Shown: positions 1-64,000 of the stretch, piece by piece
Position numbering within the stretch: the stretch's first letter is position 1
How the letters are laid out: each line of letters starts with the position of its first letter
Source of the DNA: Desulfarculaceae bacterium
GTDB lineage: Bacteria > Desulfobacterota > Desulfocorpusculales > Desulfocorpusculum
NCBI GenBank assembly: GCA_037443445.1
Contig: JBBIOJ010000001.1
Coordinates: 183,796 to 247,795, forward strand
Direction of reading: 5' to 3'
DNA: 64,000 nucleotides
Made by a program: the position numbers and the translations under genes
The notes under the pieces: model-generated
The model's database searches: none
What the model saw: the letters and a program-made list of their open reading frames with translations, nothing else
What the model was told of the DNA's origin: nothing

Positions 1-247
1 TGAGGGGTGCCCAAAGCCGAACCACGGAGTAAAGCCCGTACAAATACAGAAAAACAACGTGGGAAATGATGGTCAGGAAGAAAAAAAGGTTAACCCTCTC
101 CAAAGCCAGATCCAATGAAATCCTCAATGTCTTAAAGGAAAATTTCAAAACGTACCCGCCGTAGATCCCCATGCACAAAAGAAACAGATCCACGGCCAAC
201 AGGATTAAAGCCTTGTGAACAGATCGTTTTATCAAGTAATTCCACAA
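1..247 (-). CDS. Partial (runs off window edge) membrane protein, likely the N-terminal TM region of a polysaccharide-biosynthesis sugar transferase (WcaJ/CpsE-like) or CapD-like protein
   Basis: Not in the ORF track. Manual translation from TTG at 247 is open to base 1: LWNYLIKRSVHKALILLAVDLFLLCMGIYGGYVLKFSF...FLYLYGLYSVVR. The hydrophobic D..Y.L.F...LYGLY pattern is typical of such N-termini. Directly downstream of the GT2, same strand; AT-rich. Confidence 0.5.
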   Translation of the reverse strand, partial: MWNYLIKRSVHKALILLAVDLFLLCMGIYGGYVLKFSFKTLRISLDLALERVNLFFFLTIISHVVFLYLYGLYSVVRLWAPL

Positions 248-268
248 GGTAAGAACCTCACATCTCCC

Positions 269-1441
269 TCAGCGTATGCTGGACGGAGGCTTTCTCACAA
301 GCCCGTTCAAGACTCCAAAAAAACGACTGTAATTCAGCAAGAGAAAGTTGAAGGGCAGGGCAAGGGGCTTGAACTTGACTCCCCACAGGTGGGCCACCCA
401 TCCCAAACATCCCAGCCCGTAGAGAACACCCTGTGCAAGGAGTGTCATCGCATACCAGCTTCCACGGCCGGCCACCAGGAGGTTGCTTATCAACAAGAGC
501 AGGAGCAGAAAGGGGGATAGGTGCCTGAGCAGCTTGTGGGAAAGCACCGAGAAAAAGACCAAGGGCCTTCTCCACAAACCAAACTCCAGCACCCCGCGCA
601 GAATGCTTCTGAAAGCCCTGGAGGTTCTTCGCACGCGCACCTTATGGGTGGGAGCCAAAGAAGCGCAGATGGTATCGTAAGCCTTGGCCCTGGGCTCGTA
701 TTCCACCTTGAAGCCCCTGCCCACCACAGAGAGGGTTTCCCAAAAATCCACATCATCGTGGGCTGTCCTCATGGGCATGTACAGCTCCCGCCTCATGCAA
801 AAGGCCGCCCCTGTCCCAAAAGCCAATATGCCCAGGCGACTCTCCATGGTGCGAAGTCTTTCTTCCAGCTCCCAGTACAGCCCGGCCGACAGGGTGATGG
901 AGGAATCCTCCAGGTTTCGATACTGTATCCTCCCGCTTACCGCCCCCACCCTTGGATCTCGAAACCTGGGGATTATGTGGCAAAGGAACAAAGGATCGAA
1001 TCTGGTTTCAGCATCCGTAAAAACCAGCAAATCGCCCTTGGCCTGCGCCACGGTGTCGTTGTGCACTGCCGAGCGTCCTCTGGGGGCTGGGAAATCAAAA
1101 AGCTTGACCGCAGGCCATTGTTCTTTTGCCTTGAGGACCTCGGCACAGGTTCTGTCCTGGGAGCCGTCGGAACCCACCAAGACCTCCACCCAATCCAGAC
1201 CGCGGGAGAGCTCCCTCAGATTCTCTATCCTTTCACCAATGGATTTCTCCTCGTTGCGTGCGGCTATTATGAAAGACACTTTGGGAGGAGGATAGGCCTC
1301 GGTGGATTGCTCCTCCTGGGGATCCGGCTTGAACCGGCACCAAAGAAAAAGCACCACCCAGTAAAGCCCCCAGGTGTGCGAAACGCAAAGCAAGCTCACC
1401 CAGTAGAAAAAGGTCGTCAAATCAATGAGACTCATGCACAT
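269..1441 (-). CDS. Glycosyltransferase family 2, membrane-bound (PgaC/IcaA/cellulose-synthase-like)
   Basis: N-terminal TM; IIAARNEE, SDGSQD, TDAE (DxD-like), DDVD; C-terminal TM helices. Confidence 0.88.
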   Translation of the reverse strand: MCMSLIDLTTFFYWVSLLCVSHTWGLYWVVLFLWCRFKPDPQEEQSTEAYPPPKVSFIIAARNEEKSIGERIENLRELSRGLDWVEVLVGSDGSQDRTCAEVLKAKEQWPAVKLFDFPAPRGRSAVHNDTVAQAKGDLLVFTDAETRFDPLFLCHIIPRFRDPRVGAVSGRIQYRNLEDSSITLSAGLYWELEERLRTMESRLGILAFGTGAAFCMRRELYMPMRTAHDDVDFWETLSVVGRGFKVEYEPRAKAYDTICASLAPTHKVRVRRTSRAFRSILRGVLEFGLWRRPLVFFSVLSHKLLRHLSPFLLLLLLISNLLVAGRGSWYAMTLLAQGVLYGLGCLGWVAHLWGVKFKPLALPFNFLLLNYSRFFGVLNGLVRKPPSSIR

Positions 1442-1511
1442 CCCTGCGGAAAGAGTGGGCTTGCTTCATGGGAGTTGAAGAGATTACAGTTTTCAACCCC
1501 TTGCTGTTTCC

Positions 1512-2696
1512 TCAGCTTAGGAACCTCACTTTTTTCCTGGAGCCATCCCACCTTATGTCTGGTATGAGCGCGTAGCGACGGGCCTCTATTCTTTGGCGGA
1601 AACGAAGCAGGTCCCCCAGCATGAGCGCCAGCTCCCTTTCCATGTCGTGGGTGGGCTTGTAGCCCAGCTCCAGGAGCTTCTGGTGGTCCGGATTGTAGTA
1701 GTGCTCTTCCAATTCCATCCTGGGGTTTTCGGTGTTCCTTATATGTACCTCCAGGTCCATGGAGCGGGCCACCTTTTGGACTTTCAGGGCTATTTCCGTA
1801 AGATCGTAGACCTCCTCGAACTGGTTGAAGACCCTGTATTCGCCTTTGGCAGGTGGATTTTCCAGGGCCAGGGTCAGGCATTGCATGGAGTCCCTGAGGG
1901 GCAGAAAACCCCTTTTCTGATGACCCTTGCCGTAAGGGGAGAGGGGATGGCCTATGACGGCCTGCGCGCAAAACCTGTTTATGGCAGTGCCGAAGCACTG
2001 ATCAAAATCGAATCGCGTGAACAGGCGATCGTCCTGGCCCATTTCGTCTATGCGCGTTCCGTAAACAACTCCCTGCATTATGTCCGTGGAGCGAAGCCCC
2101 CAAAGCTGGCAGGCCATCATCACATTGTGGCTGTCGTGGACCTTGCTTTGGTGATACCAACTGGAAGCCTGCCTTGGGAAGGGGAGGGTGGCTGTACGGC
2201 CCCTGAACTCTATGGTGAAAAAGCCCTCAGGGATGTCTATTCCCGGAGTTCCGTATTCCCCCATTGTCCCCAACTTCACCAGATGCGCTTCCGGGCACAC
2301 ATCCCTCATGGCGTGAATTATGTGAAGCGTGCCCACTATGTTGTTGGTCTGGGTGAAGACCGCGTGGTTCACGTCCATCATGCTGTACGGGGCAGAAGGC
2401 ATCTCGGCCAGGTGGACCACCGCCTCTGGCTCGAAGGTCCTAAAAACATTCCAGACGAAGTTATAGTCCCTCAGGTCCCCCCTCCTGAAATTCAGGTTGC
2501 TCCCGAAGCGGTCCCTGAAGGCCTCCAGCCGCTCGGTCATTCTCCTTATGGGAGTGGCCGACTGGGAGCCCACCTCCGCAACCCAATCCCTTCTCATGTA
2601 GTTGTCCAGGCCGTACACCTCGTGGCCGCGGGCAGCGAGGTACATGGCAAGGGACCAACCCAAGTAACCATCCACGCCGGCTATGAGAACTCTCAT
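1512..2696 (-). CDS. sqdB: UDP-sulfoquinovose synthase (SqdB/SQD1/Agl3 family, extended SDR)
   Basis: MRVLIAGVDGYLGW Rossmann motif; family-typical KLGTMGEYGTP, YHQSKVHDSHN (YxxxK), DIMQGVVYG, FDFDQCFGTAINRFC, EEHYYNPDH. Start reset to ATG 2696 with an AAGGGGG RBS. Confidence 0.9.
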   Translation of the reverse strand: MRVLIAGVDGYLGWSLAMYLAARGHEVYGLDNYMRRDWVAEVGSQSATPIRRMTERLEAFRDRFGSNLNFRRGDLRDYNFVWNVFRTFEPEAVVHLAEMPSAPYSMMDVNHAVFTQTNNIVGTLHIIHAMRDVCPEAHLVKLGTMGEYGTPGIDIPEGFFTIEFRGRTATLPFPRQASSWYHQSKVHDSHNVMMACQLWGLRSTDIMQGVVYGTRIDEMGQDDRLFTRFDFDQCFGTAINRFCAQAVIGHPLSPYGKGHQKRGFLPLRDSMQCLTLALENPPAKGEYRVFNQFEEVYDLTEIALKVQKVARSMDLEVHIRNTENPRMELEEHYYNPDHQKLLELGYKPTHDMERELALMLGDLLRFRQRIEARRYALIPDIRWDGSRKKVRFLS

Positions 2697-2778
2697 AAAC
2701 CCCCCTTGACTAACAACACTTTCCTTTGGTCCTTTGGGAGGAGGCCCTCTCCCACAGAGCTGGCCTTCAAAGTTTTTT

Positions 2779-2807
2779 ACTCTAGTTGGATCCAGTGCCC
2801 GTGTCAA
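2779..2807 (-). promoter_or_regulatory. sigma70 promoter for sqdB-GT2 operon
   Basis: TTGACA-17 bp-TAGAGT on the minus strand, about 80 bp upstream of the sqdB start. Confidence 0.6.
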
Positions 2808-2829
2808 TGTCCAGGCAAGCCTTGAGGTC

Positions 2830-2858
2830 TCGCACCCAGGACAGGACAGAGGTATAAT
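2830..2858 (+). promoter_or_regulatory. sigma70 promoter for tkt
   Basis: TCGCAC-17 bp-TATAAT. Confidence 0.45.
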
Positions 2859-2926
2859 GCCCGGAACTTGACTCGTTCCCGGAGCTTTCCCGGGCCGAGG
2901 GCTCATCTGGGTTGAGGAGGTCTTAG

Positions 2927-4939
2927 GTGACGAAAAACTCAAACAAGAATGGATCCTTGGAGGAGCGCTGCATCAACACCATCCGCTTTCTGGCTGTGGA
3001 TGCAGTGGAAAAGGCCAACTCCGGGCACCCCGGGATGCCCATGGAGGCTGCAGCCTTGGCCTATGTGCTCTGGAGCAGAATACTGCGTTTCAGCCCCAGC
3101 AACCCCCATTGGCCCAACCGGGACAGGTTTGTCCTCTCGGCGGGCCACGGCTCGATGCTTCTTTATGCTGTCTTGTTTCTGACAGGCTACGAGCTTCCCC
3201 TGGAGGAGATCAAGAACTTCCGCCAATGGGGAAGCCGCACTCCAGGTCACCCTGAATACGGCTGCGCCCCAGGGGTGGAGACCACCACTGGGCCCCTGGG
3301 CCAGGGCTTTGCCACAGGGGTGGGCATGGCCATGGCCCAGCGTTACCTGTCCAAGCTTTTCAACAGGGATGGCTACCCTGTGCTGGACTACAGGATCTAC
3401 GGCTTTGTGAGCGACGGGGACATGATGGAGGGCATATCCTCTGAAGCCGCCTCCCTGGCGGGGCACCTGGGACTTGGCAGTCTCATTTACGTGTATCTGG
3501 ACAACGGGATCTCCATAGACGGACCTACCAGCCTCACCATGAGCGAGGACGTGGGGGCCCGATTCAGGGCTTACGGCTGGCAGGTGGTGGAGGTGGATGG
3601 ATATGACTTGGAGGCTTTGGAATCCTCCTTCAGGCTTTCCCAGAAAGAGGATAGGCGCCCCAGTCTGATCATAGCCAAGACTCGTATAGGGTATGGGAGC
3701 CCCAACAAGGAGAACACCTCAGAGGCCCATGGGGCCCCCCTTGGGGAAAAAGAGGTGGCCCTCACCAAACAGAACTTGGGCTGGCCGGAAAATCCTCCTT
3801 TCCTGGTTCCGGAGGAAGTGCTGCGGCACTTCAGGGCTGCCGGAAGGCGGGGGGATGAGCTGGAGAGAAGCTGGGGGGAGCTTTGGAATAGTTATTCCAG
3901 GAAGTATCCGGAACTAGTCTCCTTGTGGGAAAGCATGGCCCAGAGAAAACCTGCCGATGGTTGCAAGGAAGCCCTCCCGGTCTTTCAGCCCGGCCAGCAA
4001 GTGGCCACCAGGGTGGCCTCTGGGAAGACCCTCAACGTCTTGGCCAAGTACTTGCCTGGGCTCATGGGAGGATCTGCGGACCTGACCCCTTCCAACAACA
4101 CCTACATAGCCCAAAGGGGGGATTTCCAGGATGAGTGCGGCCCCAACATACACTTCGGAGTCCGCGAGCACGCCATGGGGGCCATTCTCAACGGCTTGGC
4201 CCTGAGCGGCTGCCTTATCCCTTATGGGGGGACCTTCCTGGTCTTTTCAGACTACATGAGGCCTGCGCTTCGCCTTGCGGCCATGATGGGGCTTGGGGTG
4301 ATCTACATCTTCACCCACGACTCCATAGGCCTGGGAGAAGACGGTCCCACCCACCAGCCCGTGGAGCACATAATGAGCCTGAGGGCCATCCCCAACCTTT
4401 GTGTGATCAGGCCTTCGGACGCAAACGAGACAGTGGAGGCCTGGCTAGTGGGGATAGAGAGGAAACATGGGCCCACGGCTTTGGTTTTGAGCCGCCAGGC
4501 TCTCCCGGTCATTGACAGAACCAAATACTCTTCTGCAAGCGGCCTTAAAAAAGGGGCGTACATTTTGGCCGAGGCCAGCAGCCCAGCCCCGGAGTTGATC
4601 CTCACGGGTAGCGGCTCCGAGGTGCATCTTCTGTTAAATGCCAGGGAAGAGCTGGAGAGGGAAGGGCGCGGGGTCAGGGTGGTGGCATTCCCCTGCTGGG
4701 AGCTTTTCGAGGCCCAAAGCGAGGGCTACAAGCAGGAGGTCTTTCCCGAGGGGGTTCCTGTGCTGGCCGTGGAGGCAGGGGTTAGCCTGGGCTGGGAGAG
4801 GTACACGGGTTCACGCTCCAGGATCATAGGGATGGACCGCTTTGGGGCCTCGGCCCCGGCCAAGGTGCTCTTTGCTCAGTTCGGCTTTACCCCGGAAAGG
4901 GTGCTCAAGAAGGCCAAGGAGATTTTGACCGGAGCCTGA
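2927..4939 (+). CDS. tkt: Transketolase
   Basis: [39 protein letters not shown]-like ThDP motif (SDGDMMEG...DN), [25 protein letters not shown]. Confidence 0.97.
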
Positions 4940-4964
4940 AGGCTGGGGCCCCTCTACAATATGC

Positions 4965-5357
4965 TCAGGAGCGCTCCACGAACTCCACAACGTTCCCATC
5001 CGGATCCATGACCATGGCGATCTTGACCCCTGGTCGAATCTCCTTGGGAGGTATGTGAAAGACCACCCCTTTCCCCTGCAGCTTTTCACAAATTTCTGAG
5101 AGATTCCGAACCAGGAAAGTCACGTACCTGAAGCCCAGCTGGGTTTCCAGCCCGGCCGGTCCCCTGGGTGGAACACTCTTGGGCTGGATGAGCTTGAAGT
5201 CGCTGGTCCCGAACCTGAGCCTGTACATGGTTCCGAACCAGACAGGTATCTCCTCAACGAAGCTGAGCCCCAGGGTGTCCCTGTAGAAAGAGAGGCTGGC
5301 CTCAATGTTGCTCACCACCACTCCCAGGTCTATGGAATCTTTTGCCGGGATCATCAT
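4965..5357 (-). CDS. VOC/glyoxalase-family protein
   Basis: DLGVVVSNIEASLSFYRDTLGL...MDPDGNVVEFVE pattern; AGGAGG RBS before ATG 5357. Confidence 0.85.
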   Translation of the reverse strand: MMIPAKDSIDLGVVVSNIEASLSFYRDTLGLSFVEEIPVWFGTMYRLRFGTSDFKLIQPKSVPPRGPAGLETQLGFRYVTFLVRNLSEICEKLQGKGVVFHIPPKEIRPGVKIAMVMDPDGNVVEFVERS

Positions 5358-5421
5358 CTCTTTGCACCTCCTTGCAAGTGATGTTTTTTTGGCCTGAGGC
5401 TTCCCTTGCAACACTGACTGC

Positions 5422-6642
5422 TCAAGCCCGAGCCTCTTGGGTCTCCCTGTATGGATAGGGGACGGCCAAGGCGAGAACCAGGCCCAGGACGGGCAGGGCG
5501 GAGGTGATCTGCAACACCCTCAGCACCCCCCAGACATCCGCCACCGAGCCCAGCACCGTGGCTGCTATTCCCCCTGTCCCTATGGCAAAGCCCACCATGA
5601 GCCCTGAGGCCATCCCCAACCTGTCCGGCAGCACATGTTGAGCCATGACTATGGTCACGGAAAAACTGGATACCAAAACAGCCCCTGCCAGCCCCAGCAA
5701 GGCAAAGGCCGCAATACCTTCCGCAGCCAGAAATGCCCAGAGCAAGGGCAGCAGGACCGCCATGCTCCCCACGAAGAACTTCTTGTGACCCAACCTGTCT
5801 GCTATAGGGGCCCCGATCAAGGTGCCGGCCGCCCCGGACATCAAGAACACAGTCACCATCTTGGCTGCAGTGCCTGCCCCGGCCTTGAGCACATCCACGA
5901 AATAGAAAGGCACGAAGGCCACTATGCCCATGTGGATTAGGGAGCGCACAGTGACCGCCAGTATCAGAATAAGCAGGGGGATCCACCTTTTCCCCAGGGG
6001 CTTGGGCCCTTGTCTCGAATCCTTTGTAACCTGTGCCATGGCAGCCTTCTGGGGAGCTGAAAGCCAACCCATGGAAACAAGTATCATGGTGCCCACCAGG
6101 AGACCCGGAGCCAGAAATACCACGGTGCCTTTAAGCTGCAGCCACCCGTAGCCCGCCACAGCCAGAAGGGGGCCAAGGGCTATGCCCACATTGCCTCCCA
6201 CCGCGAAGATGGAAATGCCTGTGGCTCGTTTCTCCCCGGTGAAGAAACGGGCTGCCTTGAAGCCCTCGGGGTGGAAACTGGCCACTCCGAGACCGCTTAG
6301 AAAAACAACCAAGAGCAAAGCCCAAAACCCTGGGACGTAACCCAAGGCGGAGAAGCCCAAAGTGGCTGTGAAAATCCCAACCGGGAGAAGCCAGCTGCTC
6401 CCCCAGCGATCCGAAAAATAACCAAAGAGCGGCTGCACTATGGATGAGGTCAGATTGCTTGTCATTAAGACGGCTCCGGCTGCCGCGTAAGTAAGCCCGA
6501 AGGATTCCCTGATAAAAGGCAGGAGAACAGGAAGACCCCCCTGGCTGAGATCTGTCACCAGATGCCCCAGGCCCAGGAGCAATAGGGCCTTTAGCTGGAA
6601 GCCGGGAAGTTGTTGGATGGAGTCATTCGTGGGGTTGCTCAA
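5422..6642 (-). CDS. MFS transporter, fosmidomycin-resistance (Fsr)-like
   Basis: About 12 TMs; GHLVTD, QPLFGYFSDRWG, ASFHPEG, GGNVGIALGP, GAPIADRLG. Confidence 0.88.
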   Translation of the reverse strand: MSNPTNDSIQQLPGFQLKALLLLGLGHLVTDLSQGGLPVLLPFIRESFGLTYAAAGAVLMTSNLTSSIVQPLFGYFSDRWGSSWLLPVGIFTATLGFSALGYVPGFWALLLVVFLSGLGVASFHPEGFKAARFFTGEKRATGISIFAVGGNVGIALGPLLAVAGYGWLQLKGTVVFLAPGLLVGTMILVSMGWLSAPQKAAMAQVTKDSRQGPKPLGKRWIPLLILILAVTVRSLIHMGIVAFVPFYFVDVLKAGAGTAAKMVTVFLMSGAAGTLIGAPIADRLGHKKFFVGSMAVLLPLLWAFLAAEGIAAFALLGLAGAVLVSSFSVTIVMAQHVLPDRLGMASGLMVGFAIGTGGIAATVLGSVADVWGVLRVLQITSALPVLGLVLALAVPYPYRETQEARA

Positions 6643-6855
6643 GCTCAGGACCTCCCTGGATTGGTGATGATCTCTTTCCCCGGGTTGCAGGTGGAGCAGA
6701 AGATTCGATTCTAAGAGAAAAAAAAGCTTCTGAACAGGGTGCCGATTCCGGGGATTTCTGGGATCTGGAGTTTAGTTAACATAAGATATATTATCAGACG
6801 TTATCAATTGGCCCCTTGCGCCCGAACCCCTTCACCACCTTCCAAAGCCCGCCAG

Positions 6856-6884
6856 TTGACAAGCAACAAGGCTTGGGCTATGGT
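6856..6884 (+). promoter_or_regulatory. sigma70 promoter for fabH
   Basis: TTGACA-17 bp-TATGGT. Confidence 0.65.
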
Positions 6885-6920
6885 CTCTTTCCGATCATTC
6901 AGGCAAGACGGGAGGATTCA

Positions 6921-7919
6921 GTGACCAACAGGAAAATCAGGATAGCCGGGACCGGATCATACCTTCCAGAGGGAGTTCTTTCCAACCACGACTTGGAGAA
7001 GATGGTAGATACCACGGATGAGTGGATTTATACCAGGACCGGAATAAGAGAACGCAGGATAGCAAGGGCGGACGAGAACACTTCGGATTTGGCCCTCAGG
7101 GCTAGCCTTCCTGCCCTGGAGATGGCCGGCCTTTCGGCCGAGGAGCTGGAGCTCATAGTCATGGCCACCATAACCCCGGACACCCAGTGTCCGGCAGGGG
7201 CCAACTGGCTCCAGGCCAAGTTGAACGCCCCCAAGGCCGTCACCTTTGACATAGCAGCGGCCTGCTCGGGCTTCATCTTCGCCCTGTCCGTGGCCGAACA
7301 GTACGTGAAAAACGGGACCTTCAGGAACGCCCTGGTCATAGGCGCCGAGATAATGAGCCGCACAGTGGACTACACGGACCGCTCCAGCTGCATTCTCTGG
7401 GGTGACGGGGCCGGGGCCTCTGTGGTGGTGCCCACTTTGGACGGAGAGGAGGCAGGGCTTCTTTCCCTTTCCCTTCACACGGACGGAGCAGCGGGAGAGA
7501 ACCTGCTCCTTCCGGGAGGCGGCTCCAGGACAACCCCCATAAGCCACGAGAGCGTGGAGAAAAACATGCACACCCTGCGCATGATAGAGGCCAACAGGTC
7601 CTTCAAGGTGGCAGTGAATTGCTTTGCAGAGGCCTGTCTTGAGGCTGTGGAGATGGCAGGCTGCACCATCCACGACGTGGACCACATAGTGCCTCACCAG
7701 GCCAATGCCAGGATTATCCAAGCCATGGCAAAAAAGCTGGACGTGTCCATGGACAAGGTGGTCATGACCATAGAAAAGTACGGAAACAGCTCTTCGGCCA
7801 CGGTTCCCATAGCCCTGGATGATGCTGTGCGCTCAGGCAGAATAAAGAAAGGAGACCTGGTTCTCCTGACTGCCTTCGGCGGCGGACTCACCTGGGGAGG
7901 CGCCCTCATACGCTGGTAA
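6921..7919 (+). CDS. fabH: 3-oxoacyl-ACP synthase III
   Basis: GTGSYLP, TGIRERR, catalytic AACSG / PHQAN / YGNSSSAT, FGGGLTWG; GTG start after a GGAGGA RBS. Confidence 0.95.
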   Translation: MTNRKIRIAGTGSYLPEGVLSNHDLEKMVDTTDEWIYTRTGIRERRIARADENTSDLALRASLPALEMAGLSAEELELIVMATITPDTQCPAGANWLQAKLNAPKAVTFDIAAACSGFIFALSVAEQYVKNGTFRNALVIGAEIMSRTVDYTDRSSCILWGDGAGASVVVPTLDGEEAGLLSLSLHTDGAAGENLLLPGGGSRTTPISHESVEKNMHTLRMIEANRSFKVAVNCFAEACLEAVEMAGCTIHDVDHIVPHQANARIIQAMAKKLDVSMDKVVMTIEKYGNSSSATVPIALDDAVRSGRIKKGDLVLLTAFGGGLTWGGALIRW

Positions 7920-8817
7920 GCCTGCAGAAATTGCAGGGATCTCCGAAGGAGGCTGCCCCGCAAAGGGAGCATCGGCTGAGTTCTCCCTCTGGGGGGGGCT
8001 GTGGGCCTTGTTTTCCTTTCCAAACCTCAAGGAGCTTGGCGGCCTCTTTGAGAAAACCCTGGTAGAAACTGGCCTTGGTGCCTGGCATCCGGTCCTCCAG
8101 AAGATTGAGCACCTCCTTGTACCGCAGGGAGGTGGCCCCTCGGCTCATGGGGCACTCCTGGATCACGTAGTCTATGTTGCGCAAGATGGCGTACGCAGCT
8201 GTCTCACGTTCCGTGAGCCTGCAAAGGGGCTGCACCTTCCGGGCCAATAGTTCCCCCACGGCTTCCAGAACCGGCCTTTGCTTAAGGAGGTATTCCCACT
8301 GCCAGTGAAGCAGATTTCCCAGGAGCCTTCCTGCCTCGTCGTCCAGGTTGTGACCTGTGGCCACAACCCTGTAACCCCCTTCCACCGCCAGCTTGTTGAA
8401 AAAGTGCCTTTTTACTATGCCGCAGACAGAGCATTCGGGCCTGCGGCTCCTGCGGGCCAGCAAGGGTATGGGGATCTGCAGCTCCTCAAGGGAAACGCAC
8501 CTCAGGGTCAGGCCCCTTTGCTTTGCGAACCCCTCCACCTTCTGGCGCGAGTGTCTTGAATAATCCTCTATGCCCAAATCCACGTGCAGCCCGTGGGCCT
8601 CGTACCCCAGGTTGCAGAGCAGATCCCACAAGGCCAGGGAGTCCTTTCCCCCTGAGACGCAAACAAGCACCCTCTCGCCCTGCTCCATCATCCTGTGCTC
8701 CTGGATGGCACGGCGCACCTGCCTCCTTACGAACTCGAAGAAACACTCCTTGCAGAATGCGGTGTGATGGTGTTTCAAGTCCACGAGCGCTTTTTGCTGG
8801 CAACGTCTGCACTTCAT
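7906..8817 (-). CDS. ttuA: tRNA 2-thiolation PP-loop ATPase, TtuA/Ncs6-like
   Basis: N-terminal CxxC...CxxC Zn finger, SGGKDS PP-loop, CSVC and ECP (Fe-S ligands), TGHNLDDE, C-terminal CSLC..CNFC finger. The 3' end overlaps the convergent fabH by 14 nt. Confidence 0.85.
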   Translation of the reverse strand: MKCRRCQQKALVDLKHHHTAFCKECFFEFVRRQVRRAIQEHRMMEQGERVLVCVSGGKDSLALWDLLCNLGYEAHGLHVDLGIEDYSRHSRQKVEGFAKQRGLTLRCVSLEELQIPIPLLARRSRRPECSVCGIVKRHFFNKLAVEGGYRVVATGHNLDDEAGRLLGNLLHWQWEYLLKQRPVLEAVGELLARKVQPLCRLTERETAAYAILRNIDYVIQECPMSRGATSLRYKEVLNLLEDRMPGTKASFYQGFLKEAAKLLEVWKGKQGPQPPPEGELSRCSLCGAASFGDPCNFCRLTSV

Positions 8818-8822
8818 CGGTT

Positions 8823-9020
8823 TCAGCCTCCGGAGATAACCGGAATTATCTCCACCTGATCCCCGTCATCTATTCGGATGTCCCTTGTGAGAAGTTCACC
8901 GCTTCGCATCACCAGCACCGAGCCCTCCACCATGGACATCTCCCGAAGTAGCTCATGAACCGTCTTGGGCCCGTCCATCTCTTTCTCCAGGCCTGTCTGT
9001 CTGTTCAGCACACGAATCAT
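8823..9020 (-). CDS. ttuB: ThiS/MoaD-family sulfur carrier (TtuB-like)
   Basis: 65 aa ubiquitin-like protein ending IIPVISGG; immediately upstream of ttuA; ATGA overlap with the upstream gene. Confidence 0.85.
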   Translation of the reverse strand: MIRVLNRQTGLEKEMDGPKTVHELLREMSMVEGSVLVMRSGELLTRDIRIDDGDQVEIIPVISGG

Positions 9021-9979
9021 CCTCCAGACTCCAATTTCTTGTTTTTGATCGCTCTTGAAGTATATCGTTGCAAGAAAGGCACGCCCATGAGGGTGTCTGC
9101 CCAGTAGCGCATTGTGCAAAGAATCCCTATTCCGGCCATGGTGGCCCCGTCAACATAGGGGGCGAAAAGAACTATCAAGGCCGTGTCCCTGGTGCCCATG
9201 CCAGCCATGCTGACAGGCAACAAACCCACCAGCAAGGAAAGGGGCACATAGGCCAGAACCGGGCCCGGCTCAATGGATTGCCCCAGGCTGGGGAAAAACA
9301 GGTAAATCTGGAGCAGGTGAAGGCCCCAGAGGAGCAAAGAAAGGCCCGCTATACCCGCCAGAAGAACTTTCTTGGCACGCCACCTGGCCAAGATCCAGTC
9401 CCAGCCCAGAAGCATCTCCCCGAGGCGGACCCTGATACCCCTGCCCTCTCCCGCCAGCAAACCCGCCCACCTCCCCATGGGAAGAAGAAACATCAAGGTG
9501 GTGGCCCCCATCACTCCCAGTGAAATGATCCAGGCCGCTGTGAGGGCCTGTGAACCCCGAGGCGCCAAAGCGGCCCCAAGGAGCATCCATGCGCACAGGC
9601 CGGCCAGATCCAGGACCTTTTCCATAAGGACCGCCGGCACTCCTTTGGCCACGGCTTGGGAAGAGCGCTCCCTCAAGAAATAGGCCTTGCTCATCTCCCC
9701 AAGCTTGGAGGGCAACAGAGCGTTGAGGGCCTTCCCGGCCATGACCATCCCCAAGGACTCCACCCAGTTCATGTTGGCCCAGCCTTCCCCCATCAACCAC
9801 CAGCGGGTCGCACTCACCAGGACCTGGGGCAGGAAACAGACCAAAGCTGCTATGAGCCAAGCAGGCTCAGCCCTCCAAAGCCTCCCGGCCATGGCATGCA
9901 GGTCTACGTGGGCGTAAATGACCCCCAGGATCACCACGGAGCAGGCCAGCCCCCCCCAACGTAAGGCCAGCCTTTTCAT
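9017..9979 (-). CDS. Lysylphosphatidylglycerol-synthase TM-domain / flippase-like membrane protein (UPF0104, AglD2-like)
   Basis: RWWLM, NALLPSKLGE, EKVLD, LLPVSMAGMGTRD motifs; multiple TMs; start reset to ATG 9979. Confidence 0.8.
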   Translation of the reverse strand: MKRLALRWGGLACSVVILGVIYAHVDLHAMAGRLWRAEPAWLIAALVCFLPQVLVSATRWWLMGEGWANMNWVESLGMVMAGKALNALLPSKLGEMSKAYFLRERSSQAVAKGVPAVLMEKVLDLAGLCAWMLLGAALAPRGSQALTAAWIISLGVMGATTLMFLLPMGRWAGLLAGEGRGIRVRLGEMLLGWDWILARWRAKKVLLAGIAGLSLLLWGLHLLQIYLFFPSLGQSIEPGPVLAYVPLSLLVGLLPVSMAGMGTRDTALIVLFAPYVDGATMAGIGILCTMRYWADTLMGVPFLQRYTSRAIKNKKLESGG

Positions 9980-11598
9980 GGTATCCACCTGGTGAGCCTT
10001 GCATACCCCTCCCTGTCTAGAGCCGGGATCATTTCCCCGTAGTCTGTCCAGGGCAACAGGCAGCCCGGCCTGTACATTCGGCTCATGGCCACGTATATGG
10101 AGGTGTGATCCGTGCCAGCCCAAAGCTCCATCACTTTGGGGCCCCCCCCCCTGCCCTGCCCCATCCAGATCTCCTCTGTCAGGCGGACTCCGGAGTCTAT
10201 CTCCACTGTCCTGGCAAACTTCATCTGGTGCTTTCTCTTGCCCACTATGAGGAGCCTCTGAAGAATGCGCCTCACAAGATCGCTGCCCCAGCTGCCCACA
10301 AGAAGCATGCCCAGGTGAAACAAGGCCTGCGTGAAGGGTGTGGGCATCTTGAAATTGGAAACTCCGAAATGCCCCCCTACCCTTATTCCTTTCTCCAGGA
10401 TCCTCACCTCGTATTCGTCCACGAGATGACTCACCAGGACCTCACCGGAGGAAAGCTTGGCCACAACCCCACTGTCTCCATAGGCGAGTTCCCCCTCCAA
10501 ATGGTAGATGAAGGCCCCCCCCTTTGCCGCCGAAACCACCAAGTGACGTTTCCTGTCCCGATGCACAAAGACCCTGGCCTCGGGAAAGTATTTGGAAAGC
10601 CCGGAGTCCTGTCCCATTGGAACTGTACTCTCTTGAAGGGGCTTCTCCATGAAATCCAGGTATGCCTGGAGATGGTCGTAGCTTAGATGAGCGCACATTC
10701 GGTCATCCTCGAGGTAGACCCTTCTTCCCTGTTCCAAAGCCTTCAAGTAAAGAGCCGCCATTTGGGCTGCGGCCGGAGAAAATCGGGCACATAGCTCCAG
10801 ACCGTGGGGGAAAAGCAGGTAAGTGTTGCGACTTCCGTACTCCCCGCCGCAGGTACCGTCGGGATGCATGAGTAAAGACAGGAATTCCAAGGCCTTCCCA
10901 AGGGGGCCTTGCAGTTCCCTGGAATCTGAAAGGCTCATGTATTTTGCCAGGAAATCCACCGTGGCTGTGAGATAACCCGGGTCGCAACCCTCATACTCGG
11001 GGAACCAGCCTTCTGGGCTCTGCCATCCCAGAAGCGTCTCTATCCTGTTTCTTGCACCCTGGAGAAACTTCTCTTTTCCTGTCAAGACGAACACAGTCCC
11101 AAGGGCCAGGGCCGCCAAGGCCTGGTGGTTGGAAAGCCTTCCCGACTCCTGGTTTTTCATGAGCCACTCGGCCCTCTTGCACAAGAAATCCAGCAGGTCC
11201 CCATCCTGGAATTCCAGGAGTCGGCAGCTTTCCGCCATGGCGTAGAGGGAGAAGGCCACTGCCCCCAGGGCCCGCTCATGGGGGAAGTAGTCGTCGCAGG
11301 AGCCGTCCTTGTGGGAAGAACGGGCTGCAAATCGAATCCCCGCTCTCACCAACTCCTTCAACCTGGGCTGGAGATAAAATCCCTCTCCTCCTGGGAATGG
11401 AAACTTGAACACCAAGGCCAAAGGCAACACGAATTCCTGGTACATCCCGCTGGGGAAGGAGGCCGTCCTGTAGTGCCAGTAGGAACGGTCAAAACAGCCG
11501 TACGTGGGGCTCAAGCGGTGCCTGTCCACCATGGCCAAGATGTGTGGGATCTGAGCCAGGCCGGTCCTGGCGTAGAGTTCCCTACCCTTGCGATTCAT
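9976..11598 (-). CDS. Uncharacterised (alpha/alpha)-toroid protein, heparinase II/III / polysaccharide-lyase-like
   Basis: SNHQALAALAL, QSPEGWFPEY..PGY and HPDGT resemble heparinase II/III-family NH / DG..E...Y / PDG motifs; beta-rich C-terminus; overlaps both neighbours. Confidence 0.55.
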   Translation of the reverse strand: MNRKGRELYARTGLAQIPHILAMVDRHRLSPTYGCFDRSYWHYRTASFPSGMYQEFVLPLALVFKFPFPGGEGFYLQPRLKELVRAGIRFAARSSHKDGSCDDYFPHERALGAVAFSLYAMAESCRLLEFQDGDLLDFLCKRAEWLMKNQESGRLSNHQALAALALGTVFVLTGKEKFLQGARNRIETLLGWQSPEGWFPEYEGCDPGYLTATVDFLAKYMSLSDSRELQGPLGKALEFLSLLMHPDGTCGGEYGSRNTYLLFPHGLELCARFSPAAAQMAALYLKALEQGRRVYLEDDRMCAHLSYDHLQAYLDFMEKPLQESTVPMGQDSGLSKYFPEARVFVHRDRKRHLVVSAAKGGAFIYHLEGELAYGDSGVVAKLSSGEVLVSHLVDEYEVRILEKGIRVGGHFGVSNFKMPTPFTQALFHLGMLLVGSWGSDLVRRILQRLLIVGKRKHQMKFARTVEIDSGVRLTEEIWMGQGRGGGPKVMELWAGTDHTSIYVAMSRMYRPGCLLPWTDYGEMIPALDREGYARLTRWIP

Positions 11599-12484
11599 GC
11601 CTGGCTTTTCCCTGGGCAACGATTAGATCTGCCAGCAGCCCCATGGCCCCCACCATCACGGCTGTGAGAAAGAGTATGATGTCCGACTCCTGGAGCGAGC
11701 CGGTAAGAACCAAGTCCACCAACCCCTTCAGGATTCCCAGGCCCAGCAACACGAGGCAAAGAGGCATGAAAACCTTAAGGGGTGCAAAGTAGGTCACGAT
11801 CCTGAGCACGGTCAGAAGATACCTGTAGGTGTCTTTCACGGGGTGGAACTTGGATTTCCCTACGCGGGAGAAGTATTCCACGGGCACGAAGGCCACAGGA
11901 AGCCCGTTTGTCAAAAAGGCCAGGGTCATGGAAGAAACGCAAGAAAACCCGTCGGGCACCAGGTGCAAAAAGGGGAGCATTTCCTTTTTTCTGAAGGCCC
12001 TCAGGCCCGAGTTCAAATCAGGGATAGCCTTTCCCACCAGGAACACGGCAAGCCTTCTGATTACCTCCTTTGCAAAGGTACGGAGCCACCTGTGCGTCCC
12101 CCTTTCCACAACCCTGGCTCCTATGACCTGGGAGAACTCCTCCAAGGGAGAAAGGATCTGTGGTATTGCTCCGGCCGGGTATGTGCCGTCAGCGTCGATC
12201 ATCAGGACCCACTCTCCCCTGGAGGCCAGTATCCCGCTTTTCCGGGAAGCCCCGGAGCCCCTGTTCTCCTTGTGGCGAATCACCCTGGCGCCGGCCTCTT
12301 CAGCCCTCAGGGCTGTCAAATCCGAGGAGCCATCGTCCACAACCAGAATTTCATGGGTGTACCCCGCCTGCTGCAAGGCGGCCCTCACCTCTTGCACCAC
12401 TCGGGCGATGGCCCCTTGCTCGTTGTAGGCCGGAATCACGGCACTCACCTTGCAATCCCCGGATGCGCTTTCCATGTCTCTCAT
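11582..12484 (-). CDS. GT2 glycosyltransferase, polyprenyl-phosphate sugar synthase-like (DPM1/ArnC/GtrB type)
   Basis: IPAYNE, VDDGSSD, NRGSGA, IDADGTYP (DxD), NSGLRAFR; two C-terminal TMs. Confidence 0.88.
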   Translation of the reverse strand: MRDMESASGDCKVSAVIPAYNEQGAIARVVQEVRAALQQAGYTHEILVVDDGSSDLTALRAEEAGARVIRHKENRGSGASRKSGILASRGEWVLMIDADGTYPAGAIPQILSPLEEFSQVIGARVVERGTHRWLRTFAKEVIRRLAVFLVGKAIPDLNSGLRAFRKKEMLPFLHLVPDGFSCVSSMTLAFLTNGLPVAFVPVEYFSRVGKSKFHPVKDTYRYLLTVLRIVTYFAPLKVFMPLCLVLLGLGILKGLVDLVLTGSLQESDIILFLTAVMVGAMGLLADLIVAQGKARHESQG

Positions 12485-14142
12485 CTCTCCCCCTTGCCCT
12501 GCCAGCAAAGCACAAGGAACCTAGAGTTTTCAAAACAAACTTTCTCCCTGGGCGGGGCAAGCAGCGCAAATTCCTCGGCTCCTTCTATTCTCCCCTTGAC
12601 GAAGCTGTGAAATGGTTCGAAGTATATTGTGCCTTGCAGGAAGGAGGGTGTGAAATGCGTCTTGTTCACAACCAGAGCCCCGATACCGTATTTTTTCACG
12701 AACTCCTCTATCTCCACCCAGTCCCTGGCATAATAAGCCCCGAACAAGTCGAAAATCCTCTGCCTGACTTCTCTATAGTAGCCTATCTGGTAAGGCAGTG
12801 AAAGTTCTTGGTTTGCAAGCACTTTCCTGAGGCTCACCAAAGGCACATTGTTTGCATCCAGGGGTTGGGCAGCCACCAAGGTGCCTTTGGGAAGGCCCCG
12901 GAGGAACTCCAGCATTTCCATTTGGGTTTTGTCCAAGGCCACCATCTGGGTGTCGAACCTCAAGATCACATGCCCTTGGGCCCACGCATAAACCACCATG
13001 ACTCCGCCCAGAACCCCCCCCGCAACCCATCTTGAGCGCAAAGAGCGCAAGAGACTCCTGCCCCCATGCCTGATCCAGAGCCCCTGTGCGGCCTCCAGGA
13101 AGGGGCCCGTGCTGGCCCCGATCACCAGCATGAAAGCCAGAGGCAGGGTGTAAATGGTGTACCTGGATGGAAGATGCAACTTGAAGAGCAGGATGTGGGC
13201 CATGCCGAAGAGCAGAAGTGAGGTCCAGCAAAGATGCAGTGCCTGAGAAGGTAGCCTGATTACCCGGACTCCTCCCAGGAGAGCCATGGCGGCCAGAATG
13301 ATTCCAAAACCGATGAGGTATTCGGCTCCTATCCCGCTTCTTCCCAACAGAAGGAATTCCAGAGTATTCCCCCGGAAAAAGGCGCTTCTCCCCCCTTCTT
13401 GAAATTCAGGCATGGCTCTAGCATCCTGCGGGCTGACCTGGGGGCCGAACAAATTGCCCTGGGAGGAAGCGTACACAGAAACAAGCAGCGCTACAGATAC
13501 CAAGAAGCCTCCTGCCAAGAAAGCGGCATCCTTAAGCAGTCTTGTCTCTTTTCCAGCTTTTCCCAGCCGGCCCATGACCCAGAGCACAGCCATGGCCAGC
13601 GTGTTAAGAAGTATGGGAGGGTACAGCAGCGCTTCCAGGACCAGCATCAGCCCAGCCCAGGCTGAAGCCCCCCTTTGCAAGAGGGCCAGAAAACCTATGA
13701 GCAGAGGGAAGGCAAAACCCCTGGGGAATCCCCCTGAAGAGGCATACAAGCTAAAGAACAAGAAAAGGATCTGCAGGAAGAACCGGCCGCCAGAATGGGG
13801 AATGAGGCTTCTGCACCAGAGCTCCAGCAACCAGAGGGACGCCATGAGAAGCAGGAGGCTTATCAGTTGGCTCAAGGAAAGAGGGTCAAGCAACTCGGTG
13901 CCCAGCCTGTAAATGAACTGGTAACCAGGGGGATCCATCATGGGGGAGGAGATGAATTCAGTCAGGAGATCTTCCCGGAAAAGCTCTGGGTCCTGGAACT
14001 TGGCGGTCCAGTACACGTGCTGCCGGGCGTCGTCGTCGAAGACCAAGGAATCCACACCAGGAGGGTGGTAGCGCACCCACCAGGCAGAAAGGCCCAGGAG
14101 CATCAGAAAACAGAGCCCTTTGGGGGAGTGGCTCCTTCTCAA
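12481..14142 (-). CDS. Polytopic membrane protein, probable GT-C-fold glycosyltransferase
   Basis: One TM followed by a loop with DDDARQH (acidic motif typical of GT-C), then about 10 TMs and a soluble C-terminal domain; ATGA overlap with the GT2. Confidence 0.55.
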   Translation of the reverse strand: MRRSHSPKGLCFLMLLGLSAWWVRYHPPGVDSLVFDDDARQHVYWTAKFQDPELFREDLLTEFISSPMMDPPGYQFIYRLGTELLDPLSLSQLISLLLLMASLWLLELWCRSLIPHSGGRFFLQILFLFFSLYASSGGFPRGFAFPLLIGFLALLQRGASAWAGLMLVLEALLYPPILLNTLAMAVLWVMGRLGKAGKETRLLKDAAFLAGGFLVSVALLVSVYASSQGNLFGPQVSPQDARAMPEFQEGGRSAFFRGNTLEFLLLGRSGIGAEYLIGFGIILAAMALLGGVRVIRLPSQALHLCWTSLLLFGMAHILLFKLHLPSRYTIYTLPLAFMLVIGASTGPFLEAAQGLWIRHGGRSLLRSLRSRWVAGGVLGGVMVVYAWAQGHVILRFDTQMVALDKTQMEMLEFLRGLPKGTLVAAQPLDANNVPLVSLRKVLANQELSLPYQIGYYREVRQRIFDLFGAYYARDWVEIEEFVKKYGIGALVVNKTHFTPSFLQGTIYFEPFHSFVKGRIEGAEEFALLAPPREKVCFENSRFLVLCWQGKGER

Positions 14143-14227
14143 GGATACCTCTCCCCTTCCAAGAATCCGCAGCCTCGGCCAGCATTTTCGGCTTCCTTGT
14201 CAAACTGTTTCGGTTCCTTGTGGGAGC

Positions 14228-16537
14228 TCATGGCATATTCTTGGGGACCCATCTGGTTCCAGAGGGGGTGTCCACCAGGAGAACTCCCATCCTGGAGAGC
14301 TCCTCCCGGATACGGTCCGCCTCTGCCCAGTTCCGAACTTGGCGCGCCTTTTCCCTCCTGGCAATCAGCTCCAGGATCTCCCCTTCTTGGGGAACCCTGG
14401 CCTCCGGCTCCAGAACCTGAAGCACTGTGTTGGCCTTCTGCAGGAAACTCAGGGCGCTTTGGGCCTGGTTGGGGCTCACGGCACCCTCATCCAGAGCCTG
14501 ATTCAACTGCTTGGCCAGGGTGAAAATGGCAGCCAGCGCCACCGATACGTTCAGATCGTCATCCATGGCTGACTCGAACTCTTCCCCGGCCCGGGAAATC
14601 CAGCCAGAAACCTCCTTCCCGGCCTCCTGCCCTTCTGTCCACCTCAATCTCAGAACCAGGCGATCCAATCTTGCCAGGCTTTTTCTGGCAGCGTGAAGGG
14701 CCTGCACTGAGAAATGCAGCGGTTTGCGGTAGTGAGTCCCCAGAAGCAGAAACCTGATCTCCCTACCCTTGAATCCACGGGCAAGCAATTCTTTCAAGCT
14801 CAACCTGCCCGATACGCTCTTCCCGTCCAGCAACACGCGCTCGGAGTGGATCCAGTAACGACAGAACCTCTTACCACTCAGGGACTCGCATATGGCGATC
14901 TCGTTTTCATGGTGTGGAAACATCAGGGCGCGTCCACTTGTGTGAATGTCTATGGTTTCTCCCAGGATGTGGCTGGCCATGGCCGCGCACTCGATGTGCC
15001 ATCCAGGTCTCACCTGCCCCCAAGGGGAGGAGTAGGTGATCCCCTGCTTCAGCTCGGCCAGGGTCGAGCGCTTGAACAAAGTGAAATCCCTGGGGTTGTC
15101 CTTCTCATAATCATCCAGATCCACGGTCAGGCCCAGCCTGATCTTGCGCAGGTCCACCCTGGAGAGATGGCCGTAGGAAGGGAACTTGGAAATGTCGAAG
15201 TAAAGGGAGCCATGCTGGCAGTACGCCAGGCCCTTCTGCTCCAGGAGCTGCCCCATCTTCACCATGGCCTCCACGTACTGGCTGGCCCTTGGATACTCAT
15301 GGGCCGGTTGGATGGAAAGCACTGCCATGTCTTCAAGAAAAGAGGTTATGTGGGCCTCTGTGAACTGTCTCAGCGCAACCCCTGAAGCCTGGGCCCCCTG
15401 GATGGTCCTGTCGTCCAGATCTGTAACGTTCATGACGTGGCGCACCTGAAACCCCTTGTACTGCAGGTATCGCTTGAGCAGGTCCGCCACCACCGCCCTG
15501 CGGCAGAACTCCAGGTCCACCGGGCCATCCACCGTGGGTCCACAGGAGTACATCCGAACCCTGCCGGGCTCCAAAGGCTCGAAGTTCTCCTTGCGACGGC
15601 TCAGAGTGTTGTAAAAGCAGAAAGAAGGGATCTCCCTGGGCACGAACAAGGAGGTGCTAAGGTACCTGTCCCCACCGTCGGGCAGGATGACAACTATAAG
15701 ACCCTGCTCCAGGCCCCGGGCCATCCTGAGGGCACCGGCCAGGGCTGCTCCGGAGCTCATCCCGGCGAAAATACCTTCCTCCCTGGCCAGACGCCGGGTC
15801 ATCTCGAAGGCTTCCTCGTCTTCCACAACGAGCTTGGTGTCTATACGTTCCTTTTCAAATATTCCCGGGACATAGGATTCCTTGAGATTCTTGAGCCCTT
15901 GTATCTTGTGGCCGGGCACCGGCTCCACGGCCACCACGCCTACATTGGGGTTTAGCTCCTTGAGCCTCCTGGCCAACCCCATCACGGTTCCGGTGGTACC
16001 CAGGGACGCCACCACGTGGGTGATCCGGCCATGGGTATCTTTCCATATCTCTTCGGCAGTGCCCAGGTAATGAGCCCTCCAGTTGTCAGGGTTGTTGAAC
16101 TGGTCAGGCACGTAGAATCTTTCAGGTTCCTCCCTGGCCATCAGGTATGCACGCTCTATGGCCCCGTCAGTGCCCCGCTGTGCTGGAGTCAGTATTATCT
16201 CAGCCCCGAGGGCCCGCAGGATCTTCCTGCGCTCCAGACTGGCCCCCTCGGACATGGTGAGCATGAGCTTGTAGCCCTTCACCGCGCACACCAAGGCCAA
16301 GCCTATGCCTGTGTTTCCGCTGGTGGCCTCCAGGACCGTCATCCCGGCTCTCAACTCTCCCCTGGCCTCTGCTCCCTCTATCATGGAAAGGGCCGCCCTG
16401 TCCTTCACAGACCCCCCGGGGTTTCGAGACTCCAACTTGACAAACACACGCACCCGCCTGTTTGTGTGAATTCTTCTCAACTCCACCATGGGAGTGTGAC
16501 CTATGAGCGCCAAGACACCCGCCCTAGCCTTGCCCAT
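14228..16537 (-). CDS. Fusion: PLP cysteine synthase (CysM/CysK) + degenerate cysteinyl-tRNA synthetase-like module
   Basis: N-terminus: NPGGSVKDR (PLP Lys), ATSGNTG, GTTGT, GMSSG, PDGGDRYLS. C-terminus: CysRS fold (YSCGPTV, NVTDLDD, SPWG.VRPGWHIEC, FPHHENE, MDDDLN, NWAEADRIREEL) with HIGH and KMSKS degenerate. One continuous ORF. Confidence 0.9.
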   Translation of the reverse strand: MGKARAGVLALIGHTPMVELRRIHTNRRVRVFVKLESRNPGGSVKDRAALSMIEGAEARGELRAGMTVLEATSGNTGIGLALVCAVKGYKLMLTMSEGASLERRKILRALGAEIILTPAQRGTDGAIERAYLMAREEPERFYVPDQFNNPDNWRAHYLGTAEEIWKDTHGRITHVVASLGTTGTVMGLARRLKELNPNVGVVAVEPVPGHKIQGLKNLKESYVPGIFEKERIDTKLVVEDEEAFEMTRRLAREEGIFAGMSSGAALAGALRMARGLEQGLIVVILPDGGDRYLSTSLFVPREIPSFCFYNTLSRRKENFEPLEPGRVRMYSCGPTVDGPVDLEFCRRAVVADLLKRYLQYKGFQVRHVMNVTDLDDRTIQGAQASGVALRQFTEAHITSFLEDMAVLSIQPAHEYPRASQYVEAMVKMGQLLEQKGLAYCQHGSLYFDISKFPSYGHLSRVDLRKIRLGLTVDLDDYEKDNPRDFTLFKRSTLAELKQGITYSSPWGQVRPGWHIECAAMASHILGETIDIHTSGRALMFPHHENEIAICESLSGKRFCRYWIHSERVLLDGKSVSGRLSLKELLARGFKGREIRFLLLGTHYRKPLHFSVQALHAARKSLARLDRLVLRLRWTEGQEAGKEVSGWISRAGEEFESAMDDDLNVSVALAAIFTLAKQLNQALDEGAVSPNQAQSALSFLQKANTVLQVLEPEARVPQEGEILELIARREKARQVRNWAEADRIREELSRMGVLLVDTPSGTRWVPKNMP

Positions 16538-16823
16538 GCTCTCCCTCCAGGGCTCCCGCAAACTCCGAAAAAGCAATTATGCTACATGAGGCCGTGCAGG
16601 CCAACCCTCTTGGCTCAAAAGCCCGGGCAGCAGTTCCCTGTGCTTCCCGGGCTGGAGGCCACGGGGAAGCCTCTTTCCCAAGGCACAAAAGGCAGTCAAT
16701 TCAATATAATACCTTCTGGAAGGTGACTCTCAACATTGAAAACAAGCCCCGGGGTTGATATATTAGGGATACCAGAGAGTGAGGCTGGCTCGCAAACATC
16801 CATTCAGAAGAGGGAGGCGCTCC

Positions 16824-17972
16824 ATGGCCTACGCTTTGGAACAGGGACCCATAAGGCCGCCCAGCGAGGCCAGAAGCCTGCTGATCAGGGTTACGCGAAA
16901 CTGCCCCTGGAACAGGTGTGAGTTCTGCAACATATACAAGGGAAAGAGCTTCAGCAGGCGAAGCGTCCAGGAGGTGAAGGCGGACATCCAGGCAGCCAGG
17001 GCAGCCTACGAGGAGATACAGGCCCTTTCATGGCGCATGGGCATGGCCGGCCGCGTGGAAGAGGGGCTCATTCAGGTTCTTTGGAGCGATCCCCGCCGCT
17101 ACGGGGAGGCCCACAGGTCAGTGGCCGCCTGGATGTATTTCGGGGCCCGCAACGTGTTCCTACAGGACGCCAACAGCCTCATCCTGGAAACCGGGGAGCT
17201 GGTGGAGATACTTGAGTTCCTCAAGCGGACTTTTCCATCAGTGGAGCGCATCACCTCTTATGCCCGCTCCTCCACCTTGCGGCGAAAGAGCCTGGAGGAT
17301 CTCAAAGCCCTCAGAGAAGCAGGTTTGAACCGTATCCATGTGGGCATGGAATCCGGCTATGACCCCCTGCTGAAGTTCATGCAGAAAGGGGTCACCGCCC
17401 AGGGGCATGTGGAGGCTGGAAGGAAAGTGGTGGAGGCAGGGATTTCCCTCTCGGAATACATGCTCCTGGGTCTGGGCGGGAAAAGATGGTGGAGAGAGCA
17501 TGCCATAGAGAGCGCCAGGGTCCTGAATCAGATAAATCCCCACTTCATCAGGATAAGGACCCTTACGGTGAGGCCTGGGATGCCCCTCAATGAGAAGATC
17601 CTCTGCGGGGATTTCCAGCTCCAGTCAGAGGAGGAGATAGTGCGGGAGGAAAGGCTCTTCATAGAAAATCTGGAGGGAATCACAAGCCGGGTGGCCAGCG
17701 ACCACATCCTGAATCTTCTGGAAGAAGTGGAGGGAAAGCTCCCCGAGGACAAACCACGCATGCTGGAAGTGATAGACGAGTACCTGGGTTTGAGCCAGAG
17801 AGACAAGCTGGTGTATAACCTGGGACGCAGGGGGCATGAGTACAGAAGCGTAAAGGACCTGGCGGATCTGGCCCTGAGAAGGCGGGTGGAGGCAGCCCTG
17901 GACAGTTTCATGGAAGAGCATTCCCAGGATCTGGATTCGGCATTCAACCAGCTGAGAAACGAGTTCATCTGA
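16824..17972 (+). CDS. Radical SAM protein of unknown function
   Basis: CPWNRCEFC (CxxxCxxC); GPIRPPSEA N-terminus; LQDAN, GMESG. Confidence 0.85.
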   Translation: MAYALEQGPIRPPSEARSLLIRVTRNCPWNRCEFCNIYKGKSFSRRSVQEVKADIQAARAAYEEIQALSWRMGMAGRVEEGLIQVLWSDPRRYGEAHRSVAAWMYFGARNVFLQDANSLILETGELVEILEFLKRTFPSVERITSYARSSTLRRKSLEDLKALREAGLNRIHVGMESGYDPLLKFMQKGVTAQGHVEAGRKVVEAGISLSEYMLLGLGGKRWWREHAIESARVLNQINPHFIRIRTLTVRPGMPLNEKILCGDFQLQSEEEIVREERLFIENLEGITSRVASDHILNLLEEVEGKLPEDKPRMLEVIDEYLGLSQRDKLVYNLGRRGHEYRSVKDLADLALRRRVEAALDSFMEEHSQDLDSAFNQLRNEFI

Positions 17973-18037
17973 AACAGCCCCGGGCCTTGCTGCCGGGAAC
18001 AGGAAACTTCCTCTTGTTGGAAGCCTCCGGAAAACCG

Positions 18038-18949
18038 ATGCCTTTTCCTCCTCGTTACAGGGAGCTGAGCGGTTTTCTGAAAGAAAGGTTCGGCTTCAGG
18101 GTTCAAAAGATACCACTGGATGCAGGGCTGGGCTGTCCCAACCGGGACGGAAAAGTGGGAAGGCAAGGCTGCTCCTACTGCGACTCCCTGGGTTCAGGCA
18201 CAGGGGCATGGGCCCAGGGCATGGGCATCGAGCAACAAATCCGGGCCTATCTGAGCCGGGCCCGTAAGGTCAGGGCTGGAGGCTACTTGGCCTACTTCCA
18301 GTCTTTCACCAACACCTATGCCCCCGTGGAAAAGCTCCGGGCCCTGTACCAAGAGGCCCTGGACTTCCCTCAGGTGGTGGGTTTGTGCGTGGGCACCAGG
18401 CCGGACTGTCTGGATGAGCCGGTCTTGGAACTCCTCTCTGAAATAAATCTCAGGGCCATGGTCTGGCTGGAGCTGGGGCTCCAAAGCGCCCACGAGGAGA
18501 CCCTCAGGAAAATCCAAAGGGGACACGGCTTCGAGGTTTTCAAAGAGGCTGTGCAGCGTGCAAGTTCAAGGGGTCTCCTGGTGTGCACCCACCTAATCAT
18601 AGGGCTGCCTGGGGAGACCAGGGAGCATGTCAGAGCCACGGCCAGGAGGATCTCCGGGCTGCCCATCCATGGTCTCAAGCTCCACGGGCTTTACGTGGTG
18701 AGGGGCACGCACATGGAATCCCTGTACAGGGATGGTCTTTACGAGCCTTGGAGTCTTGAGGAGTATGTGGAGGGGGTTTGCGACGTGTTGGAGTTGATCC
18801 CGCATGACTGGGTCATCCACAGGCTCTGCTCAGACCCTGACCCGCGCACCTTGGTGGCACCTTTCTGGATGCTCCAGAAGCAGGCCACCCTGGAGCGGAT
18901 TCGGCTTCGGATGCTGCAGCGGGACACCTGGCAGGGAAAACTATGTTGA
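18038..18949 (+). CDS. TIGR01212-type radical SAM protein (YhcC/YtqA family)
   Basis: KIPLDAGLGCPNRDG...GCSYC, YFQSFTNTY, GTRPDC, ELGLQS, THLIIGLPGE, IHRL. Confidence 0.88.
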   Translation: MPFPPRYRELSGFLKERFGFRVQKIPLDAGLGCPNRDGKVGRQGCSYCDSLGSGTGAWAQGMGIEQQIRAYLSRARKVRAGGYLAYFQSFTNTYAPVEKLRALYQEALDFPQVVGLCVGTRPDCLDEPVLELLSEINLRAMVWLELGLQSAHEETLRKIQRGHGFEVFKEAVQRASSRGLLVCTHLIIGLPGETREHVRATARRISGLPIHGLKLHGLYVVRGTHMESLYRDGLYEPWSLEEYVEGVCDVLELIPHDWVIHRLCSDPDPRTLVAPFWMLQKQATLERIRLRMLQRDTWQGKLC

Positions 18950-20329
18950 TCCCGCCTGGGCAGGGGTTTGAAGCCTTTCCAGAAGCCATTTTTTGAGGGC
19001 CTCTTCTTGGTTCAGCTCCGGCTCCAGGAGCACGGCCTCTTGCATCTGTGCCAGGATCTCCCCGACCCTTGGACCAGGCTCCAGTCCCAGCAACCTCATC
19101 ACCTCCCTGCCATCCAGGACCGGGCGCATCTTCCCCAAGGCCTCGGGCTCGCTCAGGATGAGCCGGAGCTTCTCCAGAAGCCCTCCCAAAGAGCAGACCA
19201 CTTGGCTGGGTGCACCCACAGCCTCCAGACTTGCCTTTCTGAGGAGGATTGCGTCTTCCACGCACAAGATCCCTGCCTGGAAGATGAGCCTGCGCAAACG
19301 GCCTTCATCCCACGGGCCCCTGGGGGAAAGGGCATGGTGGTAAAGTATCCTGGCTGTTTGCTCCGTCTGCCTGCGGCTCACCCTCAGCCTCCAGAGCACC
19401 TCCCTGGCCTTGGAAGCCAAAGCCTCCTGGGGACCTTCTGCTGTAAGAGGGGAGAAATCCCTATCCAGCCCCAACATCAATGCAGCCCACCTCAGGGGTA
19501 CGCGTGCAGGCAAAAGATCAGCCGTATTCAGCAACCAGGAGAGGCTGGAGGGCTTGCCTCCGGACTCCAGCTCCGGCAGTATCTCTTTCATGAGAGAGGA
19601 TTCCACCAGGAGCTTCAAGGCTCCAGAAGGGTTTTTCACAAGCAGAATCCTCTCCAGCTCCTGTCTGATCCGCTCCAGAGCAACTTTTTTCAGGCTTGCT
19701 GCAGCTGCCCTGATGGCAGCCCTCAGCTCGGGATCCAGACGCAGTCCCAGCTCGGCTGCCAGCCTAATCCCTCTCAAGGCCCTCAGGGGATCTTCGGCCA
19801 TTCTCTCGGAGGCCTGCCCCACGGCTTTGAGAAGCCCGGCCTGTGCATCTGCTCTTCCGCCGTGGGGATCCAGGATGGAGCCTGCCTGCAGGTCGTAAGC
19901 CATGGCGTCCAGGGTAAAATCCCTGTGGGAGAGATCATCCCATATGGATTTTCCCCTGAAGCTGCTCACCTCTATGTTTTGACTGGTTAACCTTACGGTG
20001 ACCGTGCCGTGACGGGCTCCGGTCAGGATGACCCTGGGAAAGAGCGAGGAGATCTGGGAAGGGGATGCGCTGGTGGCCACATCCCAGTCCTGGGGGACTC
20101 TTCCCAGGACAAGGTCCCTGACAGCCCCACCCACAACAAAAGCCTCGTGGCCTGCCGTGGAGAGTCTTAGCAGAACCTCCAGCACCTGGGCTGGAGGCTC
20201 AAGAAAAGCCTGGCTCCCTGTCAAGGTCCTCTGCGCACCTTTGGACGTCTGAAAAAGCCCAGGAAACTCTCCCCCCAAAGCAGGCCGTACATCACTGCCA
20301 GGGGAACCAGAAGAAAAAGGAGCCTCCAC
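18941..20329 (-). CDS. Class II tRNA nucleotidyltransferase, likely CC-adding type (true start may be TTG 20224)
   Basis: VGGAVRD, DWDVAT (DxD), HRDFT, EDPLRALR, ERIRQEL; flexible loop between EVSSFR and DDLSHRD deleted; no HD motif seen. Confidence 0.8.
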   Translation of the reverse strand: MEAPFSSGSPGSDVRPALGGEFPGLFQTSKGAQRTLTGSQAFLEPPAQVLEVLLRLSTAGHEAFVVGGAVRDLVLGRVPQDWDVATSASPSQISSLFPRVILTGARHGTVTVRLTSQNIEVSSFRGKSIWDDLSHRDFTLDAMAYDLQAGSILDPHGGRADAQAGLLKAVGQASERMAEDPLRALRGIRLAAELGLRLDPELRAAIRAAAASLKKVALERIRQELERILLVKNPSGALKLLVESSLMKEILPELESGGKPSSLSWLLNTADLLPARVPLRWAALMLGLDRDFSPLTAEGPQEALASKAREVLWRLRVSRRQTEQTARILYHHALSPRGPWDEGRLRRLIFQAGILCVEDAILLRKASLEAVGAPSQVVCSLGGLLEKLRLILSEPEALGKMRPVLDGREVMRLLGLEPGPRVGEILAQMQEAVLLEPELNQEEALKKWLLERLQTPAQAGST

Positions 20330-20571
20330 AAGACAGTGGCTCCCCCGGGCTTCCCCTCATGATCTAGAGGATCAGGGGCCAAAAGCCCTATGAGCAGGAA
20401 AACCCCCAGAAGCCCCAACATCAGGCTTCTGACCACAATCCTTGAGCCCCTGTCCATGCCTTTTCCCGAAGCACCACCGGCAGGCTCCTTGGCTGCTGCT
20501 TCGGGCAAGGGGCTTTTCCTTCTCCCCTGCCCTGCCCCCACGGGCCCGCCCTTGCCCCTCATCCTGGGCAT
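20221..20571 (-). CDS. Small hypothetical membrane protein (2 TM; alternative start 20457)
   Basis: Two hydrophobic stretches (IVVRSLMLGLLGVFLLIGLL; VLWRLLFLLVPLAVMYGLLW). Fills the gap in a same-strand run; its TGA overlaps TTG 20224. Confidence 0.4.
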   Translation of the reverse strand: MPRMRGKGGPVGAGQGRRKSPLPEAAAKEPAGGASGKGMDRGSRIVVRSLMLGLLGVFLLIGLLAPDPLDHEGKPGGATVLWRLLFLLVPLAVMYGLLWGESFLGFFRRPKVRRGP

Positions 20572-21173
20572 TGCGCACCTCCCAATGCCAGCTCCCTCAC
20601 CAGTCCAAGGACTTCATCCCAGCTCCTCACCCTTTCCCAGGGGTGGGGACGCAGGTTCCAGGGCTGATCAAACACTATGGGCACGATTCCGCTGGAGGCA
20701 ATGATCCCGCAGGTCTCCAAACGGTCCTCCACAAAGTGTGTTATCTCCCACTCCTGGAGGGCCGGGAGTTTGGTTTCAGATATCCCCACGGCCTTCACGT
20801 GGATGCTTTCCGGGGGGACTCCCACCAGTCTTTCCCTCAGCCAAAGGGATACACCCTCTGAATCGGGCCTGGCTGTCACGAAGTAAAGGGGCTGCATTCT
20901 TGAGATCTCCATGAGTGCCTCCACCGCGCCTGGATATGGTTCCATCTGAAGGGTCCAGCGTGGCTCCAAGGCTGCTGATATCCACCTCAGGATGAACTCC
21001 GACTCGAAAGGAAGGCAGTTTTCCAACTGGAAGTCCGTAAACTGGCTCCTGGAGACTCTCACACCGAACTCCTCCCAGGCCACCCTCTCCAGGATGGCAG
21101 AGAGGTCCCCCACAACGCTGTCTATGTCAAACCCCCACCGCACAGGTGCTTTCACGCCTCTTTCCCGACTCAT
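20559..21173 (-). CDS. HAD-superfamily 5'(3')-nucleotidase (NT5C-like)
   Basis: GFDIDSV (DxD), FVTARP, K, FVEDR, FDQPWN. Confidence 0.8.
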   Translation of the reverse strand: MSRERGVKAPVRWGFDIDSVVGDLSAILERVAWEEFGVRVSRSQFTDFQLENCLPFESEFILRWISAALEPRWTLQMEPYPGAVEALMEISRMQPLYFVTARPDSEGVSLWLRERLVGVPPESIHVKAVGISETKLPALQEWEITHFVEDRLETCGIIASSGIVPIVFDQPWNLRPHPWERVRSWDEVLGLVRELALGGAQCPG

Positions 21174-21586
21174 TCAGACTTCTGCCCAAGGGCCTGGATC
21201 CGCTCTTTCAAGAGGGCCGGGGTGCTGAGGATCCTGCCTTGCGGATCCACGAAGGCGTGAATCGTATAACCCTTTGCCAGCTCGCCTCCGTCCCCATCCA
21301 GAACAATACGGTAAAGGAACTTTATGGATGCCCTTCTCAGGTACTCCACGTCCGTCTCGATCCATACCAAATCGTCATATCTTGCAGGTCTGAAGTAGTG
21401 ACAGTAAGCCTGGCTTGTGGGAGCCCGCACCCCCCAGGACTCTATCTCCCTGTAAGTGATCCCTATTGATCTTAGCCATTCGTTCCTGCCCATCTCGAAC
21501 CAACGCAGGTAATTGGCATAGTAGGCCACTCCCATGGCATCCGTGTCCCCGTAAATTACCCTGTAGGCTATCCTGACCGTCTTCAT
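21170..21586 (-). CDS. Acyl-CoA thioesterase, YbgC/FadM hotdog family
   Basis: RVIYGDTDAMGVAYYANYLRWFEMGR; PARYDD. Confidence 0.9.
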   Translation of the reverse strand: MKTVRIAYRVIYGDTDAMGVAYYANYLRWFEMGRNEWLRSIGITYREIESWGVRAPTSQAYCHYFRPARYDDLVWIETDVEYLRRASIKFLYRIVLDGDGGELAKGYTIHAFVDPQGRILSTPALLKERIQALGQKSE

Positions 21587-21595
21587 CCCGCTTCC

Positions 21596-22801
21596 TCACC
21601 ACCTGCCTTTCACGAACCTCTCCAAGATCTCCCTTCCATCCAGGACTCCACGGGCGCTTCGTGCTGCAGCCTCCTCGTTGAACCCCTCCCGTCCGCCAGA
21701 CTCCCCTTTTGAGGAGAGCATGGCAAAGGGAACAGGCCCGCTGGAATGCGTCTTGAGGCACAAGGGGGTGGCATGGTCTGGCAGCACAAGCACAGCCCAT
21801 TCCTCCCAGGCCTTGATCCCCTGGAGAACCTGTCCCACAACCTCCTGGTCGAAGGACTCTATGGCCTTGATCTTCTCCTCCAAGGAGCCCTGGTGAGAGG
21901 CTTCGTCAGGGGCCTCCACATGCACGAAGACCAGGTCCTCTCCCTCCCCGAGGGCCTCCAGGGCATATCTGCCTTTGGCCGAGTAGTCAGTGTCCAGGTA
22001 GCCCGTGGCCCCAGGCACATTCAGTATGCGAAAGCCTGCGTACCGTCCCAGGCCTTTGAGAAGGTCAACCGCGGTTATCATGGCAGCTTTAATACCAAGC
22101 CTTCTTGAGGCAGGCTCCAGGCAAGGGGCCACCCCCTGTCCCCAAGGCCAGATGGAGTTGGGCGGGCATGTGCCATGCTCGGCCAGGAGCTCCACAATGG
22201 GTTGGCTCTTGAGGAATTCCTGGGAATGCTGCATCAATTTCACAAGCCTATGCGCCCCTTGGCCCTGGGGCAGGTAAGCCTCTATTTCCTGGCCCGTTAT
22301 GTCGTGGGGAGGGACTGTCTTGAGCCGCATCGGCCCATGCTTCCAGACCATCAGGTGCCTGTATGAAACCCCTGCGTAGAACCTTATGTCCGGCTCTGCT
22401 GTGGCCTTGTCCAGGGCCTGGAGCAGTGCCCTGGCCTTCTCGGTGTCTATGTGTCCTGAGGTGAAATCCACCATGCGAGGCTTGGGCTCTTCCAGGGAAA
22501 GATGCACCAGATTGCACCTGAAGGCTACATCCCCAGGGGAGAGCTCCACTCCCATGCTGGCTGCCTCCAGGGGTCCTCTTCCTGTGTAGTGAACAGCAGG
22601 ATCGTACCCCAGGATCACCAGGTTGGCTATGTCGCTGCCTGGTGAGAAGCCCTCGGGTATCGTTCGCACCAGTCCCAAGATCCCTCGGGAGGCAATGTGG
22701 TCCATCCAGGGCGTTCTGGCAGCCTGCAGGGGCGTCCTCCCCCCGAGGGACTCTACAGGGAAATCTGCCATGCCATCGCCCACCAGTATGGCGTATTTCA
22801 T
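21596..22801 (-). CDS. apgM: Archaeal-type cofactor-independent phosphoglycerate mutase (ApgM; proposed homoserine-kinase subfamily)
   Basis: GDGMAD, TPLQAA.TP.MD, PGSDIANL, YTGRGPLEAA, HVEAPDEASH, PDHATP...THS. Confidence 0.88.
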   Translation of the reverse strand: MKYAILVGDGMADFPVESLGGRTPLQAARTPWMDHIASRGILGLVRTIPEGFSPGSDIANLVILGYDPAVHYTGRGPLEAASMGVELSPGDVAFRCNLVHLSLEEPKPRMVDFTSGHIDTEKARALLQALDKATAEPDIRFYAGVSYRHLMVWKHGPMRLKTVPPHDITGQEIEAYLPQGQGAHRLVKLMQHSQEFLKSQPIVELLAEHGTCPPNSIWPWGQGVAPCLEPASRRLGIKAAMITAVDLLKGLGRYAGFRILNVPGATGYLDTDYSAKGRYALEALGEGEDLVFVHVEAPDEASHQGSLEEKIKAIESFDQEVVGQVLQGIKAWEEWAVLVLPDHATPLCLKTHSSGPVPFAMLSSKGESGGREGFNEEAAARSARGVLDGREILERFVKGRW

Positions 22802-24126
22802 CTCTTGGTGTCCTTCAAGCCTTCATCCTCAATCCTGATGAGCTGAGTCTTTCCCACGGTGACAGGAAGCGCCTCTATCTCCACTATGGCCCGACGCACC
22901 CCCCCCTCCTTGGCCTCATGGGTCATCATGACTATGGGGACCCCTGGCTCGGCTCTGCGTCCCTTTTGCACAACCGAGAGTATGCTTATCTCATACCGAG
23001 CCAGGATGCCGGAGATGGCCGAGAGCACACCCGGCTTGTCCATGGCAGTGAACCGAAGGTAATAGTTGGTGGTCACCTCCTCCATGGGACGGATGCGACG
23101 CTCTTTCAGCTGATCCCATGCAAAGGCCAGGCAAGGCACCCTCTGGGAGATGCCCTTTAGCAGATTTCTAGCCAGCTCCATTATGTCCCCCACCACAGCA
23201 CTGGCAGTGGGCATCATTCCAGCCCCAAGGCCGTAGAAGAAGGTGGAACCCACCACATCCCCCTCTATCTGCAAGGCATTGTACACGCCCTCCACAGTGG
23301 AAATGGGGGAACCCACCGGCACCATGGCGGGATGCACCCTTGCCTCCACCTCTCCGTCCTCACACCTGGACAATGCCAAGAGCTTGATCTTGTACCCCAG
23401 CTCCATGGCAAAGGCAATGTCCACCGGCTGGATTCGGGAGATGCCCTCCACGTAGATTTCCCCGAAGTGGATCCGGGTTCCATAGGCCAGGGCGCTCAGG
23501 ATCGCCAGCTTGTGAGCAGCATCGATCCCCTCCACATCCAGCGTGGGATCCGCCTCTGCGTAGCCCAGGGCCTGGGCTTGCGAGAGGGCGGTTTGAAAGT
23601 CCTGCCCTCCCCTGGTCATCTCAGAGAGAATGTAGTTGGAGGTCCCGTTCACAATTCCTCTCATGGAGCGGATGCGGTTGGCCGCCAGCCCTTCTTTTAT
23701 GGCCCTTATGACCGGGATGCCCCCGCACACGGCTCCTTCGAAGGCCACATCCACCCCCTGCTTCTGGGCCAATTCAAAGATCTCGTTGCCGTGGGAGGCC
23801 AAAAGGGCCTTGTTGGCGGTGACCACGTGCTTGCCTGCCCTGATTGCCCCCATGATCAGGCTGCGAGCTGGCTCCTCTCCCCCTATGAGCTCCACCACTA
23901 TGGAGATCTCGGGGTCCCCCAGGATCTCTTGAGGGTTGTCCGAAAGCAGCTCCCGCGGGACACTCACACCTCTTTGCCTTTTTAGATCCTGATCCACGAT
24001 GCGCCTCAGCACCAGCTCCTGGCCCAGCCGCTTGCGGATCACCTCCCGGTTCTCCTGCAGCACCCTCACCACCCCGCTGCCAACTGTGCCGAATCCTATG
24101 AGCCCCACGTACAAGGGTTTCATCAC
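22798..24126 (-). CDS. hom: Homoserine dehydrogenase with C-terminal ACT domain
   Basis: GFGTVGSG, VVTANKAL, FEGAVCGGIP, GIVNGTSNYIL, EADPTLDVEG.DAAHK, GAGMMPTASAV, DKPGVL. Confidence 0.96.
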   Translation of the reverse strand: MMKPLYVGLIGFGTVGSGVVRVLQENREVIRKRLGQELVLRRIVDQDLKRQRGVSVPRELLSDNPQEILGDPEISIVVELIGGEEPARSLIMGAIRAGKHVVTANKALLASHGNEIFELAQKQGVDVAFEGAVCGGIPVIRAIKEGLAANRIRSMRGIVNGTSNYILSEMTRGGQDFQTALSQAQALGYAEADPTLDVEGIDAAHKLAILSALAYGTRIHFGEIYVEGISRIQPVDIAFAMELGYKIKLLALSRCEDGEVEARVHPAMVPVGSPISTVEGVYNALQIEGDVVGSTFFYGLGAGMMPTASAVVGDIMELARNLLKGISQRVPCLAFAWDQLKERRIRPMEEVTTNYYLRFTAMDKPGVLSAISGILARYEISILSVVQKGRRAEPGVPIVMMTHEAKEGGVRRAIVEIEALPVTVGKTQLIRIEDEGLKDTKR

Positions 24127-24198
24127 CGGCTCCTGGAACTAGTCTCTCAACCCGATTTTTTTCCTAGGCCGAGCAGATCCTCTCCTGGACAATGCAGC

Positions 24199-25380
24199 TC
24201 AAAGCGCCTTCCTGATTCCCCTGACCGCCTGGTTTATCCTGTGCTGGTTCTCCACAAGGGCGAAGCGCACGAATTCATCCCCATATTCCCCAAAGCCGAT
24301 CCCGGGAGACACAGCCACCTTGGCTTTTTCCAGGAGCAGCTTGGAGAACTCCAGGGAACCCATGGCCCTGTACGGTTCGGGAATACGGGCCCACACGAAC
24401 ATTGTCCCTTTGGGCTTATCTATGTGCCAGCCTGCCCTGGCCAGCCCGTTGACAAGGGTGTCCCTCCTGCGCTCATACGTGCGCACTATCTCCCCCACGC
24501 AGTCCTGCTCCCCATTGAGGGCTATTATGGCGGCGATCTGGATGGGCTGAAATATGCCGTAGTCCAGGTAGCTCTTTATTCTGGCCAGGGCGTAGATCAA
24601 ATCAGGGTTCCCCACTGCAAAGCCCACCCTCCAGCCTGCCATGCTGTAGCTCTTGGACAGAGAGAAAAACTCCACCCCCACCTCTTTTGCCCCTTTGGCC
24701 TGCATGAAGCTGGGGGCCTTGTACCCGTCAAAGCACAGGTCGGCATAGGCGAAATCGTGAATCACTATGATTCCGTGTTCCTTTGCGAAATCCACCACCT
24801 TCTGGAAGAATTCCGGCTCCACCACCTGGGTGGTGGGGTTGTGGGGAAAAGAAATGATCAGCATCTTGGGCTGGGGCCACGTGAGCTTTGTGGCAGTGGC
24901 AAGGTCTTCAAAAAAATCCCTCCCGGGGCTCATGGGAATGCTTCGCACGTCCCCCCCTGCTATGATCACCGAATAGGGATGGATGGGGTATGTGGGGTTG
25001 GGTGAAAAAACCACATCCCCCGGGCCCACCACTGCCAAAGCCAGATGGGCAAGCCCTTCCTTGGCCCCCATGGTGACTATGGCCTCGGTTTCCGGGTCCA
25101 GTTCCACGTCATATCGCCTTCTATACCAGTCGCAGATGGCCATCCTGAGCTTGGCAATCCCGCGGGAAGCCGAATAGCGGTGATTTCGAGGGTTTCGAGT
25201 GGCCTCTATGACCTTCTGTACTATGTGCCTGGGAGTGGGCAGGTCCGGGTTGCCCATTCCCAGGTCCACTATGTCCTCGCCCCTTCGGCGGGCCTGTTGC
25301 TTGAGTTCGTTGACTATGGCAAAAACATAAGGAGGCAGTCTTTTAACCCGATGAAAAGGATCCTGGTCTTTTCTGGACAA
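24199..25380 (-). CDS. alaC: PLP aminotransferase class I/II, AlaC (YfdZ)-like
   Basis: [46 protein letters not shown]; TTG start at 25380 after a GGGAGG RBS. Confidence 0.82.
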
Positions 25381-25529
25381 CTTCCCCCTCCCCGTGAGGC
25401 TGATAGTGCCGGGCTGGGAATTCCCATCCTCTTGCGCACCGGTTCTAACATTTAACGCCAAGAGGGCCAGGATGTCAAAGAGGAAGGCTTTGGGTTTCAG
25501 GGTGTTGGGAGAAGAAGGCACAGGCCGGT

Positions 25530-25558
25530 TTGACTTCCCATGGCTTGTGGAATATGGT
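25530..25558 (+). promoter_or_regulatory. sigma70 promoter for purM
   Basis: TTGACT-17 bp-TATGGT. Confidence 0.55.
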
Positions 25559-25655
25559 GCCTGTCTGGGGTCTTCCCCAAAGGGCCTTGGGCTCAAGGCA
25601 AGTCGCAAGGCCCAAGATCCGTCCCAAGAGATCAAAAGGAGGCGTACAAAGAGCC

Positions 25656-26699
25656 ATGGCAAGCTTGGACTACAAAAGGGCTGGCGTGGACATAGATGCA
25701 GGCAACGAGTTCGTGAAGCAAATAGGCCCCCTTGCCCGTGAGACCTTTAGAAATGGTGTGCTGGGCGGGCTGGGGGGGTTTGGGGCCCTGTTTTCTCTGG
25801 GGGAATTCAGATTCCAGGAGCCTGTCCTGGTGTCTTCCACCGACGGGGTTGGAACAAAACTGAAGATAGCCTTCAGAACGGGTCAGCACTCCACGGTGGG
25901 GATAGATCTGGTGGCCATGTGCGCCAACGACGTGGTGGTTCAGGGTGCAGAGCCCCTGTTCTTCTTGGATTATCTGGCAACAGGCAGGTTGGAGCCCAGC
26001 GTGCACCTGGAAATCCTGAGGGGCATAGCAGAGGGTTGCAAGCAGGCAGGTTGCGCTCTGGTGGGGGGGGAGACCGCGGAGCTGCCGGGCATGTACAGAG
26101 CCGGGGAGTACGACTTGGCTGGCTTCTGCGTGGGAATAGCCGAGCGCTCAGCACTCTTGGACGGCTCTGGGGTGAGGCCGGGGGACGCTCTAGTGGGCCT
26201 GGCATCCAGCGGGCTGCACTCCAATGGCTACTCCTTGGTGCGGAAACTATTCTTGGAGCGCCTCAGATGGAAACTGGACAGGTACGTGCCTGAGCTGGGC
26301 CGGCCCCTGGGGGAGGAACTCCTGACCCCCACGCGCATCTACGTGAAGAGCCTTCTGCATCTTCTGGGAGGGGCTCACGTGAAAGCCTTGGCCCACATCA
26401 CCGGAGGTGGGCTGGTGGAAAACCTGCCCAGGGTATTGCCCAGGGGCTGCGTTGCGGTGCTACGGAAAGGGGCCTGGGAGGTGCCTGCAATATTCCACTT
26501 GATACGCGAAAAGGGAAAGCTTTCGGAGAAAGAAATGCTCAGGGTGTTCAACAACGGCCTCGGCATGGTGGTGGTGCTGGAGCAGCAAACAGTGGAGAAG
26601 GCCCTGGGCCTCTTGAAAGCCTCAGGGGAGACCCCCTTTCTAATAGGGCAGGTAGAAGCCACTGAAGACCTGGGGGCCCCTCAAATCAGGCTGGAGTAA
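25656..26699 (+). CDS. purM: Phosphoribosylformylglycinamidine cyclo-ligase (AIR synthetase)
   Basis: [47 protein letters not shown]. Confidence 0.97.
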
Positions 26700-26705
26700 A
26701 GGGGC

Positions 26706-26734
26706 TTGCCAAAAGGCTCTCGATGGCCTAGAAT
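26706..26734 (+). promoter_or_regulatory. sigma70 promoter for rpmB
   Basis: TTGCCA-17 bp-TAGAAT. Confidence 0.55.
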
Positions 26735-26768
26735 TTTGTTTTAAGGATTTACGGGAGGGAGCAAGGAG

Positions 26769-26960
26769 ATGTCCAGAAGGTGCGAGATCTGTAACAAGGG
26801 AATTCTCTACGGCCATAACGTGAGCCATTCCAATAGGAAGTCCACCCGCATATGGCAGCCCAATCTTCAGAAGGTGCGAGTTCTGCAAGGCGGGAGAGTC
26901 AAACGCATTAGGGTCTGCACCCGTTGCATCAGAGCCGGCATGATTCAAAAACCTGCCTGA
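26769..26960 (+). CDS. rpmB: 50S ribosomal protein L28 (Zn-ribbon, C+ type)
   Basis: MSRRCEICNK...GHNVSHSNRK...WQPNLQ...RVCTRCI. Confidence 0.96.
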   Translation: MSRRCEICNKGILYGHNVSHSNRKSTRIWQPNLQKVRVLQGGRVKRIRVCTRCIRAGMIQKPA

Positions 26961-26961
26961 G

Positions 26962-28053
26962 TCACCACCCGAATAGGCCCTGTTTTTTCTCCACAAGATT
27001 GTTAGACCTGTCAGCCTCCAGAATTTGCCCATCTGGATCCAGGTGGATCACCACCGAGCGGTCCGAGGGGTTTCTCTTTACGTTGAAACGCACGGTGACC
27101 TCCTCCTGGGGCCTCAGGCGGGAAAGCACTGCCTCCAGATCCCTTTTTGTGTCAGGAAGGCTGAGCCTCAGCTTGAGATGTTCAACTGTTAAGCCCCCTT
27201 GATTCCTGACATCTACGCTCATCCTGCCTTCGTGAAACCTGACATCTGCAATGCTCAAGTCCGACTTGATCACCTCATGCCGCTCTATGGGGAAATATGC
27301 AATCCTTGCGGACTGTATCCTGGCCAGTCGAACCAGACCCCCGTTTAGACTCTCCTGATCGTACCCCGCCAGGAGCAAAGGCTGACCTGGAGGCAATCCG
27401 CAACTCGCAGCCAGGGACTCTTCCACATAAATGCCCTGGAAGACCCACCTGGCTTTACCATCCTGCTGAAAACTGCGGACGTAATCCGCCTTTCCGGCCG
27501 GCACGCCGAGATCGAAGCCGGTCTTTGGTATCCTGTAGGTGATGGTGTATTCCACCCGGGAGGTCAAGGCCTCTATGGAAACCGCACAGCGCTCTATGCC
27601 TTCTTGTCTGAATCTCTGGATGAGGGCTGCATGAAGATCCTGGAGCCGCTCCACTGACCACTCAAGCCCACCCCTCGGATCCACTACCCCCAGCTGGATC
27701 CAGGGGAAGACCCCATCCCTTATGTTTTGTACCCGGTAGGGGTACTCGGGGTTGGCCCACTGGAAAACCGTCTCTGCCACGGTGCCTTTCACCAAGACCT
27801 CCCCCATGCGTTCGGGCCAGTTAGTGGTGCCCAGGCCTATGACCAAGAACCTCTCTGGATAAATGTAAAGGCGCCGAAGGAGATCTTGCTGGGAGATCCA
27901 CTGCCAGAGATCCCCTCTCAGAAGGTCTGCCAGTGTGTTAAAAAAAAGAAGCCTGTTGGGATTTTCGGCCAGAGCCCTGGGTTCAGCCCACACCAAAAGG
28001 CAAATTAGAAGAGCCAAAGCAGGCACAAAAAACTGAAACCTGCTTCGTTTCAT
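26962..28053 (-). CDS. Exported hypothetical protein with a C-terminal CARDB/Ig-like domain
   Basis: Signal peptide (MKRSRFQFFVPALALLICLLVWA); C-terminal SDLSIADV...VRNQGG...DPDGQILEADRSNN. Confidence 0.65.
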   Translation of the reverse strand: MKRSRFQFFVPALALLICLLVWAEPRALAENPNRLLFFNTLADLLRGDLWQWISQQDLLRRLYIYPERFLVIGLGTTNWPERMGEVLVKGTVAETVFQWANPEYPYRVQNIRDGVFPWIQLGVVDPRGGLEWSVERLQDLHAALIQRFRQEGIERCAVSIEALTSRVEYTITYRIPKTGFDLGVPAGKADYVRSFQQDGKARWVFQGIYVEESLAASCGLPPGQPLLLAGYDQESLNGGLVRLARIQSARIAYFPIERHEVIKSDLSIADVRFHEGRMSVDVRNQGGLTVEHLKLRLSLPDTKRDLEAVLSRLRPQEEVTVRFNVKRNPSDRSVVIHLDPDGQILEADRSNNLVEKKQGLFGW

Positions 28054-28123
28054 CCTACCCCCGGATTCCATCTATTTCCAAACCCGCAAGAACACATCCG
28101 CCCCCTTTTCCCGGCTGGAATCC

Positions 28124-28414
28124 TCAGGTACTCCTGTCCAATGTTTTCACCGTGACCTTGTCATTCACAAACTGTATGTTGATCACTGTCTTCTTGTCCT
28201 TCCATGTGGCCGAGAGGGCTGAAAAAGGACCCACCTCAAAGCTTTTGGCCTCGGTGGGCTCCCCCAAAATGGACTTCACCTGAGCCATGCTCATACCACT
28301 TTGGACCTTCTCGAAATTCTCCTGGGTAAGCTTGGAACCGCAGCCCAAAAGCCCCACAGAAAGGATCAAGGCAACCCCAAAGATTCCTATACCCTTCACA
28401 AGAAAAGGTGGCAT
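28124..28414 (-). CDS. Small lipoprotein, BamE/SmpA-like (DUF3862-like) domain
   Basis: Lipobox LLGC; ENFEKVQSGMS..QV..ILGEP. Confidence 0.7.
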   Translation of the reverse strand: MPPFLVKGIGIFGVALILSVGLLGCGSKLTQENFEKVQSGMSMAQVKSILGEPTEAKSFEVGPFSALSATWKDKKTVINIQFVNDKVTVKTLDRST

Positions 28415-28719
28415 CTCAATCCTCCTGTCTCGAGTCTGAACGCGATCCTCTCACTCCCAAGTTCTTCTCCATCGGGCTCTCGATTCTGGATTTTCTCACA
28501 AAGCGTCTCTTGGATCCAGGATTTCAGGCAGGCCTCCCTGGGTTCCCTGTTTTCTCCACGGGGGCGATGGCTCCAGTTGCCTCATTCCGGAGACTGGGCT
28601 CGGCTCAATGGGGCGTGAGGTGGATCTGGGAAGAGGCCGGTGCTAGACTTGTGTGGCAAGCGTCAAGACAAAGGCTGAACGCCCCAGCCTGCAGAGCGTG
28701 AGCGCGGGAGATCTTCTTG

Positions 28720-29424
28720 ATGGAGAGACCCTATGAAGTCTTGGTGGTGAGTGCGCATCCAGATGATGTGGACTTCGGGTGTGCCGGAACAGTGGCCTTG
28801 TGGGCCAGGGCGGGAGCCAGAATCAACTATGTGATCTGTACCGATGGGGACAAAGGCACCGAGGAATTGTCCACCAGGCCTCAGGAAACAAGTGCACTTA
28901 GAAGGCAAGAGCAGCTTGCGGCAGCCCGGCTGGTGGGTGTGCGAGAGGTGATTTTCCTGGGTTTTCCCGACGGTGAGGTGGAAAACACCAGAGAGCTCAG
29001 AAAGCAGCTTGTAAGGTGGATAAGGGAGTTCAAACCCGAGGTGGTATTCTGCCAAGATCCTGCCAACAGGGTTTTTGAAAACCCTTATGTGAGCCACAGG
29101 GATCACCGGATGGTGGCAGAGGCGGTTTTTGACTCCCTGTACCCTGCCTGCGGGAATCCCAACTTCTTTCCAGAACTGCTGGAAGATGATTTGATGCCTC
29201 ATAAGGTCAAAGAGGCCTTCTTTTTCGGAACCCACTCACCCAATCATTGGGAGGACATAACCAGCGTGATGGAGCTCAAAGTGAAGGCCATCCTTTCACA
29301 CAAGAGCCAGCTAAAGGATCCCGTTTCCACGGAGAAGTTCCTGCGCCAGCGCTTCGGGGAAATAGGAAAACAGGCTGGATGCCTTTACGCGGAGCCTTTC
29401 CGCAGGCTTCTGCTTCCCCCCTGA
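28720..29424 (+). CDS. PIG-L/LmbE-family deacetylase
   Basis: AHPDDVDFG, TDGDKG, R.QEQ..AA, HRDH. Confidence 0.9.
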   Translation: MERPYEVLVVSAHPDDVDFGCAGTVALWARAGARINYVICTDGDKGTEELSTRPQETSALRRQEQLAAARLVGVREVIFLGFPDGEVENTRELRKQLVRWIREFKPEVVFCQDPANRVFENPYVSHRDHRMVAEAVFDSLYPACGNPNFFPELLEDDLMPHKVKEAFFFGTHSPNHWEDITSVMELKVKAILSHKSQLKDPVSTEKFLRQRFGEIGKQAGCLYAEPFRRLLLPP

Positions 29425-29447
29425 AGCCGGCTCAAGAGCCCCCCAGA

Positions 29448-29477
29448 TTGACACTTCCGAGGCGGCAGGGCTATCAT
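29448..29477 (+). promoter_or_regulatory. sigma70 promoter upstream of cysS
   Basis: TTGACA-18 bp-TATCAT, about 170 nt before the cysS start. Confidence 0.55.
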
Positions 29478-29647
29478 GCCACAAGGATTGCGGGTTTGGA
29501 TCGTTCACCCCTGGGGATGCCAAAGAAGCTAGAATGCCGGAGCCTTGAGAAGCAGCTGTGTTTCCCTAGTTTTCTTTGAAAGAGCTGCTGCGCGCTGAAA
29601 ATGCAGTTGGGAAGCTTGCAAGTCTATTAAGAGTACAGGCTGGGTTG

Positions 29648-31144
29648 ATGGGGCTTCGCATTTACAATTCTCTTACCCACCGCAGAGAGCTTTTCGAACC
29701 GCTTGAGCCGGGCCATGTTCGCATGTACGTCTGCGGAGTGACCGTTTACGACGAATGCCATGTGGGGCACGCCCGTTCGGCAATAGTCTTCGACGTGATT
29801 TACAGATACCTCAGACACATGGGGTTCAATGTTACATATGTCAGGAATTTCACTGACATAGATGATAAGATCCTGGAAAGAGCCCGCCGGGAGGGGCTTG
29901 CCTGGGATGAAATCTCCAGGAAATATATCGCTGCATTTCAGCGGGACATGGAATCCCTGGGCGTATTGCCCCCCACTCTGGAGCCCCTTGCCACAAAGCA
30001 TATAGCCGACATGATAGAGATGATCAAGGCTCTCCAGGAAAAAGGTGCGGCCTACGCGGTTGATGGAAACGTGTACTTTTCGGTTTCCAGCTTCCCCGGG
30101 TACGGGAAGCTTTCTCGAAGGGATAGGGAGCAGATGGTGGCCGGGGCAAGGGTGGAGCCGGACGAGCGCAAGAAAGATCCTCTGGATTTTGCCTTGTGGA
30201 AAAGCAGTAAGCCCGGAGAGCCCGCCTGGGAAAGCCCCTGGGGGCCTGGCAGGCCGGGCTGGCACATAGAGTGCTCATGCATGAGTCAAAAGTACCTGGG
30301 GCAGCCCCTGGACATCCACGGGGGCGGTCTGGATCTGGTTTTCCCTCACCACGAAAATGAAATAGCCCAATCCGAGGCCCTCACCGGAGAGGCCTTGGCC
30401 AGGTTCTGGATACACAACGGGCCCCTTACCAGGGAAAAGGTGAAGATGTCCAAGTCCCTGGGGAACATCCTGAGCATTCGGGCGGCCCTGGAGCGGTACC
30501 ATCCAGAGGAACTTCGTCTTTTCTTTCTCATGACCCACTACCGCAAGCCCTTGGATTTCACAGAGGCAGGCATGGCAGAAGCCCAGACAGCCCTGGAGCG
30601 CCTTTACAGGACCCTGGAGAGAATAGACAAGATTGTAGCGACTCGGGGCCTCCAAGACTCCCCGAGACTCCGGCCAGAGCCTGGGCACGTCCCGGAGCTG
30701 GCCCCTTGGCTCCAACAGTTCCATGAAAAGTTCCAGGAGGCCATGGAAGACGACTTCAACACCCCCAGGGCCTTGGCCGGGCTGTTCGACCTGACCAGGA
30801 GACTCAACCAGTGGATGGATAATCCAAATTTCCCCACGGGTTCCAAAGTTTCGGAATTGCTTGGGGCTGCCCGGGCCTGCTATGAACTGGCCCGGAGCTG
30901 TCTGGGAATTCTGCAGCTGCACCCTGGGGAGTTCCAGACCCAAAAAGAGGACCTCCTCCTGGGCCGCCTGGGTCTGGAAAGGGAGCAGATCCAAGAGCTG
31001 CTGCTGAGGAGGTCCCAGGCTCGAGCGGAGCGAAATTTTTCCGAGGCCGACAGAATACGAGATGAGCTTGCAGCCAGGGGGATTCAGCTTCTGGATTCTC
31101 CTCAGGGCACAACCTGGAAGATCAAACCTGGAGCTTCTTGCTGA
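29648..31144 (+). CDS. cysS: Cysteinyl-tRNA synthetase (canonical)
   Basis: YVCGVTVYDECHVGH (HIGH), PGWHIECS, HGGGLDLVFPHHENE, KMSKS, C-terminal anticodon domain. Confidence 0.97.
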   Translation: MGLRIYNSLTHRRELFEPLEPGHVRMYVCGVTVYDECHVGHARSAIVFDVIYRYLRHMGFNVTYVRNFTDIDDKILERARREGLAWDEISRKYIAAFQRDMESLGVLPPTLEPLATKHIADMIEMIKALQEKGAAYAVDGNVYFSVSSFPGYGKLSRRDREQMVAGARVEPDERKKDPLDFALWKSSKPGEPAWESPWGPGRPGWHIECSCMSQKYLGQPLDIHGGGLDLVFPHHENEIAQSEALTGEALARFWIHNGPLTREKVKMSKSLGNILSIRAALERYHPEELRLFFLMTHYRKPLDFTEAGMAEAQTALERLYRTLERIDKIVATRGLQDSPRLRPEPGHVPELAPWLQQFHEKFQEAMEDDFNTPRALAGLFDLTRRLNQWMDNPNFPTGSKVSELLGAARACYELARSCLGILQLHPGEFQTQKEDLLLGRLGLEREQIQELLLRRSQARAERNFSEADRIRDELAARGIQLLDSPQGTTWKIKPGASC

Positions 31145-31164
31145 AGCGAATTCCCGGTGGGGAC

Positions 31165-32646
31165 ATGAGGATTCCAGGCATCTTGGCACTCTTGGCCAGT
31201 CTTTTGATGCTTTCGGCTCTAGCCAACGGGGAGGTGAGGGCCATGCAGCCGGTGAGGGAGCCTTCTGTTGCAGGTCAGTTTTACCCTGAGCAGCCCGAGT
31301 CACTCAAAAGAGAGATCAGAAATTTTCTCCAAGCTCCCCCCCTCAGCCCTGCCGAGCCACCCCCCTTGGCCATCCTGGCTCCTCATGCCGGGTATATGTA
31401 TTCGGGGGCTGTGGCCGGCAGGAGCTATGCCCTGGTGAAGGGCCGAAGCCTAGACACGGTGGTGGTATTGTCCCCCAGTCACAGGGTGGGTTTTCGAGGG
31501 GTGTCTGTGTGGCCCAAGGGAGGGTATAGGACTCCCCTGGGCGTAGTGCCGGTGGATGAAGAAAGATGCCTTCTTCTCTTGGAATCCGCTCCCATGGTCC
31601 GGGAGCTTCCTGAGGCTCACGGCCGGGAGCATGCCTTGGAGGTGCAAATCCCTTTCTTGCAGGAGAGCCTCTCAGGGGGATGGAAACTCATACCCTTGGT
31701 GATGGGCAGCCAGGACCTGCAAACCGCCCGCGACTTGGCTGGCGCGCTGGAGAAAGTCCTGGCAGGAAGCAGATTCCTGGTGGTTGCCTCCTCTGACCTT
31801 TCCCATTTTCATCCTGCCGAAACCGCACAGAGGATGGATCAAAAGGTCCTTCAATACCTGGAAAGGGTGGATCCTGAGGGCCTCTGGGAGGAGGTCTCAG
31901 GGGGAAGGCTGGAGGCTTGCGGCATAGGGCCAATCTTGACTGCCCTTTGCATGGTGAAGAGCCTCGGGGTTACCAAGGGCGAGGTGCTGGTGTATTCCCA
32001 TTCAGGGGAGATCTCTGGGGATCGTTCCAGGGTGGTGGGTTATGGGGCGGTTTGCTGGAGAAAGGTGATGCAGGAGGGCAGGCAGGCAAGCCCAAAGGTG
32101 GGGGTGGATCTGGGGTTGAGCCAGGAGGAAAGGAAGCTCCTCAAGGAACTGGCCAGAGAGAGCATTGTCTCGGCCCTGGAGGGCAAGCCATTACCAAGGC
32201 TCTCGGAGGTGCCCCCGGGGTTGCAAGAGCACAGGGGGGCATTCGTGACCCTGGAGAAGAAGAAGAGGCTTAGGGGCTGCATAGGGTTTATCCAGGCTAC
32301 AAGGCCTCTTTACCAGACCGTGCAGGAGGCGGCCAGGGCGGCTGCTTTTGAAGATCCACGCTTTTCTCCCCTCACCCGTGAGGAGTTGCCCAAGGTGGAG
32401 ATAGAGATATCGGTGCTGACCCCCATGGAGCGGATCACGGACCCCTCCCAGGTGAAAGTGGGCACCCACGGCCTTTACCTGGTGAGGGGGGCAAGAAGAG
32501 GGCTCCTGCTGCCCCAGGTGGCCACAGACAATGGCTGGGATCTGGAGACTTTTTTGTCCCAGACCTGCATCAAGGCCGGTTTGCCGCCAAATGCCTGGAA
32601 AGACCCTGACACAGAAATCTACACTTTTTCGGCCGATGTCTTTTGA
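31165..32646 (+). CDS. AmmeMemoRadiSam system protein B (MEMO1) - protein A (AMMECR1) fusion with an N-terminal signal peptide
   Basis: VAGQFYP, PHAGYMYSG, EHALEVQIPF, SSDLSH, EACG, VVGY; then GAFVTL...LRGCIG, DPRF, EISVLTP, GLLLPQVA, KAGLP. Confidence 0.92.
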   Translation: MRIPGILALLASLLMLSALANGEVRAMQPVREPSVAGQFYPEQPESLKREIRNFLQAPPLSPAEPPPLAILAPHAGYMYSGAVAGRSYALVKGRSLDTVVVLSPSHRVGFRGVSVWPKGGYRTPLGVVPVDEERCLLLLESAPMVRELPEAHGREHALEVQIPFLQESLSGGWKLIPLVMGSQDLQTARDLAGALEKVLAGSRFLVVASSDLSHFHPAETAQRMDQKVLQYLERVDPEGLWEEVSGGRLEACGIGPILTALCMVKSLGVTKGEVLVYSHSGEISGDRSRVVGYGAVCWRKVMQEGRQASPKVGVDLGLSQEERKLLKELARESIVSALEGKPLPRLSEVPPGLQEHRGAFVTLEKKKRLRGCIGFIQATRPLYQTVQEAARAAAFEDPRFSPLTREELPKVEIEISVLTPMERITDPSQVKVGTHGLYLVRGARRGLLLPQVATDNGWDLETFLSQTCIKAGLPPNAWKDPDTEIYTFSADVF

Positions 32647-33640
32647 GGCCCACCCAGCCCTGAGCAGGAGGCTCTTCATGAGACTCCTGGGGGCAGCAGC
32701 CGCAGTGCTGGCTGCCTGGAGGGACTCCTGGGGAGGGCAAGATTCCCTCCCAGAGCTAAGGGGCAGGGTATGCCTTGTGCGAGACAAGGGGTTGGGAACC
32801 AGGGATCAACCAGGAAGGCTGGAGCGGATTCGGTCTTGGCTCACAAAAAGTTTGGGAGAACTCACTGGGGGGCAGGCAAGAGATGCCTGGAGGCTCCTTT
32901 TCAGCCCCCAGGACCGCATAGCCATAAAGGTCAACGCAGTGGGAGGCCCTGGCATAGCAACACGCCCTGAGCTGGCAGGGGCCCTGGCAGCAGAGCTCAT
33001 GGAGGCCGGGGTGCCTGGCCGAAACATCCTTGTCTGGGATCGCACAAGCCGTGAATTGCGCCTTGCTGGATACCAGATCAAGGAACAAGGGGAAGGGCCG
33101 CTTTGCTTTGGCACGGATCGCCTGGGCTACGAACCGCGGCCCAGGGTGCACGGTACCATAGGATCCTGCTTCAGTCAGGTGATGACCCATTGGGCCACGG
33201 CCTTGATCAATGTCCCGGTACTCAAGGACCACGACCTGGCCGGAGTCAGCCTGTCCATGAAAAACCTCTTTGGGCTCATCCACAACCCCAACAAGTACCA
33301 CGACCAGGCATGCGCCCCTTATCTGGTGGACCTCCTGGAACATCCGGAGGTGCGGCCCAAGCTCCGTCTGGTTGTCTGCGACGCCACCAGGGCTCAATGC
33401 CACGGAGGCCCTTCTTACTCGGCCCGCTGGGTCTGGCCCTTTTCGGGGCTATTGGTGTCTGCTGACCCAGTGGCCCTGGACAGGATAGGTGAATCCATAA
33501 TTTCTGCCAAACGGCAGGAGCTTGGCCTGGCCTCACTGAAGGAGGAAAACAGGCCCCCTGTGCACATCTCCCTGGCCGGAGAAAGGGGTCTCGGGGAGCA
33601 TAGGATAGAGGCCATAAGACTCATGGAGTTGGGAGGTTGA
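32636..33640 (+). CDS. DUF362-family Fe-S protein with a Tat signal
   Basis: SRRLFMR twin-arginine signal; IAIKVN, INVPVLKDH..AGVSLSMKNLFG, DPVALD. Confidence 0.85.
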   Translation: MSFEAHPALSRRLFMRLLGAAAAVLAAWRDSWGGQDSLPELRGRVCLVRDKGLGTRDQPGRLERIRSWLTKSLGELTGGQARDAWRLLFSPQDRIAIKVNAVGGPGIATRPELAGALAAELMEAGVPGRNILVWDRTSRELRLAGYQIKEQGEGPLCFGTDRLGYEPRPRVHGTIGSCFSQVMTHWATALINVPVLKDHDLAGVSLSMKNLFGLIHNPNKYHDQACAPYLVDLLEHPEVRPKLRLVVCDATRAQCHGGPSYSARWVWPFSGLLVSADPVALDRIGESIISAKRQELGLASLKEENRPPVHISLAGERGLGEHRIEAIRLMELGG

Positions 33641-33779
33641 AACTCTTGGGGGGGGGCAAAGCGCCTGGGCTGCGTTCTTTGCCAGCAGACGGATTTCCCA
33701 CCCCACTCCGGGGCATTTGCGGGAAATGCGTTTTTTGGGGGGTTGAAGATTCCTTTGCTTGGGGCAGGGGGTAATATCT

Positions 33780-33998
33780 ATGGGGATGGACAGGACTGTC
33801 CTGGCTGAGATGCAAAAGAAGCTCCAGAGGGAGATGGCCGAGAGGGAGAGGAAAACCTTGGAGTACTGGCGTGCCGAGATGGAAAAAATATACAAAAGGC
33901 GCCACGAAAACCTGGCCGCCCTTCAGCTGGAGCTCAAGAACCTGATGGACAGGATGGAGAACAGGATGCGAATCCTTCGAAAAGAAGTTGAGCCCTGA
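33780..33998 (+). CDS. Small coiled-coil hypothetical protein
   Basis: 72 aa, E/K/R/M-rich helical; coding-like composition. Confidence 0.6.
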   Translation: MGMDRTVLAEMQKKLQREMAERERKTLEYWRAEMEKIYKRRHENLAALQLELKNLMDRMENRMRILRKEVEP

Positions 33999-34078
33999 GG
34001 CAGAAGCCATCTGGAGTTCCGAGGCCGCAGGCTCTGCCAAATGAGGGCTCAGTGGGGAATCCCAAGGAGAGAGGCTCG

Positions 34079-34396
34079 ATGAAGATCAAAGTATACGAAG
34101 AACAAATGGCCAAAGCGATCAAGCGGCTGGTGGGCATAGAGGTGATCATAGACACGGTGGAGGAGGCCAGGAAGGGGCTCTCTTTGATCCTGGAGAGGAC
34201 CGAAACCGCAAAAAGGCCTGATTACAAAGGCCTCAAGGAAATCCGCATCACCCAGAAGGTGGAACACCCCACAACCGCGGTGGAACACAAGCTGACCTAC
34301 ATCCTGGAGTTCGTTCTGGAGGACGACTCCTATCTTCCCATGGAGATCTCTCTCATACAGGAACTCCAGGGAATCTTCCAGCAGCACAGTGTCTAG
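34079..34396 (+). CDS. Hypothetical protein (105 aa)
   Basis: GAGG RBS; protein-like composition (MKIKVYEEQMAKAIKRLVGIEVIID...). Confidence 0.6.
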   Translation: MKIKVYEEQMAKAIKRLVGIEVIIDTVEEARKGLSLILERTETAKRPDYKGLKEIRITQKVEHPTTAVEHKLTYILEFVLEDDSYLPMEISLIQELQGIFQQHSV

Positions 34397-34583
34397 TCAG
34401 TGCCTTCTCACCTCCAGGGCCAAAGGCTTGCAAGCCTTTTCCCTTGTTCCCACTGACTCGGCTCTTGCCAATTTCCGCCTTGCTCCGATATTCCCCTCAA
34501 GCACCCCAGGGTAACCACTCCGCCTCCCCCAAGAAAGCCTCCACCAGGATCGGCAGAGCCCCTGCCTTTCCCGGGCCTTCAGC

Positions 34584-35207
34584 TCATGTTTCCCGGTATT
34601 CCCTGACTGCCAGTTTGCCCTTCTGAAAGGCCACGAGGTTCTCCTCTGCCTTGTGGCCGGGCATGAGTCTCTGGACCACCGAAGCAAAACCCTCCTGGTC
34701 CACAGGGAGCAATTCCAGGGCTGAGAGGGCGCCCAGCATCACTATGTTGGAGAAGATAGGGTCTCCCATTTCCAAGGCTATCTCCGTGGCGTTCAGGATC
34801 CAGACCCTGGAGCTCAATCGCTTGAGCCTGGCCAGCACCTTTTGGAGCTCCGGGTAGCTATTCTCCCCTGCTATGACATCGATGGGATGAATGGGACGAA
34901 GGTTGACCAGGGCCATGGTGCCGGGGTTCCCATAAGGGGCCATGACCCGCAAGACCTCCGTGGGTTCCAATCCTATGACAAGGTCTGCCTGTCCCTCGGG
35001 GATCAGGGGCGAGAACTGGTCCTTGGTGGAGACCCTCATGTGGCTCATGACAGAGCCACCCCTCTGGGAGGCCCCATAGGTCTCCCCTATGGTCACCAGG
35101 TATCCCTTGTCCACCAAGATCTGGCCCAGGATCTGGGAGGCCAGCACGTTTCCCTGTCCTCCCACACCCGTGATCACCAGATTCCAGGGATCTTTTTCCA
35201 AGAGCAT
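34584..35207 (-). CDS. iorB: Indolepyruvate:ferredoxin oxidoreductase subunit beta
   Basis: ITGVGGQGNVL, ETYGASQRGGSV, GLEP.E. Confidence 0.9.
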   Translation of the reverse strand: MLLEKDPWNLVITGVGGQGNVLASQILGQILVDKGYLVTIGETYGASQRGGSVMSHMRVSTKDQFSPLIPEGQADLVIGLEPTEVLRVMAPYGNPGTMALVNLRPIHPIDVIAGENSYPELQKVLARLKRLSSRVWILNATEIALEMGDPIFSNIVMLGALSALELLPVDQEGFASVVQRLMPGHKAEENLVAFQKGKLAVREYRET

Positions 35208-35209
35208 TC

Positions 35210-37120
35210 TCAGATCGCCTCCTTCAGGATGGCCGAGGCCGGGCATATGCTGGCACAAACCCCGCACCCGGTGCAGATGGCCTCATCCACCCTGGCCTTG
35301 CCCGAAGCCCCATCCCAAACCAATCCAGGGCAGCGGAAAACCCTGGTGCAAAGACGATTGCACCCGCATTTGAGGCCCAGGCAGCGCTCCTGATCCACCA
35401 GGACCTTGAAGGCTCGACCCTCCCGCTTCCCCCGCACCAACGCGCACTCCTGCCTGAGTACCAGCACCCTCACCCCTTTACCATCCTGGAGCAAATCCAG
35501 GAGAAGCTCCACTGTGCGATCCAGTTGGAAGGGGTCTGCACTTTGGACCCTCACTCCCAGGGCTCTGCAAAGGGCTTCTATGTCGATGGGGTTTGCCACT
35601 TCTCCCATGGCAGTCCGGCCAGTGCCTGGGTGAGGCTGAAAACCGGTCATGGCAGTGGCGCTGTTGTCCAGGATGAGCATGAGGAAATCTGCCCCGTTGT
35701 ACCTGGCATTCACCAGCGCCGGTATGGCTGCATGATAGAAGGTGGAGTCCCCGCACACAGCCAGGACCGGCTGCTCCAGCCCAAATCTCCCCAGCTGGCC
35801 GAACCCGTTGGCCAGGCCTGCCCCAGAGCCCATGGCATGGAGGGTCTTCATCTGGAAGAAGCCGGCAGGCCCCATGCCCAGGGAGTAACAACCTATGTCA
35901 CCCAGCACAAAGCCATCCCGGCCGTCCAGAGCAAGGGCCTTCTTCACAGCCCAGTAAGTGGCCCTGTGAGGGCAGCCGGCACAGAAACCCAGGGTCCGGG
36001 GCGGAGCAGCCTGCGATGCCGCCTGGGCAGCCTCCTGGATGTAAGTGGCAGGCCTGGGCTCGTAGCTTACCTCCAGCAGCTCCTTCAAGACCCTGATGAG
36101 ATGGTCGGGGGTGAGTTCACCTATGTCCGGGAGAGTTCCGGTGCTTTTGCCCAAGAAAAGCTTGGGACCGAGTTCTTCCTGAACCTGGGCTGCAAACCCC
36201 TTCACATTTGTCTCCAGGAACGGATCCACCTCTTCCACGAACAACACCTTGGTGGATCTGGACAACTGCTCCTTTAGGAAACCTTCGGGCAGGGGCCAGG
36301 TGGTGCCCAGCTTTGCTATGCCCACACGTGCCTCCAGCCCCAGGTTTGATATTGCCTCCAAGGCGTACATCCAACCAGCCCCGCTGGTAAGGATCAGCAG
36401 CTCGGCTCTTTGCGGGCCACGGTAGAGGTTGAATTCACTGGCCTCGAATCTTTTTCTGCATTTCTCCAGCTTCTCGTGCAGGAGCCTGTGCGTCCAGATC
36501 ACGGGCACCGGCAAAATGGGTTTTGAGGTGTCAAAGCGGGCTCGCCTCTCTGCTTTGGGCAGCTCCCCCAATTGCACATTTCCCCTGGCATGGGAGACCC
36601 TTGTGACGCTTCTTATGAGGCAAGGCAGTCCTAGCTCTTCTGAGAGTTCGAAAGCCCACTTGGTCATCTCCTTGGCTTCTTGGAAGCCGGAGGGCTCCAG
36701 GAGGGGCAGGTCAGCCAGCCTGGCAAAGGCCCTGGAATCTTCCTCGTTGCTGGAAGAAAGGGCAGAGGGATCGTCGCATACCACCACCACAAGGCCCCCT
36801 TTGCTTCCGCTCAGGTTTAGGTTCAGGAGGAAGTCCGAGGCCACGTTGAGGCCGTTTTGCTTCATGGCCGCAAGCCCCCTGAGGCCTGCAAGGGATGCGG
36901 CAGCAGCCACCTCCAGGGCCACTTTCTCATTTACAGACCACTCCACGTAAATGCCCAGTTCTTCGGCCACTTGGGAAAGGGTTCCTATTATCTCCGAGGA
37001 GGGGTTCCCAGGGTATGCGGCGCAGACCTGAACTCCTGCCTCAAGAGCCCCTCTGGCAATGGCCTCGTTACCCATCAGAAGGAGTCTTTGGCCGGGGGCA
37101 TCGGTCTTGATCAGGCTCAT
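35210..37120 (-). CDS. iorA: Indolepyruvate:ferredoxin oxidoreductase subunit alpha
   Basis: LLMGNEAIARG, YPGNPSSE, NEKVALE, FCAGCPHR, GDIGCY, CGDSTFYH...DN (ThDP), C-terminal ferredoxin CTGCGVCASICP. Confidence 0.93.
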   Translation of the reverse strand: MSLIKTDAPGQRLLLMGNEAIARGALEAGVQVCAAYPGNPSSEIIGTLSQVAEELGIYVEWSVNEKVALEVAAAASLAGLRGLAAMKQNGLNVASDFLLNLNLSGSKGGLVVVVCDDPSALSSSNEEDSRAFARLADLPLLEPSGFQEAKEMTKWAFELSEELGLPCLIRSVTRVSHARGNVQLGELPKAERRARFDTSKPILPVPVIWTHRLLHEKLEKCRKRFEASEFNLYRGPQRAELLILTSGAGWMYALEAISNLGLEARVGIAKLGTTWPLPEGFLKEQLSRSTKVLFVEEVDPFLETNVKGFAAQVQEELGPKLFLGKSTGTLPDIGELTPDHLIRVLKELLEVSYEPRPATYIQEAAQAASQAAPPRTLGFCAGCPHRATYWAVKKALALDGRDGFVLGDIGCYSLGMGPAGFFQMKTLHAMGSGAGLANGFGQLGRFGLEQPVLAVCGDSTFYHAAIPALVNARYNGADFLMLILDNSATAMTGFQPHPGTGRTAMGEVANPIDIEALCRALGVRVQSADPFQLDRTVELLLDLLQDGKGVRVLVLRQECALVRGKREGRAFKVLVDQERCLGLKCGCNRLCTRVFRCPGLVWDGASGKARVDEAICTGCGVCASICPASAILKEAI

Positions 37121-38241
37121 TGCTCTCCCCCCTCTGTCCCAAGCCTCACTCTCTCCAGCCATCTGGAATCAGCAAGCAGGTATCCCCCCTTCCCGTCTTC
37201 CATTTGCTTGATGGCTTCAAGGGCCCTTCTCTTCTTCAACATGGAGGCCTGGGCAAGATGTTGAGCATTTGGAGCAGGCAGATCCTTTACCTCCAGGATC
37301 CCTCTGGCCAAGGCCCTGTCCAGAATGGATTCGCCGGCCGACGTCCTTATGATCAAGGTGTTCCATCCTGGCTCACCTTCCACTGTTCCCACAGACAGAT
37401 CAGCCAACTCGGAGGTCATATCCGCACACACGGTACAGGCAGGCTGAACAAAGGGGCGGATCTCTTCCACAGGGACTTCCCTGCTCCCCGAGGATGTTCT
37501 GATCCTGAGAATCCTCTCAGGAGGGGGGGTTATGTCCATGGCTTCCACGACCTCTGAGGGAAATTTCCGCCTCAAGAAGGAGACAAAGGGGGTGTAGCTC
37601 AGGGCCCAGGTGCAAAAAAGCCCAATGCTCAAGACGACTTTCCTGGCAGGGGCATCTTGATTCAGCTCACATGACCGCATCTTTTCCAGTGCCCAAATCT
37701 GGCATGGAACCCCCACCAGGGCTATGCGTTCGTGGCCTTGCCACGGCCCCTTGTTCAAGGCAGCCAAGCTGGGGGATGCCACATAGCTGGATCCTGCGCA
37801 CTCCAGGACCTCTTCCCTGCGGCTGACTATCCTCCCGGCTGGAAGCAGATCCTTGCCTCTCTGAGTCAGCACCGCAGCGTCCACCAAGCCTTCTTCCAGT
37901 GCCAAGGCCACCAGGGAAGACACAGTCCCCCCTGTCTGGGCCTTTCCCCGGAGCCCCGGATCCAACCCCCTTCCCATCAGAACCCTTTTTTGGAAACCCA
38001 GCTCCAAAGGCACCTCTTCCGAACCGAAACGATTCCTGTTCAGGGCCGCCAGGTCCAAAGCCGTCCTAGGGCAATGGGCAAAGCAGCGTCCCTCCTGCAA
38101 ATCGCACTCGTGCAGTTTCACTATTCGGCCGTTGAAGGTCTCCAAATAAGGACACATCCTGGCGCAGGCCCCGCACATGGTGCAGAGACCCCGGCCCAGA
38201 ACCAGGCTCTCCAGCGCTTTCAACCCCCTGTCTTGATCCAT
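37117..38241 (-). CDS. FrhB/FdhB-like (F420 dehydrogenase beta-subunit family) flavo-Fe-S protein
   Basis: CTMCGACARMCP...CFAHCP ferredoxin; QTGGTVS, AGSSY, GVPCQ, GLFCTW, CTVC.DMTSELADLSVG. Confidence 0.88.
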   Translation of the reverse strand: MDQDRGLKALESLVLGRGLCTMCGACARMCPYLETFNGRIVKLHECDLQEGRCFAHCPRTALDLAALNRNRFGSEEVPLELGFQKRVLMGRGLDPGLRGKAQTGGTVSSLVALALEEGLVDAAVLTQRGKDLLPAGRIVSRREEVLECAGSSYVASPSLAALNKGPWQGHERIALVGVPCQIWALEKMRSCELNQDAPARKVVLSIGLFCTWALSYTPFVSFLRRKFPSEVVEAMDITPPPERILRIRTSSGSREVPVEEIRPFVQPACTVCADMTSELADLSVGTVEGEPGWNTLIIRTSAGESILDRALARGILEVKDLPAPNAQHLAQASMLKKRRALEAIKQMEDGKGGYLLADSRWLERVRLGTEGGEQ

Positions 38242-38326
38242 GCAACCCCCATGCCCCTAGAAAAAGACCCCCTCCAGGAAATCCCCGGCCCTCTAGCTGG
38301 GGCCCCTCGAGGGAGCTCCTCCTGGC

Positions 38327-38791
38327 CTACTCCCACCCGTACACGTACTTGTCTTTGGGATTTCTTATCACGAACACCGGACAGGGAGCATGGCGTATCA
38401 CTTTCTCGGCCACGCTTCCCAGCATCACGTGGGCAAGGCCGGTCCTTCCGTGGGTGGCTATCACCACCACGTCCACGCCCAGCTCCTTGGCCTTCTCCAC
38501 TATGAGGTACGTTGGGTTGCCTATTTCCAGAATACATTCCACCGGGATCCTGTCTCTCACACTCTTGGGCACCACGTTCTCAAGATCCTCTTTGGCCTGG
38601 GCGATCATCTTTTGCTGGAAGGACTCGAAGTCGGCTATGTAGCCCCTTAGGGAAGGGTGCACCGGCTCCATGACATGCAGCACGTAGAGCTTGGTCTTGT
38701 ACTCCTCTGCCATGGAGGCCCCGAACTTGGCTGCAAGAAGAGATTCCTTGGAGAAATCCACCGGAACCAGCACTCCCTGAATACTTATCAT
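38327..38791 (-). CDS. Universal stress protein (UspA family)
   Basis: LVPVDFS, HV, GNP...I, IATHGRTG...LGSVAEKVIRHAPCPVFVI. Confidence 0.93.
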   Translation of the reverse strand: MISIQGVLVPVDFSKESLLAAKFGASMAEEYKTKLYVLHVMEPVHPSLRGYIADFESFQQKMIAQAKEDLENVVPKSVRDRIPVECILEIGNPTYLIVEKAKELGVDVVVIATHGRTGLAHVMLGSVAEKVIRHAPCPVFVIRNPKDKYVYGWE

Positions 38792-38812
38792 CTCGCACCT
38801 CCTTCTCTGGGA

Positions 38813-39604
38813 TCAGTATGTTCCATCAGGGAACGTGTTCACTGCTGCGCTCACCCCTACCTGTTTGAGCATGGTGGGCCTTATCCAGGAACGGCCCAGA
38901 ACCCCGTCGTGAATGGCCCAGCTCCTCCCGCGAACGCTCTGTTCCATCCCGGGTCTGCGAAAGGGGGTTACCCCGTCCAGCTTCTTGTACAGAACCCCGT
39001 GGGGCGGTCTGAACTCCGCATCTATCCAGTGCATCTCGTCTTGCCAGGTATGGAACTGGTATCCAAAGCCATGCCTCTCGTACACTATGGCATTGTGGTA
39101 GGCCATGGCCTCGCACCAGATCCAACTCTTCCCTATGCTCTTGAGAAAATCCTCTATGCCTTTGAGGGCCGCCCCGGTCCAGCGAAGCCCTCTCCTCACC
39201 TGCCCTGGTGCCAGGCCTGCGTGCATGGCCCTGATCTCCTCAGGTATGTTGCGCCGGCCCGAGACCAGATCCGCTGGGATACGTCCGTATTCGTCCACAT
39301 CCACCTCGAAACGCTCAGAGGCTGGGTCGTTTATGTTCAGACCCAGCACCTCCACCCCCTCATCACCGTACTCCTGCATGAAGATGGAGTAAATAGGATC
39401 CACGGGGTCCCCGGGATTGGTTATCCTCACGTTGAGTATCCTGCCCTGCCCCCTGTACAGCACCCTCAGACGCAAACGCCCCTCAGAATCCTCGAAACTC
39501 TCAGGATCGATGCCGAACTGACCAAAGCACTCCTGGGGGATGAGGCGCGCAAACAGATCAAACCATTCCTCCTCCGGGAGGGCCTGAATCTCGGGAATCC
39601 ACAT
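38813..39604 (-). CDS. Uncharacterised protein with GNAT-like signatures
   Basis: APGQVRRGLR (motif A-like), YHNAIVYERHGF (motif B-like). Confidence 0.55.
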   Translation of the reverse strand: MWIPEIQALPEEEWFDLFARLIPQECFGQFGIDPESFEDSEGRLRLRVLYRGQGRILNVRITNPGDPVDPIYSIFMQEYGDEGVEVLGLNINDPASERFEVDVDEYGRIPADLVSGRRNIPEEIRAMHAGLAPGQVRRGLRWTGAALKGIEDFLKSIGKSWIWCEAMAYHNAIVYERHGFGYQFHTWQDEMHWIDAEFRPPHGVLYKKLDGVTPFRRPGMEQSVRGRSWAIHDGVLGRSWIRPTMLKQVGVSAAVNTFPDGTY

Positions 39605-39688
39605 GGGCTTTGCTCTTCCATCTTCCTGTACACAATCACTTCACCCTAACAGATGCCCCAAGAGGGTGTCAATTCCCACAGGGGAGCT

Positions 39689-41125
39689 TTACGCTCTTGG
39701 GTAGCGCCCCCTCTGGGCCAGAAGTGCAAGGGCCCAAGCCATCTCGTCCAATCGCTGGTAGGTTCGGATCCCCTGGGAGTTCAGATCGCACACAGCCTGG
39801 CTTTCCCACGGGGAGAGACAGCATCCCAGAAGCACCGGCTTACCGGTCTTTTCCTGCAGGGCCTGCACCTCCCTCATCAACTCTACCTCCACCTGCAAAA
39901 AGACCCCCCTGGCCCGGTCGGCCTCCCTTCCCCCGGCCATTCCAGGTCTGCCCAAGCCGTGGAAGATTAGGCCGTCCACCTCTCCTGAGGTGAGCATCTC
40001 CTTTGCCATGCTAACCACGTTGAGGGGGGTAAGATGGTAGGAGATGCCGGCTGCCCCTATGTCCACAGGGTTTCTGGTGGAGGCCCTCTCTGGCATTCCA
40101 AGGCTGCGCAGTTTGCTCTGCAGCTCCCTGCTCAGCTCAGGTACCGAAAGCCCCCGCTTCTCCAGCTCGTCGGTGAGGCTGACCCCCCAGGAGCCTCCCA
40201 TGGTCATGATCCCTACCCTGTTGCCCTTCATGAGGGGTCTTTCCACCAGGACGTGCCCCAGGCAAAGAAGCAGCTCCATGCTGGGACACATGAGCACCCC
40301 CACCTGTTGGAATGCTCCGCAATATATGGCCTGCTCCCCGCAAAGGGCTCCTGTGTGGCTTCGGGCTGCCCTTGCCCCACCGCTGGTCTGCCCTGCCTTG
40401 AAGACCAGGATGGGCTTTAGCTCACTCACCTTTTTGGCAACAGCCATGAACCTTCTGGGGTTTCTGAGCCCCTCCAGGTACATGAGAACTGCTTTGACCT
40501 GGGGATCCCCCCCAAAAAGCTCCAAAAAATCGGTCACCTCCAGATCGCACTCGTTTCCTGTGTGCACGAACCAGCCCACCCCCATGTTTCGCGAGCTGCC
40601 TGCAGCAAGCAGATCGTAGAAGGCGTAACCACCCTGGCAAACGGCAGCCAAGGGGCTGGGCACGAGGTGTCTGGCAGGGGCCCCAGAGGCATTGAACCCG
40701 AAGTGCAAGTTGAAGGTACCGCTGACATTGGGGCCCAGCAGCCTCATGCCCATGGAAGAGGCCAGATCCCTCAAGAGCCTCTCCCTGGCTTCCCCATCCT
40801 TGTCCACCTCAGCGAATCCGGCGCTTATGACCGTGACCCCCTTGACCCCTCTTGAACCGCAGCCTACCAGAGTCTCCGCCAGCGCGTCCTGGGGAACAGC
40901 CACTACGGCCAGCTCTGCGGGCTCAGGGATCTCCCTGATATCCCTGTAAGAGGGAATCCCGTACACCAGATTTCCATTGCGGTTAACCGGGAAAAGCTTT
41001 CCCTGATATTTCCAGGTCAGGAGCCCCTCCATGATGAAAGATCCCCATGTGCCGGGGGTCTCAGAGGCCCCCACCACAGCCACACTCTGCGGCCAGAGGA
41101 AAACCCTGAGCTCCTCTTCCCTCAT
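39689..41125 (-). CDS. ADP-forming acyl-CoA synthetase (ACD) alpha subunit / CoA-binding protein
   Basis: P.SVAVVGAS, FPVN, ISAGFAE, LGPN, YLEG, SHTGAL (phospho-His), NPVDI; no ATP-grasp beta domain. Confidence 0.88.
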   Translation of the reverse strand: MREEELRVFLWPQSVAVVGASETPGTWGSFIMEGLLTWKYQGKLFPVNRNGNLVYGIPSYRDIREIPEPAELAVVAVPQDALAETLVGCGSRGVKGVTVISAGFAEVDKDGEARERLLRDLASSMGMRLLGPNVSGTFNLHFGFNASGAPARHLVPSPLAAVCQGGYAFYDLLAAGSSRNMGVGWFVHTGNECDLEVTDFLELFGGDPQVKAVLMYLEGLRNPRRFMAVAKKVSELKPILVFKAGQTSGGARAARSHTGALCGEQAIYCGAFQQVGVLMCPSMELLLCLGHVLVERPLMKGNRVGIMTMGGSWGVSLTDELEKRGLSVPELSRELQSKLRSLGMPERASTRNPVDIGAAGISYHLTPLNVVSMAKEMLTSGEVDGLIFHGLGRPGMAGGREADRARGVFLQVEVELMREVQALQEKTGKPVLLGCCLSPWESQAVCDLNSQGIRTYQRLDEMAWALALLAQRGRYPRA

Positions 41126-42174
41126 ACCTGACTCACCTCTTGCCTGCCAGGCCAGATGGCCACTTTTATGGCTTTCCCCTCCTCCATGAGCCCGAAGGCC
41201 CTGGGAAGCTCCTCCAGGGCCAACTCATGGGTCACTAGGTCCTGGGCACGGATGACCCGCGAGGCCAGCAACCTCAAGGCCATAGCCACAAAATGGGGGG
41301 TGTGGTGAAACACGCTTATGACCGACTTTTCCTCGTAGTGGAGCAGATGAGCATCCACCCTGGCCACCGTGCCCTTGGCACAGCCTCCGAAGAGGTTCAC
41401 CAGTCCTCCTTTTTTCACCAAGTTCAGCGCCACTTCCCACACCTGGGGCATGCCCACCGCCTCTATCACCACATCAGGACCCTTCTGGCCGGGAGTCAGC
41501 CTCCTGATTCGGGCATGGAGGCTTTCCAGATCCCCCATCTCCACCTTGTGGAGAGCTCCCAGCTTCATGGCTCTTTCAAGCTTTAAGGGGTTTCGCCCAA
41601 CGGCTATTACCGAGGCTCCCTTCTGTGCGGCCAGGGCCACGAACATGAGCCCTATGGGCCCCATGCCGATGACACACACGCTCTGGCCCATCTCTATGCC
41701 TGATCTCTCTATTCCATGGAGCACACAGGCCAGAGGCTCGGTGAGGGCTGCCTGGACCGGGTCCAAGGAATCAGGCAGCAAATGCAAGTTGCACCGCACG
41801 ATGGAGGCAGGGATCCTTATGAACTCAGCATAGGCTCCGTTTAGAAACTCCAGCTCCTCGCAAAGGTTCCATCTTCCAGCCTTGCAATACTCACACTTCC
41901 CGCAAGGAGCTGAGTTGGCTGCCACCACCGCCTGGCCCGGCCGAAACTCCTCGACCCCTTCCCCTGTTTTTTCCACGACCCCTGAGAACTCATGCCCAAA
42001 AGGGGAAGGAAGGCTCCGGATCATCTTGTGAGAGCCCCTCTTGAGAGTCTTGAGATCAGTCCCGCAGGTGAGGGCCACCTTGACCCTCACGAGCAGCTCT
42101 CCAGGGCCCGGCTCGGGAACTGCCACCTCTGCCATGCGCAGGTCTCTGGCTCCCCAAATCAGGGCTGTCTTCAT
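41122..42174 (-). CDS. Zn-dependent medium-chain dehydrogenase (sorbitol/threonine DH-like)
   Basis: CGTD, GHE, CGKCEYC...C, GMGPIG. Confidence 0.9.
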   Translation of the reverse strand: MKTALIWGARDLRMAEVAVPEPGPGELLVRVKVALTCGTDLKTLKRGSHKMIRSLPSPFGHEFSGVVEKTGEGVEEFRPGQAVVAANSAPCGKCEYCKAGRWNLCEELEFLNGAYAEFIRIPASIVRCNLHLLPDSLDPVQAALTEPLACVLHGIERSGIEMGQSVCVIGMGPIGLMFVALAAQKGASVIAVGRNPLKLERAMKLGALHKVEMGDLESLHARIRRLTPGQKGPDVVIEAVGMPQVWEVALNLVKKGGLVNLFGGCAKGTVARVDAHLLHYEEKSVISVFHHTPHFVAMALRLLASRVIRAQDLVTHELALEELPRAFGLMEEGKAIKVAIWPGRQEVSQV

Positions 42175-42198
42175 GCTGCTGGGAGTTGCCGGCATTTT

Positions 42199-43194
42199 TC
42201 AGAACCTGAGAATGGTCTTTAGGCCCCTCCTGGATTCCGCCAGCTCCACGGCCTTTTCTATTTCCTCTATGGGAAGCTCGTGACTTACCACCCCATCCAC
42301 CTCCAGGGTTCTGGTCTCCAGAAGAGAGATGGCTTCGCGCATGTGTTGGGGCCCCGTGGAGTAGGAAGGCAGAAGGTCCACCTCCTCTTTGTACAGCTCC
42401 TGGAGCTTTACCTCCAGAGGTTCTCCCCTGCTGGGCCCGGCAAAAAGACCTAGCCACCCCCCTGGCTCCACCACCTGGAAGGCCAGTTCCAGGGCCGGAA
42501 GATTGCAGGCAGTGAGCACAACCCCCTGGAACCTTCCCTGGTTTGCAGCCCTGGAAGGCGCACAGGTCTGGGCGCAGCCTTTCTGCTTCCCCATCCTTCT
42601 TCTTTCCTCCAGGAGGTCCACCCCGAGCACCTCCACCTGGGCCCGGACCAGAAGCAACACCATGAGAAGCCCCATGGGCCCAAGCCCTATCACCATGACC
42701 CTGCTGCGGGGCTGTGGCTTCCACCTCTCCAAGGCCCGAAGGCAACAACCAATGGGCTCTGCCAGTAGGGCCTCCGAGTCTTTCAAGTTGTCTGAGAAGG
42801 GAATTACCCCCTCGGGCAGGTGGGATTCTGGCACCACTATCTGTTCAGCAAAGCCCCCTGGTCTGACACTGGTAGACCTGAAATTACTGCAGCTGGAGAT
42901 CCTGCCTCTCAAACAGCTGGGGCAGTTTCCGCAGGGCACGTGGTTGCACACAGTCACCCTGGTCCCGGGAGGGAACCTATCCCAGAGGCCCTCGGGCGCT
43001 CTTTCCACTATGCCCACTATCTCGTGGCCCAGTACCGTGCCAGGGGCCACGGTGCTGTTCCTTATCTTGTAGAGGTCGCTACCGCAAAGCCCCGCACATA
43101 CAGTTCTTATGAGCAGCTCATGGGGGGTTGCCCTGGGTGCGGGTATATCCAGCACTTCCAGCCCACCTCCCGGCTTTGTCAGGGCCGCCCTCAC
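42199..43194 (-). CDS. Zn-dependent medium-chain dehydrogenase (second paralog)
   Basis: CGSD, GHE, CGNCPSC...C, GLGPMG; GTG start after a GGGAGG RBS. Confidence 0.88.
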   Translation of the reverse strand: MRAALTKPGGGLEVLDIPAPRATPHELLIRTVCAGLCGSDLYKIRNSTVAPGTVLGHEIVGIVERAPEGLWDRFPPGTRVTVCNHVPCGNCPSCLRGRISSCSNFRSTSVRPGGFAEQIVVPESHLPEGVIPFSDNLKDSEALLAEPIGCCLRALERWKPQPRSRVMVIGLGPMGLLMVLLLVRAQVEVLGVDLLEERRRMGKQKGCAQTCAPSRAANQGRFQGVVLTACNLPALELAFQVVEPGGWLGLFAGPSRGEPLEVKLQELYKEEVDLLPSYSTGPQHMREAISLLETRTLEVDGVVSHELPIEEIEKAVELAESRRGLKTILRF

Positions 43195-43307
43195 CTTTTG
43201 CCTCCCTCCCCACACGCATTTCAGGCCAACATAGTTCCCTGAAGCAGTCAGTGTCAAGGCCCCCCCTCGGGAGAGAGCTCTTGCACTGCTTAGGCCGCCG
43301 AAGCTCG

Positions 43308-43335
43308 TTGACATTCGCGCAAAAAAGGCTAGACT
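43308..43335 (+). promoter_or_regulatory. sigma70 promoter for xseB-ispA-dxs
   Basis: TTGACA-16 bp-TAGACT. Confidence 0.45.
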
Positions 43336-43365
43336 TGGGAAAACGGTTCTGGCCCAGGGGGGAGA

Positions 43366-43608
43366 ATGGGGGAAGAGGTCCGCTTCGAAGAGGCCCTGGA
43401 GGAGCTAAGAAATATAGTGCAGATCCTGGAAAGGGGGGAGAAACCTCTGGAAGAGGCCCTTGCGCTTTTCGAGAGAGGGATAGCCCTGGTGTCTGCCTGC
43501 AGCAAGAGGTTGGACGAGGTGGAACGCAGGGTGGAGATGCTGATTAGGGATCAGGCCGGCCAGCTTAAACTTTGCCCCCTGGAAGAGCATTCCCCATCTG
43601 GCGGGTGA
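43366..43608 (+). CDS. xseB: Exodeoxyribonuclease VII small subunit
   Basis: FEEALEEL..IV..LE.G..PLEEAL..FERGI.L...C. Confidence 0.92.
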   Translation: MGEEVRFEEALEELRNIVQILERGEKPLEEALALFERGIALVSACSKRLDEVERRVEMLIRDQAGQLKLCPLEEHSPSGG

Positions 43609-43615
43609 AGCGGGC

Positions 43616-44506
43616 ATGAATCTGAAGGCCTATCTGGAAACCAAGCGGACACTGGTGGAGAGAGCCTTGGGCCATTACATCCCTGCCCAGAACGGGCCCT
43701 CCACGTTGCTCCAGGAAGCCATGCGTTATTCCCTGCTGGCCGGAGGAAAGCGCATAAGGCCCATCCTCCATCTGGCATCGGTTGAGGCCTGCGGTGGGAA
43801 GCCCGAGACCTGTCTAGGCTTTGCATGCGCTTTGGAGATGATACACACCTATTCTTTGATCCACGACGACCTGCCGGCTATGGACAATGACCAGCTCAGG
43901 AGAGGCAAGCCCACCAATCACGTGGTGTTCGGGGAAGCCATGGCCCTCCTGGCAGGGGACGGGCTTCTCACAGAGGCCTTCAGGGTAATAGCCCAGGAAG
44001 CCCTTGAAGGGGGTATGGAGCCTTTGCGGGTGCTTAGAGCCATTTTGGAGCTGGCAGCTGCGGTGGGCCCCCAGGGCATGGTGGGAGGGCAAGCGGCGGA
44101 CATCTTGAACGAGGGAAAGGTTGTGGACGCAGACACCCTGGCTTTCATCCATACCAGGAAGACCGGGGCTCTCATTAGGGCCTCGGTGCTGACAGGGGGG
44201 ATCCTGGCCGGGGCCTCTGGTGAGCTCCTGGAAAATCTGGCCAAGTACGGCGAGGCCCTGGGACTGGCCTTTCAGATCCGGGACGACTTGCTCAACGAGG
44301 AAGGAGACCCGGCCAGGTTGGGCAAGGCGGTCAAGACAGACCAGGCGCGAGGGAAGGCCACTTACCCGGGGCTCTTCGGGGTCGAGCAAAGCAGAGACAG
44401 ATTGAAGTCCTTGGTGGACCAGGCTGTGGAGGCCCTTGGGGTGTTTGGCCCTGGAGCCGAACCCCTGCGGGAAATAGCTCTTTATGTAGCCAGCAGAGAC
44501 CATTGA
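43616..44506 (+). CDS. ispA: Farnesyl/geranyl diphosphate synthase
   Basis: [42 protein letters not shown]. Confidence 0.95.
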
Positions 44507-44528
44507 AGGGAGAAGGGGCCGGAAGGAT

Positions 44529-46454
44529 ATGAAAGGAGGTTTGCTCTCCCAGATCCAGGATCCTTCCCAGATCCGGGGTTTGGGCATCTCGGAACTGAAG
44601 CTTCTGGCAGAGGAACTGCGCCGGGAGATCGTGGCCACCGTGGCAAAGAACGGGGGGCACCTGGCATCCAGTTTGGGTGTGGTGGAGCTCACCATTGCCT
44701 TGCACTACGTGTTCGACACCCCCAGGGACCTCCTTGTGTGGGATGTGGGACACCAGAGCTATGCCCACAAACTCTTGACAGGCCGCAGGGAGGCCTTCCA
44801 CACCCTCAGGAAGCTGGGGGGCTTGAGCGGATTTCCCAAGAGGCAGGAAAGCCCTTATGACACTTTTGATGTGGGCCACAGCAGCACTTCCATCTCGGCT
44901 GCCCTGGGCATGGCCGAGGCCCTCTCCAGGCAGGGCCGGCACCAGAAAGTCATAGCAGTGATAGGGGACGGCTCCCTGACTGCAGGCATGGCCTTCGAGG
45001 CCCTCAACCACCTGGGCACACTGGACAGGGATCTCATAGTGATCCTCAACGACAACGAGATGTCCATTTCCCCCAACGTGGGAGCCCTCTCCTCCTACCT
45101 CAACAGGATCCTCACAGGCCAGCTTTTCACTCGTCTGCGGGATGACATGAAGGGCTTCATACGCACCCTTCCGGGTGTGGGGGAACCTGTCAGCCGCATG
45201 GTCAAGAAGTGGGAGGAATTTGCCAAAGGCATGATAACCCCAGGGATCCTCTTTGAGGAGCTGGGGTTGAAGTACGTGGGCCCCCTGGATGGGCACAGAT
45301 TGCGTCCTTTGATAGAGACCCTGAGAAACGTAAGGCAGCTGCCGGGGCCTATTCTGGTGCACGTTGTGACCAAGAAGGGCAAAGGCTATGGGCCGGCTGA
45401 ACAGGAGCCCACCAAGTTCCACGGCATAGGGCCGTTTGACCAAGACACAGGCAAGCCTCTCCAGAAAGATCCCAGGCCGAGTTACACCTCGGTTTTCGGC
45501 AAGACCCTGGTGCAATTGGCTGCTGAGGACGCCAGGATAGTAGCCATAACCGCCGCCATGCCCCAGGGCACGGGCTTGGAGGAGTTTGCCAGGCTCTACC
45601 CTGATCGTTTCTACGACGTGGGAATAGCCGAACAGCATGCCGTGACCTTGGCTGCCGGCTTTGCCACCCAGGGAATGCGCCCTGTGGTGGCCATTTATTC
45701 CACTTTTCTCCAAAGGGCTTACGACCAGGTAATCCATGACGTGTGCCTACAGGGTCTGCCTGTGACCTTCGCCTTGGACCGGGGTGGAATCGTGGGGGAG
45801 GACGGCCCCACCCACCACGGGCTTTTTGACCTCTCATACCTGAGGCACATCCCCAACATGGTGCTCATGGCACCCAAGGACGAGGCAGAGCTCCAGTGCA
45901 TGCTGGCCACAGCGCTGAATCTGGGAAAGCCTTGCGCCTTGCGCTATCCAAGGGGGGCAGGACTGGGAGTGGAACTCTCCAAGGGGCCTATCCCGACCCT
46001 GCCTTTGGGAGAATGCGAGGTCTTGAAGGAAGGGCAGGACGTGTTGATACTGGCCGTGGGGGCCTGCGTGCAGCCGGCCCTGGAAGCAGCACAGATTCTG
46101 GAGGGACACGGTCTGCAGGCCGCTGTGGTGAACGCCAGGTTCATAAAGCCATTGGATCGGGAAAGGATAATGCCCCTGGCACTTCGCATAGGCAGGCTCA
46201 TAACCGTGGAAGAAAACGTCCTGGCAGGCGGTTTTGGAAGCGCCGTGCTGGAGATGCTTCATGAGTACGATGTGGGGCCTCATCAGGTTAAGGTCAGAAG
46301 GCTGGGGATCCAGGATCTCTTTGTGGAGCATGGGACCCAGGAAGAGCTGAGGCTTCGCCACGGGCTGGATGCCCAGTCCATTGCCCAGGCGGCTCTCCAG
46401 TGGCTGGAGCGGCCCTCTCTCGTGGCTCTTCAAAGAAAAGGAATCCTGCGCTGA
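44529..46454 (+). CDS. dxs: 1-deoxy-D-xylulose-5-phosphate synthase
   Basis: [64 protein letters not shown]. Confidence 0.97.
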
Positions 46455-46693
46455 CTCCCTGATCCTGCCCAAGACTCCAGCAGCTTGAGGAACGCCTGGC
46501 CGGGGGTGTTTAGGGGGTGGGGAATCCAGCATGGTGGGTGAAGTTTCCTGCAACACCTGAAGCATGTCTGAAGAGGCCTTACTCCTGGGGGCTTGCTCAG
46601 CCGTGGGCTTGGGACATGGAGGCATGGGGGTATGCTGGGGGCTCTTCAGCTTGAGCCCCCAGAGCTTTTGGGGCCTGGGGAACTGGCCGGAGC

Positions 46694-47494
46694 ATGGCCA
46701 TGAGGCAAGACAGGCAGCGGCTGGATCTTCTGATGGTGGAAAGGGGGCTTGCGGAGTCGCGCCAGAAGGCCCAGGCCTTGATAATGGCGGGACAGGTCCT
46801 GGTGGAGGAAGTCCTTTGCACAAAGGCCGGCCAGCAAGTGCAAACCCAGGCAAGGATCCGGGTGCTTCACCAGTTGCCCTATGTGAGCCGCGGGGGACTC
46901 AAACTGGAGGCTGCCCTGGAGCATTTCGGGGTTCAGGTGGAGGGACTGCTGGTGCTGGATGTGGGGGCCTCCACAGGAGGATTTACCGACTGTCTTCTCC
47001 AGAGGGGGGCCAGGAGAGTTCTGGCAGTTGATGTGGGTCGAGGCCAGCTTCACCCAAGGTTGCGGCAAGACCCCAGAGTGAGAGTCCTGGAACGGTGCAA
47101 CATCAGGTATCTCACACCCCAGGAACTGGATGAACTGCCTGATTTGGCAACCATTGATGTGTCCTTTATAAGCCTGCGTTTGGTCCTTCCGGCTATGGCC
47201 GGATTGCTGAAAGCCCCCGAAGGGGGGATCCTGGCCCTGGTGAAGCCCCAATTCGAGGTGGGAAAGAGGGAGGTGGGGCCAGGAGGAGTGGTCAGGGACA
47301 GTCAGCTTCACAAGAGAGTTCTGGAAGAGATAGCTGCTCAGGGCCGCCTTCTGGGATTCCAGGCCTCGAATCCCTTTCCCTCCCCCTTACTGGGCCCCAA
47401 GGGTAACCAGGAGTTTTTCCTCTGGTTCACCCGCGCCAAAGCTCTCACCACAACGGGAGGGGATAAACCCCCTCCCCTACAATACCCCTTGTAA
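46694..47494 (+). CDS. tlyA: TlyA-family rRNA 2'-O-methyltransferase
   Basis: S4-like RLDLLMV; YVSRGGLKL, DVGASTGGFTD, DVSFISL, LVKPQFE, GPKGN. Confidence 0.93.
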   Translation: MAMRQDRQRLDLLMVERGLAESRQKAQALIMAGQVLVEEVLCTKAGQQVQTQARIRVLHQLPYVSRGGLKLEAALEHFGVQVEGLLVLDVGASTGGFTDCLLQRGARRVLAVDVGRGQLHPRLRQDPRVRVLERCNIRYLTPQELDELPDLATIDVSFISLRLVLPAMAGLLKAPEGGILALVKPQFEVGKREVGPGGVVRDSQLHKRVLEEIAAQGRLLGFQASNPFPSPLLGPKGNQEFFLWFTRAKALTTTGGDKPPPLQYPL

Positions 47495-47538
47495 TATCAA
47501 TATGTTAAGGGTCGTAGGGGTGGGGTTCACCCCCGCCC
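47455..47538. repeat. Inverted doublet of GTAG-type REP palindromes (REPIN-like)
   Basis: Minus copy GTAG-GGGAGGGG-GTTTAT-CCCCTCCC (47455-47480) and plus copy GTAG-GGGTGGGG-TTCAC-CCCCGCCC (47514-47538), flanking an AT-rich spacer with its own short inverted repeat. Confidence 0.65.
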
Positions 47539-47636
47539 GGGTCTGTATGTCCCCTGGTCTCCATGGGAAACGGGCCCGATGCGGCCAATCACCCTGTGCG
47601 GGACAATGCACCCATGCCCAATGGTGTTTTTTTTGG

Positions 47637-47963
47637 TTACTGTGCCTGGAAATGCTTGCGAAAAATCCTCTCCACCTCCAGGGTGGCTTCCTCCTCGAAA
47701 AGCTGGAAGCGCCTCAGGAGTTCGGCTCCTTTTGGAGTCAGGCTGAGCCTCCGGGCCCCCTCTTTGCTCTCCACCAGCGGCCAGCCTATGAGCTTTTCCG
47801 TCTCGCGGATCTTACCCCAGGCAGCCCTGTAAGACATGCCAAGTTGCCTGGCCGCCTTGCGCAGCGAGCCCAGCTCCATAAGCAGCAGGAGAAGCTCTTT
47901 TCTCCCCCTGCCCAGGATGAGCTCCCCGTCCTTCTCGAGCCAAAATTGCACCTTTACGCCCAT
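47637..47963 (-). CDS. Stand-alone ModE-type N-terminal wHTH regulator
   Basis: ILGRGRKELL...GSLRKAARQLGMSYRAAWGKI...LT..G; no molybdate-binding domain. Confidence 0.85.
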   Translation of the reverse strand: MGVKVQFWLEKDGELILGRGRKELLLLLMELGSLRKAARQLGMSYRAAWGKIRETEKLIGWPLVESKEGARRLSLTPKGAELLRRFQLFEEEATLEVERIFRKHFQAQ

Positions 47964-48215
47964 CTCTTCCTTCCTGCCCAGGCTTATACCACGCAGCCGA
48001 GCCAGGGGCAACCCGAGAAAACACTCCGGTGTAATCCTTGGGAAGCGCCTGGACGTCTCAAAAATCAGCCAAGAACTCCCCTTTTCCCGAAGCTCAGTCT
48101 ACCAAAGGCCCGGGAGCAGTGGTAATTTAGAATAGGAAGGTTTGGGGAGACGGGCTGGCCCTCCCCAGAAGTCCTTGCCCTGGGCCAGTAATCCAGGTGA
48201 GTAAGGAGGCCAGGC

Positions 48216-48779
48216 ATGAAAAAGAACAAATTTCTAACAGGGGCCCTCCTGGCTGCCCTCCCATTGATGTGGGGATGTGCGACCTATGACAGCAGCGTTC
48301 CTGCCAGCACCGGCATAGGCGCAGCAGGGGGTGCACTTCTGGGCTATGGGCTCACCGGCTCGGCTGCGGGGGCAGCTGCAGGGGCAGGGGCAGGGGCCCT
48401 GGCCGGAGCCTTGACCGGGGTGGCCATTGATGAAACAAGAAGAAGCCAGGCGGTCGCACGGCCTGCTTACCCTGCGGCCGGTCCTCCCCCCCAAGCCTCC
48501 AGGTATGCGGCCACAGTGGACCCAACTCGGGGTGAACTGGTGAACCAGACCGGATGGAGGCTTAAGGTCTTTGTGGATGAATCCACAGAACCCATTTGGG
48601 TAGAGCCCGGGGGGGTCACACCATTGGAGCTGGACGTAGGTGCCCACGAAATAATGGCCACGGCTTACGTGGACACCAAGTTCGGGGAGCGGGTGGTGGG
48701 GTCTTACACGCGCCGGATCGAGGTGGACCCCAGGGGCTCTGGCTGGAGCCTCAGACTGGAAGAAAGGATGTTCCGTTGA
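48216..48779 (+). CDS. Glycine-zipper lipoprotein
   Basis: Lipobox MWGC; GAAGGALLG..GA..GAGAGALAG zipper; beta-rich C-terminal domain. Confidence 0.78.
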   Translation: MKKNKFLTGALLAALPLMWGCATYDSSVPASTGIGAAGGALLGYGLTGSAAGAAAGAGAGALAGALTGVAIDETRRSQAVARPAYPAAGPPPQASRYAATVDPTRGELVNQTGWRLKVFVDESTEPIWVEPGGVTPLELDVGAHEIMATAYVDTKFGERVVGSYTRRIEVDPRGSGWSLRLEERMFR

Positions 48780-49335
48780 GCCAGCCCGTGGGCCCGAGAG
48801 AGACTCGGGTAAGGGGGGGCTGTCCCCAAAGGTCCCCCCTCCTTGCCCTGAAATCTTATGAATCCTCCGAGCCCCCAAGACGGTCCTGAGAAAAACGGAC
48901 GATTCTGAAGCTCTCTCAGCATGGCCTTGCATTCAAGAGGTGTTTCCCACAACTCTTGTGATGATGAAGCCCAGCACTGCAGCTGCCTTCGCTGACTCGG
49001 CCGGGGCTTTCGGACACCCTGCCCCGGGAAACCTGCCGAGAAGGGCTTCGAGCTCCGGTAACATCAAAGCATCCAGGTAGCTTGGGGGCGTTAGCCTTCG
49101 AGCCGGTGGGGCTTCTTGAAAAATCCCGGTCAGATTAGGAGACAGGCTCCCTTTTTGGCCCTGTCGCACTTTCCTGTGAAAAATTACCTTTCTTCCCTTC
49201 CCTGGCCCGTGGGAATTGCCTTCTTGGAGGCTTCTCAACGGGTTGGGTTTGACTCTTTTTCCCCGCACGGGTAGAATGCCCCGGGGTTCGGGCCCGCAGC
49301 CCGCCTGTGTTAATCACCGCCTGGGAGGAGCACTC

Positions 49336-50079
49336 ATGCTTCTAGAGGGTAAGAATGCCATAGTCACAGGTGGTAGTCGTGGAATCGGCACAGCCATATG
49401 CCTGGATCTGGCAGCCAACGGGGCCAATGTTGCCCTCAACTTTCGCAAGTCGGCCAGCGAAGCCAGGCATGTGGTGGACGAAATCCAGAGGATGGGGCGC
49501 AAGGCTTTGGCCGTGCAGGCCGATGTGTCCAGTTTCCAAGATGCTCAGCGCATGGTGCAGCAGGTGTTGGAGGAGTTCGGCTCCCTGGAGATCTTGGTCA
49601 ACAACGCGGGCATAAACTGGGACGGGGTCATATGGAAAATGAGCGAAGAACAGTGGGATGCTGTGATCAACATAGACCTCAAGGGGACCTTCAACTACTG
49701 CAGGGCCGTGGCCCCTATTTTTAGGGAACAGAAATACGGCAAGATCGTCAACATCACCTCCATAAACGGGATGAGGGGTAAGTTCGGCCAGACCAACTAT
49801 TCAGCAGCCAAGGCCGGGGTGATAGGGTTCACAAAAGCCTTGGCCAAGGAACTGGGAAGGTCCAACGTGAACGTAAATGCCGTGGCCCCGGGCTTCATCC
49901 TGACCGAGATGTATGAGACAGTCCCCGAGGAGGTAAAGCAACAGGCCTTGGCCGAGATAGCACTGGGCAGGGCAGGCAAACCAGAGGAAGTGGCCTGGGT
50001 GGTCACATTTCTCTGCTCGGAGAAATCCCGTCACATAACCGGAGAGTGCGTCCAGGTCTCAGGTGGCCAGTACATATGA
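49336..50079 (+). CDS. SDR oxidoreductase, FabG/3-oxoacyl reductase-like
   Basis: TGGSRGIG, NNAGI, YSAAK, NAVAPGFI; GGAGGA RBS. Confidence 0.92.
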   Translation: MLLEGKNAIVTGGSRGIGTAICLDLAANGANVALNFRKSASEARHVVDEIQRMGRKALAVQADVSSFQDAQRMVQQVLEEFGSLEILVNNAGINWDGVIWKMSEEQWDAVINIDLKGTFNYCRAVAPIFREQKYGKIVNITSINGMRGKFGQTNYSAAKAGVIGFTKALAKELGRSNVNVNAVAPGFILTEMYETVPEEVKQQALAEIALGRAGKPEEVAWVVTFLCSEKSRHITGECVQVSGGQYI

Positions 50080-50209
50080 GATCTTGGGGCCTTGCTTCTT
50101 CCCAGGCAGTGGATGAGGCAGGCAAGCCCGGACTGTTCACCCTGCCTACACACACTGGAGGCTCAGCCCCCCCCCGAGGGATTCTTCGGGATAGCCGGAG
50201 TCCAAACCC

Positions 50210-51253
50210 TTGTTGGGTTCCAGAGGTGATCAGATTCTGGTGAGGAGAGTCTGTGCCCTTGGGGACATGATCCTCACCATTCCCTGGCTCCTGGCCCTAA
50301 GGAGGGTGCATCCAGGCTCATCCCTCCACCTGCTTTGCCACGGGGAGCAGGGTGAGCTCCTCAGGTCTCTGGGGGTTGTGCATGAGAGCTTTCCCGAGGA
50401 GGGATCCGGGTGGCACCGGCTTTTCTCGGGCCCAGGCTCCGGGTTCCCCTCTGGGCTGCGGCCGGATCCCTGCGAGTATAAACATGTGTACCTCTTCTCG
50501 CAGGAGCCTGGAAACCCCTTGGTCTCCATCCTGAGGGAAAAAATCCCGACCCGCCTTACCACCTTGCCGGCCAGGCCCTCCCCTTCTGAGCAAGCCCATG
50601 CTTCTTTCTTGCCTTTCAGCGCAATGGGATTGGAGCCTGAGCAAGGGCTCTTCCAGGGGTTCCAGCAAGGGGGTTTGGGCTTAGAGCCGGGGAGGTTCTT
50701 TGTGCACCCCGCAAGCGGCTCTGCTATCAAGAACTGGCCCGTGGAGAACTTCCTGGCCCTGATGGAGAAGATCTCCGGGTCTTTTCCCAGGGCTTCCTGG
50801 GCTGTGCTGGAAGGGCCCTCTGATCAGGAGGCAGTGCGAGCCCTTTGCCGGCTCTGGAAAAAGCCTCTCGAAGTTTGCAGGCCTGCGAGCCTCTCCCTTC
50901 TGGCCTCTTGCCTGAGAGAGGGCTCCTTTTTCTTGGGAAACGACTCAGGGGTGACCCATCTGGCAGCCTTCCTGGGGCTGCCCACGCTGGCCATTTTCGG
51001 CCCCAGCGATCCTGACAAGTGGGCTCCCCTGGGAAGCAGGGTACAGGTGGCTTTCAGACCGGAGTATTGCCAGCCCTGCCACCAAGCCATGGAGCAACCC
51101 CAGTGTGCCCCGCCATGCCGGCGGTTCCCATCTGTTCCAGAGGCCTGGGAAAGGTTCCTCTCCCTGGGGCACTTGCCCGGGTTAGGGCCGCAGGGGCTGA
51201 TTTCAGATCCGCATGTAAAGTGGGCTGAACCCCAAAAAAACGGGAGCGGTTAG
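50210..51253 (+). CDS. Glycosyltransferase family 9 (LPS heptosyltransferase-like)
   Basis: ALGDMILTIP, HPASG...KNWP, GNDSGVTHLAA..G.PTLAIFGP...WAP. Confidence 0.88.
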   Translation: MLGSRGDQILVRRVCALGDMILTIPWLLALRRVHPGSSLHLLCHGEQGELLRSLGVVHESFPEEGSGWHRLFSGPGSGFPSGLRPDPCEYKHVYLFSQEPGNPLVSILREKIPTRLTTLPARPSPSEQAHASFLPFSAMGLEPEQGLFQGFQQGGLGLEPGRFFVHPASGSAIKNWPVENFLALMEKISGSFPRASWAVLEGPSDQEAVRALCRLWKKPLEVCRPASLSLLASCLREGSFFLGNDSGVTHLAAFLGLPTLAIFGPSDPDKWAPLGSRVQVAFRPEYCQPCHQAMEQPQCAPPCRRFPSVPEAWERFLSLGHLPGLGPQGLISDPHVKWAEPQKNGSG

Positions 51254-51254
51254 A

Positions 51255-51350
51255 CCCTACCGGCGGGGACAAACCCCGCCGTAGGGAAAAACCACTGATT
51301 CCGATGGCTTGTACGTTGGTATTATAGGGGCGGGGGGTTGCCTCCGCCCC
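51255..51350. repeat. Second REP-like palindrome doublet between the convergent GT9 and mlaA genes
   Basis: CCCTAC-C-GGCGGGG-ACAAA-CCCCGCC-GTAGGG hairpin (51255-51286) and ATAG-GGGCGGGGGG-TTG-CCTCCGCCCC (51324-51350); similar to the 47.5 kb elements. Confidence 0.55.
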
Positions 51351-51370
51351 CCCCAACATAGGGGAACCGA

Positions 51371-52204
51371 TCACTTGGCGACTTGCTTTTTCCTGTACTG
51401 GGCGTATGCGTCCTTGACCGCCTCATAGGGATCCAAGGCCGCCTTTATGAGATCCTCGTACTCCCCAAGTCGCAAGGATTGCTCGTTCGTGTACCTGGTG
51501 GCGCTGGCTGCAAGCACCCACTCTGCCCCAGGAAGAAGCCAGTTTACTGGGTTCATGAAGCTGTCAGCAGCCATACCCACCGTGTCCCTGGCAGAAGATG
51601 CCCCTAGAAAGGGCCATACGAAATAGAATCCGTGGTCCAAACCGTACCAACCCAAGGTTTGACCAAAATCCTCCTCGCGGGGTTTGAGGTTTATGTAATC
51701 CGCCGCATCCACCAGCCCCCCGAAACCAATAGTGGAGTTTATAAGGAAACGGGCCAGCTCAATGCCTGCATTTTCAAACTTGAGCTGGAACACATTGTTC
51801 AGGAACCTCACGGGCATGACTGCATTGTTAAAGGCATTTCTGAAGCAAATTCTAAAATCTTCCGGTATAACCGCGTTGAAACCTGTGGCAAAGGGCTTGA
51901 AAACCCAGAAGTAGAACCGGTCGTTGAAGCTAAACATGGCCCTGTTCCAGGACTCCAGAGGATCCGAGATATGCACCTCCTCAGCTTCCTTTAGCCCGGC
52001 TGACTTCTCAGCCCCACCGCTTTGGGCAAAGGCAGCTATGGCGAGATCCCTGCTCTCAAGCTCGCTCGATTGGGCTGCGGCAGGTACTTCTTGTTCAGCC
52101 CAAGCACCAACCCCCACCAGGATCCCCAGGAGCCCTCCCACCAAAATTCCCATGGCTTTTGATCCCATCTCCCCTCCTAGATCTCTCAGCCCCTCCAGGG
52201 CCAT
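51371..52204 (-). CDS. mlaA: MlaA/VacJ-family protein (start uncertain, 52159-52204)
   Basis: DPLESWNRAMFSFND, RFLINSTIGFGGL.D, EDFGQTLG.YG...G.Y.V.PFLG.SS.RD, DPYE..KDAY. Confidence 0.9.
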   Translation of the reverse strand: MALEGLRDLGGEMGSKAMGILVGGLLGILVGVGAWAEQEVPAAAQSSELESRDLAIAAFAQSGGAEKSAGLKEAEEVHISDPLESWNRAMFSFNDRFYFWVFKPFATGFNAVIPEDFRICFRNAFNNAVMPVRFLNNVFQLKFENAGIELARFLINSTIGFGGLVDAADYINLKPREEDFGQTLGWYGLDHGFYFVWPFLGASSARDTVGMAADSFMNPVNWLLPGAEWVLAASATRYTNEQSLRLGEYEDLIKAALDPYEAVKDAYAQYRKKQVAK

Positions 52205-52243
52205 GTCTCAATCAAGCCCTTCCCAGCCAAAAAAAGCGAGCAA

Positions 52244-52305
52244 AGCATAAATCCATTTTCCAAAGATCTCAAGTTTTTTTTCGGTTGATTCAAAAAAAAC
52301 TTGAG
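52244..52305 (-). promoter_or_regulatory. Candidate mlaA promoter overlapped by a 14-bp perfect inverted repeat
   Basis: TTGAGA-17 bp-TATGCT on the minus strand; IR CTCAAGTTTTTTTT (52268-52281) / AAAAAAAACTTGAG (52292-52305). Confidence 0.45.
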
Positions 52306-52336
52306 GGGAAACCTCCCCAATCCCCCCTTGGACAGA

Positions 52337-53041
52337 TCAGAGCCCCAGATAGGCCTTTCGAATGTGGTCCTGCCTGAGAAGCACCTCCCCTGCCCCCTCC
52401 ATGAGTATGGAACCGTTTTCCAGCACGTAGCCCCTTTGGGATAACTTGAGGGCGTGGAACACGTTTTGTTCCACCAGGAGCACCATGGTGCCCCCTTTGT
52501 TGATCCTGGATACGGTCTCGAAGATCAAAGAAACCAGCAGCGGGGAAAGCCCCAGAGACGGCTCGTCCAGCATCAGGAGTTTGGGCTTGGACATGAGGCT
52601 TCGGCCTACGGCCAACATCTGCTGCTCCCCGCCGCTTAGGGTTCCGGCTTTCTGGGAAAGCCTCTCCCTTAGCCTCGGGAATAGCGCGAAGACCTCATCC
52701 AGGCTCTGGTTTCGTAATTTCTTGACGCCGGGGAACTGGGCCCCCATCTCCAAATTTTCCCTTACGGTCATGTTGGGAAATATCTGCCTTCCCTCAGGCA
52801 CTTGGCTTATACCGAGCTCCACTATGCCCGAAGGACTGATATGCGAGAGATCCTGCCCTTGGAACCTGATGGAACCCCTGCGGGGCCTCAGGATTCCGGA
52901 TATGGTGCGAAGGGTGGTGGACTTCCCGGCCCCGTTGGAGCCAATGAGGGCCACCATTTCTCCAGGCAGCACCTCCAGGCTGACCTGCCTCAAGGCCTGC
53001 ATGTCTCCGTAGAAGACGTCGATGCCTTCAACCTGCAGCAT
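52337..53041 (-). CDS. livF: Branched-chain amino acid ABC transporter ATPase (LivF-like)
   Basis: GSNGAGKST, VPEGRQIF, LSGGEQQM, LDEPSLGL, LVEQN. Confidence 0.93.
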   Translation of the reverse strand: MLQVEGIDVFYGDMQALRQVSLEVLPGEMVALIGSNGAGKSTTLRTISGILRPRRGSIRFQGQDLSHISPSGIVELGISQVPEGRQIFPNMTVRENLEMGAQFPGVKKLRNQSLDEVFALFPRLRERLSQKAGTLSGGEQQMLAVGRSLMSKPKLLMLDEPSLGLSPLLVSLIFETVSRINKGGTMVLLVEQNVFHALKLSQRGYVLENGSILMEGAGEVLLRQDHIRKAYLGL

Positions 53042-53759
53042 CCAGGAACTCCCTGCCTAGGTATGCTTCCACCACCTGGGGATCCCTCACCACCTCCCCG
53101 GGGACACCCTCTGCTATTTTCCTGCCGTAGTTGATGACCACCACCCTCTGGGCCAAGGCCATGAGGCCTCGCATCACGTGCTCTATTAGCAGAATGCTCA
53201 CACCCTTTTGGTGGATCTCTCTCAGTAGTCTCACCATCTCATCCACGTCAGTGGGGTTGAGCCCCCCCATGACCTCGTCCAGCAACAGCACCTCTGGCCT
53301 GGTGGCCAGGGCCCGGGCCAGCTCCAATCTCTTTCTGAGAGCAAGGGGAAGACTCCCGGCCCTCTCCTGGGAGAGACCCTCCAGCCCCACGAACTCCAGG
53401 GTGGAGTGGGCCAGCCTGCGGGCTGCAGCCAGGGATTTCTCCCTGAGCATGGCTCCCACCATGACATTGTCCAGCACGCTCACGTTCAGGAAAGGCCGCA
53501 CTATCTGAAAGGTGCGGGCCATTCCCATGCGGCAGATCTGGTGCGGCCTCAGGCCCTTTATGGATCTGCCCTTGAACTTCACCTCTCCTTTGTCTATGGG
53601 CAGGAAACCCGTCAGGCAATGAAACACAGTGGTCTTGCCTGCCCCGTTGGGCCCTATGAGCCCCAGGATCTGAGCTTCTTCCAGAAAGAAGGACAGCTCT
53701 GCAACTGCACAAAGCCCGCCGAAGTGCTTCTCTAGTTTTTCCACCTGGAGCAGCATCAT
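53028..53759 (-). CDS. livG: Branched-chain amino acid ABC transporter ATPase (LivG-like)
   Basis: K.FGGL.AV, GPNGAGKTT, RTFQ, LLDE, IEH, DPQV..AYLG; ATGA overlap with livM. Confidence 0.93.
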   Translation of the reverse strand: MMLLQVEKLEKHFGGLCAVAELSFFLEEAQILGLIGPNGAGKTTVFHCLTGFLPIDKGEVKFKGRSIKGLRPHQICRMGMARTFQIVRPFLNVSVLDNVMVGAMLREKSLAAARRLAHSTLEFVGLEGLSQERAGSLPLALRKRLELARALATRPEVLLLDEVMGGLNPTDVDEMVRLLREIHQKGVSILLIEHVMRGLMALAQRVVVINYGRKIAEGVPGEVVRDPQVVEAYLGREFLDAAG

Positions 53760-54721
53760 GATTCCAGCCTCAGAAGGGACCTCAGAGCCCTTCTCAGGTA
53801 CACCAGCATCCCCTCTCTCATGAACAACACCACCAGGATGGCCAAAATCCCATAAAGGATCAAATGCAGCCCTTCCAGGCCTCCCCTGGCGAAGTAGGCA
53901 CGGGAAATTTCCGACAGGGGGGTCAGCAGGAAGGAACCCAAGACCGGCCCCAAGGCAGTGCCCATCCCGCCTATGATGGGCCTCAGGATCAATTCTATGG
54001 AGAGCCCCATTCCCAGAACCGAGTTGGGGTTTATGTAAAAAATGTAGTTGGCGTAAAAGGTGCCTCCCAGGGCTGTCATGAAAGCACTCAGGGCTATGCC
54101 CAGCATGGAGTACTTGAAAGCGTTCACACCCAGGGCCTCCGCAGCATCCTCGTCCTCCCTCACAGCCACCATGAACCTGCCAGCCCGTGAGAGCTCCAGC
54201 AACCTGGCTACTCCCACCGAGGCCACCATGAAGCCCAGGGAAAGGTAGTAGTAGGCCACGTTCCCCCTGAACTGGAAATTCCAGAAGGAGGGTTTGAAAT
54301 CCAGGAAGATCCCTGCAAATCCTCCCAGGGCAGGGATGTGTGACACCACCAATCGGGAGATCTCGGCAAAGGAGATGGTGAGAATCACAAAGTAAACCCC
54401 CCTCAGGCCGAACCTGAAGCCAAGGAATCCGATGGCCAGGCCCACCAGCATTGCCAGCACGGCCCCCACCCACATTCCTATCCAGGGGGAGATGTTGTGG
54501 TTCATGGCAAGATATGTGGAGGTGTAAGCCCCTATCCCCACGTACAGGGCATGCCCCAGGGATATGTGCCCGCTGTAGCCTGTGAGAAGGTTCCAGGATT
54601 GGCCCAGGTATGCGTAGAAAAAGATCATGACGAAGATGCCCAGCAGGTACTTGTCCAGCACCAGGGGGAGAAGCACCAGGACCAGCAGGGCTGAAGCCAA
54701 AAGCAGGTAGAGCCTTTTCAT
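53756..54721 (-). CDS. livM: Branched-chain amino acid ABC permease (LivM-like)
   Basis: WNLLTGYSG.ISLGH, G.YF...T..F.E, AVREDEDAA..LGVN, IIGG.GT..GP. Confidence 0.9.
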   Translation of the reverse strand: MKRLYLLLASALLVLVLLPLVLDKYLLGIFVMIFFYAYLGQSWNLLTGYSGHISLGHALYVGIGAYTSTYLAMNHNISPWIGMWVGAVLAMLVGLAIGFLGFRFGLRGVYFVILTISFAEISRLVVSHIPALGGFAGIFLDFKPSFWNFQFRGNVAYYYLSLGFMVASVGVARLLELSRAGRFMVAVREDEDAAEALGVNAFKYSMLGIALSAFMTALGGTFYANYIFYINPNSVLGMGLSIELILRPIIGGMGTALGPVLGSFLLTPLSEISRAYFARGGLEGLHLILYGILAILVVLFMREGMLVYLRRALRSLLRLES

Positions 54722-55587
54722 GCCTTGCCTCCGAAGAGCCCCTGAGGCCTAAAGAGCATGATGGCCACCAGCAAGCCGAAGCTTACCACCTGCTTCATGG
54801 TGGCCGGCACAAGCAAAGTGGATACGGATTCGGCCACCCCCAATATCAATCCACCCACAAGTGCCCCTGGAAGGCTGCCCAGGCCACCCAGGATCACCAC
54901 CACAAAAGCGGTCATGGTGAAGTCATGCCCCAAGTGGGGCGAAGTGGCCATGAGGGGAAGCAGCAGCGCTCCGGCAGCCCCGGTGGTGGCAGCGCCCACC
55001 CCAAAGGAAAAGTTGTTCACCCTGTCCACGCGGATGCCCACGAGCAGGGCCCCCATTCTGTTGTCCGCAGCCGCCCTTATGGACTTGCCCACGTCTGAAT
55101 GTCTGAGAAAGAGGAAAACCACCCCTGTGATGAGCACTGCCAGGCCAAAGGCCATGAGCCTGGAGACATCTATCATGACAGGGCCCAGGTGTATTGTGGC
55201 AAGGGCCAGGGCAGTCCTGGGGCTTCTGGGGTCAGGCCCGAAGCCCAACAGGACCGCGTTTTCAATTATCAGGCCCGTGGCCACCAGGGGAAGCACTTGC
55301 ATGGCCTCTGGAAAATCCAGGATGCGGTTCACCACAGTGGCCTGCACCAGGTAGCCCAGCAGAAACAGGGCGGCAGCAACAAGAAGCAGGGAAACATAAG
55401 GGTCCAGGCCCAGCAGCACCAGTATGCCGTAGGCTATGTACATGCCCAGGACCATCATGGGGCCGTGGGCAAAGTTGATGACCCCCATTACTCCGAAGAT
55501 CAGAGAGAGCCCCACGGCTATGAGGCCGTAAACACCCCCAAGGAGTATACCCTGTACCACCAGTTGAAGAGGCAACTCGTATTTCAT
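54718..55587 (-). CDS. livH: Branched-chain amino acid ABC permease (LivH-like)
   Basis: G...G.VYGLIAVGLSLIFGV..INFAHG, GKSIRAAADN, VILGGLGS, RPQGLFG. Confidence 0.9.
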   Translation of the reverse strand: MKYELPLQLVVQGILLGGVYGLIAVGLSLIFGVMGVINFAHGPMMVLGMYIAYGILVLLGLDPYVSLLLVAAALFLLGYLVQATVVNRILDFPEAMQVLPLVATGLIIENAVLLGFGPDPRSPRTALALATIHLGPVMIDVSRLMAFGLAVLITGVVFLFLRHSDVGKSIRAAADNRMGALLVGIRVDRVNNFSFGVGAATTGAAGALLLPLMATSPHLGHDFTMTAFVVVILGGLGSLPGALVGGLILGVAESVSTLLVPATMKQVVSFGLLVAIMLFRPQGLFGGKA

Positions 55588-55711
55588 GAAACCCCACCCG
55601 GCTCCTTGCGTTCCATGTCTCCTCACTCCCCTTTTCAAGGTGGGGACAAGGAGCTCGCAAAGGGCCGGCTTTTCCCCTCATGGGCCTGGCCGGCCCTTTG
55701 CGCAGAACATC

Positions 55712-56995
55712 TCATCCTCTTTCCCAGAGCTGCGGGGCAGGGAAAACATAGGGTGCCTGGGCAAATTTCTTGGGAAGTACCACCTTGGTTCGCTTCAGAG
55801 GATCCGGGTCAGGAAGGATCTGGATCATGGCAGTGGTGGCATTCACATTGTCCCCGTTGGGGGCAAACTTGATGGCCTCCCCCACCATGGGGTGATCTTT
55901 GAACTCGGTCTTCTTGAAGGCTTCCACTATCTTGTCCGGATCCGTGCTCTTGGCCCTTTCCAGGGCATCCGCCACCACCAGTATGCCTGTGTAGGCGTAG
56001 CCGTTGTTGGTCTCTAGATAGGCGTTGTAGTTCTTCAAGAAGAGCTCATTGGCAGCCTTGTACACCGGGCTTTCAGGATTCACCCAGGGAACGTTGTCCA
56101 TCACGTAGTAGATGAGCTTGTCCAAGTCCTTGATGACCGAGGGCTCATACCAGCCTGGGGACCCAGGGCTGACTATCCCCATGAGCTCCACCCTCTGCTT
56201 GAAAAGCTCCCTGGTCAGAAGAGTTGAGTCCCCTGGCCTGCATATGGGGAAAAGAATGTCCGGTTTGGCAGCCTTTATCTTGGCCACCTCTGCAGAAAGA
56301 TCAGGCACCCCGAGGGGATAACTGATCTCCTCCACTATCTCCATGCCCAGATTGGAGGCTTTGAACTCCTTGATGAACAAAGCCGCCTGGGTCTTTCCAA
56401 AGGCATCCCCCACGTATGAGACCACGGCCCTCTTGGGAGAGACCTTTTTTTCCTCCAGGATGGTCTTCAAGAACTCCATCATCCGCTTGGCAAAGGTGGT
56501 GGACGTTGGGAAGATCCGAAACGTGTACTTGTAGCCCTTCTGGGTTATGTCGTCCAAGGTGGCCACATCGCAAAGGAAAGGCACTCCCCTTTGTTCACAC
56601 AAGGTGGCTATGGCCATGCCGGTGCCGCTTTCAAAGGCCCCCACTATCACCTTTGCCCCTTCCTTGATGAGTCGGTCAGCCTCTGAGCGACCCACTTCGG
56701 CCGAAGTCTGGCTATCCCCCAAGAGAAGCTCCAGCTTGGCTCCTCCCATGGATTTGATGCCTCCTCGGGAGTTTATGTACTCCACGGCCATCTGGGCCCC
56801 CCGGCGCTGGCCTTGGCCTATCACAGCCAAAGGACCTGTAACGGGTTGCACTGAGCCTATCTTGATGGTGGGCGGCGCTGCCCTGAGCAGAGTGGGAAAC
56901 CCACCCATGGCCGTGGCGGCGCCCGCAGCTGCTGCTGCCTGAAGAAAACCCCTTCTGCTTACAAGATCCCGACCCAGGCGACGCTTCTTTCCCAT
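55712..56995 (-). CDS. ABC substrate-binding protein (LivK/LivJ family) with a Tat signal
   Basis: SRRGFLQ twin-arginine signal; IKIG...P.TGPLA..G, INSRGGI..G.KLEL. Confidence 0.88.
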   Translation of the reverse strand: MGKKRRLGRDLVSRRGFLQAAAAAGAATAMGGFPTLLRAAPPTIKIGSVQPVTGPLAVIGQGQRRGAQMAVEYINSRGGIKSMGGAKLELLLGDSQTSAEVGRSEADRLIKEGAKVIVGAFESGTGMAIATLCEQRGVPFLCDVATLDDITQKGYKYTFRIFPTSTTFAKRMMEFLKTILEEKKVSPKRAVVSYVGDAFGKTQAALFIKEFKASNLGMEIVEEISYPLGVPDLSAEVAKIKAAKPDILFPICRPGDSTLLTRELFKQRVELMGIVSPGSPGWYEPSVIKDLDKLIYYVMDNVPWVNPESPVYKAANELFLKNYNAYLETNNGYAYTGILVVADALERAKSTDPDKIVEAFKKTEFKDHPMVGEAIKFAPNGDNVNATTAMIQILPDPDPLKRTKVVLPKKFAQAPYVFPAPQLWERG

Positions 56996-57294
56996 GGTGT
57001 CCTCCTTGCTGCGGTTTGTGGTGGTGGCCAATTCTTGTGAGTCTGTGTCCACCCGCTGCGTTGCTTGAAGTTTATTCCATATACGGGAATTTGACCCTGT
57101 TTGTCAAATCTAATTCTGGGAATCGTCACTTCCTTGGCGCAGATCCCAAACCGGCAGGGTCTTGGAGCTGATTCTCCCCGGCCAGCCAACCCCCCTTTTG
57201 TCCTCTGGCTGGCTCAGTGAGCCTTGCCTTTGACTCAAGCCAGGCTCAGTGCTGAGAGGCCCACCAAAGGCGCCCCAATGGCATGTGTTCAAAA

Positions 57295-57308
57295 TTACCA
57301 AATGGTAA
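57295..57308. promoter_or_regulatory. Dyad TTACCA-aa-TGGTAA, candidate transcription-factor/enhancer site
   Basis: 6-bp perfect inverted arms in the divergent intergenic region, 130 bp upstream of a sigma54 promoter. Confidence 0.4.
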
Positions 57309-57438
57309 CTCTTTCCTGCTTTCTAAATTGTTTGGGCTTTCCTGACCTGGAATTTTCTAAATCCCCTTTTTCTCGTAATGCGGGCCATTTCCTTGAGCTT
57401 CTTCTCTCAATGGGCTTCCAGGGAGTCCCTCGTGAAAC

Positions 57439-57454
57439 TGGCATGTTCGTTGCT
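57439..57454 (+). promoter_or_regulatory. sigma54 (-24/-12) promoter
   Basis: TGGCAT-GTTCG-TTGCT matches TGGCAC-N5-TTGCW, about 50 bp before ATG 57503. Confidence 0.65.
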
Positions 57455-57502
57455 TGTCATCTACACCAGGATGAAACTCCACTGGTTGGGAGGGACTCGA
57501 GC

Positions 57503-57811
57503 ATGAGAAGGGTCAGACTTCAGAGGATAGTCCAGAGTGGAACAGAGGAGTTCGTGACCCTGGGGACCCCCTTTGAAGGCTTGGAGCCTCTGAAGCCCAG
57601 AGCCGGCCAGGAATACCTCCTTTTCGAGGACTCGGGCAAGGTGGTGCGCACATCCCCGGTGGTAAGGCTGCACGAGGGCTTTATTGAAACCCAGAACTCC
57701 TTTTACAAACTCACGGTCTTGGAGGAAGAACCCTTTGATCTGGCCGGAGAGGAACCCCCTGGAAAGACCCAGGAAATCCGTCTCCCCAAGCTGGCCGCCA
57801 ACTCTCGTTAG
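57503..57811 (+). CDS. Hypothetical protein (102 aa)
   Basis: GGGAGG RBS; beta-rich ...VVRTSPVV...FIETQNSFYKL; acidic C-terminal tail. Confidence 0.6.
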   Translation: MRRVRLQRIVQSGTEEFVTLGTPFEGLEPLKPRAGQEYLLFEDSGKVVRTSPVVRLHEGFIETQNSFYKLTVLEEEPFDLAGEEPPGKTQEIRLPKLAANSR

Positions 57812-58078
57812 AGCTTTCCCTGCCAGGAGCCCTTGGGGCCCTCTCCTTACCCTGGGGAGGAGCGAGCCGGGGCCTCAATCTCCTGGAGGGCGCCTCATAC
57901 CCGATCCCCCAAAAACCATTGGCAGGAAACCCAGAAGACTTGGGCAATTCAGGCAAGCCTGCCGATTCTTTGACTGCATCAGCTAAGCTGCAGGCCGCCT
58001 CAAGGTCTGAGGATTTGCCCCCCGAGAGCTCCTCTGAGTATCATAGGGGAAACTTCCCACTCACGGAGACGTGTTGCC

Positions 58079-59020
58079 ATGGAGGTGCAATCGCTGGCTG
58101 AGTTTGCTGGGATAAGGAAGATCAAGTTGTTCCTGGCTCTTTCCAGGACCCCTCATGGGCTCCTGGACATGGCCAGCCCGGCCCTGGGAGCGCTACTGGC
58201 CCTGGGCTCTTTTCCCCCGGGTCGGGTCATCCTTCTGGGACTGCTCACCGCCTTTGCCGGCTACACTGCCGTGTACGCCCTGAACGATCTTGTGGACTAC
58301 AGAAGCGACATAGAGAAGCTGGGCAGAATGAGGAAGGCCCCAGGGGGGTGCAGAGACGTGGATGCGGTCTTCATGAGACACCCCATGGCCCAGGGCTTGA
58401 TCTCGGTGCCCCAGGCCGTGGCCTGGACCTCGGGATGGGCTATGGTGGCAGCTCTGGGGGCTTATTCCCTGAGGCCCGTGTGTGCCGCTGTTTTCCTGGC
58501 TGCCTGCTGTCTGGAGGCCGTGTATTGCGCCATGTTGAAGGTGAGCTACCTCCGTACCCTTGTGAGCGGCTTGGTGAAAACTTCGGGCGCCTTGGCCGCT
58601 GTGCTGGCAGTGGATCCGGAGCCTGAGCCTTTTTTTGTGGCTCACCTTTTCACCTGGCTTTTCCTTTGGGAAATAGGGGGGCAGAATGTTCCCAACGACT
58701 GGTCTGACCTGCAAGAGGACGAATCCCTCAGGGCCAGGACCCTCCCGGTGGAGTTGGGTCCGAAGAAGGCTGCCTGGGTGGTCATGCTCTCCTTGTGCCT
58801 TTCCACGTTGCTGGGAGTCTGGCTTTACTGGAGCACGCCCTGGAAGCTCAGCCCTGTTTTCCCCTTGGGGGCCATGGGGGCAGGGTGGTTCTTGCTGGTT
58901 AGGCCCTCAGCCAGGCTCTTCAAGGAACGCAGCCTGGAGGCTGCAGGCCGTCTTTTCAATAGGGCCAGCTACTATCCCCTGGCCATCTTGGCATCCATGC
59001 TTGGGGCAATGATCTATTGA
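58079..59020 (+). CDS. UbiA-family membrane prenyltransferase
   Basis: Asp-rich YALNDLVDYRSD and NDWSDLQED..RARTLP motifs; about 8 TMs. Confidence 0.88.
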   Translation: MEVQSLAEFAGIRKIKLFLALSRTPHGLLDMASPALGALLALGSFPPGRVILLGLLTAFAGYTAVYALNDLVDYRSDIEKLGRMRKAPGGCRDVDAVFMRHPMAQGLISVPQAVAWTSGWAMVAALGAYSLRPVCAAVFLAACCLEAVYCAMLKVSYLRTLVSGLVKTSGALAAVLAVDPEPEPFFVAHLFTWLFLWEIGGQNVPNDWSDLQEDESLRARTLPVELGPKKAAWVVMLSLCLSTLLGVWLYWSTPWKLSPVFPLGAMGAGWFLLVRPSARLFKERSLEAAGRLFNRASYYPLAILASMLGAMIY

Positions 59021-59047
59021 TCTAAATTCACTTCTCAGGCCAGAGCC

Positions 59048-59656
59048 TCAGGTCTGCCCAACTGGACGCTGGGCCACCCCCAAGATCCCCAACAAGGGAT
59101 GCTCCAGGGCCCTCTGGAGCACCAGACCGCTGGCCCCGAGGGCTTCACGCCAAGAGCCTTCCTCAAAGCGGTCCTCTTGGGGGTGAAGCAGGATCCTCCT
59201 TGTCAGGAAATTGGCGTACAAGGCCGGGTAGAGTTCCTCCAGGAAATAAAAGCCTCCGGGTCTCAGCACCCTGGCCACCTCTTGCAGGGCCACCCTCCAG
59301 GGGCCAACGTGGTGCATGACGCCGAAGCCGAAGACTGCATCAAAGCTCCCTGAAGCATAGGGAAGGTGCGCGGCATCCGCCACAGCCAGCCTTACCCCGG
59401 GGCGTCTTCCCGGACCGGGATACCTCCAGCACCTCCTGAGCATGGAGAGATCCAGGTCAGTGAGGTGGATGCTGCCCGGGGCGAATTCCCCCAGGAGCTG
59501 CCTGGCTCCGGCCCCGCGGCCGCCGCCGATTTCCAGGACCAGGGCCCCCTTGGGGAAATCCTTTGCTGTGCGCCGCATCCACCTTATCTCCCAGGCCTGT
59601 TGGATCACCCGCAGGGGATTGTTAACTGCCCAGCGCTCGGCCCAGTTCAGTTTCAT
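59048..59656 (-). CDS. Class I SAM-dependent methyltransferase
   Basis: VLEIGGGRG, D....M, ADAAHLPY..SFDAV, HHV, RVLRPGG; ATGA overlap with ubiE. Confidence 0.85.
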   Translation of the reverse strand: MKLNWAERWAVNNPLRVIQQAWEIRWMRRTAKDFPKGALVLEIGGGRGAGARQLLGEFAPGSIHLTDLDLSMLRRCWRYPGPGRRPGVRLAVADAAHLPYASGSFDAVFGFGVMHHVGPWRVALQEVARVLRPGGFYFLEELYPALYANFLTRRILLHPQEDRFEEGSWREALGASGLVLQRALEHPLLGILGVAQRPVGQT

Positions 59657-60471
59657 CCGGGTTTTTTCCCCATGTGGATCACGGCTATCCCATCTGTGAG
59701 CCTCCTGTAGCGGACCCCTTGGAAGCCGATTTCCTCCAAGAGGCCTGCCAGCTCCTGGGGCCCTGGGAATACCCTGATGGATTCCGGAAGATAGGTGTAG
59801 GCCTGCCTCGAGCCCGCAAGAAGCCTGCCCAGGCCCGGCATCACGTGAAAGGAATAGAAATCGTAAAGCCTCCTGAACCAGGCTGTGCAAGGAGTGGAGA
59901 ACTCCAGACAGACCATTGTGCCCCCTGCTCTGAGCACCCTGAACAACTCCCTGAAGCCCTCCTCCATCCTGCTGAGGTTCCTGATGCCGAAGGCCACGAT
60001 GGCCGCGTCAAAGACTCCTTGCCTTGCAGCCAGCTGCTCCGCGTCCCCTTGCACCATGCTAACCACCTTGGTTTGCCCTGCCCTGGTCAACTTCCTCCTG
60101 CCTTGCTCCATCATTGCAAGGTTCATGTCGTAAAGTACCACCAGGCCCCGGGGCCCCACCTCTTTGGCTGCCAGAAGTGCCATGTCACCGGTCCCGCCGC
60201 AGAGGTCCAAGACCCTGTGGCCTGGCCTGAGCCCCAAGGCCTTTATGGCCCTTTTTTTCCACAACAGGTGGGCCCCAAGGCTCAAGAGGGTGTTCATGAA
60301 ATCGTACTTGCGGGCCACTTTGTCAAAGTGAAGCGAAACCAGCTTCCTTTTTTCGGGCAAGCTCACGAGCCTGTAGCCGAAGTGCACCTTGGCCTCCTCT
60401 TCCCTGCTCTCCCGAACATGAGCTTGCGGCTCCTCTGCCCTGCCTTGCTCCGGATCCTTCACTGGGGCCAT
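59653..60471 (-). CDS. ubiE: UbiE/MenG-family quinone C-methyltransferase
   Basis: F..VA.KYD.MN..LS.G.H..WK, LDLCGGTGD, GDAE.L, AFGIRN, RVL..GG...CLEFS, Y.YL.ESI..FP. Confidence 0.9.
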   Translation of the reverse strand: MAPVKDPEQGRAEEPQAHVRESREEEAKVHFGYRLVSLPEKRKLVSLHFDKVARKYDFMNTLLSLGAHLLWKKRAIKALGLRPGHRVLDLCGGTGDMALLAAKEVGPRGLVVLYDMNLAMMEQGRRKLTRAGQTKVVSMVQGDAEQLAARQGVFDAAIVAFGIRNLSRMEEGFRELFRVLRAGGTMVCLEFSTPCTAWFRRLYDFYSFHVMPGLGRLLAGSRQAYTYLPESIRVFPGPQELAGLLEEIGFQGVRYRRLTDGIAVIHMGKKPG

Positions 60472-61301
60472 CCCACCTCCTCCAGGATCGGCCTCAGGTA
60501 TGCCAATCCCTTGCTGCCGGCCTCATCGGGCATGTCCACGTACGGGTAGAGCTCCAGACTCATGTCTCCCTTGTAACCCAGTTTGGCTGCCCTTCGAATC
60601 AGGGACCTCAGGTCCATGGCGCCAAGACCAGGGATCATGTGCCTGTGTTCCCTGCTGGAGCCTATGTCCTCCAGGTGCATGTGGCCTATCCATGCGAAGA
60701 GCTCTTCCATGGCCTCCACAGGATCCTGCCCCACGCAGAAGAAGTGCCCTGCATCGAAATTAAGACCCACCATGGTGGAGGAGACCGACCGGATGAACTG
60801 CCTGAACTGGCGGGTGTTCTCCAGCAGAAGCCCTGGCTCCGGCTCCACCAGCAGGCGCACTCCCAGCTCTTCGGCCAAAAACACCACTTCCTCCACACCC
60901 TGGAGGAAGAGCCGCATGGCCTGGCCTCGGCCCATGCCCTTGAGGGGCCCGCCGGGGGGCACCGAGATGTTGGGACACCCGAGGGCTGCGGCTGCCCGCA
61001 AGGAGGCCTTGGTATGCTCTATCCTGATGCGCCTCAAAGAAGCATCGGTCTCGATCCAGGAAGGCAGGTACGTGTCCCCCACTGCAAAAAGGGTGAAACT
61101 GTTGAGGTTGGTCACCTTAAGATTCTTCTCTTGCAGGAGCTGCCTGAGCCTGGCCAGTTCTTCTTCCGCGAAATCAGGGGGGTAAAGGTGGGGCCTGTCC
61201 CCCATGATCTCTATACCCCGGAAGCCCAGCTGGCTTATCCGCCTGACAGCCTCCCAAATATTAAAGCGGGTGTATGCGTTGGTGCTATAACCCAGTATCA
61301 C
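60459..61301 (-). CDS. Sugar-phosphate isomerase/epimerase (xylose-isomerase-like TIM barrel, IolE/AP-endonuclease-2 clan)
   Basis: GF.GIE, LLVEPEPG, NFDAGH, HMHLED...R.H...PG.G.MD, E(LY). Confidence 0.85.
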   Translation of the reverse strand: MILGYSTNAYTRFNIWEAVRRISQLGFRGIEIMGDRPHLYPPDFAEEELARLRQLLQEKNLKVTNLNSFTLFAVGDTYLPSWIETDASLRRIRIEHTKASLRAAAALGCPNISVPPGGPLKGMGRGQAMRLFLQGVEEVVFLAEELGVRLLVEPEPGLLLENTRQFRQFIRSVSSTMVGLNFDAGHFFCVGQDPVEAMEELFAWIGHMHLEDIGSSREHRHMIPGLGAMDLRSLIRRAAKLGYKGDMSLELYPYVDMPDEAGSKGLAYLRPILEEVGWPQ

Positions 61302-62463
61302 CCAAGTCTCCTTCCATGCCCAATTGCCTCTCCAAGCGCCTAAGGGCCGTTAATTGTTCCTCAAAGGTCTTGGGGGCCCCCTCGCCCAGAGGTCTCTTGA
61401 AATAAAAACCCAGCTCCGGGATCAGACCCGACCTGCCTAGCCTCTTGAGACACACCATCCAGCCTGCCAGGTCCAGCACCAGGGGAGCTGCCAGGATGGA
61501 GTCCCTTGCCATGAGGTTGACCCTGAGGCTCATGGGCAGATCAAAGACTCCCGAAAAATCAACCACGTCCCAGGCTTCCTTGGCGTCCCCCCTGGGGGGG
61601 TAGTATGCAATGTGCACCCCGTGGCTGGATTCTCCCGGGGCCTGCCCCACAGGGTAGCCCAGCACTTCCTCCAGGACCTGTGTCTTGTTGGCCAGCTTGG
61701 AAGCTGCCCTGGAAGGATCCGAGAGGTTCTTGCCGTCCTGGTTCCCCAGGATGTTGAGGCTGTACCAGCCCATCACCTTGAGCTTCCTGACCTTGAGGGC
61801 AGAGGCCAGAACCACCTTGAAAAAAGTCTGGCCTGTTTTCCCGTCCCTCCCGCACATGGGCACCCCTGTTCGGGAAGCTTCCTGCAGGAGCAAGGGGTGT
61901 TCCACCTGGTTGGAGGTGAAGTTCACAAAGGGCACCCCGCAGCGAAGGGCAGCTGCTGCGTAGGCCAGATCCGCGGGGAGCTCGCCGTTGCCCCTGGCCA
62001 GCAGCTCCTCCAGAGACCCACAGTTGAAAAAACCAGGAGTTGCCGAGGCTGGAAGCAGGTCCACCATCACGGCGGTTGCTCCGGGATGCTCTGCAAGCAG
62101 TTCCATTATCTGGGAGCTCAGCACCTCGGTTTGCTCCAGGAGAGGCCCCTGGGGAGCCCTGAGCACCTTCATGCCCTTCAAGTGCTCCTGGAGGGGCAGC
62201 CACTGCCTTTCAGTGAGCACCTTGTTGATTCTGAGTGCTTCCAACAGGCTTTCTTCCCTGGAGTCCCAACCTGCGAAGCTCATGCACATGCTTCCCAAGG
62301 CTCCAAGAAGGCTCTCCGAGATGGTCAGCCAGGGAAGAACCTCTGCGGGATTCTTCCAGAAGGCCGCCACCAGCGCTGCTACTGTGCTGCCCACAGCCCC
62401 CTTGGCCCCTGCCGCCAGCAGGAGGATAGGGGTTCCTGGGGTCTCTTTCCCCTTGCCGTGCAT
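61285..62463 (-). CDS. ino1: myo-inositol-1(3)-phosphate synthase family protein
   Basis: GAKGAVGST Rossmann variant, FAGWD, YAAAAL..GVPFVNFT, GRDGKTGQT..K, NILGN.DG..L.DP....SK, ARDSILAAPLVLDL, FYFK.P. Confidence 0.85.
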   Translation of the reverse strand: MHGKGKETPGTPILLLAAGAKGAVGSTVAALVAAFWKNPAEVLPWLTISESLLGALGSMCMSFAGWDSREESLLEALRINKVLTERQWLPLQEHLKGMKVLRAPQGPLLEQTEVLSSQIMELLAEHPGATAVMVDLLPASATPGFFNCGSLEELLARGNGELPADLAYAAAALRCGVPFVNFTSNQVEHPLLLQEASRTGVPMCGRDGKTGQTFFKVVLASALKVRKLKVMGWYSLNILGNQDGKNLSDPSRAASKLANKTQVLEEVLGYPVGQAPGESSHGVHIAYYPPRGDAKEAWDVVDFSGVFDLPMSLRVNLMARDSILAAPLVLDLAGWMVCLKRLGRSGLIPELGFYFKRPLGEGAPKTFEEQLTALRRLERQLGMEGDLGDTGL

Positions 62464-62467
62464 GTTT

Positions 62468-63742
62468 TCAGAACTCCTTGTGGAAGAGCGCCACCCGGTT
62501 GCTGTTGGTCCCCTTCTTGAGGTTCTCAACGCCCCAGATGTTGGAGGTCTTGGTGAAACTCTGCAGGTTCACAACCACTCCCACGCACTGGAAGCCGGCC
62601 TGCAGGCCCAGGGGCACTATTTCCTCGTCCAGGTTCAAGGAGCCGCCCCTGACCTCCCCCACTTCAAAAGCCACCCAGCCCCCGGGCCTGGTGAGCCTGT
62701 GGAGCTCCTTGAGGGTTTCTCCCATGACCCCGCACCACCTAAAAAGGCTCGAAGTCTGGGTGATGGAGGCCTCCACCCGCTTCTGGTCTATTCCATTGAA
62801 CCAGCACCTGAGCCAATTGTCATCCCCGTATTGCACCACGTCCAAGAAAGGCGGGGAGGTCACGGTGAGCTGCACCGAGTCAGAGGCCACCTCGGGGGTG
62901 CACCTGGCGTCCCTGCACAGGAAAAGGGCCCCTTCCCCGGCCTTTCGAAGGGCCTGGATCTGCCGCTGGCTCATTCTACCCAGGAGGCGGCGGCTCTTGG
63001 TGAGGATTATCTCCCTGGTGTTCCTGTACGGGGGAACCTGGCCCAGCCTAAGGTTTATCTCCTTCTGCCTCTGTGGGGATACGGCCTGGTTGGGCGGAAG
63101 AGTATACACCGAAAAGAAGCCCTTGGAATGCCCGGTGAGGCGGTTTGTGGCCACCATCCTGATCCACCTGTCCACATCATCCTCCTCCCCGGAGGCCTTC
63201 CTGTGCATCAGGTACTGGCGCAAGGATACGATTTCTGCCTCTGTCCTGGGATGGAAAAACATGCTCAGGTCCAGATCGGCCCTGGCCCCCTCCTGTATGG
63301 TTATTTCCCCCAGCCTGCGGGCCACGTCCTTGAGCTCGGGTACCTTCAGGCGAGGCATGGTAAGGATCTGGCTCAGGGGGTTTATGTCGTTGGATATCAC
63401 CTGCCTTGCGCAAAGGGCTGTCTCCACCGCAGTGGTGCCCCTGCCCGAGAAGGGATCGTAGACCACCTGGCCGGGCAGTGAGAGCAACTCTATGAAGAAA
63501 CGAGGCAGCTGGGGTTTGAAACAGGCCCTGTAGGATATCTCGTGGATGGAAGCGGCCTGCCTCTGCTTGGAGGACCAAAACTCGTTCACATACCTTGGGA
63601 TCTGTACCGAGCCCACATTGAAGCTCTCCACCTTGGTGACCGCTCCAACGGCAGGGAAAAGGCTTGTGCGGCAAGCCGCGGAGTAGCTCTCCAGGTAGGA
63701 CCTCAGCCTCTCCCCACTGGGAGGCTGGTGAAAAAAAACCAT
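62468..63742 (-). CDS. Orphan DNA amino-methyltransferase (N4-C/N6-A, alpha-type motif order)
   Basis: YDPFSGRGTT (motif I), NDINP, later LTVTSPPF (motif IV); no adjacent endonuclease in the window. Confidence 0.75.
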   Translation of the reverse strand: MVFFHQPPSGERLRSYLESYSAACRTSLFPAVGAVTKVESFNVGSVQIPRYVNEFWSSKQRQAASIHEISYRACFKPQLPRFFIELLSLPGQVVYDPFSGRGTTAVETALCARQVISNDINPLSQILTMPRLKVPELKDVARRLGEITIQEGARADLDLSMFFHPRTEAEIVSLRQYLMHRKASGEEDDVDRWIRMVATNRLTGHSKGFFSVYTLPPNQAVSPQRQKEINLRLGQVPPYRNTREIILTKSRRLLGRMSQRQIQALRKAGEGALFLCRDARCTPEVASDSVQLTVTSPPFLDVVQYGDDNWLRCWFNGIDQKRVEASITQTSSLFRWCGVMGETLKELHRLTRPGGWVAFEVGEVRGGSLNLDEEIVPLGLQAGFQCVGVVVNLQSFTKTSNIWGVENLKKGTNSNRVALFHKEF

Positions 63743-63795
63743 AGGTCACTCTCCTAGCCAATAACATATGGGAATTACTAGATAATCAGTTCAAT

Positions 63796-63831
63796 AGTAT
63801 AGGTTTTCCTTGCCTTCAAGTCAAGGCAAGG
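63796..63831 (-). promoter_or_regulatory. sigma70 promoter for the MTase-ino1 operon with a 9-bp inverted repeat over the -35 box
   Basis: TTGACT(63824-63819)-17 bp-TATACT(63801-63796); IR CCTTGCCTT(63808-63816)/AAGGCAAGG(63823-63831). Confidence 0.6.
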
Positions 63832-64000
63832 GGTTTCCAAGGGCAGGAGCCCGGCCTTGCCTGACCAAGGGGCCGATCTGCAGGATTCAGTGTGGAGCCG
63901 GCTCCAAGCTTGATCTTCTGCGGCCTCTTGAGATACTGTGCTCCAATGAGGGTCATTACGGAAGAGGCCCCCCCGGGAGCCTCGGGCAGTTTCCCCTTGT

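Follow-up and report, generated by a model that had tools for sequence, protein, structure and literature searches.

Why would a bacterium join a cysteine synthase to a cysteinyl-tRNA synthetase (CysRS) fold whose ATP site has gone? The question is posed by one gene in a 64,000-nucleotide stretch of Desulfarculaceae bacterium DNA (contig JBBIOJ010000001.1), here called the window. An earlier note on this DNA had proposed that the CysRS-like module is kept to bind cysteine and/or tRNA-Cys without adenylating. Our computational tests support that core claim at the level of predicted binding.

Architecture of the Fusion Gene

The gene lies at 14228..16537 on the minus strand, with its stop codon at 14228–14230. 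On translation, the coordinates given in the earlier note proved right: they enclose a 769-residue ORF made up of a CysM-type cysteine synthase, a linker of about nine residues, and a full-length CysRS-like module. The ORF as called, 14228..16576 on the same strand, begins at a TTG. A Shine–Dalgarno sequence, GGAGGGAG (16541..16548, minus strand), stands upstream of the ATG at 16537, and this ATG is equivalent to the Met start of all homologues; we therefore took the product to be 769 amino acids long. The protein is 100% identical to database entry P0001 and matches four Pfam families: PALP (residues 10–287), tRNA-synt_1e (319–618), DALR_2 (653–709), and CysS_C (722–763).

The linker, VPREIPSFC (residues 299–307; 15617..15643, minus strand), was delimited by the ends of the flanking domains in alignments; it is short, and its length is conserved among the fusions. 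AlphaFold predicted an intact fold (pLDDT 87) with a disordered linker, where pLDDT fell below 50 at residues 300–303. Given this disorder and a pTM of 0.61, the model carries no confidence in the arrangement of the two domains, so no allosteric path can be traced through it.

Profile, alignment, and structure matches all assigned residues 1–298 (15644..16537, minus strand) to a CysM-type O-acetylserine sulfhydrylase. The PLP lysine, which the earlier note had called intact, is indeed present: direct translation places Lys45 at 16403–16405 (minus strand) within SVKDR (16397–16411). The TSGNTG, GTTGT, and SSG motifs are also intact, and K45, T72–G77 (TSGNTG), Q146, G180–T184 (GTTGT), and S261 (the Ser at the pyridine nitrogen) are invariant among 84 fusions. 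The domain aligned end to end with Salmonella and Escherichia coli CysM (283 bits) and superposed on 2bhs with a target-normalized TM-score (TMt) of 0.95. All 298 residues align with these OASS-B enzymes at ∼47–48% identity, with every catalytic motif shared; where CysM would end with a further ∼11 residues, the fusion has the linker and a 462-residue CysRS-like module instead. The fusion scored above the cut-off of the cysKM subfamily model TIGR01136 (380.3 vs. 344) and just below that of the cysM equivalog TIGR01138 (376.2 vs. 394.2). The domain looks like a working cysteine synthase and is predicted to be active.

Losses in the CysRS-Like Module Concentrate in the ATP Site

The ATP site is lost from the Rossmann fold and CP domain of the module (residues 308–618; 14684..15616, minus strand). 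The earlier note had listed three replacements, and all of them were borne out by direct translation and alignment. DLEF (residues 341–344; 15506..15517) takes the place of HIGH, TSGRAL (residues 533–538; 14924..14941) that of GGGxDL/CGGVDN, and KSVSG (14807..14821) is the remnant, with a deletion, of the KMSKS loop, all on the minus strand. When the module was aligned with E. coli CysRS and with the window's own cysS product, DLEF stood opposite HIGH/HVGH, SGRAL opposite GGSDL/GGLDL, and KSV---SG opposite KMSKSLGN. By eye, the KMSKS loop is three residues shorter than in the window's cysS; the multiple alignment has six gap columns there.

H-[ILV]-G-[NH] occupies the HIGH position in 54/54 canonical CysRS, where the window module carries acidic and aromatic residues; within the window clade, D341 is found in 10/11 sequences and F344 in 11/11. 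The second lysine of KMSKS (E. coli K269), present in 54/54 canonical CysRS, occurs in 3% of the fusions and is missing from the window protein. We took the 101 columns that are invariant in the 54 canonical sequences, 11 of them in ATP motifs and 90 elsewhere, and found that the window protein deviates at 10/11 of the former and 13/90 of the latter (Fisher p = 5.7e-7). The losses are therefore concentrated in the ATP motifs and are not random. A module so altered would be expected neither to bind ATP nor to form Cys-AMP, and hence to be unable to adenylate.

A standard synthetase is encoded nearby. As the earlier note had reported, the same genome has a canonical cysS at 29648..31144 (plus strand) with HVGH, GGLDL, and KMSKS; its product scored 543 bits on TIGR00435 against a cut-off of 340, and its closest named canonical CysRS is that of Desulfacinum infernum (54%). 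In one relative, an orthologue of this cysS shares a contig with the fusion.

Could the fusion nevertheless be a real bifunctional enzyme, charging tRNA-Cys through a noncanonical ATP site and channelling newly made cysteine into translation? Its score on TIGR00435, the cysS equivalog, is 390.7, above the 340-bit cut-off, and one fusion (P0278) has fully canonical motifs. The profile score accounts for the database name without demonstrating activity. With the K266A and K269A mutants of E. coli CysRS, cell-free translation still proceeded (PMC5660078), so milder family members, with HLGN and KMSRS, might be active. Against charging by the window protein stand the replacement of all three ATP motifs, a short KMSKS loop in which no lysine is conserved across the clade, and the canonical cysS itself. 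We regard the bifunctional reading as very improbable, and the option of product channelling raised in the earlier note does not hold up, for this protein, as a feed into charging.

One further identity was considered and rejected. CysRS enzymes of the cysteine persulfide synthase type (CPERS) need the PLP-binding lysines of KIIK (K73, K76) and KMSK (K266, K269) (PMC5660078). All four are missing from the window protein, which has R377 and Q380 (in DDRTIQ) and no KMSK, and on that ground the CPERS identity was dropped.

The Zinc Site, the Anticodon Reader, and a Remodelled CP Domain

Other parts of the module have been kept. The Zn ligands are Cys332 (E. coli C28; 15542..15544, within SCGPT at 15533–15547), found in 98% of fusions and 11/11 of the clade; Cys517 (C209; 14987..14989, within GWHIEC, of which WHIEC spans 14987–15001); and His542 and Glu546 (H234 and E238; 14900..14914, in FPHHENE at 14900–14920), all on the minus strand. 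The E. coli numbering of these ligands is supported by PMC5660078. Equivalents of C28, C209, H234, and E238, together with T68, W205, and H206, are retained in 96–100% of 145 fusions and in 11/11 window-clade sequences, in agreement with the retention of the Zn/thiolate ligands and of GWH described in the earlier note. The roles of residues outside the Zn site are presumed, in part from conservation.

The stem-contact and helical-bundle (DALR) region (residues 619–712; 14402..14683, minus strand, by Pfam) leads into a C-terminal anticodon-binding domain (residues 713–769; 14231..14401, minus strand). The anticodon-domain pattern that the earlier note had recognized reads REKARQVRNWAEADRIR on direct translation of 14306–14356 (minus strand), and R728, A731, R732, D741, R744, G751, and D756 are all retained. 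Their E. coli counterparts, R423, A426, R427, D436, R439, G446, and D451, are conserved in at least 97% of the 145 fusions. Binding of tRNA-Cys by the module is accordingly a prediction from conserved residues.

Overall, the module shares its fold, domain order, Zn ligands, and anticodon-domain invariants with canonical CysRS (E. coli 1LI5/1U0B; 8QHP) and differs from it in lacking HIGH, GGxDL, and KMSKS and in being joined to CysM. TMt was 0.82–0.91 against structures of CysRS, among them 1u0b, a complex with tRNA; identity to canonical CysRS was 36–37% in structural alignments and 37–40% in sequence alignment over the module. Within the CP domain, the fusion differs from canonical CysRS by W184F, G190Q, W194Y, G201V, and Q241I and by a four-residue insertion. 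Conservation across the fusions also revealed a family-specific CP-domain motif, TVDLDDYEKDNPRDFTLFKRSTLAELKQG...SPWG (residues 471–507; 15017..15127, minus strand). Twelve of its residues (T471, D473, L474, N481, P482, T486, R490, L493, L496, K497, G499, and W506) reach 90% or more across the 145 fusions and are seldom seen in canonical CysRS. Such a near-invariant, fusion-specific motif indicates a new conserved surface.

The mycothiol cysteine ligase MshC is likewise a CysRS paralogue with a Zn/Cys pocket in a nontranslational role. MshC, however, has kept the ATP motifs and lost the anticodon domain, the exact opposite of the fusion. We rejected an MshC-type identity on this reversed pattern and on a TIGR03447 score of 175 against a cut-off of 485.

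The Altered Module Is Under Strong Purifying Selection

Between genome pairs, dN/dS of the dead Rossmann/CP domain was 0.036–0.048, compared with 0.047–0.054 for the CysM domain and 0.029–0.055 for the Rossmann domain of canonical CysRS in the identical pairs; the amino-acid identities that accompany this comparison were 89% vs. 90%. The DALR region gave ∼0.24, comparable to that region of canonical CysRS. The dead module is thus under strong purifying selection, on a par with both the CysM domain and canonical CysRS, and the lineage-specific random decay that the earlier note had named as its refutation did not materialize. Low dN/dS, together with intact ORFs across roughly 265 aligned full-length sequences, rules out a pseudogene.

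ATP-Site Erosion Is Graded Across a Large Family

The earlier note had surmised that similar fusions exist in related bacteria, and they do so in large numbers: we count no fewer than 265 family members, which are spread over Desulfobacterota and include cultured Desulfovibrionales. Depending on the genome, databases name this architecture "cysteine--tRNA ligase" or "cysteine synthase." Since even a dead copy exceeds the cysS equivalog cut-off, automated reconstructions will over-count CysRS. Full-text literature searches, and targeted reading of the two principal surveys on indirect Cys-tRNA formation, turned up no description of a CysM–CysRS fusion.

ATP-site erosion within the family is graded and recurrent and not confined to the window lineage. 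In 145 close-family fusions, the HIGH, GxDL, and KMSKS positions are variable or lost. Several deep lineages retain HLGN and KMSRS, so some members may still adenylate, and dead forms might persist for a structural reason. At the other extreme, neither the ATP site nor the Zn site survives in the Desulfovibrionales fusions (n = 120), and the anticodon-domain invariants are retained in at least 90% of these sequences. The pattern anticipated in the earlier note, motif loss with retention of Zn and anticodon residues, therefore holds for the 145 fusions and fails in Desulfovibrionales with respect to the Zn pocket. In every branch examined, the anticodon-binding residues are at 90% or higher, and the CP-domain motif is nearly as widespread: ten of its twelve residues reach at least 90% in the Desulfovibrionales set, with L474 at 82% and L496 at 84%. 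Because Desulfovibrionales have given up the Zn/Cys pocket and kept the anticodon reader, tRNA binding rather than cysteine binding would be the function selected universally.

The module could also be a structural passenger, kept only for folding, solubility, or oligomerization of CysM and binding neither tRNA nor cysteine in any meaningful way. The progressive and repeated erosion of catalytic features, the ATP site first and then the Zn site, would suit a passenger, as would the absence of a conserved genomic partner. A scaffold would not be expected to hold its anticodon-domain Arg and Asp residues at 90% or higher across orders while overall module identity falls to about 30%; nor do the four Zn ligands in 11/11 window-clade sequences, or a module whose evolution is no faster than that of the essential CysRS, fit this reading, which we consider unlikely.

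Retention of the Cys pocket and of the tRNA determinants without an ATP site, as in the window clade, also invites comparison with enzymes that consume aminoacyl-tRNA. Cyclodipeptide synthases are aminoacyl-tRNA synthetase (aaRS)-like, lack the ATP motifs, and use aminoacyl-tRNA. More generally, aminoacyl-tRNA is known to be used by class I aaRS-like folds (PMC2922099). By analogy, the module might be a Cys-tRNA-Cys–dependent transferase that moves cysteine onto the CysM product or onto the precursor of a thiol cofactor. Loss of the Zn/Cys pocket in the large Desulfovibrionales branch and the absence of a biosynthetic cluster around the gene in any clade examined make such a transferase improbable.

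Genomic Context and Chemistry on tRNA

ORFs were clustered from the window and from 29 loci of the fusion, at one of which the fusion ORF itself was not called. No partner gene was conserved across clades among these 30 sources, and synteny was confined to individual clades. Neighbors at the clade level were glnD/glnA/amtB in Desulfobulbaceae, murJ or lptD elsewhere, and membrane and GT2 genes in the window clade; tblastn did not find the window's neighbors in the loci of other clades, Desulfovibrionales included. An Rfam scan of the window gave nothing that reached the gathering score, neither a riboswitch nor a T-box, and no tRNA gene occurs anywhere in the window. No SepRS- or SepCysS-like gene was present among the scanned window ORFs or the called neighbors in related loci.

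This last result bears on whether the CysM domain itself works on tRNA. CysM, SepCysS, and SelA all proceed by aminoacrylate β-replacement. The module might present Sep-, Ser-, or O-acetyl-Ser-tRNA-Cys to the PLP domain for β-replacement on the tRNA, as a functional analogue of SepCysS or SelA, or the fusion might modify Cys-tRNA-Cys, for example to a persulfide. Beyond the shared chemistry, no CysRS features other than the anticodon reader and the acceptor-side CP motif persist throughout the branches, including those without the Cys pocket, and the linker would hold the two modules close together. A related arrangement is the SepRS–SepCysS–SepCysE transsulfursome, where a scaffold that binds tRNA ties cysteine formation by a PLP enzyme to tRNA-Cys (PMC8762117, PMC5424206). 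SepCysS, however, is a fold-type I PLP enzyme acting on Sep-tRNA, whereas the PLP domain of the fusion is a CysM of fold type II; its carboxylate site for free substrate is intact, it is not homologous to SepCysS, and no SepRS is in view. The α-carboxylate loop TSGNTG and Q146 do not vary among the fusions, a feature shared with enzymes whose substrate is free O-acetylserine; with the PLP Lys and GTTGT also invariant, the active site fits a free amino-acid substrate, which favors regulation over tRNA-bound chemistry. Cys-tRNA-Cys is, moreover, already supplied by canonical CysRS, and no such enzyme is described in the reviews consulted on indirect Cys-tRNA pathways. We therefore think chemistry on tRNA unlikely; if it did occur, it would constitute a new indirect pathway. 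Its most explicit form, also quite unlikely in our estimate, is a tRNA-Cys-templated enzyme in which the dead CysRS grips the anticodon and acceptor arm while CysM directs its PLP chemistry at the A76-esterified residue, turning a mischarged precursor into Cys-tRNA-Cys or Cys-tRNA-Cys into, for example, a persulfide. If true, this would be a second, independent route for tRNA-dependent chemistry of sulfur amino acids, built from CysM and a pseudo-synthetase.

A Candidate tRNA-Cys Sensor

We tentatively prefer a reading that we rate at somewhat below even odds: the pseudo-synthetase would take up tRNA-Cys or Cys-tRNA-Cys and thereby gate the fused synthase. An active CysM-type synthase would be permanently tethered to a full-length CysRS-fold pseudo-synthetase incapable of ATP binding or Cys-AMP formation. 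tRNA-Cys would dock through the anticodon-binding domain and the remodelled CP domain, and in the window lineage the Zn-thiolate pocket, the normal holder of the cysteinyl moiety, would still be on offer; a CysRS without an ATP site would be, in effect, a product-binding protein. Charged vs. uncharged tRNA-Cys, or free cysteine in the Zn pocket, could then modulate the adjacent PLP domain, and cysteine output would be matched to translational demand. Such a need is plausible in sulfide-rich sulfate reducers, in which sulfide supply cannot act as the control signal. Regulatory coupling of the module to CysM remains our conjecture from sequence, and regulation is only one of several possible uses for a tRNA-docking domain. 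Since Desulfovibrionales have no Zn pocket, thiolate-based discrimination of charged from uncharged tRNA cannot be the universal mechanism; absent a conserved operon partner or riboswitch, the sensor model has no independent functional context.

There are precedents for the elements of the sensor model. The HisRS paralogue HisZ regulates HisG; in GCN2, a HisRS-like domain senses uncharged tRNA; and tRNA-Cys controls cysES of Bacillus through a T-box. HisZ–HisG, like the fusion, attaches an inactive aaRS paralogue to the cognate amino acid's biosynthetic enzyme, with the amino-acid pocket kept for control. HisZ, however, is a class II paralogue and a separate subunit, with no anticodon-binding domain and no known use of tRNA, whereas the module here is class I and covalently fused, and its anticodon reader is its most conserved part. 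GCN2 also fuses a dead aaRS domain to an effector enzyme, and that domain binds tRNA and reports its charging status; it differs in being eukaryotic, in binding many uncharged tRNAs, and in controlling a kinase. In the fusion, CysRS-specific anticodon residues are retained and the module sits on a metabolic enzyme. To our knowledge, only a few regulatory pseudo-synthetases, such as HisZ and GCN2, are known in metabolism, and we know of none that combines cognate anticodon recognition with fusion to its own amino acid's biosynthetic enzyme.

If the sensor model is true, the fusion would do as a protein what the T-box does as RNA, setting cysteine synthesis by tRNA-Cys status. The family offers a natural series, from canonical through ATP-altered and ATP-dead to ATP- and Zn-dead modules, that isolates tRNA binding as the putatively selected function, and its spread over several orders of sulfate reducers, cultured Desulfovibrionales included, makes it a candidate for direct testing. 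Found in sulfate reducers, this large and unstudied protein family is a possible link between cysteine synthesis and tRNA-Cys.

The Fusion Pairs an Intact Cysteine Synthase with an ATP-Dead CysRS Fold

When begun at TTG, the fusion ORF spans 14228..16576 (minus strand); GGAGGGAG stands before the ATG at 16537, which gives a 769-aa product and agrees with the start of all homologues. Pfam placed PALP at residues 10–287, tRNA-synt_1e at 319–618, DALR_2 at 653–709, and CysS_C at 722–763. Translation reproduced exactly the motif strings of the earlier note (DLEF, KSVSG, TSGRAL, SCGPT, WHIEC, FPHHENE, SVKDR, and REKARQVRNWAEADRIR). We aligned the module with E. coli CysRS and the window's own cysS: DLEF falls opposite HIGH (E. 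coli) and HVGH (window), SGRAL opposite GGSDL/GGLDL, and a shortened KSV---SG fills the KMSKSLGN column. The CysM domain aligns along its full length with CysM of Salmonella and of E. coli. At the level of sequence, the predicted protein is established as an intact cysteine synthase domain plus a CysRS fold that lacks the ATP motifs and keeps the Zn and anticodon residues. AlphaFold, given an 84-sequence alignment, folded both modules confidently (pLDDT 87.2); with a pTM of 0.61 and a disordered linker, the model does not give the relative domain arrangement. Foldseek matched CysRS structures at a target-normalized TM-score (TMt) of 0.82–0.91, among them the tRNA complex 1u0b (478 columns), and CysM at TMt 0.95.

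A second, predicted canonical CysRS is established in the same genome: the cysS at 29648–31144 (+) is fully canonical (TIGR00435, 543 bits), as previously claimed, and in the relative compared, one JGI contig carries both genes. Just upstream lies a PIG-L family deacetylase (28717–29424, +), whose top profile matches are BshB1, BshB2, Mca, and MshB, each below cut-off. The pair is reminiscent of low-molecular-weight thiol pathways, with their MshB/MshC and BshB pairing, but differs in that the window's cysS has a full anticodon domain. Directly downstream, overlapping the cysS stop codon, is a fused AmmeMemoRadiSam system gene (protein B plus protein A; Memo plus AMMECR1; 31138–32646, +). Both neighbors are kept beside cysS in related loci L084 and L085.

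Losses Are Targeted and the Module Is Under Constraint

We defined 101 invariant columns from 54 stand-alone reference CysRS (52 from the genome scan, E. coli CysRS, and the window's cysS). The window fusion departs from 10 of 11 in the ATP motifs vs. 13 of 90 elsewhere (Fisher p = 5.7e-7); its losses are targeted to the ATP motifs. The earlier note had proposed aligning homologues, and across 145 same-family fusions the same pattern emerged (E. coli numbering). ATP-site positions are eroded (K269 retained in 3%, G226 in 3%, H37 in 63%, and D229 in 65%; position 40 is N or H in 39%). The cysteine site is kept (C28 98%, C209 99%, H234 100%, E238 96%), as are T68 (98%), W205 (98%), and H206 (100%), and in the anticodon domain R423, A426, R427, D436, R439, G446, and D451 are each retained in at least 97%. 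By class I synthetase enzymology, a module without its ATP motifs should be unable to make Cys-AMP, and residual charging of tRNA-Cys by the window fusion is very unlikely.

Many separate lineages now carry Asp where HIGH has its first His (DLEF, DIGQ, DLSM, DITH, DVAH, DLLH, DP[DE]A), and Y33 is often D, H, or N. Although the changes at positions 37 and 33 are between single-nucleotide neighbors, the recurrence of an acidic residue at the former phosphate site is striking.

Between the window fusion and relatives L081 and L082 (85–86% identity), dN/dS, approximate because dS is near saturation, was 0.047–0.054 in the CysM domain, 0.036–0.048 in the ATP-dead Rossmann/CP domain, ∼0.24 in the helical region, and 0.09–0.20 in the C-terminal domain. 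For the canonical cysS, compared with the contig also bearing L083, the similarly approximate ratios were 0.055 in the Rossmann domain (90% identity) and 0.20 outside it (66% identity). Within these organisms, the fusion module and the canonical cysS show like profiles across domains; constraint on the dead module is, therefore, as strong as on an essential synthetase, a conclusion robust to the saturation. Random decay, which the earlier note had named among the findings that would refute its reading, is ruled out by this purifying selection.

The Family Is Widespread and Eroded by Degrees

Similar-length fusions had been guessed to exist in related deltaproteobacteria. A first search returned at least 120 matches; those listed are all fusions of ∼755–820 aa except P0021 (632 aa), and Thermodesulfobacteriota and "Deltaproteobacteria" MAGs supply most of them. 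Genome scanning found 26 fusion loci in Desulfobulbales, Desulfobacterales, and Thermodesulfatator. Seeding with the divergent P0280 gave another 120 fusions among the matches listed, including cultured Desulfovibrionales (Desulfovibrio ferrophilus, Desulfocurvus vexinensis, Desulfobaculum xiamenense, Maridesulfovibrio hydrothermalis, M. zosterae, Salidesulfovibrio onnuriiensis, Desulfoplanes formicivorans, and Desulfocurvibacter africanus). In a neighbor-joining tree without support values, CysRS modules from the fusions cluster together, with HIGN-type CysRS (from Bathyarchaeia, Zixibacteria, Chlamydiae, and others) as their sister; outside this cluster falls the canonical cysS of the window, which belongs to the HVGH bacterial type. 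Annotation is inconsistent, with two conflicting names in public sequences: the ATP-dead window fusion scores above cut-off for the cysS equivalog TIGR00435 and carries the name "cysteine--tRNA ligase," and NCBI calls the more eroded Desulfovibrionales fusions "cysteine synthase" (JGI sometimes "cystathionine beta-synthase").

Erosion is graded. At L025 (2334–4635), on a contig labeled Parcubacteria DG_74_1 from a bin whose taxonomic label is doubtful, adjacent unfused cysM and cysS are 4 bp apart; this cysS has canonical ATP motifs (HIGN/KMSKS) and already carries family-type CP-domain substitutions, so that the pair looks like a prefusion stage. The fusion P0278 (three assemblies) has entirely canonical motifs and, judged by its sequence, is basal or independent because it resembles canonical CysRS more closely than it does the family. 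Several deep lineages have HLGN/SGTDL/KKMSRS, a state that may retain ATP binding, since in E. coli neither K266A nor K269A abolished cell-free translation (PMC5660078). All three motifs are kept together in only 23 of 145 fusions and in 0 of 25 GTDB-genome fusions translatable without stops; the window clade has lost all three, as have at least four further lineages. The Desulfovibrionales branch additionally lacks C28, C209, H235, E238, T68, and H206 and retains R423, A426, R427, D436, R439, G446, D451, and G455 at ≥90%. Two features persist throughout: the CysM catalytic apparatus and the anticodon-binding residues. Almost as widespread is a CP-domain motif, TxDLxxYxKxNPxDFTLxKRxxLxxLKxG...WG (window residues 471–507); it hardly varies in either subfamily and is seldom present in canonical CysRS.

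Other fusions appeared in these searches. P0204, P0236, and P0392 (∼712 aa) join an N-terminal region of ∼225 residues to a canonical CysRS; in the first two, this region has a hexapeptide-repeat (Hexapep) Pfam match, which suggests a serine-acetyltransferase-like domain and, if so, a different cysteine-biosynthesis/CysRS fusion. P0326 (858 aa) is a tandem CysRS–CysRS protein, and several proteins of 675–995 aa (P0294, P0297, P0300, P0309, P0336, P0363, P0409, and P0422) are tandem CysM–CysM.

Genomic Context

Comparison of fusion loci across clades found no neighbor gene conserved past clade level. In the window, no Rfam family reached gathering score, no tRNA genes were found, and the ORFs scanned are ordinary chromosomal genes. 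Upstream of the fusion (16779–20329) lie a radical-SAM gene (16779–17972), a radical-SAM MnmL/YtqA tRNA-modification gene (17987–18949; TIGR01212, 336 bits), and a CCA tRNA nucleotidyltransferase-like gene (18941–20329, −). About 5 kb downstream on the same strand, beyond four membrane/GT2 genes, a ThiS-like sulfur-carrier gene (8823–9119, −) precedes a TtuA-like PP-loop tRNA 2-thiolation gene (7906–8817, −; NF049949, 271 bits, below cut-off), an arrangement kept in L081–L083 and absent from other clades. The upstream genes and the TtuA-like gene form a local concentration of tRNA genes, possibly by coincidence.

A Candidate tRNA-Cys Sensor

From the conservation pattern, we infer that tRNA-Cys binding is the module's selected function. 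A pure scaffold is improbable, fitting poorly with the order-spanning conservation of anticodon-domain Arg and Asp residues. We tentatively favor, at somewhat under even odds, a sensor or regulatory domain that would read tRNA-Cys or Cys-tRNA-Cys and gate the fused synthase, by analogy with HisZ, the HisRS-like domain of GCN2, and T-box control of cysES; in the window lineage, Zn may also let it read the thiolate of cysteine or of a cysteinyl group. Equally doubtful as the scaffold is tRNA-bound chemistry by the CysM domain, whose invariant free-carboxylate site mildly favors the sensor instead. Literature searches found no description of the CysM–CysRS architecture. The fusion would join a known kind, the aaRS-derived pseudoenzymes attached to metabolism; what is unusual is that it keeps its cognate anticodon reader and is joined to the synthase that makes the matching amino acid.

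Follow-up and report, generated by a model that had tools for sequence, protein, structure and literature searches.

What would a bacterium make with a cyclitol-type synthase, a xylose-isomerase-like TIM barrel, two methyltransferases and a UbiA-family prenyltransferase encoded side by side? The question is raised by a locus in the window analyzed here, a 64,000-nt stretch of DNA from a Desulfarculaceae bacterium of the sulfate-reducer type (GCA_037443445.1 JBBIOJ010000001.1:183796-247795). The first-pass annotation described overlapping ino1, TIM barrel, ubiE-like and class I methyltransferase genes converging on a UbiA gene, and this layout holds to the base for all five genes. On the minus strand, the genes encode a MIPS-like protein (61285-62463; 392 aa), a xylose-isomerase-like TIM barrel (60459-61301; 280 aa; PF01261, 138 bits), a UbiE/COQ5 family protein (59653-60471; 272 aa) and the class I SAM methyltransferase MT2 (59048-59656; 202 aa; Methyltransf_11, 65 bits). 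The successive overlaps of 17, 13 and 4 nt suggest translational coupling, which we count in favor of a shared pathway. The UbiA-family gene (hereafter UbiA-like; 58079-59020, plus strand; 313 aa; PF01040, 94 bits) converges with MT2 across a 27-nt gap. The first gene of the minus strand is an N6/N4 DNA-methylase-like ORF (62468-63742; 424 aa; PF01555, 49 bits) that stops 4 nt short of the MIPS-like start; it occupies this 5' position only in close relatives (L001, L002, L015) and in 1 of 67 surveyed loci, and lies outside the conserved core. The other neighbors of the cluster in the window are an ORF with no Pfam match and an amino-acid-binding protein. Sigma-70-like promoter matches, both of them matches to the consensus only, are found 5' of UbiA-like (58015..58044, plus strand; TTGCCC-18-TATCAT, 9/12 positions, against a shuffled expectation of 0.8 per region) and 5' of the methylase-like ORF (63796..63824, minus strand; TTGACT-17-TATACT, 10/12 positions), the latter being a possible start of the minus-strand transcript.

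Relatives with MIPS-like proteins of 63-73% identity (L001, L015) show the six-gene layout as well, and the core extends to other orders, where identity is about 50%, so that the arrangement is not a product of chance. We surveyed 67 MIPS-like loci with enough flanking sequence, from Desulfarculaceae, Desulfomonilia, Syntrophales, Desulfobacterales and one Bacteriovoracaceae-labelled MAG, at about 50% identity: in 66 of them, the MIPS-like gene is immediately followed by the TIM barrel gene, with UbiE next in 20, MT2 in 9 and UbiA-like in 8. The genes thus form a recurring module across Desulfobacterota, and linkage in relatives bears out the initial proposal that synthase, TIM barrel, UbiA and methyltransferases constitute a conserved functional unit. 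A UbiA-like orthologue is present in 44 of 50 MIPS-like genomes compared to 25 of 251 in an even sample of the phylum; in that sample, all 10 MIPS-like genomes carry MT2 or UbiG (Fisher p 4e-9), and UbiA-like co-occurs with MT2 (p 6e-17) and, at the family level, with MIPS-like (p 0.0016), all these statistics being inflated by shared ancestry. Most of the MIPS-like/TIM pairs stand alone as two genes, next to peroxiredoxin, thioredoxin or rubrerythrin genes in some loci. Neither MIPS-like nor TIM is encoded in roughly half of the UbiA-like genomes, which implies that the ring can come from elsewhere and that this pair is, at best, one of several ring suppliers. Respiratory genes (cytochrome bd, alternative complex III, complex I, UbiB) recur as neighbors: alternative complex III with a haem-copper oxidase in five loci, cydAB in three, including the order cydAB-MIPS-TIM-UbiE-MT2 in L045, UbiB in two and sdhAB-fumC in L115.

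The MIPS-like protein, the only MIPS homologue in the genome, contains the Pfam domains Inos-1-P_synth (PF01658, 104.6 bits) and NAD_binding_5 (PF07994, 72.2 bits), both above the cut-offs, and has the N-terminal sequence ...LLLAAGAKGAVGST...; its profile matches PDB entry 7NWR with 220 bits. The invariant residues D207, N237, L239, K256, K260, K295, D321 and K356 align with the catalytic D225, N255, L257, K274, K278, K306, D332 and K367 of Archaeoglobus fulgidus MIPS, all of which are retained. The N-terminal domain falls about 50 residues short of that of 7NWR, and the score against the curated MIPS equivalog TIGR03450 is 31.6 bits compared to a cut-off of 638. We describe the protein as a predicted NAD-dependent sugar-phosphate cyclase of a short-N-domain MIPS subfamily. 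Because all catalytic residues of true MIPS are retained, the enzyme may yield nothing other than inositol 3-phosphate, which lacks a carbonyl on which a TIM-barrel dehydratase could act, a point against the supply of a ring by these enzymes. Neither a dehydrogenase nor a phosphatase is encoded in the cluster.

The model of the TIM barrel (pLDDT 92) retrieves in Foldseek the inosose dehydratase IolE as the top match, along with ketose 3-epimerases, UlaE, Art22, SCO6571 and IolI, each with an E value near 1e-15; its sequence matches include AsbF and IolI. This pattern points to a probable metal-dependent enolising enzyme, be it a dehydratase, an epimerase or an isomerase, acting on a keto-cyclitol. 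In one relative (G197), a TIM barrel 53% identical to that of the window is partnered not with a MIPS-like protein but with a sugar-phosphate cyclase of the dehydroquinate synthase (DHQS) family, of the PRK06203 type, so that the cyclase appears to be swappable.

UbiA-like combines PF01040, two Asp-rich motifs that are invariant in the family (NDxxDYxxD and NxxNDxxDxxxD) and a predicted all-helical membrane fold, as expected of the UbiA superfamily; in the model (pLDDT 82), the closest solved folds are digeranylgeranylglyceryl phosphate (DGGGP) synthase, AfUbiA and ApUbiA (6M31, 4TQ4, 4OD4). None of the 15 members tested reaches a named NCBIfam subfamily (UbiA, MqnP, MenA, DGGGPS, ChlG, CtaB), the best score being 55 on PRK12884 (cut-off 269), and the family is an orphan clade outside UbiA, MpqA and PlqA. 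By both profile and fold, O-prenylating enzymes (DGGGP synthase, chlorophyll synthase) resemble it slightly more closely than 4-hydroxybenzoate prenyltransferases do, which counts against a benzoquinone product.

The genome has two UbiA genes, of which UbiA-like is the second. The other, an MqnP-like prenyltransferase gene, adjoins UbiD on contig C34, and the search of the genome for MqnA/D, MqnB, MqnP and the UbiD-type decarboxylase also yielded two PF02621 genes (MqnA/D) and MqnB (128 on TIGR03664; cut-off 124.7), all outside the cluster. The genome is thus predicted to make menaquinone by the futalosine pathway, and given the MqnP-like gene, UbiA-like would be extra, not needed for menaquinone; likewise, every UbiA-like genome holds an MqnP- or MenA-type gene. 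UbiG and UbiB orthologues are absent from this genome, an observation that counts against a ubiquinone-like product. According to a 2026 survey of 26,264 genomes, Desulfobacterota are menaquinone producers, with the exception of class GWC2-55-46 (PMC13386864), which likewise speaks against a second quinone.

The UbiE protein matches PF01209 over its full length (238 bits, profile positions 9-233 of 233), exceeds the cut-offs of TIGR01934 (241.9 bits; cut-off 158) and NF001244 (217.2; cut-off 216), scores best on MpqE (266) and also scores high on bifunctional-UbiE models, all of which suggests a UbiE-type quinol C-methyltransferase. In a tree, it falls into a clade with the UbiEs of UbiG-bearing genomes (support 94/100; bootstrap 94, with bootstrapping not converged), apart from the common MenG type, and genomes with two UbiE copies keep a separate MenG-type gene elsewhere. 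As the only full-length UbiE/MenG in its genome, where the runner-up is ArsM, the window UbiE very probably methylates menaquinone as well. By the same token, menaquinone alone would explain the presence of this gene, which weakens the case for a second quinone.

MT2, a probable O-methyltransferase, has sugar O-methyltransferases as its nearest solved relatives (37 bits), another feature that counts against a benzoquinone. Orthologues of MT2 are present in 21 of the 251 phylum genomes, 17 of which also encode UbiA-like. In three UbiA-like genomes, all of them lacking MT2, a true UbiG is found instead. One of these (G225) has a MIPS-TIM-UbiG-UbiE operon, with UbiG at 244 bits on TIGR01983 (cut-off 103). 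In G197, the TIM barrel and DHQS-like cyclase genes are followed by UbiG and then by UbiA-like and UbiB, next to cydAB. In the third (G248), a single 566-aa UbiE-UbiG fusion starts 4 nt after UbiA-like, beside nuo genes.

Taken together, these observations lead us to a tentative reading, to which we assign somewhat less than an even chance: by an O2-independent route, the cluster would produce a methylated prenyl-benzoquinone lipid with a ring derived from sugar phosphate, which would serve as a second respiratory quinone in addition to menaquinone. Of the broader initial proposal of a prenylated and/or methylated inositol derivative (a lipid, a carrier or a quinone-like molecule), the quinone-like option is the one now favored. 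In this scheme, the MIPS-like enzyme would form a carbocycle of the inosose or inositol type from a hexose phosphate, in the simplest case glucose 6-phosphate; the TIM barrel, as an IolE-like enolising metalloenzyme, would dehydrate the keto-cyclitol, with subsequent aromatisation to a tri- or tetrahydroxybenzene; UbiA-like would add the polyprenyl chain; MT2 would O-methylate a ring hydroxyl, the role of UbiG in the sister clusters; and UbiE would C-methylate the ring as well as the demethylmenaquinone of the futalosine pathway. With a ring that comes from sugar phosphate rather than chorismate, O2-dependent ring hydroxylation would not be needed. All chemistry in this scheme, from the substrate through each step and the aromatisation to the kind of product formed, is predicted here entirely by comparative genomics. 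It seems fairly likely that UbiA-like, UbiE and MT2 or UbiG make a ubiquinone-like benzoquinone; that MIPS-like and TIM act in the same pathway appears a little better than an even bet; and if the pathway is shared, they are quite likely to supply the ring. Because these three component claims share evidence, their conjunction is less improbable than it would be if they were independent.

The chemistry has a laboratory counterpart: a chemo-enzymatic route from glucose to polyhydroxybenzenes via inosose or 2-deoxy-scyllo-inosose, reportedly developed in the Frost and Kakinuma laboratories, dehydrates the product of MIPS or of DOI synthase to a tetra- or trihydroxybenzene, a ring of the type postulated for the present cluster. 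We know of no natural quinone pathway that follows this route, and our literature search found no description of this gene set or route. The extrapolation that many 'strictly anaerobic' Desulfobacterota build a ubiquinone-like, high-potential quinone ring from hexose phosphate via a MIPS- or DHQS-type cyclase and an IolE-like TIM barrel, which would supply a benzene ring already carrying oxygen for prenylation by UbiA-like and methylation by UbiE with MT2 or UbiG, is doubtful. If true, isoprenoid quinone rings would have a third origin, independent of both shikimate and O2, and the high-potential quinone would feed cytochrome bd as well as alternative complex III with cbb3 oxidases.

Three other explanations have to be weighed. 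The quinone module could make its benzoquinone lipid from a conventional aromatic (4-hydroxybenzoate or another phenol), with MIPS-like and TIM producing a separate cyclitol, such as a stress solute or protectant, that is only co-regulated, perhaps in an oxygen-stress response. Such a division would fit the UbiA-like genomes that lack the pair, the many lone pairs, including those with a peroxiredoxin, thioredoxin or rubrerythrin neighbor, and the intact MIPS catalytic residues. We nevertheless deem it unlikely, given the apparent translational coupling of the pair with UbiE and MT2 in the window, the G225 operon, the co-occurrence in 44 of 50 genomes and the invariable presence of MT2 or UbiG in the 10 MIPS-like genomes, as well as the same TIM barrel next to a different carbocycle-forming enzyme inside the UbiG/UbiA-like/UbiB cluster of G197; furthermore, the clusters contain no candidate hydroxylases for the 4-hydroxybenzoate route. 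Closer to the original ebo-like idea, the product might be a prenyl ether of a methylated cyclitol phosphate, serving as a membrane lipid or carrier: UbiA-like would O-prenylate inositol phosphate as DGGGP synthase does glycerol phosphate, MT2 would O-methylate and TIM would epimerise the cyclitol, and UbiE would be just a neighboring menaquinone methyltransferase. The affinities of UbiA-like to DGGGP and chlorophyll synthases and of MT2 to sugar O-methyltransferases, the intact MIPS site and a TIM barrel that resembles epimerases as closely as dehydratases all fit, but the scores for O-prenylating enzymes are uniformly marginal (36-55 bits, cut-offs above 260), MIPS is missing altogether from half of the UbiA-like genomes, two loci have UbiB as a neighbor, and MT2 is replaced in three genomes by UbiG, a catechol-type quinol O-methyltransferase, which in one is fused to UbiE beside UbiA-like. 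We regard this explanation as quite improbable.

The remaining possibility, to which we give little credence, is that all quinone genes serve menaquinone, with UbiE as MenG, UbiA-like and MT2 tailoring or duplicating steps, and the inositol genes unrelated. The first-pass annotation had offered a similar alternative, in which UbiA and UbiE merely finish menaquinone. The UbiE part of it stands, this being the sole UbiE/MenG in a futalosine-pathway genome, and menaquinones have been reported in cultured relatives (PMC13386864). The rest does not: UbiA-like is not the menaquinone prenyltransferase, as the MqnP-like gene beside UbiD already covers prenylation here, and an MqnP- or MenA-type gene is present in every UbiA-like genome; MIPS-like and TIM are linked to UbiE, MT2 and UbiA-like in relatives and co-occur with them; two-copy genomes have a separate MenG-type gene; and UbiG, which plays no part in making menaquinone, occurs as a fusion with UbiE beside UbiA-like. 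The initial proposal therefore withstands the refutation that had been foreseen for it.

The cluster can be compared with several known systems. The archaeal DGGGP synthase (PDB 6M31, 7BPU) is the closest solved fold to UbiA-like (TM 0.73/0.81), at 15% identity and with 33-36 bits on the NCBIfam DGGGPS models (cut-offs near 300 to 350); the genomic context of UbiA-like consists of quinone enzymes and not of ether-lipid genes. With IolE, IolI and the 3-dehydroshikimate dehydratase AsbF, the window TIM barrel shares the AP_endonuc_2 fold and, probably, metal-dependent enolisation next to a ring carbonyl, but the identity is only 16-20%, and its gene belongs to an anabolic operon with methyltransferases and no IolG-type dehydrogenase. 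The eboA-F cluster (Yurchenko et al. 2016, PMC5133447) likewise joins a carbocycle-forming sugar-phosphate enzyme, a xylose-isomerase-like TIM barrel and a UbiA-family prenyltransferase, so that the label 'ebo-like' survives as an analogy. Identity as an ebo cluster we rejected: there is no orthology between the proteins, the TIM barrel reaches 26.9 bits on the NCBIfam EboE model NF035939 (cut-off 250) and its G197 homologue 31 bits, the cyclase in the window belongs to the MIPS family rather than to the DHQS-like EboD type, a DHQS-like replacement being found only in G197, and UbiA-like falls into no named subfamily. Among the NCBIfam hits of the 15 UbiA-like members there is no EboC-named model, which the library may lack; EboA, EboB (TatD), EboD and EboF (phosphodiesterase) are absent from the cluster, and families of the EboA, EboB and EboF kind do not recur around 51 UbiA-like loci. 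Conversely, ebo has neither UbiE nor the O-methyltransferase (MT2 or UbiG). With the ubiquinone, plastoquinone and methyl-plastoquinone pathways (UbiA/E/G/B; Elling et al. 2025, PMC11874023; for ubiquinone in Desulfobacterota, PMC13386864), the cluster has in common the UbiE-type C-methyltransferase, nearest to UbiE and MpqE, a membrane UbiA-family prenyltransferase, quinol oxidase neighbors and, in the sister clusters, UbiG and UbiB. Unlike these pathways, it involves an orphan prenyltransferase clade in a genome without UbiG and UbiB, and the clusters have no UbiC, dedicated UbiD/X or hydroxylases (UbiH/I/F or UbiU/V/T); where the ubiquinone-type pathways have ring supply and hydroxylation, they have a MIPS-like or DHQS-like cyclase and a TIM barrel.

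The five-gene content described in the first-pass annotation is confirmed by ORF positions and Pfam matches. The UbiA-family gene (58079-59020, plus strand; PF01040, 94 bits) faces four convergent minus-strand genes: a homologue of inositol-phosphate synthase (MIPS-like; 61285-62463; PF01658, 105 bits, and PF07994, 72 bits), whose N-terminus includes AAGAKGAVGST, a xylose-isomerase-like TIM barrel (60459-61301; PF01261, 138 bits), a full-length UbiE-family methyltransferase (59653-60471; PF01209, 238 bits) and a class I methyltransferase, MT2 (59048-59656). Neighboring genes in this minus-strand series overlap by 17, 13 and 4 nt in turn, and a gap of 27 nt separates MT2 from the UbiA gene. An N6/N4 DNA-methylase-like ORF (62468-63742, minus strand) heads the operon strand; it ends 4 nt ahead of the MIPS-like start and owns the sole good promoter-like (consensus) match upstream of the minus-strand genes; no endonuclease gene was found near it. 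We rejected this ORF as a pathway member because it lies upstream only in the closest relatives (loci L001, L002 and L015) and in 1/67 loci of the survey described below. A 195-aa ORF without a Pfam match (57224-57811, plus strand) separates the UbiA gene from that of an amino-acid-binding protein.

The linkage survey covered 80 MIPS-like loci from one-per-species genomes, of which the 67 with at least 3.5 kb of downstream sequence were counted. The TIM barrel gene is next to the MIPS-like gene in 66 of these 67 loci, followed by UbiE in 20; MT2 is present in 9 and the orphan-clade prenyltransferase (hereafter UbiA-like) in 8. The nearest related locus belongs to a Desulfarculaceae MAG, and the full gene set is seen again, at about 50% identity, in Desulfomonilia, Syntrophales and other lineages. 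A further 50 genomes were selected for carrying MIPS-like and TIM, and 44 of them encode a UbiA-like orthologue somewhere; the apparent absence in the G126 genome reflects a contig that starts inside MT2. Across 251 genomes sampled evenly from the phylum, with counts uncorrected for phylogeny, MIPS-like was detected in 10 genomes, UbiA-like in 25, MT2 in 21, true UbiG in 19 and a b5/MAPR-DUF2231 protein in 37; MT2 accompanies UbiA-like in 17/25 genomes, the DUF2231 protein does so in 22/25, and all 10 MIPS-like genomes carry MT2 or UbiG. At the family level, UbiA-like is associated with MIPS-like (4/6 families versus 11/91, p 0.0016). UbiA-like does not always come with MIPS-like and TIM: roughly half of the genomes that carry it, comprising whole families, possess neither. 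In one genome family (G077 and G171; L180:6214-9142 and L182:7656-10693), a distinct MIPS subtype of about 405-413 aa precedes two tandem TIM-barrel paralogues, with the UbiA-like, MT2 and DUF2231 genes elsewhere in the genome.

Several variant clusters bear on the function of the module. In genome G197, a TIM barrel 53% identical to that of the window is followed by a cyclase of the dehydroquinate synthase family (552 bits, PRK06203) instead of MIPS, and then by UbiG (261 bits versus a cut-off of 103), UbiA-like and UbiB, with flanking cydAB genes (L111:6508-12924, contig C3). The operon of G225 consists of MIPS-like, TIM, UbiG and UbiE. In G248, a single 566-aa ORF located 4 nt downstream of UbiA-like (L105:6107-7807, minus strand, contig C72) fuses UbiE (residues 62-293, 254-297 bits) with UbiG (residues 328-545, 290 bits) and adjoins the complex I genes nuoC-H. 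The three UbiA-like genomes with a true UbiG all lack MT2, which suggests that MT2 and UbiG perform the same job. The other sixteen of the 19 UbiG genomes (UbiG of at least 225 bits) lack UbiA-like; these are mostly small (1.8-3.3 Mb), span eight families and probably represent the classical O2-independent ubiquinone lineage (PMC13386864).

Respiratory genes are among the neighbors of UbiA-like: five loci place it beside alternative complex III and a haem-copper oxidase, three beside cydAB, and it also adjoins sdhAB-fumC. Eleven loci (e.g., L115:4883-9936 and L128:6119-7525) have a class II fumarase-like gene (Lyase_1) immediately ahead of UbiA-like, treated here as conserved synteny with TCA-cycle genes; in L115, a contig labeled Syntrophobacter fumaroxidans, the order is sdhA-sdhB-fumC-UbiA-like. 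In 25 of 51 loci, UbiA-like and the b5/MAPR-DUF2231 gene are same-strand neighbors. The product of the latter (~240 aa) combines an N-terminal cytochrome-b5/MAPR-like domain with a DUF2231 membrane domain and a conserved RRHPHPxxVHFP motif (e.g., L019:10166-10894, L128:8933-9646 and, outside the window in the same genome, C4:26602-27393), and is a candidate redox partner or hydroxylase. In-frame TGA flags raised the possibility of selenocysteine in these proteins, which was dismissed because the TGA is the natural C-terminal stop in both flagged genes inspected.

The MIPS-like protein is a member of a large subfamily (more than 2,000 database clusters scored); although shortened in the N-terminal domain, it keeps all the catalytic residues defined in the Archaeoglobus enzyme. 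The TIM barrel was modeled confidently (pLDDT 92), and its best structural matches, with similar scores, are the IolE inosose dehydratase, ketose and sugar-phosphate 3-epimerases, Art22, SCO6571 and IolI. All these enzymes enolise beside a carbonyl, so the modeled fold indicates a keto-sugar or keto-cyclitol substrate, with dehydration and epimerisation not separable by fold. UbiA-like, from an orphan clade with thousands of database members, contains both Asp-rich motifs and scores far under the cut-off of every named subfamily model. The solved structures closest to it in fold are DGGGP synthase and archaeal UbiA homologues; a sequence search of solved structures gave no match at E 0.01, and a profile search yielded marginal matches only. 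MT2 is a generic class I methyltransferase, with sugar O-methyltransferases as the nearest solved relatives (37 bits).

By the names of its homologues and by related loci, the host falls within Desulfobacterota/Thermodesulfobacteriota. Its assembly (3.97 Mb, 99.9% complete) encodes only two UbiA-family proteins, that of the window and an MqnP-like protein (282-334 bits on MqnP and related models) whose gene immediately follows a UbiD decarboxylase gene on contig C34. The genome also has two genes of the MqnA/MqnD family and one for a futalosine hydrolase; the futalosine route to menaquinone therefore does not depend on the window's UbiA. Thus, the possibility raised in the first-pass annotation, that UbiA and UbiE simply complete menaquinone, fails for UbiA-like, given also that another MqnP- or MenA-type gene is present in every UbiA-like genome. 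For UbiE, the same proposal is probably right in part: the genome encodes no full-length UbiE/MenG besides the window's, the next-best match being an arsenite methyltransferase, and the window's UbiE very probably also methylates demethylmenaquinone. Close downstream of MqnP-like and UbiD (C34:28081-28818) lies a class-I-methyltransferase-like ORF without an NCBIfam match, a possible alternative menaquinone methyltransferase, which would leave the window's UbiE available for a different function. Maximum-likelihood analysis of 56 sequences groups the UbiE of the window with every cluster-linked UbiE in one long-stemmed clade (support 94/100), to which UbiEs from small genomes with UbiG also belong; outside it are the second copies found in G197, G055 and G248, as well as the MenG genes of most other families. 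In agreement with the tree, the top model matches of the window's UbiE are MpqE (methyl-plastoquinone C-methyltransferase) and bifunctional UbiE, not MenG. Many genomes without UbiA-like have only the cluster-type UbiE, which therefore also serves as the housekeeping menaquinone methyltransferase in these lineages. Two-copy genomes exist and many single-copy genomes without UbiA-like share the type, so that a specialized paralogue distinct from the housekeeping gene is only partly upheld.

UbiG, UbiB and a second MIPS are missing from the window's genome. The host lineage is usually regarded as strictly anaerobic; the genome encodes cytochrome bd (C6:10744-13166) and, at C21:53142-61136, alternative complex III genes ActB, C, D and F adjoining a haem-copper oxidase that, judging by its sequence and a neighboring c-type cytochrome ORF, looks cbb3-type. 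We also considered UbiA-like as a divergent haem O synthase for the oxidases encoded nearby. We rejected this explanation because the window protein has no cyoE/ctaB model match and a cbb3 oxidase, the apparent type here, is not known to require haem O. A public look-up listed 11 sequencing runs, none RNA-labeled, of which 7 hold the stretch; the matching reads are from hot-spring and sediment metagenomes.

To our knowledge, UbiG has no role beyond ubiquinone-type O-methylation. Given the UbiE-UbiG fusion behind UbiA, the exchange of MT2 and UbiG, the occasional UbiB and the respiratory neighbors, the simplest reading, and one we consider fairly likely, is that UbiA-like, UbiE and MT2 or UbiG make a methylated prenyl-benzoquinone. 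The MIPS-like/TIM pair would then supply a pre-oxygenated ring from sugar phosphate, which fits the translational coupling to UbiE and MT2, the co-occurrence with the module and the swappable cyclase beside the same TIM. Ubiquinone-type rings, as far as we know, need O2-dependent hydroxylases or the UbiU/V/T system, and a pre-oxygenated ring would account for clusters without a hydroxylase. We advance the two proposals jointly only as a tentative scheme. Several points count against it: MIPS-like looks fully competent to stop at inositol phosphate, the cluster includes no dehydrogenase or phosphatase, UbiA-like is marginally nearer to O-prenylating enzymes, MIPS-like and TIM are missing from many genomes with UbiA-like, and only menaquinones have been reported for these lineages (PMC13386864).

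A sugar-derived ring would bear on the debate over when higher-potential quinones arose (PMC11874023, PMC13386864) and would help explain the oxygen tolerance of sulfate reducers with cytochrome bd, alternative complex III and cbb3 oxidases. Even a cautious reading defines a large uncharacterized module that consists of the orphan UbiA clade, MT2, b5/MAPR-DUF2231 and the MIPS-like/TIM pair. The initial description of the cluster as ebo-like is not borne out: the cluster encodes no ebo orthologue, and the TIM barrel scores 27 bits on the EboE model against a cut-off of 250. A full-text literature search found no description of this gene combination. In a 2026 survey of bacterial quinone pathways, ubiquinone within Desulfobacterota is confined to class GWC2-55-46, with classical ubi genes and UbiTUV (PMC13386864). 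A pre-oxygenated ring made from sugar would give anaerobes a biochemically new way to obtain higher-potential quinones. All isoprenoid quinone rings that we know of come from chorismate-derived aromatics; if confirmed, a ring derived from sugar would represent a categorically new route of isoprenoid-quinone-type biosynthesis.
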